Assembly (NCBI RefSeq): GCF_006345805.1
Contig: NC_042998.1
Span: 196,540,001-196,604,000 of the forward strand
Source of the DNA: Octopus sinensis
Taxonomy: Eukaryota
Length of the DNA: 64,000 nt
Direction: 5' to 3'
In this document: piece after piece, positions 1 through 64,000 of the stretch
How positions within the stretch are numbered: the stretch's first letter is position 1
Layout: the number at the start of each line of letters is the position of its first letter
The notes under the pieces: generated by a model
Told to the model about the DNA's origin: nothing
Seen by the model: only the letters and a program-made list of their open reading frames with translations
The model's database searches: none
Program-made: the position numbers and the translations under genes

Positions 1-2066
1 TAAAGTTTAAAAAAAACAACAACATCAAAGGTGTCCTTTTACCTAATATAATGTGTAATTCAACAAATTTATTTTCACACATGATGCCATTGACTCTGGG
101 ATCAACATTTTGAGGTGAATAAAGTTTATAAAATCGATCCCAAGAATGAAAGGGGAAGTTAACCTCTGAGATTAAAACTCAAAGCATATCATCATCTTGT
201 ATCCATTAACAGGGGTGGCCTGATCAACCTCAATGCATTAGCTACTGAGGTAGGTAGGTGCAGCCCACCCCTACCTTTGGACTGGCTGGTGCCCATTCTC
301 CTTTGCTATCATGAGGCTTTTTTGGAGCTGGACTTTCTATGGGGAGCATGCCTTTGCTTACCCACCAACCTCAGTTTCTAGACATGAGTGGTCCTGAGAT
401 CTAGGATTCTACCACAATTTTTAAGAAATATGGTGGAAAACTAGCTCAGGAAGGTAGGGACACTACTCCCTGAAACCCCTTTCGGAGCCCCTTAACTAAA
501 ACATAAAGATGTGTAAATGATTGCCAAAAGGCATTTTGTCTGTTTCTTGCCAATTCATCACACACACACATTATTGGTCAGGTATCTGTAAGTCAGGAAA
601 ATTGAGTACTTCTACTATAATATTGTTGATTGGTATATTTCTGATCATGACATACAACTGGTCAGAAAGTTACTGAAGTTTTCATGCCTGCTGTTGCACT
701 TATCAATTTTGACAACTTTTCAAGCTTCTTTTATGCTGGAGGTGAATACACCGTCCCGGTTTGCTCAATGTTGATAAAAAGCAGAATGAAATGAAAAATT
801 TTCTGATAAAGACAAAAAAGTTGTCTCTCTTGGTGCTGTGCCAGCTGTGGGTGAAGTGGGTCAGCTATGTCTGTGTACTAGTCTCTAGTTCAAAGAAAAA
901 GGCCAACCACATTGCTAAAATAAATTTTCTCTCATGAGGGCAGCCACTGAAAATTTCACTTTTTGAGATCAAGACAGCACCCAGATAGTGTAAATTTTTT
1001 AGAATTATTTTCCTCCCAGCCAAGCAATGCTTGCACCAATTACTTCCATTCAGATCAGGTCATATCTTATCGTCATTTAACGTCCGCTTTCCATTAAATG
1101 ACAATGATGATGATGAGATATGACCTAGGAAGTTCCAGCAGTTTCCAGTTGATTTTTCACAGTGTTCCTTTCTCTTTTAAGCACCATGTATCGCTGGTTA
1201 ATGTTGTAAAATCATACCTCTCTTGGATTCTAAATGGTTTTGTGATCATTTTGACTGGCCTTAAAGGGAACCCTCTATTACCGCAATGTATTCTGTTGAG
1301 ATATAGTGAAAACCTGAGCTGAAAGAAATGCTTTTATTACCATTAAGAATCTCAAACCTGAGTGCTGCTTGATTAACCCAGCTAAACTGGAGAGTCACCT
1401 GGTGAGTAAACACATATTGAGGAAGATAAGCAATGATATAAGGAAGGAATCACATCTTTCCTTATAGTGTAACACTAGTGGAGTAGCCAGGATAGAAGCA
1501 AAGCAAGGCTCTTGCAGTTCAGTATAGTGGATTTCTATCTCTCCACAATGAAAGGGTTGTTAAAAAGGACACTTAATTACGATGGTGAGTTCAGTGATGT
1601 TAGTGATAGGAAAATAGAGCTAGTAAAGGCTGATGCCAGTATCCCCTGACTAGCTCCTGTGCCAGTGGCATGTAAAAAGTACCATCAGAACGTGATTGAG
1701 GCCAGGACTGCCTGACTCTTGGAGTGGTTGGCATTAGGAAAGGCATCCAGCTGTAGAAACGTTGCCAGAACAGAACCTGGTGCAGCCTCCTGGCTTGTCA
1801 GTCCCCAGTCAAACTGTGCAAACCATAAACGATGATGATGATGAATGCATGCCAGAAAAACCTTGCAGTTCAACAAGGCTTTGGCCTCAATCAGATGAGC
1901 AGGCCTCGAAAGCTCCTTTGATGTGAAGATGGGAGATGTCTTATGTGCGATCTATTAGGCTTATTTATACTTGACATTGCTGGTGAACTGAACAAGAGCT
2001 GGCAAGTGACCTACTCTGTCATGGTTGCAAAGCATGGCCATACTTGAGCAGGTTGTGCAAACATAA

Positions 2067-2396
2067 AAAAAAAAAGACTCCGCCGGTTACGACGACGAGG
2101 GTCCCAGCTGATACGATCAACGGAACAGCTTGCTCGTGAAATTAACGTGCAAATGGCTGAGCATTCCACAGACACGTGTACCCTTAACGTAGTTCTCGGG
2201 GATAATCAGCGTGACACAGAGAGTGACAAGGCTGACCCTTTGAAATACAAGTACAACTCATTTTTGCCAGCTGAGTGGACTGGAGCAACGTGAAATAAAG
2301 TGTCTTGCTCAAGGATACAACGCGTCGCCGGGAATCGAACTCACAACCTTACGATCATGAGCCGAATGCCCTAACCACTAAGCCACGCTCCCTCAC
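2067..2396 (-). mobile_element. tRNA-derived SINE with CORE-like segment, 13-bp TSD
   Basis: Minus-strand A box tggcttagtgg, B box gagttcgattcc, and CORE-like ccttgagcaagacactt. Direct repeat tgtgcaaacataa at 2054-2066 and 2397-2409. Related copies at about 51025-51575 (-) and 13270-13400 (+). Confidence 0.85.
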
Positions 2397-2461
2397 TGTG
2401 CAAACATAATGTATGTAGTTTAACTCGTTAGAGACACTGGATGCCTCCATGAAGACCTCCG

Positions 2462-3164
2462 GGATCTTTTCGGTTTGAACGGCAGTTTTTTAAACTTCGT
2501 ATACTGGTAGAATGTGTTTATAAAACATCTTTTTCTCTTGGCTTTATTGAGAAAATTCTATAGTTTGTAAGATATTTTCTTCAATTTTGGCAATTTCAAC
2601 CAATCAATGATGTCTATTGAGGTGAAAACATTCTGTGCCGTAAAATTTTCTGGCGGTGAAATATGAAAATGTCCCTCGTTTAAGAAACAGATTGGGTTTA
2701 TTTACATTTCTGAAGAAAAAAAGATACCCTTCCCCCTACCCTTAACCCTAACCCTAAAACAGATTGAAATGCAATAGATTGATACTAGGGCCATAATTAT
2801 GGGTGGACACTAAAGAGGGAACGGTTTTGTTATCCAGCTCTGTTTACAAGTGACCCCTCAGTTTATGGCCACAGGGTATCTTTTTTCTCATAAATAACAG
2901 GGACAATTTCATATGACATCGGAAATAAATGTTGACACACTACGGCAGAAATCGTTTTCACCTCAATAGACGTCATTGATTGGTTGAAATTGCCGAAATG
3001 CAAGAAATTAAAGATCAAATATCTTACAAACTATAGAATTTTCTCAAGAAAGTCAAGAGAAAAAGATGTTTTATAAACACATTCTACCAGTATACGAAGT
3101 TTAAAAATTTTTTTACTTACATAGAAATTATTTTAAAAAACTGCCGTTCAAACCAAAAAGATCT
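2462..3164. mobile_element. Non-autonomous DNA transposon (long-TIR MITE), 8-bp TSD
   Basis: Inverted arms about 2462-2642 and 2941-3164. TSD gacctccg at 2454-2461 and 3165-3172. Confidence 0.85.
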
Positions 3165-3259
3165 GACCTCCGTCTTCTAATGTAAGATTGAAATGAATGG
3201 CATGTGCAGGTTCAAAATGTCTGAGAAAGCCCAACCAGATGATGGTGATACTTCACACT

Positions 3260-3500
3260 TAAGTAAGAAATTCCTGCCAACCCTTTTTGTCCTATATTGA
3301 GATGACTCTTTAGCCATCTCAAGTGGCTTGAACAGGCATAGCCTTAAGAAAGATCTCACTCCCTTGGACTAAAAGTAACCATAGAGACCAACCTTACCGT
3401 AGTAAATTTCTTAGATGTAGGGCTCAATTTGGGTATTGGTTCGTATAGGCCCCACAGCAAATCTAATGAGAGGCCTTTGTATCTTGGTAAGTTTGTGAGG
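3260..3500 (+). pseudogene. Penelope-like element reverse transcriptase relic
   Basis: LY*DDSLAI (YRDD motif with CGA>TGA), then after a frameshift LGLKVTIETNLTVVNFLDVGLNLGIGSYRPHSKSNERPLYL, matching the PLE RT pattern GLKITIE...VNFLDV.L.L....YKPY.KPN..PLY. Confidence 0.75.
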
Positions 3501-3589
3501 CAGCAATGGCTTTTTGGAGCCATCTAAGATTGGTAGAGAAAAGGAAGATCTTGACAGTCTTCAACCGGAAACATAATGGAAATGTTTGC

Positions 3590-4040
3590 AACTATATGCC
3601 ATAATATATATCTGGAAGATCCTAGAAGGACTTGTCCCAGACTTTGGCATCGAGAGTCACACAAATGCCAGAACCGGACGCCACTGCGTAGTACCAAGGA
3701 CTCCAAATTTGCCATCAAGATGTAGGACAAGATATTGTGATAGCCTGGGCTTCAGAGGCCCACAGCTCTTCAATATCCTCCCGAAGAACCTGAGGGACCT
3801 GCATAGTGTAGATGCGGATGTCTTTAAAGTAGGACTGGATCTCTTCCTGTCAGGTGTCCCGGATGAACCAACTTCACGGCAGGAGGTGCAGATGAGGGCA
3901 GCTGCATCGAACTCTCTCATGCATCAGATGGCGTTTGCTAAAAAGCATCCGTGAGGTAAAATCGTGTAGCAAACCAAATGGCGGTGCCCCAGCATGGCCA
4001 CAGCTCATTAGCTGAAACTGGAAAAATCAAAATCAAACTA
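3590..4040 (+). mobile_element. CR1/L2-group LINE 3' fragment (end of ORF2 plus 3' UTR)
   Basis: YAIIYIWKILEGLVP...GPQLFNILP..LRDL....FKVGLDLFLSGVPDEP is the typical CR1/L2-group C-terminus. Short repeat tail (aaaatc). Confidence 0.8.
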
Positions 4041-5132
4041 AAGAGACCTGGGTAAAGGTACTTGAGAGGCGTTAAAATGGTTGGCAGATTAACTTCAGTT
4101 CATTCAAGAATTTTTTCTATAGTTGCTATTAACCATTTTCACTCACAAGGTTTTGTGTTGACTCATTGCTATAGTAAAAGATACTTGCTCAAGGAGAGAA
4201 CCGTATGATTATGAAGCAAAATTTTCGAGTATGTGGCCATATTGGTTGAAATAACAATTGCTAGAAATGTACTTGTTCAAGAAAAAAAATCTTTGTATTT
4301 CTCAAACTTGTGAAAGTAATTTTTTTTTTCAGGGTTGCAAACCCCAAAGCTTAATGTGGATGGATAGCTTGATCAATTTGTTTCAACCTTTGTGTGAGAG
4401 TACCACAAAAAGTTTCAGCTTAGTAGCAAATTCAGTGAAAGATTTAACAGACAATGTGTTATTTCTTAGGTCTGTGGCCACTACTTTTTATTAGAAGCCT
4501 TCATCATCATTGTTTAACGTTTGCTTTCCATGCTGGCATGAGTTGGATGGTTTGACTGAGGACTGGCAAGCCAGTAAGCTGCACCAGGCTCCAATCTGAT
4601 CTGGCAAGGTTTCTACAGCTGGATGCCCTTCCAACCACTCTGAGAGTGTAGTGGGTGCTTTTTATGTGCCACCGGCATGGGGGCCCCAACCAGCACTGGC
4701 ATCGACCACACTTGAATGGTGCTTTTTACATGCCACTAGCATGGGAGCCAGAAGTAGTTTTAGAACTGGGAACTTCTATATTTTCATTGGTTGGTTTTCA
4801 TTAAAGAATCTGTCAAAGATTATGGGACAAGTTCCAAATCTGGAAGAGTGGTGTAGAATTAGCAACAAAAAGCCTGAACAATCTAGGCAGTAGCCTTGCT
4901 CAATACTTGGAAGAAATCCACTAGGAAACTTTATATTGTGTATTTGGAAGAAATAGTGGGTGCTCAAAAGTTGTGATGGGCTGACAGATACAGAGAGAGA
5001 AACCGGGAATTTAAATGAACAGGAATGCTGAGCAGTGTGGATACTCCAAAAAATAAAGATCAAGAATTGTCCAGATGGAAGATATTCAGAGAGTAGGCTG
5101 ATCAAAATGTAAAATGGAACTATACCAAGAGT

Positions 5133-5134
<2 letters not shown>

Positions 5135-5182
<48 letters not shown>
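5135..5182. repeat. (TA)n microsatellite
   Basis: Directly visible. Confidence 0.97.
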
Positions 5183-5184
<2 letters not shown>

Positions 5185-5823
5185 CAAAAATAAGCAACAA
5201 GAATGAATCCGGTAATTTAGTACAATTGTTTTGTACTACAACATTTTATTAAAAGCTGTAAATATTACAGCCGATTTAAGATGCAGAGTAATCTTCAGCT
5301 AATTTTATATAGGTTTTCCAATAATATAAAGTTCTCAGATCAATTAATAACATCTTAGGGAAGGTAAATATACAGATAAAGATGTAGATATGAATCTCAG
5401 GAACATGAGGTAGTGTAGTTAGGATGCCAACCTGACCAAAACTTTGCTCACAACTAACTGTTGTAAGAAAATTTCCTTAGTTATAAGAATGGGGGTAAGG
5501 GCAGGTTAAGAAATCAAGTTAGTCAAGCTAGAAGAAAAGAAGGGGAAAAAATTCAGGAGATGTAAAAGACTAACAGATTGTCACTAGAACAAAGGGTCAA
5601 TCTATTTATGTGGTGACAAAAGATTTAGGTCAGTGTAGAAGAAACACTAAATTCTTAGGAGACTATGAGGTAGGAGGTCAGCTACTAAACTGACCAACCC
5701 TTACTTTCATCTGAAAGCCATCAGAATTTTTAGTAGGAATTTAGGTAAGGGGATGTGAAAAAAAGCTGTAAAAGGGGTTAAAGTTAGAGAAAATACATGA
5801 AGGGAATTCAAGGTTATCAATAG

Positions 5824-5824
<1 letters not shown>

Positions 5825-5914
<90 letters not shown>
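5825..5914. repeat. (AC)n(AT)n microsatellite
   Basis: Directly visible. Confidence 0.97.
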
Positions 5915-5918
<4 letters not shown>

Positions 5919-6719
5919 TCATTCCTTCTATGATAAAATGAAATGGTTTAAGTTTTGTTTAAAATAAGTTTATAGGTTGATAATTATATTAATTGAAAAT
6001 ATTTGACTTATATTTACAATACAAAATGGCCATCCTTTGCTTTCACCATAGCCCTTCATCTTTTCTCAGCTGAAGTGCAGGACATTGGGGGAAACGTGAT
6101 TGATTCCAGGGCCGCCTGACTGGTTCCCGTGCTGACGGTATGTAAAAAGCACCATCCGAACGTAGCCGATGCCTGGCCCACCTGACTGGCTCTTGTGCTG
6201 GTGGCACTTAAAAAGCATTCATTACACTCTCAGAGTGGTTGGCGTTAGGAAGGGCATCCAGCTGTAGAAACACTGCCAGATCAGATTGGAGGCCGGTGCA
6301 ATTGCTGGCTTTCCAGAGCTCTTTCAAGCTGTCCAACCCATGCCAGCATGGAAAACGGACGTTGAATGATGACGATGATGTTGCACCCAGTTGTAGATGA
6401 GGTTAACAATATACTCCATGTTTTCATCATTGTTTTATCACTTGTTCCCAAGTAAGGTAATATTTTCCCTAGTCCAAGCATGTTTCCACAGAAAACTGGA
6501 AGCGAATAACATTACTTGTATAATGGTGGCACTCACTTGCAACTGCCACATAATGTCAAGACATTACACATCCAGCAGAGCATGCTGGCCTCATTCCTCT
6601 CTAGCCTTTGCATGTTCTCTGCATTTAGGGCCCATATTTCTCAACCGTGTAGAATTGCTGTTTGTATGCATGCATCATATGGTCTTCCTTTCACTAGAAA
6701 ATAAATATGTATTTATATG

Positions 6720-7265
6720 TGTGTATGTACAATATTTACATTTGACGGATATTTGTCCTCATCTTGTTTGTTGTTAACACAATGTTTCAGCTGATATACC
6801 CTCCAGCCTTCATCAGGTGTCTTGGGGAAATTTCGAACCTGGGTTCTCATTCCTAAGGTATTTTTCAGTGTTATTATTATTCAGATCACTGCCTGGAATC
6901 GAACTTTGAATCTTGTGGTTAGTAGCCCACGCTCTTAACCACTATGCCATATGCCTGTGGTTTTTTTCTTCTTCAGAGCTTTCTAGATGTCGGCTACTTA
7001 CATTAACTACTGCTTTCACAGGTGGGTGACAGACTTTAGTCTTCATTTGCTGACCTTTGAGTTTCATAAGCTTCATAATCTGGTGTGTCTTCACTATTTC
7101 AAATAATAACATCGAAAAATACCTTAGGAATGAGAACCCAGGTTCAAAATTTCCCCAAGACACCTGATGAAGGCTGGAGAGTATATCAGCCGAAACGTGT
7201 TAACAACAAACAAGATGAGGACAAATATCCGTCAAAAGTAAATAATTCCACATCTCTTAGACATC
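6720..7265. mobile_element. tRNA-headed hammerhead-bearing element, inverted pair
   Basis: A minus copy at about 6720-6958 (tRNA-like head plus tail) and a plus 3' part at about 7100-7265 form inverted arms. Confidence 0.8.
7159..7202 (+). ncRNA. Minimal type I hammerhead ribozyme motif (damaged copy)
   Basis: GACAC-CTGATGA-A-GGCTG(gagagtatat)CAGCC-GAAACGT-gtt. Two nt are missing at the cleavage site relative to the family consensus. Confidence 0.75.
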
Positions 7266-7340
7266 GGACTGTATGTGTATACATATGTACATAGTCTGTA
7301 TATATATATTGATTAAACCTCGCCAAGTTAAATATTTAAA

Positions 7341-7405
7341 CCACCTGAAGAATGACTGTAACTCGAAATTTTAAGAATTGGACAGCCATGAAACAATCGT
7401 AGTGT
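7341..7405 (+). ncRNA. Hammerhead ribozyme motif, second family
   Basis: CCAC-CTGAAGA-ATGACTGT(22 nt)ACAGCCAT-GAAAC-aatc-GTA|GTG. Stems I, II and III and a GUA triplet are all present. Confidence 0.7.
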
Positions 7406-8302
7406 TATATTATCTTTTTTAATAATTTTGATATATATTTAAATAATATAAATTAATTAATCTTATGTATTGGCTTAAGTTTTTCATTGTATGATTTGCC
7501 TAATAGTGGTTTTATCTCTAATTTAATATAATATATATATATGTGTGTGTGTGTGTGTCTGTGTATATATATATGTACCTACGTATGTATATACATATCT
7601 ACATACGTATATGTGTGTGTGTGTATACATATCTCTTGTCATCTTCATATAATATTCATTTTCCATGTTGACATGGGTTGAATGGTTTGACAGGAGCTGG
7701 CAACCCAGAAAACTCTATCTGCTTCGGCACTGTTTCTATGGTTGGGTACCCTTCCTAACATCAACCACTTTACAGGGTGTACTGTGTGTATTTTTGCATG
7801 GCACCAGCAGCAGTGAGGTCACCGAATAACTTACAAGGCAAGGCCCTTCAACCGAGGTGGGTGTGGCACTGAAGGGCAGAAATAGGTGTCTTGCAGTAGA
7901 GGCAAGACATGGCCATGTCAGGTGGTGAGAGAGAGGAGATAGATAAGATGGTGAAGATGTGACAGGTGATGTAGCCCCGTGTTTAAGGAAGTGGATCAGG
8001 CACTGGAGAGGGTTAGTGGGTGGGTAAGTTCACAAGCTTGGGAAAGGAGAATGGGGTGGTGGTGGAGAGGGAGGAGGTACTGGGAGGATATGTGGTGTGG
8101 AAGAAATTTGTTAGGAACATATTGTGTGCAAGTAGGTTTGTTATGGAGAGTAGGAGATAGAAGGAAGGGTTATACAGTGGGAGGAAGGGAGAGGTGTTGC
8201 AAAGGTGGGTTGTTGGGGAGAGGTTGGAAGTCCTTCTAGCCTGAATTCTATTTTGTAGATGCTTTTCTGTATGATTGGATAGAAAGAAAAAAATATTATT
8301 AA

Positions 8303-11300
8303 TCAAAGTAAGGATATGCATGATAGGCTTCTTTCAGTTTCCCTGTACCAAATCCTCTCATAAAGCTTTGGCTAGAGTAGATGACACCTGCCCAAGGTGA
8401 CATGCAATGAGACTGATCCAAGCCCACACCTGCATCTAGGAATGTAAAAAAATGTCTGCAATAAAAATACTAAAATTTAATATTGTTGATTGAATATTAT
8501 AAAAAGATGTTGCTGTATTTTGGAAGAGTCATAATTAATAAAGCCTATAAACACACACATCGGTTGTTGCTTGTCTATATTTCACTTCTCTTTGTTTTTC
8601 GAAATCATTTGATATATGTTTATGTCCCCCAAAGTATTTTTCCCTCCACCAATTTGTACCTTTCTCAATGGGTATATATTTTGTACTTTTAAATGCTCGA
8701 ATTTGGAATTTTTTTTTTTTTTTTCAGTATACCCAAATAGAAAACAATAAATTGCTGTAGTGGAAAGTCTATTGAGGGACACAAATGAAGATCAAATGTT
8801 TTCAAAGAAAAAGATAAAGTGAAATATAGACAAGCAACAACTGAGGAGTGTATTTCTAAGTTTTATCAATTATAACAATTCCCAAATATAACAATATTGG
8901 TTTCAACACTTGGTTTGAAAACAAAATTCTTGCAAAACAAATTTAAATATATATATATATATATATATTCTTGCACCTTCAATTAAGGGTCCATTAATTC
9001 ATCAGAAAGGTGGCAAGCTGGCATGATCATTAGCTCATTGGGCAAAATACTTTTAGTTCTAGAAAATCCCCCAAAATTAAGAGATTCCAAAGATTTCCTT
9101 TAAATTAAATCCTTAAATCCTTTTTAGGCTGAAGGCCGCAGCCATGCTGGGGCACCACCGCTGTATTTTTAATTGTTTACTTTTTCTGATAAAATTTTCT
9201 CTTTATATTGTCTATTCAAAGGTAGCGAGCTGGCAGAAACGTTAGCACACTGGGCGAAATACTTAGTGGTATTTCGTCTGTCTTTATGTTCTGAGTTCAA
9301 ATTCCTCCAAGGTTGACTTTGCCTTTCATCCTTTCAGAGTCGATAAATTAGGTACCAGTTGTGTACTGGGGTCGATCTAATCGACTGGCCTCCTCCCCCA
9401 AAATTTCAGGCCTTGTGCCTAGAGTAGAAAAGAAAATTCATAGTGTTTCTAAGGCAGCAAGCTGGCAGAAATGTTAGCACACTAGGCAAAATACTTAGTG
9501 GTATTTCGTCTATCTTTACATTCTGAGTTCAAATTCCACCGAGGTCGACATTGCCTTTCATTCTTTTGGGGTCGATAAATTAGGTACCAGTTGCATACTG
9601 GGGTTAATCTAATCAACTGGCCCCCTTCCCCAAAATTTCAGGCCTTGTGCCTAGAGTAGAAAAGATTGTCTATTCAATTTCTTAATCCTTTGATAATTCT
9701 TTTGTAAGAGTACTCAATTTGAACTGATCCATTTACTAGTCTCTCACCATTACTTAGCATTCTTATGTCTCTGTCAAATTAGCATTCTTATCTGTCTCTG
9801 TCAAATGAAATGCTTATTTAATCATATTGTTTTGAATTAATCAGGAATTATCTCAGAGCTTTCGGATTTTGATGGTGTGATTGCTTATTTTTAGAGTGGC
9901 ATCATAGGGTTGGTGTGAGAGGCCAGACCAGGCCTATTTGAATGTAAATCATGTAGAACGTTTAGGTTGGATAAGGCTGGTTTAAAATGGCTAAACTTAT
10001 TCTGGCTTTTTTGTTTTCTTAAGCCCTTGGATTCATAAGGCTGGTTTACCTGGTTTCCATGATGTATAAATGACCAAGATCACAACAGTCTCCCTGAACA
10101 GGACACCAACTTGATGCAAAGTTCAAACCCCAAAATTTCAGGGGTAAAGGGCAGTCGATTACATTGACCCCCAGTACTTGACTACTCTGTTATTTTATTG
10201 ACCCTACCAAAGGGATGAAAAGCAAAGGTGACCTTGGTTGGGTTTGAACTAAGAACATAAAAAGCAGAAGAAATGCTTCTAAGAATTTTGCCCACTGAGC
10301 TAATGATCATGACAGCTTGCCACCTTTCTGATGAATTAATGGTCCCTTAATTGAAGGTGCACGAATATTAATGATATTTAAAGATATATATCATCATCAT
10401 CGTTTAACGTCCGTTTTCCGCGCTAGCACGGGTTGGACAGTTCGACCAGGGTCTGGGAAGCCAGGGGCTGCACCAGGCTCCAGTCTGATCTGGCAGAGTT
10501 TCTACAGCTGGATGCCCTTCCTAACGCCAACCACTCCGCGATTGTAGTGGGTGCTTTTTACGTGCCACCTGCACAGGTGCCAGGGGGGTCCGGCATCGGC
10601 CACGATCGGTTGGGGCTTTTAACGTGCCACCGGTACAGAAGCCAGCCAAGGCGGCGCTGGCAACGGCCACGTTTGGATGGTGCTTTTTATGTGCCACCGG
10701 CACAGAAGCCAGTCGGGGTGGTGCTGGCATCGGCCACGTTCGGATGGTGCTTTTTATGTGCATCATATATATATATTTGAATTGATTTTGAATTTGTTTT
10801 GCAAGAATTTTGTTTCCAAACCAAGTGTTGAAACCAATATTGTTATATTTGGGAATTGTTATAATTGATAAAACTTAGAAAGACACTCCTCGGTTGTTGC
10901 TTGTCTATATTTCACTTTTTCTTTTTCTTTGAAAACATTTGATGTTCATTTGTGTCCCTCAAAAGACTTTTCACTACAGCAATTTATTGTTTTCTCAATG
11001 GGTATACTGAAAAAAAAAACAGTAAAAAATTCCTAATTCAAGCATTTAAAAGTACACAATATATACCCATTGAGAAAGGTACAAATTGGTGGATGGAAAA
11101 ATATTTTGGGGGACATAAACATATATCAAATGATTTCGAAAAACAAAGAGAAGTGAAATATTTATTTCTTTACTATCCACAAGGGGCTAAACATAGAGGG
11201 GACAAACAAGGACAGACAAAGGGATTAAGTCGATTACATCGACCCCAGTGCGAAACTGATACTTTATTATCGAAACTGGTACTTTATTTATCGACCTCGA

Positions 11301-11603
11301 AAGGATGAAAGACAAAGAGAAGTGAAATATAGACAAGCAACAACCGATGAGTGTGTTTATAGGCTTTATTAATTATGACTCTTCCAAAATACAGCAACAT
11401 CTTTTTTTAATATTCAATCAACAATATTAAATTTTAGTATTTTTATTGCAGACTTTTTTTACATTCCTAGATGCAGGTGTGGGCTTGGATCAGTCTCACT
11501 GCATGTTACCTTGGGCAGGTGTCGTCTACTCTAGCCAAAGCTTTATGAGAGGATTTGGTACAGGGAAACTGAAAGAAGCCTATCATGCATATCATTACTT
11601 TGA
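8303..11603. repeat. Local inverted duplication (arms about 8303-8950 and 10790-11603)
   Basis: The arms are reverse complements over about 650 bp, including a shared degenerate SINE piece and unique sequence. Confidence 0.9.
11162..11311 (-). mobile_element. 5'-truncated Nin-type SINE with 19-bp TSD
   Basis: acaaagagaagtgaaatat at 11143-11161 and 11312-11330. The empty site is present in the sister arm near 8580-8600. Confidence 0.9.
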
Positions 11604-12950
11604 CATCCTGTGATAATTAGAAATGAGAATCACCATCATATGAGGGATGTTGTGCCTTTCTTGTCTTCCATGGTGAAATATTACCTGGCTTGGGAACAAG
11701 TGAGTGTTGGCAACAGGAAGGGCATCCAGCTGTAAAAATCTACATCAGCAAATTCCATCTAACCCATGCAGACATGGGAAAATGGATGTTGAATGATGGT
11801 GATTGTTCTGTATGCTAGTGTGTTGTTTCTAGTTATTAGATACAATTTAGGCCCTGTATGTTTAGAAATGCATGGCATACTCTAATGGGTTAAAATATGA
11901 GCTTGTAGTTGCTAAAGACAGGTTAAAGATAATATTACAGCACCCCTTCTCCAATGTCAATTGAACAAGAATTTATTTTTAAAGGCTTAATCACAGGAGG
12001 CAGGGAGGTGCTTGCAGCCTGAGATTTCTGGGAGGAAATTATCCCTAAACTGGTGACTCTGCCCAAATGTTACTAAAGACACCCAAGGCCCAGATGGTGG
12101 TTTTGTTAAACTAGCTCCTGCAATTAAGTCTCCTCCCATCTAAGAATTAAAAAAAAAAAAACAGCAAAAATATGTAAAAAGAAGAAAAAAAGAATATATA
12201 TTGCAAAGCAATTTTGAAAATATTGTTCATTCTCAGTATCTCCAACAAGCTAGTTCATGCTGTCAGCAACTCTAGTGTTTGTTCTGTGACTCACAGACAC
12301 ACTCTGCTGCTGTGTGCTTTTTTTCTAGTCTCATATTTCATGTCATCCTTGCATAAAATAGTTGAAGTGGATTCATTAGTCTGTCTGTTGTACAAAGAAT
12401 CTGTTGATGTTGAATTAGACGGAGAAGGGTGTCGAGTTACACAAAAGTAAGGAATACAAAGAATTTTTAGAAATTTTTGTTCAGTAAAATATACACAAAA
12501 GTTTTTCCTAACGCCACCCTCTTGTCTAAAATGTCAGTTACCATATAGCAAGAAACCTGTTCCGCTCTGGCCCATCCCCTCGTAATTTAGCCTCTCATCT
12601 CCTTGCATAAAGACACCTCTCTCAAAGTATGTGGTGTTGCAAGCTGCATGGTAACCCCACTAATGCTGGTGGCACAAAAGGGGGGCCGGGAAAGACCACC
12701 TAGTAAACATTGTAAAGTGGTTGGCAGTAGGAAGGACCCATCTAGCTGTAGAAGCTGAAGTGTAAAGGGCTTCAAGGAAGTCTCTTACCCTTCTTAGCAA
12801 ACAACTCCGAAAAAGAACCCCTCAATCCCTGTCTGGAACTTGTGCAAACCTAAGATACCCTCTACCCTACCCGTTGGTCTGTAGATAGAATACTCCTGGA
12901 CTCATACTTGTGCACATCTGTTCCTAGGTTTGGAGTAAAGATAATTTGCA

Positions 12951-13171
12951 AACATAACATGGCAGTCCTGGTTTAGGACTGATTTTCCTGTAATTTAGCC
13001 CCAGGACACATCGTCTCCAGCTGGCTATATGACATGATCTGTGTCCTTATATTTTCAAACAAAAAAAAAAAATAAGGACACAGATTGTGTCGTATAGCCA
13101 GCTGGAGACGATGTCTCCTTGGGCTAAATTACAGCAACATTCATCCTAAACTAGGACTGCCATGTTATGTT
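12951..13171. mobile_element. Foldback (MITE-like) element, agccccagga/ccagctggcta family
   Basis: Arms of about 100 bp at 12951-13050 and 13072-13171 with an A-rich loop. Confidence 0.85.
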
Positions 13172-14613
13172 GACAAACAATCTTTATTCCAAAGTACTGT
13201 TACTGAAATATCTCTCGATGTGAGATTTACAAATAGTAATTTTCTAAAGAAAGTTTTGCTCAAATCACCTGTTTTGTCTGGTGGTGCATTGTGTCTTTGA
13301 GCAAGACACTTTATTTCATGTTGCTCCAGTCTGCTCAGCTGGCAAAAATGAGTTGTACATGAAATTCAAAGGGCCAGCTTTGTCACATGCAGTGTTATGT
13401 TGAATAATAATCATCATCATCATCGTTTAATGTCCATTTTCCATGCTGGAATGGGTTGGACGGTTTGACTGAAGTCTGGTAAAGCCAGTGGCTGCACCAG
13501 GCTCCAATTTGATCTGGCAATGTTTCTACAGCTGGATGCCCTTCCTAATGCCAAATACAAAATAAAATGCCTTGCCCAAGGACACAATACACCACCTAGG
13601 CCAGAAATTGAACTCATGAACTTAAGGCCATGAGCCCAGCACTTTAATCAATGTGATATTAGTTGAATAAGTTTTTCTGTAGTTGTTTAGCCCCAGGTCA
13701 GCCTTGACCACCTAGGCTATGACCAAAGCTGTTCCTGCTGTAACTATCCCGTCTTTTATTTTCAGACACAGTTTATCAAGGACTGCATTGGCCAAATGCA
13801 GATGGTAGTGTGTAATTTGGGGGAAATTTGGCTACTATTTCTACCAGGTCAAGCAACCAAGCAGAGGCTTTTTTGTAGACTTGTTCTTTAGTTGCATGTC
13901 AATTTTGTCATTAAGCAGTCATCTTTTTACTCTTTTACTTGTTTCAGTCATTTGACTGCGGCCATGCTGGAGCACCGCCTTTAAGTCGAGCAAATCGACT
14001 CCAGGACTTATTCTTTGTAAGCCTAGTACTTATTCTATCGGTCTCTTTTGCCGTACCGCTAAGTTGTAGCGACGTAAACACACCAGCATCAGTTGTCAAG
14101 CGAGGGGGGGGGGCAAACACAGACACGCAAACATACATTTACATATATATGACGGGCTTCTTTCAATTTCCGTCTACCAAATTCACTCACAAGGCTTTGG
14201 TTGGCCCGAGGCTATAGTAGAAGACACTTGCCCAAGGTGCCACGCAGTGGAACTGAACCCAGAACCATGTGGTTGGTAAACAAGCTACTTACCACACAGC
14301 CACTCCTACGCCTATTTTTACACTGTGATTTTTTTTCTTTTTTTTTCTGTCAGACAGGTAGGCAGAGGGTAACATGCATACTCTCTCTCTCTTTTACTCT
14401 TTTACTTGTTTCAGTCATTTGACTGCGGCCATGCTGGAGCACCGCCTTTAGTCGAGCAAATCGACCCCGGGACTTATTCTTTGTAAGCCTAGTACTTATT
14501 CTATCGGTCTCTTTTGCCGAACCGCTAAGTGACGGGGATGTAAACACACCAGCATCGGTTGTCAAGCAATGCTAGGGGGACAAACACAGACACACAAACA
14601 CACACACACACAC

Positions 14614-14644
<31 letters not shown>

Positions 14645-14928
14645 CATATATACGACAGGCTTCTTTCAGTTTCCGTCTACCAAATCCACTCACAAGGCTT
14701 TGGTCGGCCCGAGGCTATAGTAGAAGACACTTGCCCAAGGTGCCACGCAGTGGGACTGAACCCGGAACCATGTGGTTGGTTAGCAAGCTACTTACCACAC
14801 AGCCACTCCTGCGCCTATTTTTATGCTGTGATTCTTTTCTTTTTTTCTTTTTTCTGTCAGACAGGTAGGCAGAGGGTAACATGCATGAAGACTTTACATA
14901 AACAACCTTCTATATCTATTTATTGCAG

Positions 14929-15110
14929 AATCTCATGAACACAATAAACAAAGGAAATTTGTTGACGAAAATGACAAACAGTTTGAAGAAAAGACAAACG
15001 GATCCTTAAGCTGCCAGGTCTCCTACATGTCCCTGGATGTTTTAGCTCAAGTTGCAGCTGATAAGTTACGAGATGATGAAAAATTACGACAGAAATCAAC
15101 ATCTAAAAAG
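14929..15110 (+). CDS. C2H2 zinc-finger gene, first identified coding exon (possible start ATG at 15027, MSLDVLAQVAADKL)
   Basis: Acceptor tattgcag|AA. The frame is open across the exon (SHEHNKQRKF...MSLDVLAQVAADKLRDDEKLRQKSTSKK). Donor AAG|gtttct, phase 0, matches the next exon. Upstream exons not identified. Confidence 0.7.
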
Positions 15111-15231
15111 GTTTCTAATTTGATTTTATTCATTTGTGAAGTGATTTCAATTAGGAGGAGGACCAGAGGGGGCTCCTGGCCCTCACAGACTCTCTGAGAC
15201 TAGTTTGATTGTTGTGATTTAATGATTTTAA

Positions 15232-15450
15232 CCCTTGAGTATTTAAACCGGCCATATCCGGCCAAAATAGTTAATCTGTTTTATGTTCAAACTGACCGGA
15301 TCCAGGCTCTCGCACCTACCCTACAATGTTATTCTACATTAAGTAATTACACCATCAAGCTCTTGAAGATATGAGATAATGCGTGATTAATTGAAATCAA
15401 TGGGAATCAATAGGTATTATGTTTGGTTGAATAATCTGAACACTAAAGGG
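15232..15450. mobile_element. piggyBac-type MITE (TTAA|CCC...GGG|TTAA)
   Basis: TTAA on both sides and CCC/GGG termini. Same family as 37048-37269 and 38305-38527. Confidence 0.8.
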
Positions 15451-17322
15451 TTAATGTTGTTTGATGAGACTGGTTTTAGTTCTTCTATATTTTGACTGAA
15501 CATAAATGTAAAAAAAAACTATAAATTGTCAAAAAAACACATAAGGCAGCTGAATGAATTGCATTTCTTATATTATTTAAGCACCCACTACACTCTCAGA
15601 GTGGTTGGCATTAGGAAGGGCATCCAGCTGTAGAAACTCTGCCAGTAACTGGCTTCCGTGCCGGTGGCATGTAAAAGGCACCATTCGAGTGTGATTGTTA
15701 CCAGCATTGCCTTATTGGCAACTGTGCCGGTGGCACGTGTAAAAAGATTCGAGCGAGGTCGTTGCCAGTACTGCCTGACTGGCTCCTGTGACGGTGGCAC
15801 ATAAAAGCACACACTACACTCTCAGAGTGGTTGATGTTAGGAAGGGCATCCAGCTGTAGAAACTCTGCCAGATCAAGATTGGAGCCTGGTGCAATCATCT
15901 GGTTCGCCAGCCCTCAGTCAAAATCGTCCAACCCATGCTAGCATGGAAAGCGGACATTAAACGATGATGATGATGATTTACATTTGATGGATATTTGTCC
16001 TCATCTTGTTTGTTGTTAACACAATTCAGCTGATGTACTCTCCAGCCTTCATCAGGTGTCTTGGGGGAATTTCAAACCTGGGTTCGACAAATATCCATCA
16101 AATGTAAATAATGTCTCATCTCTCAAATATCGAACTGAATTGTAATTTGTGTCAAGGAAATAAGATAACAGGCTGGTGGAATCGTTAGCACACCAGACAA
16201 AGTGCTCAGCAGCATTTCCTCTGTCTTTATGTTCTGAGTTCAAATTCTGACACAGACTGCTTTTCCTTTCGTCCTTTTGGGATCAATAAGATATACTCCA
16301 GTTGAGCTCTGGGGTCAATGAAATCAACCCCGCCTTCATAATTGCTGGCCTTGTGCCAGAATTTGAAACTGATATGTGTCAAGGAAATAGATACCATCAT
16401 GATCATCATTTACAGCCTGCATTCCATGCTGCCATGGGCTGGATGCTTGACAGGATTCGACTAGCTTAAGGGCTGCTTTGGTCTCTGGTGGTGTCTGCTT
16501 TGGCAGCTGAATGTCTTTCTCATGCTTACCACTTTACAGAGTGTACTGGGTGCTTTTTTTTTGTGTGGTGACTTGGGAGACAAAACCTCAACTGAGTGAA
16601 GGTTGCTGTATTTGGAGAGGTACCTTTGAGCCAGGCTTAGAAAGGTTAAAGTAGGAAAGAGAGGCAGGAATAAGTGTTTTGCTGTAGAGGAGATGTATAA
16701 CTACACCATATATCTCTTCAATGCTGTGTGTGTGTATGAGATCATAGTCATGGCTGATGCAAGTCTAGCATAACTGGCCTGTTTAAAAGTACCCTTCAAT
16801 TGTCGGGTAATATGCTATGCATAAGATCTGTTGAGTCAAGTGATGTCGTGGCCGATGCCAGTGCAGCCTGACTGGCACCTGTGCCAGTTGCACGTAAAAG
16901 ATACCAGTTGAGCGTGGTCGATGCCAGTGCCACCTGACTGGCTCCTGTGTTGGTGGCACGGGAAAAACACCATTTGAGTGTGGTCGATTCCAATGCTGCC
17001 TGACTGGCTCTTATGCTGGTGGCACGAAAAAAGCACCCACTACACTCTTGGAATGGTTGGCTTAGGAAAGGTATCCAGCTGTAGAAACCTTGCCAGATGA
17101 GACTGGACCCTGGTGTAGCCTCCTAGTTTGCCAGTCCTCAATCACTCCAACCCATGCCTGCATGAAAATCAGATGTTAAACAATGGTGATGATGAATTGA
17201 AAGATCGGCTGTGTATTACAAAAGAAATATTTTGTAACAGAACGGTTAAAGCTCTTTAGTAAAGAATTATTTCATTTCAATAAATGTTTAAAATCTCTAT
17301 TTTTCTCATTTTCCTTCCACAG

Positions 17323-17578
17323 ATTTCAAAACGCAGCATTCAGTGCCTTGATATTTTAAACCTTGAGCAAATCCAATCACTCTCAGATAAAACCTTGCTT
17401 AATCTCTTCTCCGAAATCACATGCAACGAGATGACTCGGAACTTTACATATCAGTGTTATTTAATACCAGAAAAGTGCCAAGAAAAATTTACGAGTTTTG
17501 GAAATGAAACGAAAGCAAAAATGCACATGAAACAACATTTAATCAACCATATCGACCAGCTAGTGTACGAAGCAAATG
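17323..17578 (+). CDS. C2H2 zinc-finger gene, exon with an atypical N-terminal finger
   Basis: Acceptor ttccttccacag|ATT. Encodes ISKRSIQC...YQCYLIPEKCQEKFTSFGNETKAKMHMKQHLINH...YEAN. Donor G|gtatga, phase 1. Confidence 0.85.
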
Positions 17579-18455
17579 GTATGATAAATTTCATGATAAA
17601 TTTGGATTTTATTTATGTTTTGACTGTTTCATATCAGTAATTCAGTTTTTATTATCATAAGTTTTGTTTTCAAGAATTAAATAGCATTAATTTAGCTCTA
17701 TTTTAGAGTATTGAGCACATGGTGTAGACATGGCTGTGTGGTTAAGAGGTTCAGTTACCAACCACATGATTTTAGGTTCAGTCCCCTTTGTGATTTTGTG
17801 GCGCCTTAGGCAGATGTCTTTTGTTATTATTCCAGGTCAACCAAATCCTTGTGAATGGCGCTGGTGAATGGAAACCGCATGATGCCTAGTGTGTGTGTGT
17901 TTGTGTGTCCTTATTTTGTCATTGCACCATAGTTGTAAACAAATATCACTGTTGTACATTCTGTGTCATTTATTTGCAATCTTCAGTGAAAACATGTCCA
18001 GCCATTGTGCTGTTTGCGCATAAAGGTCCAAGAGAAATATTGCCTTGCTTGGAAACAAGTGAGAGTTGACTACCTGAAGGGCATCATCATCATCATCATC
18101 ATCGTTTAACGTCCATTTCCCATGCTAGCATGGGTTGGACGAGGAGGCTGCACCAGGCTCCAGTCTGATCTGGCAGTGTTTCTACAGCTGGATGCCTTTC
18201 CTAGTGCCAACCACTCCGTGAGTGTAGTGGGTGCTTTTTATGTGCCAGAGGAGACTGGCAGTGGCCACAATCAGTTGGTGCTTTTTACGTGCCATAAAAC
18301 ATCTACCTCACCTGGCCATAAAACATCTACCTCAATGAATTTCGCCTGACCCATGGACATTAAAATCGAGGAGGAGGAAATTAAATATACTGCAATTCAA
18401 GCTTGATGAAACTGCTTTTAAATATTTTCCATTTGTTTTATTTTTAAACTTACAG

Positions 18456-18524
18456 ATCCAGAAAGGAAATACCGATTTATATTTACTGCTGAACCAGTTC
18501 ATGTCCGCAAAAGGAAATTATCTG
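18456..18524 (+). CDS. C2H2 zinc-finger gene, 69-nt exon
   Basis: Acceptor aaacttacag|AT. Encodes DPERKYRFIFTAEPVHVRKRKLS. Donor G|gtaaag. Phase 1 in and out, matching both neighbours. Confidence 0.8.
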
Positions 18525-19319
18525 GTAAAGTTACAGTTTAATTTTTGATGAAATATATTCTCAAAAAGGCGGCGAGCTGGCAGAAACGTTAGCACGCCAG
18601 GCGAAATGCTTAGCGGTATTTTGTCTGCCGCTACGTTCTGAGTTCAAATTCCGCCGAGGTTGACTTTGCCTTTCATCCTTTCGGGGTCGATAAATTAAGT
18701 ACCAGTTATGCACTGGGGTCGATGTAATCGACTTAATACCTATGTCTGTCCTTGTTCGTCCCCTCTATGTTTAGCCCCTTGTGGGTAATAAAGAAATAGG
18801 TATTTTGTCTGTCGTTATGTTGTGAGTTCAAATTCCGCCGAGTTCGACTTTGCCTTTCATCCTTTTGGGGTCAATAAATAAAGTACCAGTTTCGCACTGG
18901 GGTCGATGTAATCGACTTGATCCCTTTGTCTGTCCTTGTTTGTCCCATCATCATCATCGTTTAGCGTCCGCTTTCCATGCTAGCATGGGTTGGACAATAT
19001 GTCCCCTCTATGTTTAACCCCTTGTGGGTAGTAAAGAAATATATATTCTCAAATTATATTTTCTTCTACAGTGAATTCCTGTGGCCTTGTGGTTAGGGTG
19101 TTGCGCTTACGATCGCTAGATCATGTGTTCAGTTCCTGAACTGATCCACATGTTGTGTTCTTGAGCAGATCATTTCATTTCATGTTGCTCCAGTCCACTC
19201 AGAAGTAAATGGGTTTCCATGTGATGGACTGGCTTTCCTGTCGGTGGAAATGTTGGTCCACTTGCCGAGCCACTGGGGTGTTGTCTGAAAGCTAAAATGA
19301 TGCAAAGTATAACGACATC

Positions 19320-19654
19320 CACAATCATCATCGTCCTCAACACTGTAACCCTTATCATCATCGTCACTGCCATAACATCATCACTGTTATATCACCACTA
19401 TCATCATCAGTCATAACATCACCATCATCATCACCACCATCATCATCATCACCACCACCACCATCACACCACCACCATCACCACCACCATCACCACCACC
19501 ATCACCACCACCATCACCACCACCACCACCACCACCACCACCACCACCATCATCACCACCATCACCACCACCACCACCATCATCATCACCACCACCACCA
19601 TCATCACAGTCATCATCACCATTGTCACCATCACTGCCATCATCACCACCACCA
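19320..19654. repeat. Degenerate (CAT)n/(CAC)n triplet tract in a zinc-finger gene intron
   Basis: Directly visible. Ends about 85 nt before the 19741 acceptor. Confidence 0.95.
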
Positions 19655-19740
19655 TTCTACTAAAGTATTTTTGTGTGTTCCAGTTACTGTAAGTGTATGA
19701 GAATTAATGCAGTATTTTTTTTTTCTTTTTTAATTAACAG

Positions 19741-20517
19741 AAGAAAAAGCTAAAAAGAAGAGATCAACAAACTATGTGAATTGCAATCCTCTCAACGGGA
19801 GTAACATCAACTGCAGCAAGAACATTAAAACTTTCACGAATCTAAAAGCAACCAAAGAAATTAGTCGAGAAAACAAGATGCCAACCCCGAAGAGGAATGC
19901 TGTTGATATGAACGGACCAGTGAGGTCGACAAGAAAAAATAATCTGTCTGAGAGAGAGATAAAACAATCAAACGAGACTGTAAAAAATGTTAGTTCTCCC
20001 AAAAAAGTTATGGCACAGCATAACCTTAACAAAGAGACAAAACTTAAAAAGTCCCCTAAATGTAAAACCAAAAGGGTTTCTTCCAAATCTGTTCTTTTAG
20101 CGAATGAAGATGAATTAAAATTTGTAAGCCCGCAAGTTGTAGACGAAGCAGCTAAAAATGAGGAAGGAAACAGTGCTTCTAGAAAAGACATTGTCAAGAA
20201 GATTGACCGAAATAATGAAGAATTTATTTTAGATTTGTTAAAGAATACTCACCCACACCACGATCATTGTTACACAACGATATCTGGTAAGAAATGTCTT
20301 GTTGAGACATGTTCTGTCTATTCAGACAATGAAGAGGACAATTCCAGCAATCACTCAGCAGACGTAGAAGACAGTTCTACATTGGATAGCAGACCATTAT
20401 TGCCAATATTGGAATTAGATTTTTGCAGTGAAGATATACCTTCAGTGGCCTCTGAAGAGATTGTGGACAGTTCGTTGTTGACTGAGGATGAGGACTCTTT
20501 GGGTCATTGCGGATATA
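19741..20517 (+). CDS. C2H2 zinc-finger gene, 777-nt low-complexity basic then acidic exon
   Basis: Poly-T acceptor ttaacag|AA, in frame with track ORF 19776..20615. Donor A|gtatgt. Phase 1/1. Confidence 0.85.
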
Positions 20518-22334
20518 GTATGTTGTTTGTTTTTTTTTTATCTTTTTTCTTTGTATCTTTTATCTATTATCTGTTTCAGTCGTTGAACTGTGGTCATGCT
20601 GGGGCACTACCTTGAACAAACAACACTAGTAAATATTTTTAAAAGTCCGGCATTTATTTTCACTCAGCCTCTTTTGCTGAACTGCTAAGTTAAGGGGGAT
20701 ATAAACAAACCAACACCAATCACCAAGCGGTGTGTGGGGACAAAGACACACACATACATATGATTGGTTTCCACAGTGTAGTTCATAAAGCATTGGTTGG
20801 CCTGGGGCCATAGTAGAAGACACTTGCCCAAAGTGTCATGCTGTGGGATGGAACCCAAAGCCATATGGTTGCAAAGTGAGATTCTTAACCACTCAGCCAT
20901 GCTTGAATCTGTAATTTTATAGAAATTCGACAAAATATGTTGAATTGGGAAGATTTCAGTTTTTTTATTGTTATCAACTGAATTCAAATTTGCAGTTAAT
21001 TTCATAAAAGTAATCTTATGATATTGTAAAGTATATCTGCCACCTAAATGTGGAAGTCCCATAGAGGACAATGCTACTGTTGTTTATAACCCCAGGAAGG
21101 CATCTCTTCCAACTAGCTAACGACACACTGTGTCTGATTAATATTTGTGAAGGGACATCATCATTCTCATCTCTAGCCTCACTAGGTGGCAAATATACTT
21201 CACGGTTCCTTGCTGCTACTGTTTACTTCTTGCTCAGAGATTTAATTTTGTGATATTAACCAAATCCAAAAACGAAATGTACTAAAAACGAAAATCAAAT
21301 AAATAGTTGGTTTCTTAAATTTCTGTGAAAATGTGGAGAAAAATGAGAAAATATAGATTTTAAGCATACATAATATAATTTGGTGCCACATAAAAAGCAC
21401 CCAGTCCACTCTGTAAAGTGGTTGAAGTTATGAATGGCATCCAGCTGCAGAAGCCTTACCAAAACAGACCAAGGAACCTGGTGTAGCCCTCTGGCTTGCC
21501 AGCTCCTGTCGAACCATCCAAACCTTGCCAGCTCTCTTTACTCTCTTTTACTTGTTTCAGTCATTTGACTGCGGCCATGCTGGAGCACCGCCTTTAGTCG
21601 AGCAAATCGACCCCGGGACTTATTCTTTGTAAGCCCAGTACTTATTCTATCGGTCTCTTTTGCTGAACCGCTAAGTGACGGGGACGTAAACACACCAGCA
21701 TCGGTCGTCAAGCAATGCTAGGGGGACAAACAGACACACAAACACACACACACATACATATATATACATATATACATATATACGACAGGCTTCTTTCAGT
21801 TTCCGTCTACCAAATCCACTCACAAGGCATTGGTCGACCCGGGGCTATAGCAGAAGACACTTGCCCAAGATGCCACGCAGTGGGACTGAACCCGGAACCA
21901 TGTGGTTGGTTAGCAAGCTACTTACCACACAGCCACTCCAGCATTCAGCGTGGAAAACGGATGTTAAATGATGATAGTAATATTCATCATCATCATCATC
22001 ATTTAACATCCATTGTCCATGCTGGCATGGATTGGACAGTTTGACCAGGGCTGGTAAGCTGGGAGGCTGCACCAGACTCCAGTCTCATTTGGCATGGCTT
22101 TCTACGGCTGGATGCCCTCCCTAACGCCAACCACTCTGAGAGTGTAATGGGTGCTTTTACGTGCCACTGGCATGAGTGCCATTTGTGTGACACCAGTATC
22201 TGCCACGACTGCAATTTTGGGTCTTCTTCTCAAGCATACTCTGCTTGATGGGTCTTCTTATAATAATAATAATATAGTATAACAGATATAGTATATTTTA
22301 ATTGTTACATTGTGGGAGTTTTGGTAAAAGATGA

Positions 22335-22367
<33 letters not shown>

Positions 22368-24139
22368 CATCTTCATCGTTGTCATTTTTCTTGTTCACTT
22401 TTCCATGTTTGCATGGGTTGGACGAGCTGTTGTTGAGACAGAATTCTATGGCTAAATGCTCCCCCTGGTACCAATCATCACGTTTCCAAGTTGTCATCAT
22501 CATTATCAGAGGATTGTAAACAAGCAACACTGATTTTATTTTTTATGACTGGTGATACTTTAACAAGGGGAATGTACTTTCACTTATGTATGTGTGCACA
22601 TAGTCTCTCTCTCTTTTGGTTGGATGCCCTTTCTAATGCCAACCACTCCATGAGTAAAAAACACCCATTACACTCTTGGAGTGGTTGGCATTAGGATGGG
22701 CATCCAACTATAGAAACCATGCTAAATGAAACTGGAACTTGGCGCAGCTTGCCAGTTTTAGTTAAACCATCTAACCCATGCCATCATGGAATTTTATTTG
22801 TGGGTTAACAAGGCAACCAATGGTTTCATGTGAAGAAATCTTCACAATTGTTCAAGCATGTCACATGGAAGTGTTGGTACTTGTCTACCATTCACAAGAA
22901 ATTGGTTAACCCATGGCTATAAACAGGACATTAATTGACCATGTCCTCACAGTGCGAGTCAACCCCAAACCACATGTTTGTCCATAACTTTTTGGGGGCC
23001 TACTTATATACGAGAAGTTGATGCAGTTGACATCAGGCTAGAATTTCTGCAGGTTGATGCACATATGGAATGCATGGATAGAGAGCGAGTGCCTGGTATT
23101 TATACTTTCCATGAAGGAAAGATTGGTAAAATGTTTGGCAGAGATTTTTAAAAATCAGGCACTGTAAGGATGAAGGGAAGAGGGAAAGGGTTACCTTGTG
23201 TTGGTACTTTAAAATCAGTGATGTCGTCATCATCATCCCTATGATTTAACATCTGTTTTCCATGCTGGCATGGGTTGGATGGTTTCACGGAAGCTGGGAA
23301 GGTCAGGAGCCATGCCAGGTTCTATTGTCTGTTTTGGCATGGTTTCTACAGCTGGATGCCCTCCCTATTGTCAATCACTTTGCAGAGTGTACTGGGTGCT
23401 TTTTACATGGCACCTTCATCAGTGCTTTTTATGTGGCACTAGCATCAACAGGGTTTCCCTGGTACCTTGCATGTCAAAAACCCCTGAGCTGGGATTAGAG
23501 AGATTCAAGGTATAAATATCTTCCTGAAGAGTAGGTACATGGATGTCCCTATATTTATGCGTATATGATATACACACATACAGATGTGTGGTGGGGGGGA
23601 GTTTGTGTGAATTTGTGTATGTGAATAAAATCAAATGGAAATTGTAGTTAAGATACCTGTGCTGATGACACATTAAAAGCACCATCCGAACGTGGCAGAT
23701 GCCAGCGCCACCTGACTGGCATCTGTGTTGGTGACATATAAAAGCACCAACCGATCATGGCCGTTTGCCGGCCTCCTCCGACCCCTGTGCCGGTGGCACG
23801 TAAAAAGCACCTACTACAATCACGGAGTGGTTGGTGTTAGGAAGGGCATCCAGCTATAGAAACACTGCTAGATCAGACTGGGCCTGGTGCAGCCTCCTGG
23901 CTTCCCAGACCCCAGTCGAACCATCCAACCCATGCTAGCATGGAAAGCAGATGTTGAACGATGATGATAATGTATGTCAGAGTGGAACATGCTTCGTTTA
24001 GGTGTGTTCTATAACTGATGTAAGTATATTTGTGTACAGTATATGTGCTATGTACCTGGGTATATGTGTGAGTGTGTATTCAACTCTCTATGCCAGACTA
24101 TTCTAACGATGATAATCCTGAGTTTTTGTTTGTATTCAG

Positions 24140-24306
24140 AACCATATCCCCCTATGCCAAAATCAGCTTTAGCCAAAAAAGGAAAACTACAGGTGCCAGA
24201 AGAAAATGAATCCCTTAGTGAAGGAGAAGCTGTGGAATATAATACCCCTTGCCCTAAGAAGAAGAAGAAAGATTTTGAGAAGAATACAGCTGCTGAATTA
24301 GAAAGG
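24140..24306 (+). CDS. C2H2 zinc-finger gene, exon with basic NLS-like PKKKKK
   Basis: Acceptor tgtattcag|AA. Encodes KPYPPMPKSALAKKGK...TAAELER. Donor AGG|gtaagt, phase 0. Confidence 0.85.
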
Positions 24307-26591
24307 GTAAGTGTTTATAGAATTTGATTTATAAAATTTTGATGTTACGAAGGGCATTGAGCCATAGAAACCACGCCAAAACAGACAATTAGTGCCTGGT
24401 TAGTTAGTTAGTTTTTTGGCTCAAAAAGCAAAAAGCAAGGCCATGTAGGGGGACATGGAGTTATGTACAGGGTGGTGTTCATGTAAAGAGTTTAGGCCAC
24501 TTGAGGTCAAGGGAGACTTTGAACCGAGCGGTCGTCGGCATCTTCACCATCTCATCTGGCAGCTTATTCTACGGATCCGCCTGGTGTAGCTCTCCAGCTT
24601 GCCATTTTCTGTCAAACTGTCCAACCCATGCCAGCATGGAAAATGAACATTAAATGATGATGATGATGGTGTTTCTTGAAGTAATAATAATAAAAGTAGA
24701 GATGAGAAATGGCATTATCTAGTCTCTTTCGGTATAGTTCATGAGTGATATGGAGATAAAACCAGTGGGTGGTGAACTCAGAAGGGCTCTTGGCAAAATG
24801 TAGAGCTGATAGTTACAATCCTGTATGTTGTGAGTTCAAATCCCACTGATGCTGAGTTTGTCTTGCATCCACCCCCCTGGGGTGGGGGAGGTTGATAAAA
24901 TAAGTAACGGTTAAATATTGGAGACAGATAAATCAACATAGCCACCTCTCTCCCTCTGTCTAAATCTTATACTCTCTTTTACTCTTTACTCTTTTACTTG
25001 TTTCAGTCATTTGACTGCGGCCATGCTGGAGCACCGCCTTTAGTCGAGCAAATCGACCCCGGGACTTATTCTTTGTAAGCCCAGTACTTATTCTATCGGT
25101 CTCTTTTGCCGAACCGCTAAGTGACGGGGACGTAAACACACCAGCATCGGTTGTCAAGCAATGCTAGGGGGACGAACACAGACACACAAACATATACACC
25201 CACACTTATGTATATATATATACATATATACGACAGGCTTCTTTCAGTTTCCGTCTACCAAATCCACTCACAAGGCATTGGTTGGCCCGGGGCTATAGCA
25301 GAAGACACTTGCCCAAGATGCCACGCAGTGGGACTGAACCTGGAACCATGTGGTTGGTTAGCAAGCTACTTACCACACAGCCACTCCTGCGCCTATGTCA
25401 ATGATAAAAATTAATATTTAGATAAGTTTGTGTATTTTCATGTATTCTAATCTGATATAGTGCCCTGTGAGGCACTGGAAGTGTGAGGGGCTTCCGTTTT
25501 AAACTGGGACCAGGAGAGACATGTTGGCATATGCCGACAACATTATTGTCATTGTGTTGGACATCACAGAAGTGGGCATCATCATCATCGTTTAATGTCC
25601 GTTTTCCATGCTGGCACGGGTTGGACGGTTTGACTGAGGTCTGGGAAGCCGGGAGGCTGCACCAGGCTCCAATTTGATCTGGCAATGTTTCTACAGCTGG
25701 ATGCCATTCCTAACGCCAACCACTCCAAGAATGTAGTGAGGGCATTTTGTGTGCCACCAGTATGGGAGCCAGTCAGGCAGGCCTGGCATCAATCACATAC
25801 GGATAGTGCTTTTTGTGTGCCACTGGCACTGGGGCCAGTCAGGTGCTATTGACATCAGCCATGTTTGGATGATGCTTTTAACGTGCCACCAGCACTGACA
25901 CTATTCTAAAGCAATATGAGATGGTGGCAGGAGTCAAGATCAATGCAGACAACTTGATGGTCTTGCCACTGGACACATGAAGAGGCTGGTCAATGTTGTT
26001 CAACAATGTTTATACGATGTTGGATTGATAGACCAGTTAAACTGCTCAGGGTCAGGTTCACTTGCAACAAATACACGTGGACTGAACCTAGGATGAGGCG
26101 ACAAACAGGGTGGCTAGTCCTGTCCAGAAATTGGTTGATTGACGGCTACCTCAGAAAGGCTGGGCAGAGAAGGCAAATACCCACGTCACTTCTTCTGATA
26201 TCAATTTCTGCTGAGATTGACTTTGTCTTTCATCCTTTTGGGGGTCAATGTCATCAACGAGCTCCTTCCCCTCAAAATTTCAGGCCTTGTATCTGTAGTA
26301 GAAAGGATTATTATCATTGCTATTATTATTATTAAGGTGGCAAACTTGGCAGAACAATAAGCATACTGGATGAAATGCTTGGCGGTATTTCGCCCATCGC
26401 TGCGTTCTTAGTTCAAATTCTGCCAAGGTCAACTTTGCCTTTCATCCTTTCAGGGTCGATAAATTAAGTACAAGTGAAACACTGGGGTTGATGTAATCAA
26501 CTAGTCCCCTTGCCCCAAATTTCAGGCTTTGTGCCTATAGTAGAAAATATTATTAGTATTACTCTTTTTTTTCTTTTCTTATATATTGAAG

Positions 26592-26727
26592 AAAACCGCA
26601 TTACGTTGCATCAGGGAATTGAAAGGCCGCAAGAAAGATGATAAAATTGCTCTTGCTTGTCAAATTTGTCTCGACAAGACCTTCACAGCCAGTGCAACTC
26701 TGATGTATCACTATCGTAGCCATGCTG
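26592..26727 (+). CDS. C2H2 zinc-finger gene, finger 1 of the C-terminal cluster
   Basis: Acceptor after a poly-T tract, tgaag|AAA. Encodes CQICLDKTFTASATLMYHYRSHA. Donor G|gtaagt. Confidence 0.92.
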
Positions 26728-27126
26728 GTAAGTATCTCAAAATTGTCTTTGATCCTTTCATTCTTATCATCAGAACAATCATTAGTGGCATATGTTCTAA
26801 TATTTGGCAACAAGCTTTTAGCTTCCCATAAATTTGTTTTGATGTGTTTTTTCTTCTCCGTTAGAGATTTGCAAGTAACTATCATATTTTTGAGTGCGCA
26901 GGTCTGTGTAGTATATACTCTTGTTTCAGTTATTTGACTGTGGCCATGCTGGAGCACCACCTTTAGTCAAGCAAATCAACCCCAGGACTTATTATCTGTT
27001 AGCCTGGTACTTATTCTATCGGTCTCTTTTGCTGAACCGCTAAGTTACATGGACATAAACACCAGCATCAGTTGTCAAGCGATGTTGGGGGGGGGGGGAC
27101 AAACACAGACACACAAACTTATACAC

Positions 27127-27161
<35 letters not shown>

Positions 27162-27860
27162 CGACGGGCTTCTTTCAGTTTCCATCTACCAAATCCACTC
27201 ACAAAGCTTTGGTCGGCCCGAGGCTATAGTAGAAGACACTTGCCCAAGGTGCCACGCAGTGGGACTGAATCCGGAACCATGTGGTTGGTAATCAAGCTAC
27301 TTACCACATAGCCACTCCTACGCATATTATAGTATAAATGTGTTGTGTAAACATTTTAGCATCACCATTACCATTCCAAATCATGCTGCATTTTCCATGG
27401 AATTTTTGATCCTCTAAAGTTATTTTAGTATATAAGCCAACCTACCTTTATTGGCCATAAATTTTGGTGTGAAGAACTCAACCCGTGTGCCAGGAAATAT
27501 GGTAATGACAAGTGCCTGAGACCTTTGGAGATATGCTGTGCTTATGAAGACTTAGTCGGCCGAGTGAGATTGTAGCTGTGGCTGATGCCAGTGTCGCATT
27601 ACTGACCCGTTTAAAAGTACCCTTCGGTCATTGAGCAATATGCTGTGCTTGAGAAGACCTGTTGAGGACAAGTAAAATCATAGTCATGGCCTCTGCCAGT
27701 ATCACATGGTAGTTTTATTCTGTGGAATCTTTCAAATACGTTGTGTGTGTGTGTATAATGTGTTTGTTAATTTAAATATTTCATTAATATTTAAGAAACC
27801 ACATTGTAGTTTTTAGCAAAGAGAGTTCTTACTGATTTAATTTCCTTGATTCTGTTTCAG

Positions 27861-28006
27861 GAATCAAACCATTTGTGTGCCTTCTGTGCAGTACCACATT
27901 TACAAGACAACACAGTCTCAACTATCATATGTTAATCCACAACAATCAAAGCCGTTTCACTTGCAAAGACTGTGGTAGAAAATTTCGGCATCCAAGCCAT
28001 TTTAAG
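27861..28006 (+). CDS. C2H2 zinc-finger gene, finger 2 and first part of finger 3
   Basis: Acceptor ctgtttcag|GA. Encodes GIKPFVCLLCSTTFTRQHSLNYHMLIHNNQSRFTCKDCGRKFRHPSHFK. Donor AAG|gtacag. Confidence 0.95.
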
Positions 28007-28463
28007 GTACAGTTGTGACATTTTATCATCCTTTTTTCTTCCCTTCTTTTTCCACCACCATCTTGCAGTTTCAGACTAAATGCAGTTTAGTTTTAGTTCC
28101 CAGTTCTACCATTATTCTTTTGTTTATAAAGCAAAAATCTCTCTTGACTGGAGAAATCAACCAACCAAACAACTATTTTTAGGAGAGTATTGTAGTTCGC
28201 TTGAAGCATTACTCTTTTACTTGTTTCAGTCATTTGACTGCGGCCATGCTAGAGCACCGCCTTTTAGTCAAGCAAATCGACCCCAGGACTTATTCTTTGT
28301 AAGCCCAGTACTTGTTCTATCGCTCTCTTTTGTCGAACCGCTAAGTGATGGCGACGTAAACACACCAGCATCGGTTGTCAAGCAATGCTAGGGGGACAAA
28401 CACAGACACACAAACATATACACACACACACACACACACATACACACACACACACACACACAT

Positions 28464-28521
<58 letters not shown>

Positions 28522-28613
28522 CACGATGGGCTTCTTTCAGTTTCCGTCTACCAAATCCAATCACAAGGCATTGGTCAGCCCGGGGCTATAGCAGAAGACA
28601 CTTGCCCAAGATG

Positions 28614-28905
28614 CCGGAAAGATTTCGGAAATATTTTTTCACGCTAAGAGTTGCTGAAGTATGGAACAAGCTACCTGCATCAGTTGTTGAGACATTGCAT
28701 CCTTTAAAACCTCCATGCTTCCTGAAATTCACCAACACTACACCTGATATCCCCCCACCTCCATACGCATGCACACATGTATATCATGACTCCTCCACTG
28801 TTCACTTTCCTGACTTTTGTACATAATTCTATGTGTTATACAGGTACCTTTGATGTGTTGTAGTGCACCTGAGCACTGTACACAATAATTTCATTATTAT
28901 ATTAT
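28614..28905 (+). mobile_element. CR1-type LINE 3' fragment
   Basis: ERFRKYFFTLRVAEVWNKLPASVV (CR1 C-terminal motif), with a 3' end gtgcacctgagcactgtacacaataatttc(att)n. Related ends at about 37630-37930 (-) and 45625-45735 (+). Confidence 0.75.
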
Positions 28906-29257
28906 TTTAATAATTCTGTTGTGTCTGGGGAGAGTCATTTTCTTTTTGTGCCTTATAATATAACACACTCACCGGTAAAATTTCCAATTTTTTCTTATTT
29001 TTATTTTCCTAAAATTTTTGTTGTGTCTTGCAACCTTTTCAATAGTTTTGACTCTGTCCGTTATTTCAGGACACAAAAAGAGAATGACTCTCCCCAGACA
29101 CAACAGAACATGCTTCAACACACGAACTCATATTAAGAATCTTGCAAACCAAATCCAAAAACGAAATTATTTTGATAACTTTGTGATATAAAGGAAGTAA
29201 TTGTATATTATGACATTAAAATGTTAATGCTTGCTGCTCCTTCTCTTCCCTTTTTAG

Positions 29258-29668
29258 GAGCATTTGCGACGACACACGGGAGAGACTCCGTTTGAATGCA
29301 AAGACTGCCCACAGAAATTCAAAACACGTAACACATATAAAAGACATTTGAAAACAAGACACGGCAAGTTGCTTACTGCTGCAGGTATTCACGTTTTATC
29401 AAAGGAAGAATTTCTGAAAGTTAGAACTAAACCATACAAGAAATATTACACTCTAAAACACACAGAATCTGTTAAAGAACAATTAATGCCTGAATTAGGG
29501 GATTCCCAATTAGTGAGTCCATGTTCTGAATCTGTTTACAACCCAGTGCCTACAACATCGAATAATGCCTCTAATTTCACAAACACTATTGAGAAACCAT
29601 CAACTGCTATAATTAATTCTACCGACAACTCTTTCTATATTCCATTTGAAATCTCTGTTAATTCATGA
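29258..29668 (+). CDS. C2H2 zinc-finger gene, terminal exon (end of finger 3, finger 4, stop)
   Basis: Acceptor ccctttttag|GAG. Encodes EHLRRHTGETPFECKDCPQKFKTRNTYKRHLKTRH... to TGA at 29666-29668. The spliced CDS from ATG 15027 is 2046 nt (681 aa). Confidence 0.95.
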   Translation, partial: EHLRRHTGETPFECKDCPQKFKTRNTYKRHLKTRHGKLLTAAGIHVLSKEEFLKVRTKPYKKYYTLKHTESVKEQLMPELGDSQLVSPCSESVYNPVPTTSNNASNFTNTIEKPSTAIINSTDNSFYIPFEISVNS

Positions 29669-29900
29669 AGGAAATGGTTTAGAATGTTCTTTCAGGTGTT
29701 GCCAATGTTTCTCTCTTTGATAATGTTTGACCATAATTTGATAGTTATACCATTGTGGTATTTTCAAGATGGTACGACTGAAGCCAAAAATTAAGTTTCT
29801 TAAACAAAACTAAAACAAAAAAAAAGACCCTCCAACAAAATTGTGTTCTTCATGAGGAAGAGAATTTGGAGTATTTTGATAACCTATTTCTTTATCAACA

Positions 29901-30045
29901 ATATATATATGTGTGTACACACACACACACACACACATACACACACACACACACATACATACATATATATACATACATGCATGCATATATGTACATGTGT
30001 GTGTGTGTATATATACATATATATATACATACATACACACATATA

Positions 30046-30097
<52 letters not shown>

Positions 30098-30137
30098 TAG
30101 ATACATATATACATATGTGTATGTGTTTGTATGTATG

Positions 30138-30183
<46 letters not shown>

Positions 30184-30242
30184 ATAATGTAGAAGGTTGA
30201 AAAAGAACACTCGAGTTGAGATATATATATATGTGTGTGTGT
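29901..30242. repeat. Compound (CA)n/(TA)n/(TG)n microsatellite
   Basis: Directly visible, almost uninterrupted purine-pyrimidine alternation. Confidence 0.95.
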
Positions 30243-30254
30243 GGAAAAAAAGTC

Positions 30255-30602
30255 AAGGTACAAAATGCAAAAATAATTTTATAAAAAACATTTCAGTACC
30301 GGTTTCAGTCATTGAGACTTTTTCAACTGTAAGTATGGAAAACAATTAAATTTTGGAAAAATTAAATGAAAAGTTTTTTAAAAGAATATTTGCATAGTAT
30401 TCAAATACAAGGGGCATTTTCCTTGTTTCTGCCTGTCTCTGTCTCTTGTATTTGAATACTATGCAAATATTCTTTTAAAAAACTTTACTTTTAATTTTTC
30501 CAAAATTCAATTGTTTTCCATACTTACAGTTGAAAAAGTCTCAATGACTGAAACCAGTACTGAAACGTTTTTTTATAAAACTATTTTAGCATTTTCTACC
30601 TT
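30255..30602. repeat. Near-perfect foldback (arms 30255-30411 and 30445-30602, 33-nt loop) carrying hammerhead-like motifs
   Basis: The arms are reverse complements with few mismatches. Confidence 0.92.
30290..30333 (-). ncRNA. Minimal hammerhead ribozyme variant (U3-A8)
   Basis: cttaCAG-TTGAAAA-AGTC(tcaat)GACT-GAAACCGGTA|CTGaaa. Palindromic helix III ACCGGU and a GUA triplet. Confidence 0.6.
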
Positions 30603-30789
30603 AGAGCAATAGTCATTACAACAAAATTTTCTGATGAGCTGTCCACAAAGCTTTAGCTTTGTGGGTGTGAAACCTTGGGTAACTCTACATAAAATTTTGT
30701 TGTAATATATATATATATATATACACGCACACACACACACACATATACATATATCTATATATAATGGATCTTCTGGATGCCAAAACTTC

Positions 30790-30820
<31 letters not shown>

Positions 30821-33800
30821 AGTGCACACACATATAAATATATATACATTGGATTCTCTCATTCAATTCAGCATATGGGGTTCCAACAGCCTTTAGCTAC
30901 CAACATTGATAACCTATCTTCAGTTGTGAAGGCTTGTGTAGATCCAGCTTTGGAAATATTGATAGAAAGTTGGTGCAAATGTTTACCGCAAACTTAATGG
31001 ACAACATACTGCAGGCTTTTCCTATTATGTTCTAATTGTACCCTGCAGCTGTTTCACTAGCATTGAACATCGATTATACGTCAGTTTTCTTTATATAGAG
31101 AATATTGTAATCTTTAAGATGGACACAGTTAACATAAGGAGGAGATGTATAGTTATTTCCTTTCAAGTTGATATATGTCTAGGAATTGTTTGAGTCAGGG
31201 ATGAAAAGCAAAATAGTTCTTAGTGGATTTGAACTCAGAATGTAAAGGGAGATAACAAAATACTGCTTCAGCTTTTCTCTTGTACTTTATTGATCTTAGT
31301 TATTTACTGCTTTTGAAACTTCAGCACAAAATACTAGTTGCAGTAGTTATAGTATGGGGACATGTGTCTCCTGGCGGTTGACACCTTTGCACCACTCAGA
31401 CAACGGCTTTCCAACCCATGGGTCTGTTTGGATAGTTGTTACTAGAGAGGGTTTTGTGAGGTCAGAGTTTAAATTCTAGCTCAACCTCTTTTAGTTGCCT
31501 TTTACGACATGCAAAGGAAGCGTTGGGACTATTTTTTGACATGCTGGTTCCCACACGGCACTAGACCAACGTGATCTGAAGTGTTTTGCTCAAGAACACA
31601 ACATGCCATCTAGCCTGGGAATCGAACATTGATCTGGTGATCATGAGTGCATTACCCTAACCACCAGACCATGTAACTTCACAAAATACTGACAAAAATG
31701 ACTACTCTTCAATGTGTGTATACTTAGACATATATATCATCATCATCATCATCAGTGTTTAATGTGTGCCTTCCATGCTGGCATGGGTGGAACAAATATA
31801 TTCACACTGACACACACAGCTGAGGTGTAGCTGTGTGATTAAGAAGTTTGCTTTCCAACCATAAACAAAGTCCTTGGGAGCATCCTCCTTTGGGGTCTTG
31901 CTAACCTTGTCTCTTTTAACACCAGAAAACTCAACAAGCTTAAAATATAATCTTATAAAATCGAATTCTAAAATTTTGAAATAGATTTAATGCCTTAAAA
32001 CCCTTCAAGGCCACCCTTGGTTTTATTGTAGAACCTCCCATTAAAATTTCCCGTTAATTTATGATCCAAGCTCCAGCTTCACAATGACAAAGTTATTTTG
32101 CAATATTTTTTACAATTGAGAATCATCTGTATTTCAACAGAAGTATAGCAAAAGGGTTAATACATTCATCTTTCTACACATATCTTCTACATACAATTCT
32201 CTCTCTCTCTCTTAACCCCACTCCACTTACTCAATATTTGTTAAATTAGGGTGGCGAGCTGGCAGAAACGTTAGCACACCGGGCGAAATGTGTAGCCGTA
32301 TTTCGTCTGTCGTTACGTTCTGAGTTCAAATTCCGCCGAGGTCGACTTTGCCTTTCATCCTTTTGGGGTCAATAAATTAAGTAGCAGAAATAGGTATTTC
32401 ATCTGCCGTTACGTTCTGAGTACAAACCCCACTGAGGTTGGCTTTGCCTTTCATCCTTTCAGGGGTTGATTAAATAAGTACCAGTTATGCACTGGGGTCA
32501 ATATAATCGACTTAAACCCTTTGTTTGTCCCCTCTATGTTTAGCCCCCTGTGGGCAATAAAGAAATAAATATTTGTTAAATAACAAGGCGGCGGGCTAGC
32601 AGAAATGTTAGCACACCAGGCGAAATGCTTAGTGGTATTTCATCTGCCACTACGTTCTGAGTTCAAATTCCGCCGAGGTCAACTTTGCCTTTCATCCTTT
32701 CGGGGTCGATTAAATAAGTACCAGTTACGCACTGGGGTCGATATAATCGACTTAATCCGTTTGTCTGTCCTTGTTTGTCCCCTCTGTGTGTAGCCCCTTG
32801 TGGTATTTCATCTGTCTTTACCTTCTGAGTTCAGATTCTGCTGAGGTCGACTTTGCCTTTCATACTTCCAGAGTCGATAAATTAGTACCAGTTGTGTACT
32901 GGGGTTGATCTAATCTACTGGGCCCCTACCCCAAAATTTCAGGCCTTGTGCATAGAGTAGAAAAGAATATTTGTTAAATAACAGCAATCCACTACATTCT
33001 GTGTTTATGTATGAGAACTCCTATCCCTTGTAGTAATTCTATTATTTTGGTTATGTTTCCTGTTATATTCTGAGTTTAATCCACCCCAGGGTCAACTTTG
33101 CTTTCCATCTGTCTGAGGTTAATAAAATAAATACGTGACAAAATACTGATGCTGATATAATCTACTAAAACCCTTTAAGACAATCCACCTCTGTTTCACA
33201 ACTTCCCCCTCTAGGACCAAATATAAAGGTAGTCACCCCACATGGCCACAGTCTGATGGCTGTTTCACCAGCACGACCATAGTCTGATTGCAAGCTTCCC
33301 CTCCTCCAGTGTCACAAAAGTCTGTCAGTAGAACCCCCAGCATGGTCATGGTCTGATGACAATCCTCATCTCTTATACTTGTGGTGGAATTCTCCTGGGG
33401 TAGGTTGAGCCAACTCTGACCAATGGGTTCACCACGTTCCTTATGAATGCTGACCATCAGCATGGCCACAGTCTAACATCATTCCACCTACCAAAGAATC
33501 TATTTTCCCAGGGAATCAATGATTAGAGCCCAGAAGGTGCCAATAGATGTTTCTATTTTGTTGTAATTTCCCAGATTATCAGCTAAAATAGAGGTGACTC
33601 TCTAGTGATTTTGAAACTGTTTTTACCATGATTAGGCCAGTGACAAAGATGAAGTATTATCACTTGACCGACTTAACATTCACATTACAGTGGTCATTCG
33701 TTGTCTATGAAAGACAGCTAGGTGATGTCTTTCATAGATTTACTTCATACGTATGTAAATAATTAACCAAGTGGAGAAACAGGACAGAGGAGATGTTAGC

Positions 33801-36800
33801 TCTGTTGCTGGTGATTAACACCAAGCTCCAAATCAGACTGGAGCCTGGTGCAGCTTGCTAGTTCTGGTCAAACCATCCAACCCATACACACGTTAAATGA
33901 TGATGATGATGATGAACAAATTTATAATCAAGTCATGATTTCGGCATTGACTAACATATTTTTTGTCTCTAGATATAAAGTATTTTGCATTATTATTATC
34001 ATTATTATTGAGTGAGAGAGCAGTGCATGCCATCAAAGTGACACTGGGGTAAAATATACGAAGCCCATATACCCATCATGACTACCCGTCTGATAAAGGT
34101 ACACCAGGCACATGCATCACAACCATATGTGCGCGACATGGTGATCTCATAAAAAGATAAACAGCGCATGACCTTGCGGGTGGGGCCCAGTTAGAATTTT
34201 CTTCTGGTCGAGTAGCCCATCCCGCTCAAAAGGCCCCTGAATAAGGATTGTTTAAGGATGTTGAAAGAACCACCCATGTTTCCAGAGGTGAATTATTCAA
34301 ACTCCAAAGAATCCCTCTCAACACATGGCTATGATGCTCCCCACTACTTCTGCTCGTGATCAGAGATGCACATATCGTCAGCCACTAAGGGACATGCTCA
34401 ACTGGTTAAGGTCAAACAACTGACAAGCAAATCTGTGGTATTGAGCAGAATATTTGCTGTAGCCCATCTTTTATACCAAGACAAAACAATGGACATGATA
34501 ACACTTCCAATCTTATTATTATTATTATTATTATCTGAAGGCAGTGGGCTGGCAGAATCATTAGCACACCGGGCAAAATGCTTAGCAGTATTTCATCTGT
34601 CCTTATGTTCTGAGTTCAAATTCCACCAAGGTTGACTTTGCCTTTCATCCTTTCAGGGTTGATAAATCAAGTACCAGCTGCATACTGGGGTCGATGTAAT
34701 TGACTTAACCCCTCCCCTCCACCAAATTTCAGGCCTTGTGCCTTTTTAGTTAAAAGGATTATTATTATTGCTATTATTATTATTATTATCTGAAAGTGGC
34801 AAGCTGGCAGAATTGTTTGTTGGCTGTATTTCACCCATCTCTACATTCTGAGTTCAAATTCTGCTGAGGTTGACTTTGCCTTTCATTTTTTTTTTTTTTC
34901 AGGGTCAATAAAATAAGTACCAGTTGAACACTGGGGGTCAATGTAATCAGCTCATCCCCTCCCCATCAAAATTGCTGCCCTTGTGGCAAAATTTGAAATC
35001 CTCATCCTCATTATTATTATTATTATTATCATCCAAAGTGTTCTCCTATATAACGGTCTTCATATAACATTTGCCTGCTATTTCTAGCAGGTTGTGGTTA
35101 CCCCCTTATAAGCGCATGTGAAATTCAGTAAAAGCTAAGGGTATTATACAAACATGGAATGGTATATTTTGTGATGCTTACCCAAAGAATAATCGGTGGA
35201 GCGTTTTAATAATGGTGATGGCTTGCATGTTTGTTCTTGATATCTTCCAACAAGTTTCAATGTGAATATTTTAATTGCTGTTTTATTTCATCATTGGAGA
35301 AAAGTCTTCGTTAGCACAAGGAGTTTGTCTCTTGTTAGCTTCATTAGTCTGGTGGGGTGGGGTGTCTCAAGCTGACGAGACACAACAATGTCGAAACAAT
35401 GGCTGTCAAACCAGAGTCTGTTGCATCAATGAATCCAGTTTTTATTTTTTTTACTTGTTTCAGTCATTTGACTGTGGCCATGCTGGAGCACCGCCTTTAG
35501 TCAAGCAAATCGACCCCAGGACTTATTCTTTGTAAGCCTAGTACTTATTCTATCGCTCTCTTTTGCCGAACTGCTAAGTTACAGCGATGCAAACACACCA
35601 GCATCGGTTGTCAAGCGATGTAGGAGGGGGGCAAACATATACACACACACGCACACATATACATATATACGACGGGCTTCTTTCAGTTTCCATCTACCAG
35701 ATTCACTCACAAGGCTTTGGTCAGCCCAAGGCTATAGTAGAAGACACTTGCCCAAGGTGCCACGCAATGGGACTGAACCTGGAACCATGTGGTTGGTTAG
35801 CAAGCTACTTTAGTTGAATAAATTGACCCCGGGACTTATTCTTTATAAGCTTAGTACTTATTCTATCAGTCTCTTTACCAAACCACTAAGTTATGGGGAC
35901 ATAAACACACCAACATTGGTTTTTTCAAGTGATAGTGGTAAGGGACAGACACATCATCATCATCATCATCATTTAGCGTCCGCTTTCCATGCTAACACAC
36001 ACACACACAGATGATGGGCTTCTTTCAGTTTCCGTCTTCCAAATCCACTCACAAGTTGCTCCACAAAGTGGGACTGAACTCAGAACCATGTGGTTGGTAA
36101 GCAAACTACTTACCTCACAGCCACTCCTGTGCCTATGTGTATCTTGCAAACAAACGTTTGTCATATAGAAGCTTTTTAAAGTTTTGACTAGTAAGCCTTT
36201 AATATACTTGGTAGAATATTATGGTTGCAGAGCAAAATACTGTGCCCCAACTCACCCACAATTAATAAGTACATACCAGTTGCCAGGAACGTGTTTAATA
36301 TGTAAAATTAATAAATCCAATTGTGTTACACAGCTAAATATTAGGGGTTATTTAAGCAATGTGTTCATGGACGGTTAATTGGTTGGATGTGATACTGAAG
36401 AAGGAGCAAGAACTCCTGAAATATCCATATACACCAATTACTCATTTTTCCATCTTCGATCACATTGTTTATACATAGACGTATTCGTATATGAAACATC
36501 GTAACTTTCAGTGCTGGCTCTAGTTTCTGTAGAAAGTCAGTAGAGATAACTTAAAAGTGACTGATTTGCACTGCTAACACAGGTAGGATACAGGATTGAC
36601 TTATAAACATTTAATATATTTGGTAGAATATTATGGTTGCATAACAAAATACGGTGTCCCTACCAGTAATTAATAGGAGGAGCTCTTCACCTCTGATGAA
36701 ACACCACGAAATTAGCATATTTACATTTGAATCTGCCTGAATGTTTTAAGACTAAATATGCTGGTCATTGTTCTGATTCTTGCTGCTCACCATGCGTATG

Positions 36801-37047
36801 ATAATGTCTTGATAATGTTAATGCCATCAATATAAAGCTTCACCATCCCACCTCAGAATACATCATGTGAGAAGTAATTTTTAGATATCTTTACATTTTA
36901 CCATCACTGAGAAAATTTCAATTCATAAAAGACATATTTTCCTATGAATTAGCCAAACCCTTTTGATACCAACATACTTATGAGACTGCTTATGGTTCCC
37001 TTATAGAAACAACAAACCCCGTTTTAGAGTGTTCATATTTATGTTAA

Positions 37048-37269
37048 CCCTCAAGCATTCAGATTATTCTGTCAAATGCAATACTTACACATTTCCATTG
37101 TTCTGAATTAATCCTGAATTATCTTGAAGCTTCAAGGTTACAATAAGATGTGATTGTTTGTTTTTAGAATAACATTGTTGGGTAGGTGTGACTGGCCAGA
37201 TCTGGCCAGTTTCAATATAAAACAGAGAGAATATATGGGCTGAAAATGGTCAGTTGAAAAGCTAAAGGG
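37048..37269. mobile_element. piggyBac-type MITE
   Basis: ttaa|ccctcaagc...gctaaaggg|ttaa. Confidence 0.8.
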
Positions 37270-38304
37270 TTAAACCTTCCATCATAATTTTACACAAATT
37301 GTAATAATGAGTTTATCGTGTACTTCTTCCTCTACAGCAAGAGACCTGTTTTGCTTTGGCCCCTTCCCTCATATTTTAACCACCCTCATCTCCTAGCATA
37401 AAGCTGCCTCTTTCAGGGTTCATAGTCATGTTAGCTAGTGCTGGTGACATGAAAAAAAAGCACGCAACACAAGGTGTAAATTGTTTGGTGTTGGGAAGAT
37501 CTCCAGCTGTTGGGGGTCATTCCAAAGTAGAAAGTGGAGCACATTGCAGTCCTTGGACTCATGGGATTTTGTCAAACTGTCCGTCCTGTGCCACCATGGA
37601 ACATGGACCTTAAATGATAATGAGTCTATTGTATACAATGAATAATGAACTTATTGTATACAGTGCTCAGGTGCTGCACTACAAATCATCAGGAAATGGT
37701 AACCAAAAGTGCATAGAATAATTCACAGGAAGGGAACGGTAAACGAGTCGTTTAAAAATAAAGGTGGGGCATCAGGTGTACTGGAAGTTTTGCAGAATGT
37801 AATGTCCCAACAACTAACAACCGATGCCAATAGTTTATTCCATGCTTCAGCAATCCTGGGCATGGAAAAAATGTTTCCAAAAATCATGGGCACTTCTGTT
37901 GCTTTCCAATTTTGTAAGTAACGCTCAGGTGCATTGCAAATTATTGGGAAAAGGTAAGAGAGGACAGAGAGCAGCTGTAAGTAAAGAAAGACAGCAATGA
38001 AAGCAAGAAGTACTCAATACAGAATAAAAACAAAATGAACAGGAAATGGGCCATAAAAGGGCAAATGTGCCTAGGTACATCAGTAGTAGTGTAAATTTCA
38101 GAAAGTGTTGGAATTTTCAAAAGATTCAGTATCCTGGCAGCTAACAACCAACACATATGGTTTATTCCATGTTTTCACAATTCTAAGCATAAAATATATA
38201 TATAATATTAATAAATGGAAAAAAATTTTGCTAAATCCTGCCAAATTCTTGATTGTTTTATAAAATTAGCTAAAAACTGGTGTATTTCATGAGAAAAGGA
38301 TTAA

Positions 38305-38527
38305 CCCTTTTTAGCCTTCAGATTACTCTGTCGAATGTGGTGTTTATTTATTCCAGTTGTTTTCAATTAATCATGCATTATCTTGAGGCTTTGAGATTCT
38401 GATGATGTGATTGTTTATTTTTAGAACGACATTGTAGGGGTAGTGTAAGAGACCTGATCTGGCTGGTTTGAACATAAAACATAAAACAATATTTAGGCCA
38501 GAAATGGTCAGTTTAAGTGCTAAAGGG
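38305..38527. mobile_element. piggyBac-type MITE
   Basis: ttaa|ccctttttagc...gctaaaggg|ttaa. Confidence 0.8.
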
Positions 38528-41473
38528 TTAAAAAAAATTAAACGTGACAGAAAGGAATGAAAATACAGAACTAGGAACAGAATTGAAACAAAAAAAAAAA
38601 GGATTCTGACTCTATTTTAGGAATGATGTTTAACCTGTAATCCAGACACTTATTTTATTGTATTTTGAAAAATATATTTATGAAAAAAAAATCATATCAC
38701 TTTTTCTAAGAAATAAGATTTTAGGACTGTGGTCTTAGTTATGGTGTTTTGTTTTTTTCTTGAGATTCTCTCCTCAACTCCTGGGGCTACAAATACAGAT
38801 TCTTTATGAACAAGATCTCAGTTAGAAGCTTATACTCTGAGTAAAGTTAAAGCCAACTCTATTAGCTTGAAGAAAAAAAAAATATGGAAAACAAAAAGAA
38901 AAAAAGGCAAAGCAAATATTGTAAATATTAAAACTATATTGTTCCTTTTTTTTTTATGATGTAGTATTTTTATATGTTATAGAAACAATAAATATATCTT
39001 GAAATATTGTATGTGTATGTATGTATACATACACACTCACACATATGTATATATATATATATGAATGTATTTTTTAATGAATAGAATAAAAATTATTTTC
39101 CTTGGAATATGAGTTTTTGATTTTGGTGGTATTTCATCTGTCTTTACATTCTGAGTTCAAATTCTGCCAAGGTCAACTTTGCCTTTCATCCTTTCAGGGG
39201 CCGATCTAATAAACTGACCCTTCCTAAAAATTTCGGGCCTTGTGCCTAGAGTAAAAAAGAATATGAGTCTTTGATTTCTGCTGTGTCTGGACACACACAC
39301 ACTCGACAAGCTTCTTTCAGTTTCCATCTGCCAAATCCACTAACAAGGCTTTGGTTGGCCTGGGGCTGTAGTAGAAGACATTTGCATAAGGTACCACACA
39401 GTGGGACTGAACCCAGAACCATGTGGTTGAAAAATTTATTTACTGATTTCTTGTTAAGTCTTTGATTTCTATTCTCTTCTCAGTCTTCAGGTATAAGAGA
39501 ACCAATCAACTTGGGGTTCCTTCCAAGATTCTTGGAAGGGGAACACCACTGACCCCTGAACAATGTAGAATTGATGGAATGTGCAGGTTTCTTTGTATCT
39601 TTTATTTATTTTTTTTTCATTACTTCTTTCAGTCATGAGACCACGGCCATGCTACGGCATGGCCTTGAATTTCAGTCAAATGAATTGCTCCCCAGTACTC
39701 AGTTCTTTCAAGCCTGGCACTTTTGCTAAATCGCTAAGTTACAGGGATGTAAACACCCCAACACTGGTTGTCAAACGGTGGTGGGACACACACACACTCA
39801 ACAAGCTTCTTTCAGTTTCCATCTACCAAATTCACTCTCAAGGCTTTGGTTGGCCTGGGGCTGTAGTAGAAGACATTCACATAAGGTACCACATAGTGGG
39901 ACTGAACCCAGAACCATGTGGTTGAAAAATTTATTTACTGATTTCTTGTTTTTCTTTACTTCTTACCATTTTTTTTCATTGTTATCTTCTTTTGTTGTGT
40001 TTCCTTTTCACTAAAATCCAGGTACTGGTTCTGAATTTTTCTTGTAATCATCATCATCGTCATTTAACATCCACTTTCCATGCTAGCATTGGTTGGATGA
40101 TTTTGACTGAGGGCTGGCAAACCAGATGGCTGCACCAGACTCCAATCTTGATCCGGCAGAGTTTCTACAGCTGGATGCCCTTCCTAACGCCAACCACTCT
40201 GAGAGTGTAGTGGGTGCTTTTGCATGCCACTGGCACGGGAGCCAGTCAGGGGGTACTGGCAACGACCTCGCTCGAATCTTTTACACATGCCACTGGCACA
40301 GGTGCCAGTTAAGCGATGCTGGTGACGGTCACGCTCAGATGGTGTTTTTTACGTGCCACCGGCACGGGGGCTGGATAGCCGCTCTGGCAACAATCGCGCT
40401 TGGATGGTGCTCTTAATACCCTACTAGCACAGGGCTCGAGTGCCAGTAAAGTGATGCTGGTAATGATCACACTCGAATGGTGCCTTTTAAGTGCCACTGG
40501 CACGGAAGCTGGTTGGCCGCTCTGTCAATGATCACACTCGTATCGTTGTAATATTCTCAAATATTAAATCCTAACATCTTTTTTTTTTTTGCCTGGCTTT
40601 GCAACCATGTAGTTTTGAGTTCAATCTCACTGTACAGCACTTTGATCAGAATTCTTCCAGTGTCACCTCAAACCAACCCATGCCTCGTGAGTAAATTTGG
40701 CAGACAGAAACATTGTGTATGTGTTTGTGTGTTTGTATCCCACCATTTCTTGATAACCAGTGTTGGTTTGTTTATGTCCCTGTAACTTATTGGCTAAAGA
40801 GACAAATAGAATAAGTACCAGGCGGCGAGCTGGCAGAAACATTAGCACACTGGGTGAAATAGTTAGCAGCATTTCGTCTGCCGCCACATTCTGAGTTCAA
40901 ATTCTGCCGAGGTCTACTTAGCCTTTCATCCTTTCGGGATCGATAAATTAAGTACCAGTTACGCACTGGGGTCGATGTAATCGACTTAATCCCTTTATCT
41001 GTCCTTGTTTGTCCCCTCTGTGTTTAGCCCCTTGTGGGTAGTAAAGAAATAAGAAACATTGTCTATGTGTTTGTTTGTACCCCACCATTGCTTGACAACC
41101 AGTGTCGGTTTGTTTATGTCCGGTAACTTATTGGCAAAAGAGAGACCAATAGAATAAGTACTAGGGATCGGTTTGCTCAATTAAACCCTTCAAGTGTGTA
41201 TGTGTGTGTGTGTGTGTGTTACATGATCTTTCATTAAGCAGTAGTAGTAGCAGTAGTAATAGTAGTAGCAGTAGTGTGAGTGGTGGGGAGGCAGGTGCAC
41301 TAAATAGTACATTACTGCATCCACCATTTATTGGTGATTCTCTATTCTTGGCAGACGAGACCATTGCACCGTTCAGGTGACACCCCTCCAACCGATGGGT
41401 CTGTTTTGGGCAGTGAGGGGTTTTTAATGAGGTCGGCGTGCAAAACCCTTCCCCAACCAGTTTTAGCTACATG

Positions 41474-41886
41474 TTAAGGGTCAGATTTAAACACTACATG
41501 TTCCAACAGTAAACTCGGTGACACAAACTGGGAAAATATGGCCTCTCCACAGACGTAACCAGCTGCTGCTGACGCCACAACTAATGGCAGGAAATGTTCG
41601 ATACGGGGATGAGCTTTGTGGAAGAATCGAAGAGATTCACACTCGAGCATTTGGTTTTTTCTTTCCGATGCTGATAATTTAGGGTTACAAAATACATTGC
41701 GCTCCCACACTTTAAATTCGTTTGCCCATTCAAATACACCATCAACAGTTTTCGCTTTTTCGCTTGAGTGAGTCATGAAACCAGATCCAACAATCAGGAT
41801 TCCGTCTTTGCGTAGTTCTGATAATGCCTCACCAATTTCTTGGTGTTCTTTGATGTCCAAAGTGTTCTTTAGAGAGATTTGGAATG
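41474..41886 (-). CDS. DODA: LigB-family extradiol dioxygenase (DODA-like), exon 2 (terminal)
   Basis: Acceptor ttatttcag|CA joins to give IPTFQISLKNTLDIKEHQEIGEALSELRKDGILIVGSGFMTH...AHPRIEHFLPL...SDP, ending in TAA. Spliced CDS 858 nt, 285 aa. Confidence 0.93.
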
Positions 41887-42056
41887 CTGAAATAAATTAC
41901 AATAAAATATTAAAAATCATGAAAGCTAATTTTAATATTTTAAGTTTCATTTTGTGATGTGTGTCAGTATGTATGTGTGTGAGCCTAGCAATTTGTTTTC
42001 ATATTCAATTCTGATATAATTGTAATTTACACCATCTGAAAGGTATTTATTGAGCA

Positions 42057-42360
42057 CTAGCAGTATCACCCGGCGTTGCTTGGGTTTGTAAGGGAAATAA
42101 CTATATAAGCATTTTTAGAGAGTTACTTCCCTTATATAAACCGAGCAAAAAATGCATTAAAAAAACGAAAAAATGATGGTAAACTTTTTTTCAATCATAG
42201 ACTCATCGTAGACACACGCTAATACCCAGAAGGGCTTGACATGAATCACAACTATAAGATATCCGCTTTTGGTTAAACTGCACCGCAAAATGTGGGAGTA
42301 GTTAGGAATCTAAATCGGAGGAGACAGACTCTCACACAACTTCAGTTTTATATATAAAGA
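42057..42360 (-). mobile_element. Helitron-type non-autonomous element
   Basis: On - it starts A|TC and ends CTAG|T, with subterminal cccaagcaacgccggg. Confidence 0.7.
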
Positions 42361-43420
42361 TTTCATTAAATAATACCCTTTTTTCAGAAAGTTATGAGGA
42401 AACAAAGTTCATTCGAGTGAATTTTCCGAAACCCCTTTCCCCACTCTCGGAAAAACATTTTTATGAGAAATTCCGATACAACCGGAATCTACACCAGCTG
42501 AAACATATTTCTAGAAAATTTTGTATTAAAGTTGTCGTATTTCGATAATTTCACCCCCTCCCACAATTTTAAATTTTGAACTCTTTCATCCATTTATTCC
42601 TTTAACTCTTTTACTTGTTTCAGTCATTTGACTGTGGCCATGCTGGAGCACCGTCGAGCGAATCAACCCCAGGACTTATTCTTTGTAAGCCTAATACTTA
42701 TTCTGTCGGTCTCTTTTGCACCAGCATCGGTTGTCAAACGATGTGGGGGGGGACAAACACAGGCACACATACATATATATATATATATATACGGCGGGCT
42801 TCTTTCAGTTTCCGTCTACCAAATCCACTCCCAAGGCCTTGGTCGGCCCGAGGCTATAGTAGAAGATACTTGCCCAAGGTGCCACGCAGTGGGACTGAAC
42901 CCGGAACCATGTGGTTGGTAAGCAAGCTACTTACTACACAGCCAATCCTACGCCTATAATAACTCTATTTATCCCTGTCCGTTTATTTATAAAATATATT
43001 TGTCAACTAAATGTGGCGGTCCTGTAGAAGACCGTGTTACTATTGTTTTTAGCCCCAGGAAGACATTCATATCTATTTCTTTATACACCTATCTAGATGC
43101 TTATTGAATTCAAAATTTTGAAAACCTGGTTCCTTGCATATTCGTAATCTCCGTCATCTAAAACATGACGGGAAAAAAATCTAGAAAAAGTTCAAAATTT
43201 TAGGGGAAGGGGTAAATTTTTTTTAATTTTTTTAGCATATTCGTAATCTCTGACATGCTAAACGTAAGAATCTGAAAAAAAATTTTTTTTAAATGCATTT
43301 TTCAAGGAGAGGTGCGAAACTGCATTAACCCTCCCATAAATGTGCTTGTTTCCATCTTATATAAAATATCTGTACAGGCATGAGCCATATTTTTCGAGAA
43401 GCGACCCGCTAAGATATGGA

Positions 43421-43663
43421 GTACTACTTGAGAACAGTGGTCCCGGTGCGCGCACTCGCGTAGTCACGCATCCGCGCTAGCTAGTCGTGACTAGTCGATC
43501 CTACAACGACTACCTAGCAAAGTAAATAAAACACAAAAACACAAAGTAAATAATTTTTTAAACACAGTAAATAACAAAAACACAAAGTAAGGATCGACTA
43601 GTCATGACTAGCTAGCGCGGATACGCGAGTGCGCGCACCGGGACCACTGTTCTGAAGTAGTAC
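43421..43663. mobile_element. GC-rich MITE with 74-82 bp TIRs and 8-9 bp TSD
   Basis: Arms at 43421-43502 and 43590-43663 (2 substitutions plus one 8-nt indel). aagatatgg on both flanks. Confidence 0.88.
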
Positions 43664-43856
43664 CAAGATATGGCTCATCATCAGTCGGGCCGCACTACTA
43701 AAAATATTCAACGTAATTCTTTGTGAGATACGCCATTCAGTGCCGTCCCGTGGCCCGCAGTTGGCCCATGGCGGTTCTCTACGTTGGTTACGTTTATAAA
43801 GAATTGCTTACGTGAAGCTCAAGAGATGCTACTGTCGTCACTTCCGATCAATTTAC

Positions 43857-44095
43857 TGGGAATGTCGACCTCCTCCGACCAGACTTTAAATTGAAGGTTA
43901 CCAACATCCCCGTGAGCCAACCGTCGACCATGTCCCTGCCCACACGGTACATCGTGTGTTTTTTGAATAACTTGGAGATACGGACAGCAGCAACTGGTGC
44001 TCTTCCTGCAGGTATGCTCTTGGGAAATCCATAAAGAAGTTTGGCTGCTATTTCTAACGTCTCGTCTATTTCAACGATAAACCAACAAGGAGCAC
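43857..44095 (-). pseudogene. Decayed, internally deleted copy of DODA exon 1 nested in the DODA intron
   Basis: Translates GAPCWFIVEIDETLEIAAKLL-YGFPKSIPAGRAPVAAVRISKLFKKH..., and in a shifted frame VWSEEVDIP followed by a|gtaaat. Compare the intact GGPSFFM..EAAKFL / YGFPKSM..PAKGAPAVAARVTELFKTH / VWPEADIP a|gtaagt. Confidence 0.8.
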
Positions 44096-44153
44096 CTGTA
44101 AGTTTTGGGTTGACGTATACGATGGCGGTTTATAGTAGCGACGTAAACAAAAA

Positions 44154-44550
44154 TCTCTCTCTATATAAAGCTGAAGTTGTCTGTGTATGGCAGGTTTGGT
44201 AGCCTTCAACTAACACTATCTCCTCCGAGACCCTGCGGCGCAAGTTGACCAAAATTGAGAGTATGATAGAAGAAGGCTTGCTCTTCCTTTCAAAGAAGAA
44301 AAAATTCAAATCGGACCATGTTAATACCAAAAATTATTTATATAAAAAAAGGTGCTTTTTTTTCTATGAAAACCCCCTTTTTTCTTTACGATTCTTTGAC
44401 TGCTGTGTTGTCATTTTTCGGTGTATTTCAACCAGAAAAATGTTCACTTAAAGAGAATAACAAGCTACATTATGCAAAATGTTTACTTTTCAAAAATTCC
44501 AATTCTAAAGGGTCGAAACAAACCCGAGCAACGCCTGGCAATACTGCTAG
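44154..44550 (+). mobile_element. Helitron-type non-autonomous element
   Basis: A|TCtctctctatataaagctgaagttg...aaacccgagcaacgcctggcaatactgCTAG|T. Termini are shared with the 42057-42360 element. Confidence 0.7.
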
Positions 44551-44580
44551 TGAATAAATAAAATTTGAGGGTTAACTTAC

Positions 44581-45025
44581 TTGGAATGTCGGCTTCTGGC
44601 CAGACCAAGATAAGGGGCACAAAAACGCCATGGTCTAAACCACGACCACGCACCTGCCTGCATGATATACCGTGTGTCTTGAATAATTCGGTGACACGGG
44701 CAGCCACAGCCGGAGCTCCTTTTGCAGGCCATTTCAGGTCATACATGCTCTTGGGAAATCCGTAATAATCAAAGAACAAGGAATGGTTTTGGTCGTCCAT
44801 GACGCATGGGACATTCTCTTCCCAGTGGGCGCTCACAACTAGGATCGCCTCTGGCCGTTTGTTCAGGTGAGTTCGTGTTAGATTTTGCAGGAATTTCGCT
44901 GCCTCTGAGTCCCGATCCATTCCACGCATATCTGGATATTCCTTGACATCCATGAAGAACGAAGGCCCACCTCCATGCGATAAGAAAATAACAGGCTGTA
45001 CACGATCGTTCGAGTGACCCGACAT
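44581..45025 (-). CDS. DODA: LigB-family extradiol ring-cleavage dioxygenase (4,5-DOPA dioxygenase/YgiD-like), exon 1
   Basis: Family motifs PVIFLSHGGGP, ILVVSAHWE, FDYYGFP, RGLDHGVFVPL and ADIP. Donor A|gtaagt, phase 1. Confidence 0.93.
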
Positions 45026-45492
45026 AATTCTATTTCAATATTTGCTGCGAGAGTCGAGCTGACAACTTCCAACTTGTCACTTCCACTCTTCCTCTCTTTC
45101 ACCCTCTCTATCTATTGATCGCTTTCTTTTCTCCATGTCTCACCTGTATTATTATTCCTTCTCTCTCTCACTCTCTTTCTTTAACCTTCACTCATTAATG
45201 GATCTTGTTAAATTTCTTCTCAAATTTTTACCAAATTTTTTTTTAAATTTCGACATTACTCTTTTACTCTTTTACTTGTTTCAGTCGTTTGACTGCGGCC
45301 ATTCTGGAGCACCACCTTTAATCGAGCAACTCGACCCCGAAACTTATTCTTTGTAAGCCCAGTACTTATCCTATCGGTCTCTTTTGCCGAACCGCTAAGT
45401 GACGGGGACATAAACACATCAGCATCGGTTGTCAAGCAATGCTAAGGGGACAAACACAGACACACAAACACACACACTTACACATATATATA

Positions 45493-45535
<43 letters not shown>

Positions 45536-46529
45536 ATATACATATATATACGACGGGCTTCTTTCAGTTTCGGTTTGGTCAGCCCAAGGTGCCACGCAGT
45601 GGGACTGAACCCAGAACTACTCCTGCACCTACATTGTGTAACCTTTTTTTATTGTACTTTATACGCACTTTTGACAAGTTGTGGTGCACCTGAGCACTGT
45701 ATACAATAATTTCATTATTATTATTACTATTATTATTTAATTTCTAGTGGAAGTGTGTGTGTGGAGGGGGGGGCGATGAATGCAAGTTTCGTCTCCAGCT
45801 TTCAAAACTACATTTAAAAAATTATTCTAGAGAAAATACTTGAAATTTAACAAGATCCATTGTTGTATCTGTTTCGTATATAATTGGTGCCAATTAAAAT
45901 TAACCCATAAGAACAGTAATGCACACTTAATAAATCAATTAAACTATGATGCCGAGAAATGACAACATTAATATACTGCAATAACTTTATCTACACTACA
46001 GGATGCAGCTAAAACAACCCATCAGTTTCGCCGATCTTGATAAACCTTTCAAGAAGAAACACAGAATACATCAATGCAAATAACGATAGTAACAAAAGCG
46101 GGGAAACACGATAAAACATTAAACTACATAAAGACACCATCGCTGCCTGTTTGAATTTTGTTAGTGTCACATCAATAGCCATGAGAAATAAGGTTTTTCT
46201 GTCTCATCTGTAATAACAATGTTGTTAAACATTTTTTTTTATTCGTTTCGATCATCCAGGATAGCCAGATTATTTATTTCTGTATATATCTCGTTACTAT
46301 TGGTTTCATTCTAATTGACGACGCTATAATCAATGATTACCTCTTCTTTTTTTTTTCCTTCAACTTTCATCTGCCCACTTCGAATTACACTGGTCAACAA
46401 AATACAACTTTCATTTTCTGGCATAAAATCTTAGAGTTGTATTAGACTTAATTTTAGCAGGATGATTCCAAAACTGATCTCAGATTTGCTTTATCACATA
46501 ACATTTTTGTGCCATCAGTATCTGCTTTT

Positions 46530-46785
46530 ATTTCTTCTTTATGCCTTTAGCCCTCCAATATGGAGTATCGGCCACTTATAGGTGAATTCCATGTCGCATA
46601 ATTTTTCGCTTCTGTACTTATACTCTGCCATGAATGTCCCCCTTTCTCTAGTTCCTTTTGTGTTGATCTACGCCACGAGTTCTTAGGCCTACTTTTCTTC
46701 CTATATCCATCCGGTTTCCACTCTAAAGCCCTTTTCGCTACATTTGGTGAGTCTTTTCTAATTGTGCTACCAATCCACTCTCAAA
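46530..46785 (-). mobile_element. RTE-clade LINE 3' fragment, a different subfamily from the 55.7-59.6 kb element
   Basis: EWIGSTIRKDSPNVAKRALEWKPDGYRKKSRPKNSWRRSTQKELEK. Confidence 0.75.
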
Positions 46786-47981
46786 GCCCAACCCCTCATC
46801 CTCGTCGTGAGAGATGGAACCAGGTAAAGCTGGCGCTGGTGAAGTTGAATGGGCTAATCACCCGTGCAATGGGTTTTCAAATTGATTACGAAAACACTGA
46901 TACTTTTATTTACCTGAAGTATATCAAAAGTTAACTTTACACCACTATTTGCAGGAATTTTGGATTGTCATGCTAATTCTGAATAATATGTTCAGGCGGA
47001 GTTTTGCTTTAAAATCCCATCTCTTCTTTTCAGGTGGGAACTAAACCACTGTGCTCTAGTTAGGGATACAACATCAAAAAGAAGGACGTGCTGTAACGAC
47101 CCCTGATATTTCTGTTAAATCTGTGGAGACTTCACTCCACAGCCTTAAAGGCACAAATATTAATAACTTTGTCGAGGTGTCTCTTGCTTACTTTAAAATA
47201 ACTCTCGGAGACTAGAATAAAACCTGTGTTGAAGCAATTTATCAAAGCTCTCGATCAAAGTGGAGACTGCTTCAGATGTAGATGTACATATTTCTTTACT
47301 ACCCACAAGGGGCTAAACTCAGAGAGGACAAACAAGGACAGACATAGGTATTAAGTTGATTATATCGACCCCAGTGCGTAATTGGTACTTAATTTATCGA
47401 CCCTGTAAGGATGAAAGGCAAAGTCGACTTCAGAACGTAACAGCAGATGAAATACGGCTACGCATTTCGCCCGGCGTGCTAACGATTCTGCCAGCTCGCC
47501 GCTTCAGATATATATGTACAGCCTTTCAAAGTCTCAGTAACGAGAAAAAGGCAGGAATATTTGATGGGCCTCAGATAAGAACACTCCTCAGGGATCCACA
47601 TTTTGTTACCACAATGAGTGCGGTGGAGGCTAGAGCTTGGAATGCCTTCTCTGATGTGGTGAAGAATTTCCTTGGAAACAGGAAAGCTGACAAGCATCAA
47701 GAGATTGTGCAGGAGCTGTTCTGGGGCTTGCAAGCAGCTGGATGTAGAATGAGCATTAAATTGCACTAATAAGATGGTCCCTTGTGTGAGTTTCCAGGGA
47801 ATGTGGGCGAGGTTAGTGAAGAACCAGGTAAACGCATTCATCACGATGTAAAAGTAATGGAAGAACACTGCCAAGGCTGATGGGGCTCAAATATGTCAGA
47901 TTACTGCTGGAGCTTGATGGGAGGCATTCCGGAAGCCGTGCACAAGAAATCATCAAATAAGAGGAAGTAATAAGATGATCG

Positions 47982-48295
47982 TGGAGGCACATGGCCTAGT
48001 GGTTAGAGCACGGACTCGTGGTCAAGGGATCGTGGGTTCAAATCTCAGACCAGGCGATGTGTGTGTTTATGGGTGAAACACCTAAGCTCCACGCAGCTCC
48101 GGCAGAAGGTAATGGCGAACTTCTGCTGACTTTTTCGCCACAACTTTCTCTCACCCTTTCCTCTTGCATCTAGCAGCTCACCTGAGATGGACCGGCGTCC
48201 CGTCCAGGTGGGAAACCTATTTGCCAAAGAAACCGGGAAACTGGCCCTTATGAGCCAAGCATGGCTCAAGAAGGAACAAGCAACTGTTCCTTCTA
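47982..48295 (+). mobile_element. tRNA-derived SINE with V-domain-like core
   Basis: A box tggcctagtgg, B box gggttcaaatc, and cctgagatggaccggcgtcccgtccaggtg resembling the V-SINE central domain. A related degenerate copy is near 19080-19270. Confidence 0.7.
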
Positions 48296-49112
48296 AAGGA
48301 GGAAACAATAAGATGACCAGAATGAATGACCACAATGAACAGAGATTTTGTATTCATAGAAATTGTAGTTGTGATACCTGTGCCGGTGGCACGTAAAAAG
48401 CACCATCCGAACGTGGCCGATGCCAGCGCCGCCTTGACTGGCGTCCGTGTCGGTTGACACGTAAAAAGCACCAACCGATTGTGGTCGTTTGCCAGCCCCA
48501 TCTGGCCCCTGTGCCAGTGGCATGTAAAAATCACCCACTACACTCATGGAGTGGTTGGCGTTAAGAAGGGCATCCAGCTGTAGAAACACTGCCAGATCAG
48601 ACTGGAGCCTGGTGCAGCCTCCTGGCTTACCATACGCCAGTCAAACCTTCCAATCCATGCTAGCATGGAAAACGGACTTTAAACGATGATGATTTTGCTA
48701 TGACCAAGCTTAATTCTTACCTGCTAATGTGCATTTTTTACTCCCATAGCTTTGTGTTTTGGTTTATTAGATTAAAAAATGACATACAGTCTATTAAAAA
48801 TTGCATCTACGTATGTTTAATTCTTCCTTAATGAGAATTAAATAGCTGTTTCTAGCAAAACTAAAAGATTTTATATCTCAAAAATCTGATCTGATAGACA
48901 AAATCTGATGCCAGATTTTAGATCCATCATCATCGTTTAACATCCGCTTTCCGCGCTAGCACGGGTTGGACGGTTCGACCGGGGTCTGGGAAGCCAGGGG
49001 CTGCACCAGGCTCCAGTCTGATCTGGCAGTGTTTCTACAGCTTGATGCCCTTCCTAACGCCAACCACTCCACTCCAGTACCCCAAAATTAGCTAAAAACC
49101 ATTGATAAATAA

Positions 49113-49304
49113 ATTGCATCGTGGAAGGTGTTTATAAGCCATTTAAGAAACACACAAAAACCGTTAGATTCACGTCAACATTTAAATTTAATTTGTGTCT
49201 CAAAGCGACGAAAATATTTTGACACAAATTAAATTTAAATGTTGAAGTGAATCTAACGGTTTTTGTGTTTTTAAATGGCTTACAAACACCTTCCACGCTG
49301 CAAT
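49113..49304. repeat. Foldback element, arms of about 85 bp
   Basis: attgcatcgtggaaggtg...tttgtgtc / gacacaaa...caccttccacgctgcaat. Confidence 0.88.
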
Positions 49305-49600
49305 TGTTTTCGTTCCAGCACACGAACTCAGATCAGGTCACTTGCTATGCAAGTACATCTCCATTGATAAATCTTGTGCCAGAAAATGTGATGACCAGCA
49401 TTATCATATCAGCTCCATTTTCGCTACAAACACGGAGTTGTATATTCCACTATTTGGCATTCTTTCGATATTGGTACACAAAGCAATTCACCCATACAAC
49501 CTTCCATCATGACACAAAAGGGGCTTAGCTGAAAAAGTCGGTGAATGAGGTCCTCCCCTCCTCACACTTTGCAGACCAATGCCGAAGGAACACCTTCCAT

Positions 49601-49915
49601 TATTTAGATTTGGGGAAATTTCGAACCTGAGTTTTCATTCCTACGGTATTTTTTGATATTATTATTATTATTATTCAGACATATGGCGTAGTGGGGTTAA
49701 GAGCACAGACTACTAACCCCAAGATTCCAAGTTCGATTCCAGGCAGTGAACTGAATAATAATAGTAACATCGAAAAATACCTTAGGAATGAGAACCCAGG
49801 TTCGAAATTTCTCCAAGACACCTGAAGAAGGCTGGAGGGTATATCAGCCAAAACGTTAACAACAAAGATGAGGACAAATATCTGTCGAGTGTAAATAATG
49901 TACATAATTCCTCAT
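49601..49915 (+). mobile_element. tRNA-headed, inverted-arm, hammerhead-bearing short element
   Basis: Left arm 49610-49678, tRNA-like core 49679-49750, right arm 49751-49816, hammerhead motif 49817-49857, then tail. Confidence 0.82.
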
Positions 49916-50320
49916 TATTTCATTCTCTCTTCTTTGTCCCCCACTATCTTCTTTTTTCTTCAATGTTCTGATTTGTCTCAATCATTATTCATTATTCCCA
50001 TCCACGTGTGTGTGTTTACACAAACACAAGAAACACTATTTCTTTCAAACATTATATTGAAAACACAACAGTTTTTTTTTTATTAATGATTTTTCACATT
50101 TTCTTTTAAAGTTTGGCACAATAACAGTTATAAATGCGTTAATATTTTTCAGTCTCTCATCTTCTAAATAATGTACTTGTTAGTCATGTTTCTGTAGTAT
50201 TTATACATACATACACACACATATATATATAATCATATCAAAGGGAAATAGAAATTTTCATTTCCAGTGGCCTTGCATGTAAAAATTTAGTCCAAAGACT
50301 ATGTATTAGTCATAAAATAC

Positions 50321-50431
50321 AGTGTACATTTAAACACATGAGGAATCCACTCGTGGGATTCAACATGCTAGCTGTTCTTTCTAGCATGCTGAATCCCATG
50401 AGTGGATTCCTTATGTGTTTAAATGTACACT
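50321..50431. repeat. 51-bp-stem hairpin with 9-nt loop
   Basis: Arms 50321-50371 and 50381-50431 with 3 substitutions. Confidence 0.92.
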
Positions 50432-50459
50432 ATTTTATTATATATATATATAAAATATG

Positions 50460-50620
50460 AATTAGAGATAAAACCACTATTATGCAACTCAAACAGTGAT
50501 AGACATAAACCAATACATAAATAACAAATAATATATATTTTTCTAAAACATATAACTAGTTTTTTTTTATAACTAGTCTATCACTGTTTGAGTTGCATAA
50601 TAGTGGTTTTATCTCTAATT
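50460..50620. repeat. Perfect 45-bp inverted repeat
   Basis: 50460-50504 and 50576-50620. A related single arm is near 7495-7525. Confidence 0.92.
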
Positions 50621-51951
50621 TATATATATTATATATTTATTTTGGGAAATTTGATTTAATACTAAATTGAATTTTTCCCTGTAAGTTTGGAGTTATACTC
50701 CCTAATACTATTATTATATATATCCCATGCTAGCATGGAAAGCAGACGTTAAATGATGATGATATATATAATCATTAGTATTTGTTTTGGTCATTAGACT
50801 ACAGCCACAAGGTAAACCAAACTGATTTAAGTTTGGTATTATTTTATTGTTCACTTTTTGATGAACTACTCAGTCACAGGCTTCCACACAGTTTCCATCC
50901 ACCAGATCCACTCCCAAGGCATTGGTCAGCCCAAGGTAACATGCAGTGGGACAGAACATGGAACCACGTGATTGGGAGACTAAGTTCTCAACCCCATGGC
51001 CCTCTGTCTTTGGTTATGATGACGGGGGTTCCAGTTGATTCAATCAATGGAACAGCCTGCTCATGAAATTAAGGTGCAAGTGGCTGAGTACTCCACAGAC
51101 ACGTGTACCCTTAGCCTAATTCCCAGGGAAATTCAGTGTCACACAGAATATGACAAAGTGAGCCGTTTGAGTTATAGGCACAACTCATGTTTGACTGGAG
51201 CAATGTGAAGTAAAGTGTCTTGCTCAAGAACACAGCTCTCTCGCAGGAATTGTCTACTTTGTCCATAGTGGTCATCATTGTCTTGTGGCAAGCTACTGCA
51301 TTCACCCATTGCGACTGGCATTCCGTTGTTTATAACCACGAAATTAATAGGCAAGTGGATGAGCACCCCACAGACACATGTACCCTCAATGTAGTTCTGA
51401 AAGAGATTTAGTGTGACACAGAATGGGACAAGGTTGACCCTTTGAATTACTGGTACAACTCGTTTTTGCCAGCTGGGTGGAGTGGAGCAACGTGAAATGA
51501 AGTGTCTTGCTCAAGGAAACAATGCACCGCTGGGAATCGAACTCACGACCTTACAATTGTGAGCCGAATGCCCCAACCACTATTCCATGCGGTGAAGGCA
51601 CGTGGCCCCACCTGCACCAAATAAATACCACTGGCCGTACGACTGGGTTAATATTATCACAACCGAAATCCCTTGCAATGGTTTCTAAATTTAATACATT
51701 TTCTCTCTGTGGCTCAAGTGATGTTGGAGGCCTGAACTGCTGGAGGATTAACAGATGTTACCCCACCATCTGGCCCTTGGGTGCCTCTATCACAATCCAC
51801 TCTGTTGCAAACATTCTAATCTAACCTCTGGTCCCTTTCACCCTCAACAAGTCTTGGAGATATTGCACTAAACTTATAAGGCACTTCTCTCTCTCTCCAT
51901 TCATTAGTCATGTGACCATGGAAATAGAAAAATAAAAAACAAAACGATATT

Positions 51952-52580
51952 TACATTATTTAGATTTGGGGAAATTTCGAACCTGGGTTCTCATTCCTAA
52001 GGTATTTTTTGATATTATTATCACTATTTCACCTTACTGGCTCCTGTGCAGGTGGCACATAAAAAACACCATTTGAGCGTGGCTGTTGCCAGTAACGCCT
52101 GACTAGCCCACATGCCAGTGGCACATAAAAGCACCCACTACACTCTCGGAGTGGTTGGCGTTAGGAAGAGCATCCAGCTGTAGAAACTCTGCCAGATCAG
52201 ATTGGAGCCTGGTGCAGCCATCTGGTTCGCCAGTCCTCAGTCAAATCGTCCAACCCATGCTAGCATAGAAAGCAGATGTTAAACGATGATGATGATGATG
52301 ATTATTATTCAGGCATATGGCATATTGGTTAAGAGCACAGGCTACTAACCCCAAGATTCCAAGTTCAATTCTAGGCAGTGACATGAATAATAATAATAAT
52401 AACAACATTGAAAAATACCTTAGGAATGAGAACCCAGGTTTGAAATTTCTCCAAGACACCTGATGAAGGCTGGAGAGTATATCAGCCGAAATGATGTGTT
52501 GACAACAAACAAGATGAGGACAAATATCCGTCGAATGTAAATAATGTACATAATTCCTCATCTCTTAAATATAGAACTGT
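51952..52580 (+). mobile_element. Second copy of the tRNA-headed hammerhead element, interrupted by an RTE tail fragment (52035-52300)
   Basis: Same 5' end cattatttagatttggggaaatttcgaacc, tRNA-like core at 52312-52382, and hammerhead motif at 52455-52500. Confidence 0.8.
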
Positions 52581-55043
52581 ATTCTCTCAATAATGTGTAT
52601 CTCACACAGTCATACATGCAATCATATTTATTTAAAATTTCTTAAAAATTGGATGAGTGATGCCATGATGAAAAATAAGTTCTAATGTGAAGGATTATGG
52701 TTTGTAGAAAAAAATAGACATCATCATTCAGTGTGTCTTCCATGCAGGCATAGGTTGGATGGTTTGACAGGACCCAATAGGTCAGAGAACTGTACCATGC
52801 TCCAGTGTCTGGTTTGGCAAGGTCTCTATGGCTGGATGCCCTTTCTCACACCAGCCCCATTATAGTGTGGTGTGCAGGGTGGTTTTTGTTTTCATGCCAC
52901 CCGTACTAATGAGGTTACCATGTAACTCACAGGACTGGAAAAGACCCTTCGACTGATTGGTGGTAAGGGGTTTTTGTGCCAGGTGTTGAGAGGCTGAAGC
53001 ATGATCAACGGACAGGCACAGGTGTCTTGCTGTAGATGAGATACATGCCTACCCCACATAAGGGTGAGCAGCTGGAAAGAAGACGACGATGGGACCTGGA
53101 ATGTTAAGATTTACTTCTCATTACAACACTTAGTTTAATAAATCTATTATTTTATCATTTATTTGTTTCAGTTACTAGACTGTAGCCATGCTGGAGCAAT
53201 GCCCTGAAGAAATTTTGTTGAACAAATCAACCCCAGTACTTTTTTAAAAAGTTTGGCACTTATTCTATTGGTCCTTTTTGTTGAACTGCTAAGTTATAAG
53301 GATGTAAACACACCAACACCGGTTGTCAGACAGTGGTAGGGGACAAACACAAAAGATACACACACACACAAGATGGGCTTCTTCCAGTTTCCTATTTTCT
53401 TTATTGCTCACAAGGGGCTAAACAAGGATAGAAAAAGGAATTAAGTTGATGACATCAACCCCAGTGCATAACTGGTACTTAATTTATTGACCCCAAAAGG
53501 ATGAAAGGCAATGTCGACATTGGCGGAATTTGAACTCAGAACATAACGGCAAACGAAATACTGTTACGCATTTCGCCCGGCATACTAACATTTCTGCCAG
53601 CTCGGCACCATATACAGGCTTCTTTCAGTTTCCATCAGAACCATGGGGTAAGGAAGCACACATCTTACCACACAGTCACACTAAATGCACCATCTGAGCA
53701 TGATCGTTGCCAGCATCGTGTCAGTGGCACGTGAAAAACAACATTCAAGCATAGTCGTTGCCAGTGCCGCCAGACTGGCTTCTGTGCAGGTGGCACATAA
53801 AAAACACCTTTTGAGTGTGGTCATTGCCAGAACCACCTGACTGGCCCTCGTGCCAGTGTCAAGTAAAAGCACCCACTACACTCTCGGAGTGGTTGGCGTT
53901 AGGAAGGGCATCCAGCTGTAGAAACATTGCCAGATCAGATTGGAGCCTGGTGCAGCCTTCTGGCTTGCCAGTCCTCAACCAAACCGTCCAACCCATGACA
54001 GCATGGAAAGCGGATGTTAAACAATGATGATGATATAATGTAATCTTTGCTGAAATACTCAGTTACCGGTGCCAATGTCAAGTGATGGGAGGACAAACAC
54101 AAAGACACGAACACACACACACACACACACATATGATGGGCTTCTGCATAGTTTCCACCCATCAGATCCACTCACAAGGCAGTTGAATATATAGAGTGTC
54201 ATTTGTAGAATATATAATGTAATTACAAAATATAATTATAAAATACATAATTTAATTACAAAAATTAAAATTAGTAATCTCTTGGCACATGTCTATGTGA
54301 CTAGTAACGTTTCCAAAGAAACAGAATAACGATATATATAAAGGTTTGTTATTTGAAGCACTACTTTACAGCTGGATGCTTCTCCTGTCACCAACCCTTG
54401 CTTGTTTTTCAGTCAAGAGATTTGTTTTTGTTGTTCCATTTGTTTTCAAAAGCAGAGTTATGAGATGCTTTGTTAAAAGGGGATGTCAACATGATGTCAC
54501 CGTTTTTGCTTGAGCAGTTTTATGTAAAGATGCCACAGAATATAAACATTAACACACGCACCATCATCATTTAAGGTCCACTTTTCATGCTTGTACGAGT
54601 CGGATGAATTTGTTGAAGCAACTTTTCAGTAACAGCAAGCCCCTTCCAGTCACCAATTCTCACCTGTTTCACAGCAAGGTAACATTTCCCCATGACCAGA
54701 CATGTTTTCATGGAAGATTGGAAATGAAAATCATCTCTTGTATAACAGTGATAGTTACTTACAAGTGTATTGTGGTAAGACAAGGAGACAAACACTTGCA
54801 CCTACATACATACACACACGTATGTAAATATATATATATATATATTTTTTTTTTAAATAGGATAAAATCTTTATAAGAAATTATCAAGTAGTTAGCGTGA
54901 AAAACCTCGTAAGAGAAAAAATCTGTAAATTTTTTCAACTTTGAAAATACTTATTTATATTATATAGAGGGTACTATTATTCAATAGGTACCGCACTGCA
55001 AAAGTCCCTCCTAGCGTGCGGTACCTATGAATAATAGTACCCT

Positions 55044-55705
55044 TTGTCTCCCGATTCATACAAACCCATTTGCTAGCTCACGATTAACAGAACCTCTTTA
55101 CTCAGCTACGGTGTTATATTAGCTATCAATAATGATATTCCCTCTGATTTTTCTGATTTTCAAACCTATTTATCTAATGTTTATTTATCGACAATGCCGT
55201 CCCCAGTCAAATTCCCTCACACCGCTTATTGTCACGTGTCCCTTGACCTCTCTCTCGCTATGTCCCCCCTTCCCATAACCATCATCGCCATGGTCCTCTA
55301 TGCCCCCCCCTCCCCAAAACCATCATCGCCATACATAAAAGAGCCATCGCATTTATCGTTAACCCCACTCGCTTCAAAATATCTAAAGAATACGCACAGA
55401 TCATGAATGGCTAAAAGTTAAGTGAATCGTCCAACCTCGCTACGACTACCTTCTTTCTTGCACTTATCCTTATTCTTTCTCTATTCTTCAATTTCCATCT
55501 CATTGTATTGTCCCTCATTCTTTCAGTATTCCCTCATTACCCTGTCTAGCTCAAACATTTTTTTTTTTTCGTTTAGACTTGTCTCCAGGTTCATAGCCAC
55601 TCTGATTTTTCAATTTTTCAATTTTTCGTTTAGTATTGTCTCCCGATACATACAAACCCATTTGCTAGCTCACGATTAACAGAACCTCTTTACTCAGCTA
55701 CGGTG
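55044..55705. repeat. 70-bp direct repeat pair immediately 5' of the RTE LINE
   Basis: 55044-55113 and 55636-55705, one mismatch. Confidence 0.92.
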
Positions 55706-58700
55706 CACCCGCCCTCCCACCCCCACCACGCATGCCGGAAGTTCCTATTCTCTTCCATCCCGGGGTTGCTTCCCATGAAGACTGCAAATGCTCTCACTAT
55801 CCCTACCCCTCCCTAGTCTCGACCTATGTAAGGTAATGTTCATACAGTGCAAAATATGAAAGGCTAGCGTTATGCAGGTTGTACTGAAGGCTACTTTACT
55901 ACTTCATTTCTTGCACATGAATTCTGCCAAATGCGAGCTTTCTTTTCAGGTACACGAAGCTACTGTCCACCGTCCCAGGGTCTCTAGAGCCCATGCCTTC
56001 CACACCCTCAGGGTTGGCACCCTCAACGTTGGCACTCTGAAAGGTAGGTCTGGTGAGATAGTCGAGATGCTTGAACGGAGATGTGTGGATATATGTTGCA
56101 TGCAAGAAATAAGGTGGAGAGGAGGATCAGCTAGGTTCCTCACAGGCAAGGAACGCAGGTACAAGATTTTCTGGGCAGGGAACACTGACGGGGTTGGTGG
56201 CGTGGGTATACTTATCGCTGAGAAATGGGTAAAGTAATTGAGGTAATCAGAGTAAGTGACAGAATACTTAAGATTAGATTAGTGCTTCATCATAGTTTAG
56301 CAACCATTATATCAGCCTATGCTCCTCAGTCGGGGCTACCCGATGGACAGAAAGACCGATTCTATGACACTCTACTGCAGACTACCTCATTGACGAACGA
56401 CAGAGACCTTATCTTTGTGGCTGGTGACTTCAATGGTCACGTTGGACGACATGCTGGGGGCTTCCATGGCGTACATGGAGGCTATGGCTATGGCTCCCGC
56501 AACGAGGAGGGAACCAGGCTGCTGGAGTTCTGCGATGCAAATAATTTTATGATTTGCAACACTAACTTCAGGAAACCTACCAGCCACCTAGTCACTTACC
56601 AATCGGGCCAACATACCAGCCAAATTGACTACATCCTTACAAGGCAAAGGGAGAGATGGCTGCTTATAAATGCCAAAACCTTCCCAGGTGAAGAATGTAC
56701 CCCACAACATAGACTGGTAGTTAGTGACTTTAGGATCAGGACTAGGAGGACAACCAGAAGACGACAAATATGGAGAAGAAGGATCTGGAAGCTTAAAGAT
56801 CCTGCAAATGGACAGAGATTTAGGGACATATTACTTGAAGCCTCTGACGAAGTAGAAGGGGATAGAGCATCACAGGGGGTAGAAGACAGCTGGACGTTTC
56901 TAAGGGACAACCTGCTGAGAGCCACTGACCAGATCTGTGGCTGGTGCAAAGTCCCCTCTCGACCTAGAATAACGTGGTGGTGGAACAATATTGTAGACAG
57001 GGCTATTAGAGAAAAGAGACAGGCTTGGAAGGTCTGGAAAAATGGGGGTAGCAGGGAATTGTATCAGACTGCCAAAAGAGAAGCTAGGAGACAGGTTTAT
57101 TTAGCGAGAGGGGAAGCAGATAAGAAAAAATTTGCCAATGTTCTGCGCCGTGAGGACCAAAGACTGGAGGTGTTTCGTGTTGCAAGACAGTGTGTGAGAG
57201 AGAATCGTGATGTGGTAGGAGAGAAGTGTGTTCGCATGGAAGATGGTTCACTTGCGCTAAATGAGGATGCAAGAGAGAGGTTTGGAGATGCCACTATGAA
57301 AGGTTGCTGAATGAAGAAAATGAATGGGATAAAGAGAGTCTGCCGAATGTTGACCCAACAGAGGGACCAGCTATCCGAGTTGATAGTTCTGTGGTAGCTA
57401 AGGCAATTAGAAGCATGAAGACAGGGAAAGCCCCAGGCCCATCAGGAATCACTGCAGAGATGCTCAAAATGTCTGGTAGTGTCGGCTATAGCCTAGTCAC
57501 CCATATAGTTAATCAGGTGATACACAAAGGGGTCATACCCAATGACTGGTGTAGCAGTATAATAGTCAACTGCTACAAAGGTAAAGGTGATGCCCTAGAT
57601 ACAAATAACTACAGAGGTATCAAGCTGTTGGACCAGGTGATGAAGGTTACGGAGAGGGTCATAGCCCAACTAATTAGAGAGAGAGTTAGTTTAGATGAGA
57701 TGCAGTTTGGGTTTGTGCCAGGGAAAAGTACTACTGATGCTATATTCCTGGTAAGGCAGCTGCAGGAGAAATACCTAGCCAAAGATAAGCCCCTGTACCT
57801 GGCTTTTGTTGACATGGAGAAAGCCTTCGACAGGGTCCCCCGATCCCTTATCTGGTGGGCAATGAGAAAACTAGGGATAGATGAATGGTTAGTGAGAGCT
57901 GTGCGGGCCATGTATAGGGACGCCGCTAGTAGGGTGAGGGTTGGAAATGAGTACAGTGAAGAATTCCGGGTAGAGGTAGGGGTCCACCAAGGCTCAGTAC
58001 TCAGCCCCCTCCTATTTATCATAGTCCTCCAGGCAATAACGGAGGAATTCAAGACAGGATGCCCTTGGGAGCTCCTCTATGCTGATGACCTTGCTCTAAT
58101 TGCTGAGTCGCTATCAGAACTGGAGGAGAAGTTTCAGGTGTGGAAACAAGGATTAGAATCGAAGGGCCTCAGAGTCAATCTAGCTAAAACCAAAGTCGTA
58201 ATCAGTAGGAAGGTAGACAAATCACAAACACCTTCAGGTAGATGGCCCTGCTCGATCTGTAGAAAAGGTGTAGGTAGAAACTCTATAAGATGCACCAAGT
58301 GTAAGCTATGGACACATAAGAGATGCAGCAATGTCAAAGGAAGGCTAACTAGGAAGATGGTTTTTGTATGTGGCAGATGCTCAGGAACAATAAACACTGA
58401 AAATGCTCTGAGACCAACTTCCGTCACTTTCCAGGGAGAAAAACTAGAAATAGTTGATAGTTTCCGTTACCTAGGTGACCAAGTCAGCAGCGGGGGCGGG
58501 TGTGCTGAAAGTGTAACTGCTAGAGTAAGAATAGCTTGGGCAAAGTTCAGAGAGCTCTTACCTCTGCTGGTGACAAAAGGCCTCTCGCACAGAGTGAAAG
58601 GCAGACTGTATGATGCGTGTGTACGAACAGCCATGCTACATGGCAGTGAAACATGGGCCGTGACTGCTGAGGATATGCGTAAGCTCGCTAGAAATGAAGC

Positions 58701-59643
58701 CAGTATGCTCCGATGGATGTGTAATGCCGGTACTCACACTCGGCAGAGTGTAAGTACCTTGAGAGAAAAGCTGGACCTAAGAAGCATCAGTTGTGGTGTG
58801 CAAGAGAGACGTTTGCGCTGGTATGGTCATGTGGCGAGAATGGATGAAGATAGTTGTGTGAAAAAGTGCCACACCCTAGCGGTTGAGGGAACCTGTGGAA
58901 GAGGCAGACCCAGGAAAACCTGGGACGAGGTGGTGAAGCACGACCTTCGAACTTTAGGTCTCACTGAGGAAATGACTAGAGACCAAGACCTCTGGAAGTG
59001 TGCTGTGCGCGAGAAGACCCGGCAGGACAAGTGAGTCCACAACCCGTGGCCTTCTACATGGGATGGAGCCAGCCTACGTATGCATACCTTCCCTTCTTGG
59101 GACACAAAACTCTACTTGTGAAGACGTGTTGCGGCAAGTGAGGATCAGAATCGAAATCGATCAATGGAAATTGCGGATGTGCTACCAGTGCCGGTGGCAT
59201 GTCGAAACTCTGCTTGTGAAGACCCATTGAGGCAAGTGAGGATCAGAATTGAAATCGATCAATGGAAATCGATCAATGGAAATTGCAGATGTGTTACCAG
59301 TGCCGGTGGCATGTAAGAGAACTTTCTGTTTCGCGACCATTGCCAGCACCGCCCCGTTTCGTGTCCGTTGCCAGCCTCGCCTGGCCCTCGTGCCGGTGGC
59401 ACATAAAAAGCACCATCCGTTCGTGGCCGTTTGCCAGCTCTGTCTGGCACCAGTGCGGGTGGCACGTAAAAAGCACCCACTACACTCACGGAGTGGTTGG
59501 CGTTAGGAAGGGCATCCAGCCGTAGAAACACTGCCAGATTTGACTGGGCCTGATGAAGCCTTCTGGCTTCACAGACCCCAGTAGAACCGTCCAACCCATG
59601 CTAGCATGGAAAACGGACGCTAAATGATGATGATGATGATGAT
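55706..59643 (+). mobile_element. Near-full-length RTE-clade non-LTR retrotransposon (APE endonuclease plus RT), two frameshifts, (GAT)n tail
   Basis: EN motifs RVGTLNVGTL, DICCMQEIRW, AYAPQ, GDFNGHVG, QIDYIL. RT motifs QFGFVPGKSTTDAI, FVDMEKAFDRV, GVHQGSVLSPLLF, YADD. C-terminal RLRWYGHVARM...GRGRPRKTW. Split over ORFs 55872-56237, 56225-57310 and 57304-59034. The 5' boundary is approximate and no TSD was found. Confidence 0.95.
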
Positions 59644-60630
59644 GCAGGTGGCACATAAAAAGCACCATTTGAGCATTGCTGTTGCCAGTACTGCCTGACT
59701 GGCCCTCGTGCTGGTGGTACGTAAAAGCACCCACTACACTCTTGGAGTGGTTGGCATTAGGAAGGGCATCCAGCTGTAGAAACAGTGCCAGATCAGACTG
59801 GAGCCTGGTGCAGCCTCCTGGTTTCCAATACCCCAGTTGAACTGTCCAACCCATGCCAGCATGGAAAACGGACGTTAAACGATGATGATGATGATGATGA
59901 TTTGAATCAACAATGCATATCTGATGGCTCTGAGATTTCAATGATGTGATTGCGCATTTTTAACATGACATTGTAGGCTATGTATAAGAGGCTGGATTTG
60001 GTCCGTTTGAACATAAAACATGTGGAATATTTGGGCCCAGATATGGCCAGTTTAAATGCTAGAGGGTTAAGCAATGGAAATGTAAATTAGAAAAATGAAT
60101 GAAAGAATCTATTAAGGTCTTTGGATCAAGCAAAAGTTCTCTGGAATATTTCAGAGACGGAATGATATTTGCACCTTGTTTGAATCTCTTTAAGCAGTAT
60201 TAACCCTTACTGCACAGGGACTGACTAAACTTGGTTCCATGCACGTGCACTTGAGACAGGGGACCAAGTTAAGTCGCTTCTGACAGTCAGGTACTTTCTG
60301 GAATTCTCCACATCTCAAATGACAAAGTATGCATAAATCTAATCAGCGCAATGAGGACTACTTACTTCCACAAAGCAATTTAGCTAAGACCAGGAATCAA
60401 AGCAAACGAGGGACACAGCTCGTTAGGGTCACCTCACTCCATTGATTGCTTCAAAAATATATTTTAAAAAATAAAATATAGAGAATAGTGCAACGTCTTG
60501 CAGAACCATTCCAATATTCTTGAACAGAAAAAGGCATGATTTGAAATGCTGACGCCATTCGTTTCTGTGTACCTTTCAATTGTCAAAAATGGTTTAAAAT
60601 ATGAGATAATCCCTAACACATGTCTGATAA

Positions 60631-60858
60631 TCACACCCAACGTAAATCCTCTTGGCGCAACGTAGCTTGTAATTTTCTGGTATCTTTTGAAATTTGATGA
60701 GGTTTTCTCGCCACATTTTCTGAGCCTGTCTGTGGTAGATTCCTGCAAGCCCTTTTCGAAGTTCTTGAATGATTCCCTAAGGAAGCAGTTTTGGTTTTAC
60801 ACAGTGATTGGTTGGTTTCTCGTTTTTTCCTCTTTTCATGTTTAGTTTCTTTCTTTGG
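60631..60858 (-). CDS. CEP57: CEP57/CEP57L1-like gene, terminal exon
   Basis: Strong acceptor tttcttcgtttctcttcag|CCA, phase 0, 75 codons then TGA. The C-terminus KDTRKLQATLRQEDLRWV resembles the conserved CEP57-family end (KDxxxLQxxLxxxDxxW). The gene continues beyond the right edge of the window. Confidence 0.78.
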   Translation of the reverse strand, partial: PKKETKHEKRKKRETNQSLCKTKTASLGNHSRTSKRACRNLPQTGSENVARKPHQISKDTRKLQATLRQEDLRWV

Positions 60859-62329
60859 CTGAAGAGAAACGAAGAAATATGAAATGGAATTGAGAAAAAA
60901 AATGGAAATACATCATTTTTACATTTACGTGTGTAAAATATATATATATCTATAACAAAAACAAATTTTAATAAAGCGGGGAAATAAAACAAGATCTTTC
61001 AAAGACTCCCGGAATGAAATCCTCAACACATAAGAGACTTCCCCCTCTTCCCATCACTCCATCTGTTTCCTGCATTGTCTCTCCTCCATTGTTAAAAGTA
61101 AACAGAATAGAAAATATCAATCATATTTACTCTTTACTCTTTTACTCGTTTCAGTCATTTGACTGCGGCCATGCTGGAGCACCGCCCTTAGTCGAGCAAA
61201 TTGACCCCGGGACTTATTCTTTGTAAGCCCAGTACTTATTCTACTGGTCTCTTTTGCCGAACCGCTAAGTGACGGGGACGTAAACACACCAGCATCGGTT
61301 GTCAAGCAATGCTAGGGGGACAAACACAGACACACACACACATACATATACATATATACGACAGGCTTCTTTCAGTTTCCGTCTACCAAATCCACTCACA
61401 AGGCATTGGTTGCCTGGGGCTATAGCAGAAGACACTTGCCCAACATGCCACGCAGTGGGACTGAACCCGGAACCATGTGGTTGGTTAGCAAGCTACTTAC
61501 CACACAGCCACTCCTGCGCCTATATTTGTGTATAATGTTAATTTTAATTCTAAATGACTGTCTGTTCACATCTTTTCTCTTCTGTTAAGAAAGTAAAAAA
61601 AGAAAAGGAAAATCAAGTAAAGTGCAGGTGTGGCTGTGTGGTAAGTAGCCATATGGTTCTGGGTTCACTCCCACTGCATGGCACCTTGGGCAAGTGTCTT
61701 CTACTGTAGCCTCAGGCCAACCAAAGCCTTGTGAGTGGATTTGGTAGACAGAAACTGAAAGAAGCCCGTCATGTCATCATCATCATTGTTTAACGTGAAC
61801 AAAATGAGAAACGAAATCATAAAAAACAAAAACATGAAAAACGAACTTCTTTTTTGAACAACAAAAGAAACAAATAGAGAAACAAGAGAGGCAACATGAA
61901 TAACAATCCCATCATTAGTTGTCCCCTGTTTTATCTACTCTGTGTTTCGAATGTAGGGACAAGACATGACAGTTGTTCCAGCAAAGCAAATTTTAAAAAA
62001 TTGGAGATTTGTGGAGGATTAAAGTGGTGACAAAAACAGGACAGTGAGAACAAAACAAGTAAAACAACTGGTAAGGGCTGTTAAGCGAAAACAGGATGGT
62101 GAGAAGAAAACAATAAAAACAAAATAATGTCGAATGAATGAGAACAGAGTCCTTAATACACGTTGCAGAGATCTTAAAACTGAAATAATTTGTCTCGCAA
62201 CAGAAGTTTCACACTCATCTGATCATCAGGTGGAACTAACATGACACAGTATTGGTGGCACATGTCTGAGATTTGGTCAAAAAAGTATTGGGTCTGTTGC
62301 CATGGCAACAGAGCTAAGGCACAGATTGA

Positions 62330-62476
62330 CCAGGAGTTCCAGGAATGCTTCCATCAATGGAAACGATGCTGGATAAAGTGTGTGGATTCAGAAGGAGACT
62401 TCTTTGAAAGGGATTCAATGCTGTTGTAGTTGCCTTTTATAGCACTGGTCCCAATTCTTTTTGATCAGAACTCGTA
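62330..62476 (+). mobile_element. mariner-type transposon 3' remnant
   Basis: EFQECFHQWKRCWIKCVDSEGDFFERD (mariner C-terminus), followed by the TIR-like end ctttttgatcagaactcg|TA. Confidence 0.72.
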
Positions 62477-63265
62477 TTATATTATAATGTATTATATATG
62501 TCATCCACATCATCATCGTCGTCCTTTAATGTTTGCTTTCCATGCTGGCATGGGTTGGACAGTTTGACTGAAGGTTTGCAAGCCAGAAGGCTGCACCAGG
62601 CTCCAATCTGATGTGGCAAGCTTTCTAAAACTGGATGCCCTTCCTAATGCCAACCACTCAAGAGTGTAGTGGGTGCTTTCTACGTGCCACCTGCACGGGT
62701 GCCAGTCAAGTGGCACTGGCATCGACCACGCTAGAATGGTGCTTTTTATGTGCCACCAGCATGAGGGCCAGACAGGTGGCACTGGCGCTGACCATGTTTG
62801 AATGGTGCTTTTTACATGTCACCAACACAGGGGCCAGTTAGGCAACAATGTGTATATCATCATCATCATCATCAACGTTTAACGTCCGCTTTCCATGCTA
62901 GCATGGGTTGGACGGTTCAACAGGGGTCTGGGAAGCCAGAAGGCTGCACCATGCCAGTCAGATCTGGCAGTGTTTCTACAGCTGGATGCCCTTCCTAACG
63001 CCAACCACTCCAAGAGTGTAGTGGGTGCTTTTTATGTGCCACCGACACAGGTGCCAGACGAGGCTGGCGAAAAGTAGAAAAAGATAAATAAATAAAATGA
63101 AAGGACTTAAGGTAAAAAAAGGTAAAAAGAAAAGATATCTAAGCAGCAAGGATGCTGGGGGGGTTGGAAATGTGTGAGTGTGTGGGTGAGTTTGTGTGTC
63201 GTGGGATGGAGGTGAACCCCCCCCCCCCAAAAAAAATAGAAGCAATTATTGATAGATTCCTTTAC

Positions 63266-63410
63266 CGGGTAGAGGACTTTGCGAATTTTAACCATTTGCT
63301 TTGCTTTTGTTTCCATCAGATCCACAAGGTTGTCAATCTCCGTCTCAAGATCTTTGTGTAATTGGCTCTCACAGGTTTCATTATACAGTTTCGTTAAATT
63401 CTGGTGTTTC
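63266..63410 (-). CDS. CEP57: CEP57/translokin-like centrosomal protein, penultimate exon (microtubule-binding coiled coil)
   Basis: Acceptor tttgattgacag|G. Encodes KHQNLTKLYNETCESQLHKDLETEIDNLVDLMETKAKQMVKIRKVLYP, which resembles the CEP57 pattern HQxLxKL...LExExxxLVxxMExKAxQxxKxRK as I recall it. Donor CCG|gtaaag, phase 0. Confidence 0.8.
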
Positions 63411-63507
63411 CTGTCAATCAAATATTTTAAAGATTCAAAATTTAGTCAAAAATGACTGAAACAAGTAAAAGAAATAAAGAATATTAATTACTACTATTAT
63501 TATTATT

Positions 63508-63729
63508 ATGTGAAGTCTATTTGCCACTTAAATGTGGTTAACCACTAAGGGTGGAAGATATTGTAGCTTGTAGCCCCAGGAGAACATCTCCAGCTGGCTA
63601 TTGACACACTTTCTGTGCCCTATCGTGTGTCAATAGCCAGCTGGAGAAGATGTTCTCCTGGGGCTACAAGCTACAGTAGCATCTACCCTTAGTGGTTAGC
63701 CACATTTAAGTGGCAAATATACTTCACAT
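63508..63729. mobile_element. Foldback element, same family as 12951-13171
   Basis: Arms 63508-63609 and 63625-63729, 15-nt loop. Confidence 0.88.
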
Positions 63730-64000
63730 TATTGTGCAGCTACTGTTTATAACTCATTCAGAGATTTATTATTACTACTATCATTATTATTATCATTATT
63801 GCTGCTACTGCTACTACTACTACTTCAGTGAATGTGGATTTACATCATCATCATCACCATCTTCATCAAGTTAAAATTCTACATGTGGCATTGGTTTCCG
63901 GAGTGGACAGCCTTGCTCTCACCACTTAAATTACAGGGTGGGCTGAATGCATTTTCCCATGCCACCACCACTAAAGAGATTGTCTCACAGAACTCAACTA

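What the first reader, a model, noticed from the sequence alone, without database searches (positions are those of the whole stretch)
41474..45025. Intact spliced DOPA-4,5-dioxygenase-like gene in an animal genome
Seen: a 285-aa protein with all expected family motifs and His17, His67, His132, His188 and His246, interrupted by one canonical phase-1 intron, so it is not bacterial contamination. Established: LigB-family DODA of caryophyllalean plants and E. coli YgiD open the ring of L-DOPA to give betalamic acid, the betalain chromophore; vertebrates lack this family as far as I know; cephalopods handle much L-DOPA and dopamine for ink melanin. Inference: this may be an uncharacterised catechol ring-cleavage branch (pigment, ink chemistry or detoxification), possibly of horizontal origin. 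The residues after the GSG..H motif are HSSE, neither the HNL nor the HPSD type known from plants, so specificity cannot be predicted.
Basis: partly seen in the sequence, partly recalled or inferred. Interest (0 to 1): 0.8.

Follow-up and report, generated by a model that had tools for sequence, protein, structure and literature searches.

The report
Octopus DOPA-dioxygenase-like gene, already annotated
The window holds an intact two-exon octopus gene for an iron-dependent enzyme that opens catechol rings (DOPA-dioxygenase type); it is real and under selection, but it is already in RefSeq, is old and shared by molluscs, and its substrate is untested.

Summary
On the minus strand, exon 1 (45025..44581) and exon 2 (41886..41474) are joined across one GT-AG phase-1 intron. 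They encode a 285-aa LigB/DODA-type extradiol dioxygenase with all five catalytic histidines. The protein is 100% identical to RefSeq XP_029658119.1, "4,5-DOPA dioxygenase extradiol [Octopus sinensis]", so the gene and this exact model are already annotated.

- **Selection:** it is under purifying selection (dN/dS 0.13-0.25 against two other Octopus species).
- **Fold:** a model of the 96%-identical O. vulgaris orthologue is confident (pLDDT 95) and matches the beet and Mirabilis DOPA dioxygenases (TM 0.91) and E. coli YgiD (0.88).
- **Age:** orthologues occur in cephalopods, gastropods and bivalves. The tree follows mollusc classes, and the same phase-1 intron is present in all six mollusc genes examined (four Octopus-group and bivalve lineages).
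- **Origin:** it is neither contamination nor a recent bacterial transfer. In the trees, molluscs fall among sequences whose identifiable members are all microbial eukaryotes, apart from 84 named bacteria. AU tests do not settle the deep origin.
- **Substrate:** it remains open. The beet enzyme's three DOPA-positioning residues are not conserved.

No paper on the mollusc enzyme was found. A lepidopteran precedent exists.

The parts
44581..45025 (-). Coding exon 1 (ATG at 45025..45023; codons 1-148 plus the first base of codon 149). It carries Fe ligands His17 and His67, catalytic His132 and the HGGGP motif.
   Evidence: tblastn; identical structure in O. vulgaris and O. bimaculoides.
41887..44580 (-). 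Single phase-1 GT-AG intron, 2694 nt (GTAAGT ... TTTCAG).
   Evidence: The same codon and phase are interrupted in O. vulgaris, Pecten maximus, Solemya velum and Dreissena polymorpha, in O. bimaculoides, and in an unnamed sister clade.
41474..41886 (-). Coding exon 2 (last two bases of codon 149 to codon 285, plus the TAA stop at 41476..41474). It carries catalytic His188 (GSGFMTHSSE) and Fe ligand His246 (HPRIEHFLPL).
43850..44034 (-). Decayed partial copy of the 3' end of exon 1 together with its donor site, lying inside the intron (a pseudo-exon). It is 73% identical in nucleotides to 44765..44574, with indels of 15, 2, 2, 1 and 3 nt that break the frame.
   Evidence: Also present in O. vulgaris (one aligned block) and in O. 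bimaculoides (L013 3583-3762, 85% identity).
43421..43663 (.). Foldback (MITE-like) inverted repeat inside the intron. Two nested arm pairs of 49 and 46 nt are 92% and 89% complementary.
42601..42957 (+). Copy of a dispersed SINE-like host repeat inside the intron. Another copy starts at 45272, about 250 bp upstream of the ATG.
   Evidence: One search found 9 copies of the 42-nt core in the window against 0 expected. One search shows many matches of this segment across the O. vulgaris locus.

Best explanation
This is the Octopus sinensis gene for a cytosolic, single-subunit, non-haem Fe(II) class III extradiol dioxygenase of the DODA/YgiD type.

Shown directly:
- An intact 285-aa reading frame across one canonical intron.
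- A complete three-histidine metal site (His17, His67, His246) and the acid/base pair (His132, His188), aligned column for column with the residues shown by crystallography and mutagenesis in beet BvDOD.
- A confidently predicted DODA fold, modelled on the 96%-identical O. vulgaris orthologue.
- Purifying selection.
- Vertical inheritance within Mollusca, with a conserved intron.
- A duplication that gave two cephalopod paralogues. The copy in this window has so far been found only in Octopus.

Inferred mechanism:
- A catechol binds Fe(II) through its two hydroxyls.
- His132 deprotonates it, O2 binds, and the ring is opened next to the diol, with His188 acting as the acid.
- With L-DOPA this would give 4,5-seco-DOPA, which cyclises to betalamic acid, and/or 2,3-seco-DOPA, which cyclises to muscaflavin.

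Inferred, less certain:
- The physiological substrate is a free cytosolic catechol, such as L-DOPA, dopamine or their acid metabolites, or a dietary catechol. The role would then be catechol turnover rather than making a known pigment.

The deep origin is unresolved. The nearest identifiable relatives are microbial eukaryotes, not bacteria.
For: - Gene model and histidines.
- Pfam LigB at 1.9e-29.
- The best solved relatives by sequence are DOPA dioxygenases: 8in2 at 1e-45, 29ky and 9j2l; YgiD (2pw6) scores 4e-26.
- Residue mapping to BvDOD: H15/H53/H229 and H119/H175 align with H17/H67/H246 and H132/H188. These columns are invariant in 14 diverse sequences. Their roles come from PMC11926856.
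- 51 of 52 invariant or near-invariant family positions are kept.
- AlphaFold model of the 96%-identical orthologue: pLDDT 95.1, pTM 0.93. Foldseek target TM-scores are 0.91 (8in2), 0.91 (9j2l) and 0.88 (2pw6).
- dN/dS is 0.25 (dS 0.063) against O. vulgaris and 0.13 (dS 0.25) against O. bimaculoides.
- Molluscs are monophyletic at 100/99, with class-level structure. The phase-1 intron is shared.
- The identical RefSeq protein is named 4,5-DOPA dioxygenase extradiol.
- An animal enzyme of the LigB/DODA family (Bombyx BmDODA) has measured DOPA 4,5-dioxygenase activity, Km 1.06 mM (PMC11657626).
Against:
- The NCBIfam equivalog model for E. coli-type 4,5-DOPA dioxygenase scores 122 bits, below its 233-bit cutoff.
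- The three residues shown to position L-DOPA in BvDOD (Thr17, Asp254, Tyr260) align with Gly19, Val270 and Leu276. They also vary in the active Mirabilis and E. coli enzymes, so this weakens an L-DOPA assignment without excluding it.
- The octopus subfamily has an HGGGP motif plus an insertion of about 13 residues next to the first metal ligand. This is absent from the characterised plant and E. coli enzymes.
- No full-length transcript-like contig of this copy was found. The only other member of its 90% cluster is a 156-aa product on short Logan contigs that ends like exon 1 read through into the intron, which suggests genomic DNA. In contrast, the cluster of the cuttlefish-type paralogue holds many full-length products on 1.2-1.5-kb contigs.
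Confidence: 0.8

Rival explanations
1. The gene is bacterial contamination of the assembly, or a recent bacterium-to-octopus transfer.
For: The family is overwhelmingly bacterial in databases. Named bacteria (Myxococcota, Alpha- and Gammaproteobacteria, Acidobacteriota and others) reach 37-45% identity, about as much as distant molluscs do.
Against: - There is a canonical phase-1 spliceosomal intron with host repeats inside it.
- The locus is syntenic in O. vulgaris at 93-96% nucleotide identity, and the same two-exon gene is present in O. bimaculoides.
- The same intron occurs in bivalves.
- Exon GC is 42-50% (GC3 44%) against 40% for the window, which is not strongly foreign.
- All 84 named bacterial homologues other than YgiD fall in a separate clade. 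The separating branch has 99/85 support in the careful tree.
Confidence: 0.01
2. The gene entered the stem lineage of molluscs, or a slightly wider lophotrochozoan group, by ancient horizontal transfer from a microbial eukaryote. It has been inherited vertically since.
For: - Among named proteins, close relatives are found only in molluscs. No other annotated animal phylum appears in the best 120 hits of two searches.
- The nearest identified outgroups are chrysophytes (Chromulina, Mallomonas, Chlorochromonas), a testate amoeba, and contigs with eukaryotic neighbours.
- The mollusc clade is nested among them in the ML trees.
- Lepidoptera acquired a LigB gene horizontally (PMC12477841, PMC5704228).
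Against: - Absence from other animals was judged only from ranked hit lists, not from an exhaustive search.
- An unnamed sister clade with the identical intron may be another animal group, which would widen the distribution.
- The deep backbone is unresolved. The AU test does not reject all eukaryotes, plants included, as one clade (p 0.45). It also does not reject molluscs grouping with bacteria (p 0.23).
Confidence: 0.4
3. The gene is an ancestral eukaryotic gene inherited vertically. It was retained in molluscs and lost in most other animal lineages.
For: In the trees, named eukaryotes are separated from named bacteria by a single branch (99/85). A single eukaryote clade that includes plants is not rejected (p 0.45).
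Against: This needs many independent losses across Metazoa. Molluscs do not group with any opisthokont sequence in the sampled set. Plants branch far from the mollusc and protist clade.
Confidence: 0.35
4. The enzyme is a dedicated betalamic-acid or muscaflavin pigment synthase acting in octopus ink or skin colouration.
For: It is homologous to betalain DODAs. Cephalopods have abundant L-DOPA and dopamine (general knowledge). Insect and bacterial homologues make betalamic acid in vitro (PMC9097196, PMC11657626).
Against: - The gene is shared by molluscs that lack ink.
- The N-terminus shows no obvious hydrophobic signal-peptide-like stretch on inspection; no predictor was run.
- The plant betalain-type motif after His188 is absent, and the BvDOD DOPA-positioning residues are not kept.
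- No betalain-type pigment is reported from cephalopods in the searched literature.
Confidence: 0.07

Closest known systems
Plant 4,5-DOPA extradiol dioxygenases (Beta vulgaris BvDOD, PDB 8in2; Mirabilis jalapa DOD, PDB 9j2l)
   Same: These are the best matches by both sequence and structure (E 1e-45; TM 0.91; 28-34% identity). They share the three-histidine Fe site, the same two catalytic histidines, the same single-domain size, and the RGLDHG, PEADIP and GSG..H blocks.
   Different: Plants have HGTP at the first ligand, without the insertion of about 13 residues. They have HP(S/L)(N/D)..TP after the catalytic His where octopus has HSSEKAKT. BvDOD Thr17, Asp254 and Tyr260 are replaced by Gly, Val and Leu. 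Plants lie outside the mollusc, protist and bacterial 'HGGGP' group in every tree.
Escherichia coli YgiD (PDB 2pw6), the bacterial 4,5-DOPA dioxygenase
   Same: Same fold (TM 0.88) and the same five histidines. It is the archetype of the DODA-type branch of the LigB superfamily.
   Different: Identity is only about 27%. The octopus protein scores below the NCBIfam equivalog cutoff (122 against 233 bits). YgiD has HGSP and HNL motifs and sits on a long separate branch in the trees.
Lepidopteran LigB / Bombyx mori BmDODA1
   Same: It is an animal-encoded LigB/DODA gene of patchy distribution. The enzyme has measured DOPA 4,5-dioxygenase activity (PMC11657626; Wang, Sun and Zhang 2019, as cited in PMC11926856 and PMC9097196).
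   Different: It is reported as a transfer from a fungus into the lepidopteran ancestor (PMC12477841, PMC5704228), so it is an independent event.
HGGGP-type DODA-like proteins of chrysophytes, amoebozoans and Myxococcota/Proteobacteria
   Same: They share the HGGGP motif and the N-terminal insertion at 37-45% identity. The eukaryotic members are the nearest identified outgroups of the mollusc clade.
   Different: They are uncharacterised. The one protist genomic copy inspected (P0118 on L011) is a single uninterrupted ORF, whereas the mollusc gene has a conserved intron.
LigAB protocatechuate 4,5-dioxygenase, aminophenol dioxygenases and MEMO1 (wider superfamily)
   Same: They share the fold at lower similarity (TM 0.45-0.7).
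   Different: LigB-type enzymes use a two-His-one-Glu site and often a second subunit (PMC11926856). MEMO1, the member of this fold recovered among solved animal structures, is not a catechol dioxygenase. The octopus protein is clearly on the DODA branch.

Membership tests
LigB superfamily (class III extradiol dioxygenase, Pfam PF02900) | Significant match to the LigB catalytic-subunit profile over most of its length | tested here: met
   PF02900 at E 1.9e-29 and 103 bits against a 26.3-bit cutoff. Residues 13-259 cover profile positions 3-246 of 269.
LigB superfamily (class III extradiol dioxygenase, Pfam PF02900) | The characteristic fold | tested here: met
   AlphaFold2 model of the 96%-identical O. 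vulgaris orthologue: pLDDT 95.1. Foldseek probability is 1.00 to 8in2, 9j2l, 2pw6, aminophenol dioxygenases, DesB and LigAB. This rests on a predicted structure, not a solved one.
DODA/YgiD-type branch (4,5-DOPA extradiol dioxygenases) | A three-histidine Fe(II) site (BvDOD H15, H53, H229) instead of two His and one Glu | tested here: met
   His17, His67 and His246 align with these residues. The columns are invariant across 14 diverse sequences. Roles come from PMC11926856.
DODA/YgiD-type branch (4,5-DOPA extradiol dioxygenases) | The catalytic histidine pair (BvDOD H119 and H175) | tested here: met
   His132 (RGLDHG) and His188 (GSGFMTH) align with them.
DODA/YgiD-type branch (4,5-DOPA extradiol dioxygenases) | Equivalog-level similarity to E. 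coli 4,5-DOPA dioxygenase (NCBIfam NF007914) | tested here: not met
   122 bits against a curated cutoff of 233. The protein is a relative, not an equivalog by NCBI's criterion.
DODA/YgiD-type branch (4,5-DOPA extradiol dioxygenases) | Extradiol cleavage of L-DOPA to betalamic acid and/or muscaflavin | not testable with these tools
   This needs recombinant enzyme and an absorbance or LC-MS assay.
Betalain-type plant DODA (high-activity DODA of Caryophyllales) | The HP(S/A)(N/D)xTP motif after the catalytic His, and the L-DOPA-positioning residues Thr17, Asp254 and Tyr260 of BvDOD | tested here: not met
   Octopus has HSSEKAKT, and Gly19, Val270 and Leu276 at the aligned positions. In the trees, plants are a separate clade.
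Horizontally transferred gene in an animal | Nested inside a donor clade with strong support, and absent from sister animal lineages | tested here: inconclusive
   The careful tree separates molluscs plus the identified microbial eukaryotes from 32 named bacteria with 99/85 support, and no other named animal phylum appears in the hit lists. However, AU tests leave the deep placement open (p 0.45, 0.60 and 0.23), and the unnamed sister clade could be another animal group.

The most novel reading that the evidence does not exclude
Molluscs, octopus included, have a working extradiol branch of catecholamine/DOPA metabolism. It would either produce betalamic-acid or muscaflavin-type ring-opened products or control the supply of melanin and catecholamine precursors. 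The gene would have reached the mollusc stem lineage by an ancient transfer from a microbial eukaryote, making it a second and independent acquisition of a DODA-type enzyme by animals, after Lepidoptera.
Probability: 0.12. Interest if true: 0.7.

Novelty: already known. Interest (0 to 1): 0.3.

Why it matters
As a sequence feature it is ordinary. It is a correctly predicted gene that RefSeq already lists under the same name.

What remains open is biological. A DODA-type catechol ring-cleaving enzyme is conserved across molluscs for roughly half a billion years, and it is duplicated in cephalopods. It seems missing from most other animals, and no published function for it was found. Animals that use large amounts of L-DOPA and dopamine, for ink melanin, DOPA-rich adhesives or shell periostracum, would be a natural place for such an enzyme to matter. 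The gene is also a clean case for asking whether patchy animal genes come from ancient transfer or from differential loss.

These are reasonable follow-ups, not surprises.

Tried and rejected
- The 96%-identical O. vulgaris protein P0001 was used there and for the structure model.
- **Missing loci.** Genomic loci for the Haliotis and Pomacea orthologues were not on record. The O. vulgaris paralogue's gene range (138 kb) was too long to fetch, so no gastropod intron position was obtained.
- **Literature.** Searches for a mollusc or octopus DOPA dioxygenase found nothing relevant. The Bombyx paper itself is not held.
- **RNA scans.** Rfam and tRNA scans of 40000-47000 found nothing, so the SINE-like repeat could not be tied to a tRNA.
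- **Sister clade identity.** The unnamed sister clade could not be identified. Cluster look-ups gave no names. A profile search found only molluscs as named relatives. The metagenome contigs L005, L006 and L014 carry no informative neighbouring genes.
- **Deep phylogeny.** One of my constraint tests was trivially satisfied. In another, the constrained tree scored better than the free search. I therefore treat the sister relation between chrysophytes and molluscs (99/82) as unproven.
- **Substrate residues.** Using BvDOD's residues to predict specificity was rejected as a decisive test, because the active Mirabilis and E. coli enzymes also differ at those positions.
Full report
**1. What is in the sequence**

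The minus strand between 45025 and 41474 carries two open segments.
- Joining 45025..44581 to 41886..41474 gives an uninterrupted 858-nt coding sequence of 285 codons plus TAA.
- The donor is CCAA|GTAAGT and the acceptor is TTATTTCAG|CA.
- The intron is 2694 nt and splits codon 149 after its first base, so it is phase 1.
- His17, 67, 132, 188 and 246 are all present, and the motif after the GSG block reads THSSE.

**2. Identity of the gene**

The spliced protein is identical over all 285 residues to RefSeq XP_029658119.1, "4,5-DOPA dioxygenase extradiol [Octopus sinensis]".
- It is 96% identical to the O. vulgaris protein CAI9716913.1 and 92% identical to O. bimaculoides LOC106874817.
- The window aligns with the O. 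vulgaris chromosome OX597815.1 at 93-96% nucleotide identity across introns and intergenic DNA.
- The window is therefore Octopus sinensis or something indistinguishable from it, and the gene with this exact model is already public.

**3. Family and active site**

*Sequence matches*
- Pfam LigB (PF02900) matches at 1.9e-29.
- Among solved structures, the best sequence matches are the plant DOPA dioxygenases: 8in2 from Beta vulgaris at 1e-45, then 29ky and 9j2l. E. coli YgiD (2pw6) follows at 4e-26.

*Catalytic residues*
- The BvDOD paper assigns His15, His53 and His229 as Fe ligands. It shows by mutagenesis that His119 and His175 are essential (PMC11926856).
- In a 14-sequence alignment these five columns are invariant. 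They correspond to octopus His17, His67, His246, His132 and His188.
- Of 52 invariant or near-invariant positions in a 108-sequence family alignment, the window protein keeps 51.

*Fold*
- An AlphaFold2 model of the 96%-identical orthologue has pLDDT 95.1 and pTM 0.93.
- It superposes on 8in2 and 9j2l with target TM-score 0.91, and on YgiD with 0.88.
- Aminophenol dioxygenases, DesB, LigAB and MEMO1 follow at lower scores.

Membership of the DODA-type branch of the LigB superfamily is therefore well supported.

*Reservations*
- The NCBIfam equivalog for the E. coli enzyme is not reached (122 against 233 bits).
- BvDOD residues Thr17, Asp254 and Tyr260, which position L-DOPA, align with Gly19, Val270 and Leu276. 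These positions also vary in the active Mirabilis and E. coli enzymes.
- Molluscs, protists and many bacteria share an HGGGP motif and an insertion of about 13 residues after the first ligand. The plant (HGTP) and E. coli (HGSP) enzymes lack both.

Catechol extradiol cleavage is a safe inference. L-DOPA as the natural substrate is only a candidate.

**4. Is it functional?**

Nei-Gojobori estimates from my own script give the following:

| Comparison | dN/dS | dS |
|---|---|---|
| Window vs O. vulgaris | 0.25 | 0.063 |
| Window vs O. bimaculoides | 0.13 | 0.25 |

- The coding sequence differs from O. vulgaris at 2.6% of sites, against about 7% over the 6.1-kb aligned block that holds the gene, its intron and flanks. 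This indicates purifying selection.
- I found no direct expression evidence for this copy. The only non-genome member of its cluster is a 156-aa product on short contigs that ends like exon 1 read into the intron.
- The cluster of the cuttlefish-type paralogue and the Crassostrea orthologue cluster both hold many full-length products on 1.2-1.5-kb contigs.

**5. Age and inheritance**

*Distribution*
- Named orthologues at 44-53% identity occur in Solemya, Haliotis, Gigantopelta, Pomacea, Littorina, Batillaria, Dreissena, Mya, Pinctada, Argopecten, Pecten, Tegillarca, Mytilus, Saccostrea and Crassostrea.

*Tree*
- In a careful ML tree (LG+C20, 94 rows) molluscs form one clade at 100/99 support.
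- Cephalopods, gastropods and autobranch bivalves each form sub-clades. Solemya sits near the base.

*Intron*
- The intron lies after the first base of the codon that follows the D-[IV]-P motif.
- It is at exactly this place and phase in O. vulgaris, O. bimaculoides, Pecten maximus, Solemya velum and Dreissena polymorpha.
- The gene and its intron therefore predate the divergence of cephalopods and bivalves.

*Cephalopod duplication*
- A second lineage groups a cuttlefish-type sequence (P0003, whose cluster holds Acanthosepion pharaonis) with an O. vulgaris paralogue (P0010).
- That lineage is sister to the window gene and its Octopus orthologues.
- The duplication is therefore at least as old as coleoids.

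**6. Horizontal origin?**

Contamination and recent bacterial transfer are excluded by the intron, the synteny, the host repeats and the mollusc-wide distribution.

*Immediate sister clade*
- The sister of molluscs (100/97) is a group of six unnamed sequences from transcript-like and metagenome contigs.
- Genomic pieces of one member end exon 1 at ...EADVP G|GTTGGT (L005, L006). Exon 2 begins after ...CCAG| on L014. This is the same position and phase as the mollusc intron.
- This is a eukaryote, plausibly an animal. I could not name it.

*Next relatives*
- The next group out contains the chrysophytes Chromulina, Mallomonas and Chlorochromonas. It also contains a contig with sparse short ORFs.
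- Further relatives include the testate amoeba Pyxidicula and an MMETSP protist.
- Another is a contig whose neighbours are eukaryotic: ANKRD13_C and a split PP1 phosphatase.

*Bacteria*
- Eighty named bacterial homologues fetched from GTDB genomes are 36-45% identical. They are mainly Myxococcota, Alpha- and Gammaproteobacteria and Acidobacteriota.
- All of them fall in a separate clade (174-row tree).
- In a careful 120-row tree, the branch separating molluscs plus seven identified eukaryote rows from 32 named bacteria has 99/85 support.

*Limits of the deep backbone*
- The AU test does not reject all eukaryotes, plants included, as one clade (p 0.45).
- It does not reject molluscs grouped with bacteria apart from the protists (log-likelihood 20.5 lower, p 0.23).
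- In one test the constrained tree beat the free search.

*Conclusion on origin*
- The affinity is eukaryotic rather than bacterial.
- The choice between an ancient transfer from a microbial eukaryote into the mollusc stem and vertical descent with many losses is open.
- No named non-mollusc animal appeared among the best 120 hits of either database search. This favours a patchy distribution but is not an exhaustive test.

**7. Comparison with what is known**

- An animal-encoded LigB/DODA gene is not new. Lepidoptera carry one attributed to transfer from a fungus (PMC5704228; PMC12477841).
- The Bombyx enzyme is listed with DOPA 4,5-dioxygenase activity, Km 1.06 mM (PMC11657626, citing Wang, Sun and Zhang 2019).
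- I found no paper on the mollusc enzyme.
- The finding is therefore an already annotated member of a known family whose physiological role in molluscs has not been studied.
- Any connection with ink, skin pigments or detoxification is conjecture.
- On inspection the N-terminus shows no obvious hydrophobic signal-peptide-like stretch, although no predictor was run. Taken with the gene's presence in inkless molluscs, this argues against an ink-specific role.

**8. Other features of the locus**

- The intron contains a decayed copy of the last 190 nt or so of exon 1, with its donor site (44034..43850). It is 73% identical and carries frame-breaking indels. It is conserved in O. vulgaris and O. 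bimaculoides.
- The intron also contains a foldback inverted repeat (43421..43663).
- It holds one copy of a SINE-like repeat that occurs nine times in the window, always in the same orientation.

**9. Verdict**

- The novelty claim and the horizontal-transfer hint are only partly supported.
- Interest is modest.

Noticed in passing
window 43850-44034 (minus strand), inside the intron: A decayed duplicate of the 3' end of exon 1, including its splice donor (CCCAG|TAAATT). It is 73% identical in nucleotides to 44765..44574 and has indels of 15, 2, 2, 1 and 3 nt. It is conserved in O. vulgaris and O. bimaculoides, so the partial tandem duplication is older than these species. Whether it is ever spliced into transcripts is unknown.
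   Followed up: partly
window 43421-43663: A foldback (MITE-like) element in the intron. Its nested inverted arms of 49 and 46 nt are 92% and 89% complementary. It is also matched in the O. vulgaris intron.
   Followed up: partly
window 13935, 14402, 21548, 24994, 28217, 35451, 42611, 45272, 61142 (start positions of the 42-nt core): A dispersed SINE-like repeat (core TTACTTGTTTCAGTCATTTGACTG[CT]GGCCATGCTGGAGCACC) occurs nine times in 64 kb, against 0 expected. All nine copies are on the + strand. One lies in the intron and one about 250 bp upstream of the start codon. No tRNA or Rfam match was found in 40000-47000.
   Followed up: partly
window 41200-41300: A (GT)n microsatellite followed by an imperfect (AGT/AGC)n trinucleotide run, just downstream of the gene's stop codon.
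   Followed up: no
P0010 (O. vulgaris, another chromosome) and P0003 (cluster includes Acanthosepion pharaonis): Cephalopods have a second DODA-like paralogue at 59-64% identity. The O. vulgaris gene model for it spans 138 kb and ends in an unrelated C-terminus that lacks the last Fe-ligand region, so that model is probably wrong. The cluster of the cuttlefish-type copy holds many full-length products on 1.2-1.5-kb contigs.
   Followed up: partly
L005, L006, L014 (metagenome contigs ERZ27241800, JGI 3300006001); P0021, P0025, P0029, P0030, P0033, P0122: An unnamed eukaryotic clade is sister to all mollusc sequences. It has the same phase-1 intron and a GSGQSTHN motif. It appears in several environmental metagenomes and in SRA runs SRR33145351-58. 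The organism was not identified.
   Followed up: partly
L013 (O. bimaculoides CM046602.1), protein P0002: The O. bimaculoides orthologue lacks four residues (APAV) in the helix after the WPAKG motif, relative to O. sinensis and O. vulgaris. I did not check whether this is a real in-frame deletion or an assembly or gene-model effect.
   Followed up: no
L001 1-171 (O. vulgaris), about 10 kb upstream of the gene; corresponds to window around 55000, minus strand: In O. vulgaris the upstream neighbour on the same strand is a Cep57-like gene (PF14073). The equivalent region of the window was not annotated here.
   Followed up: no
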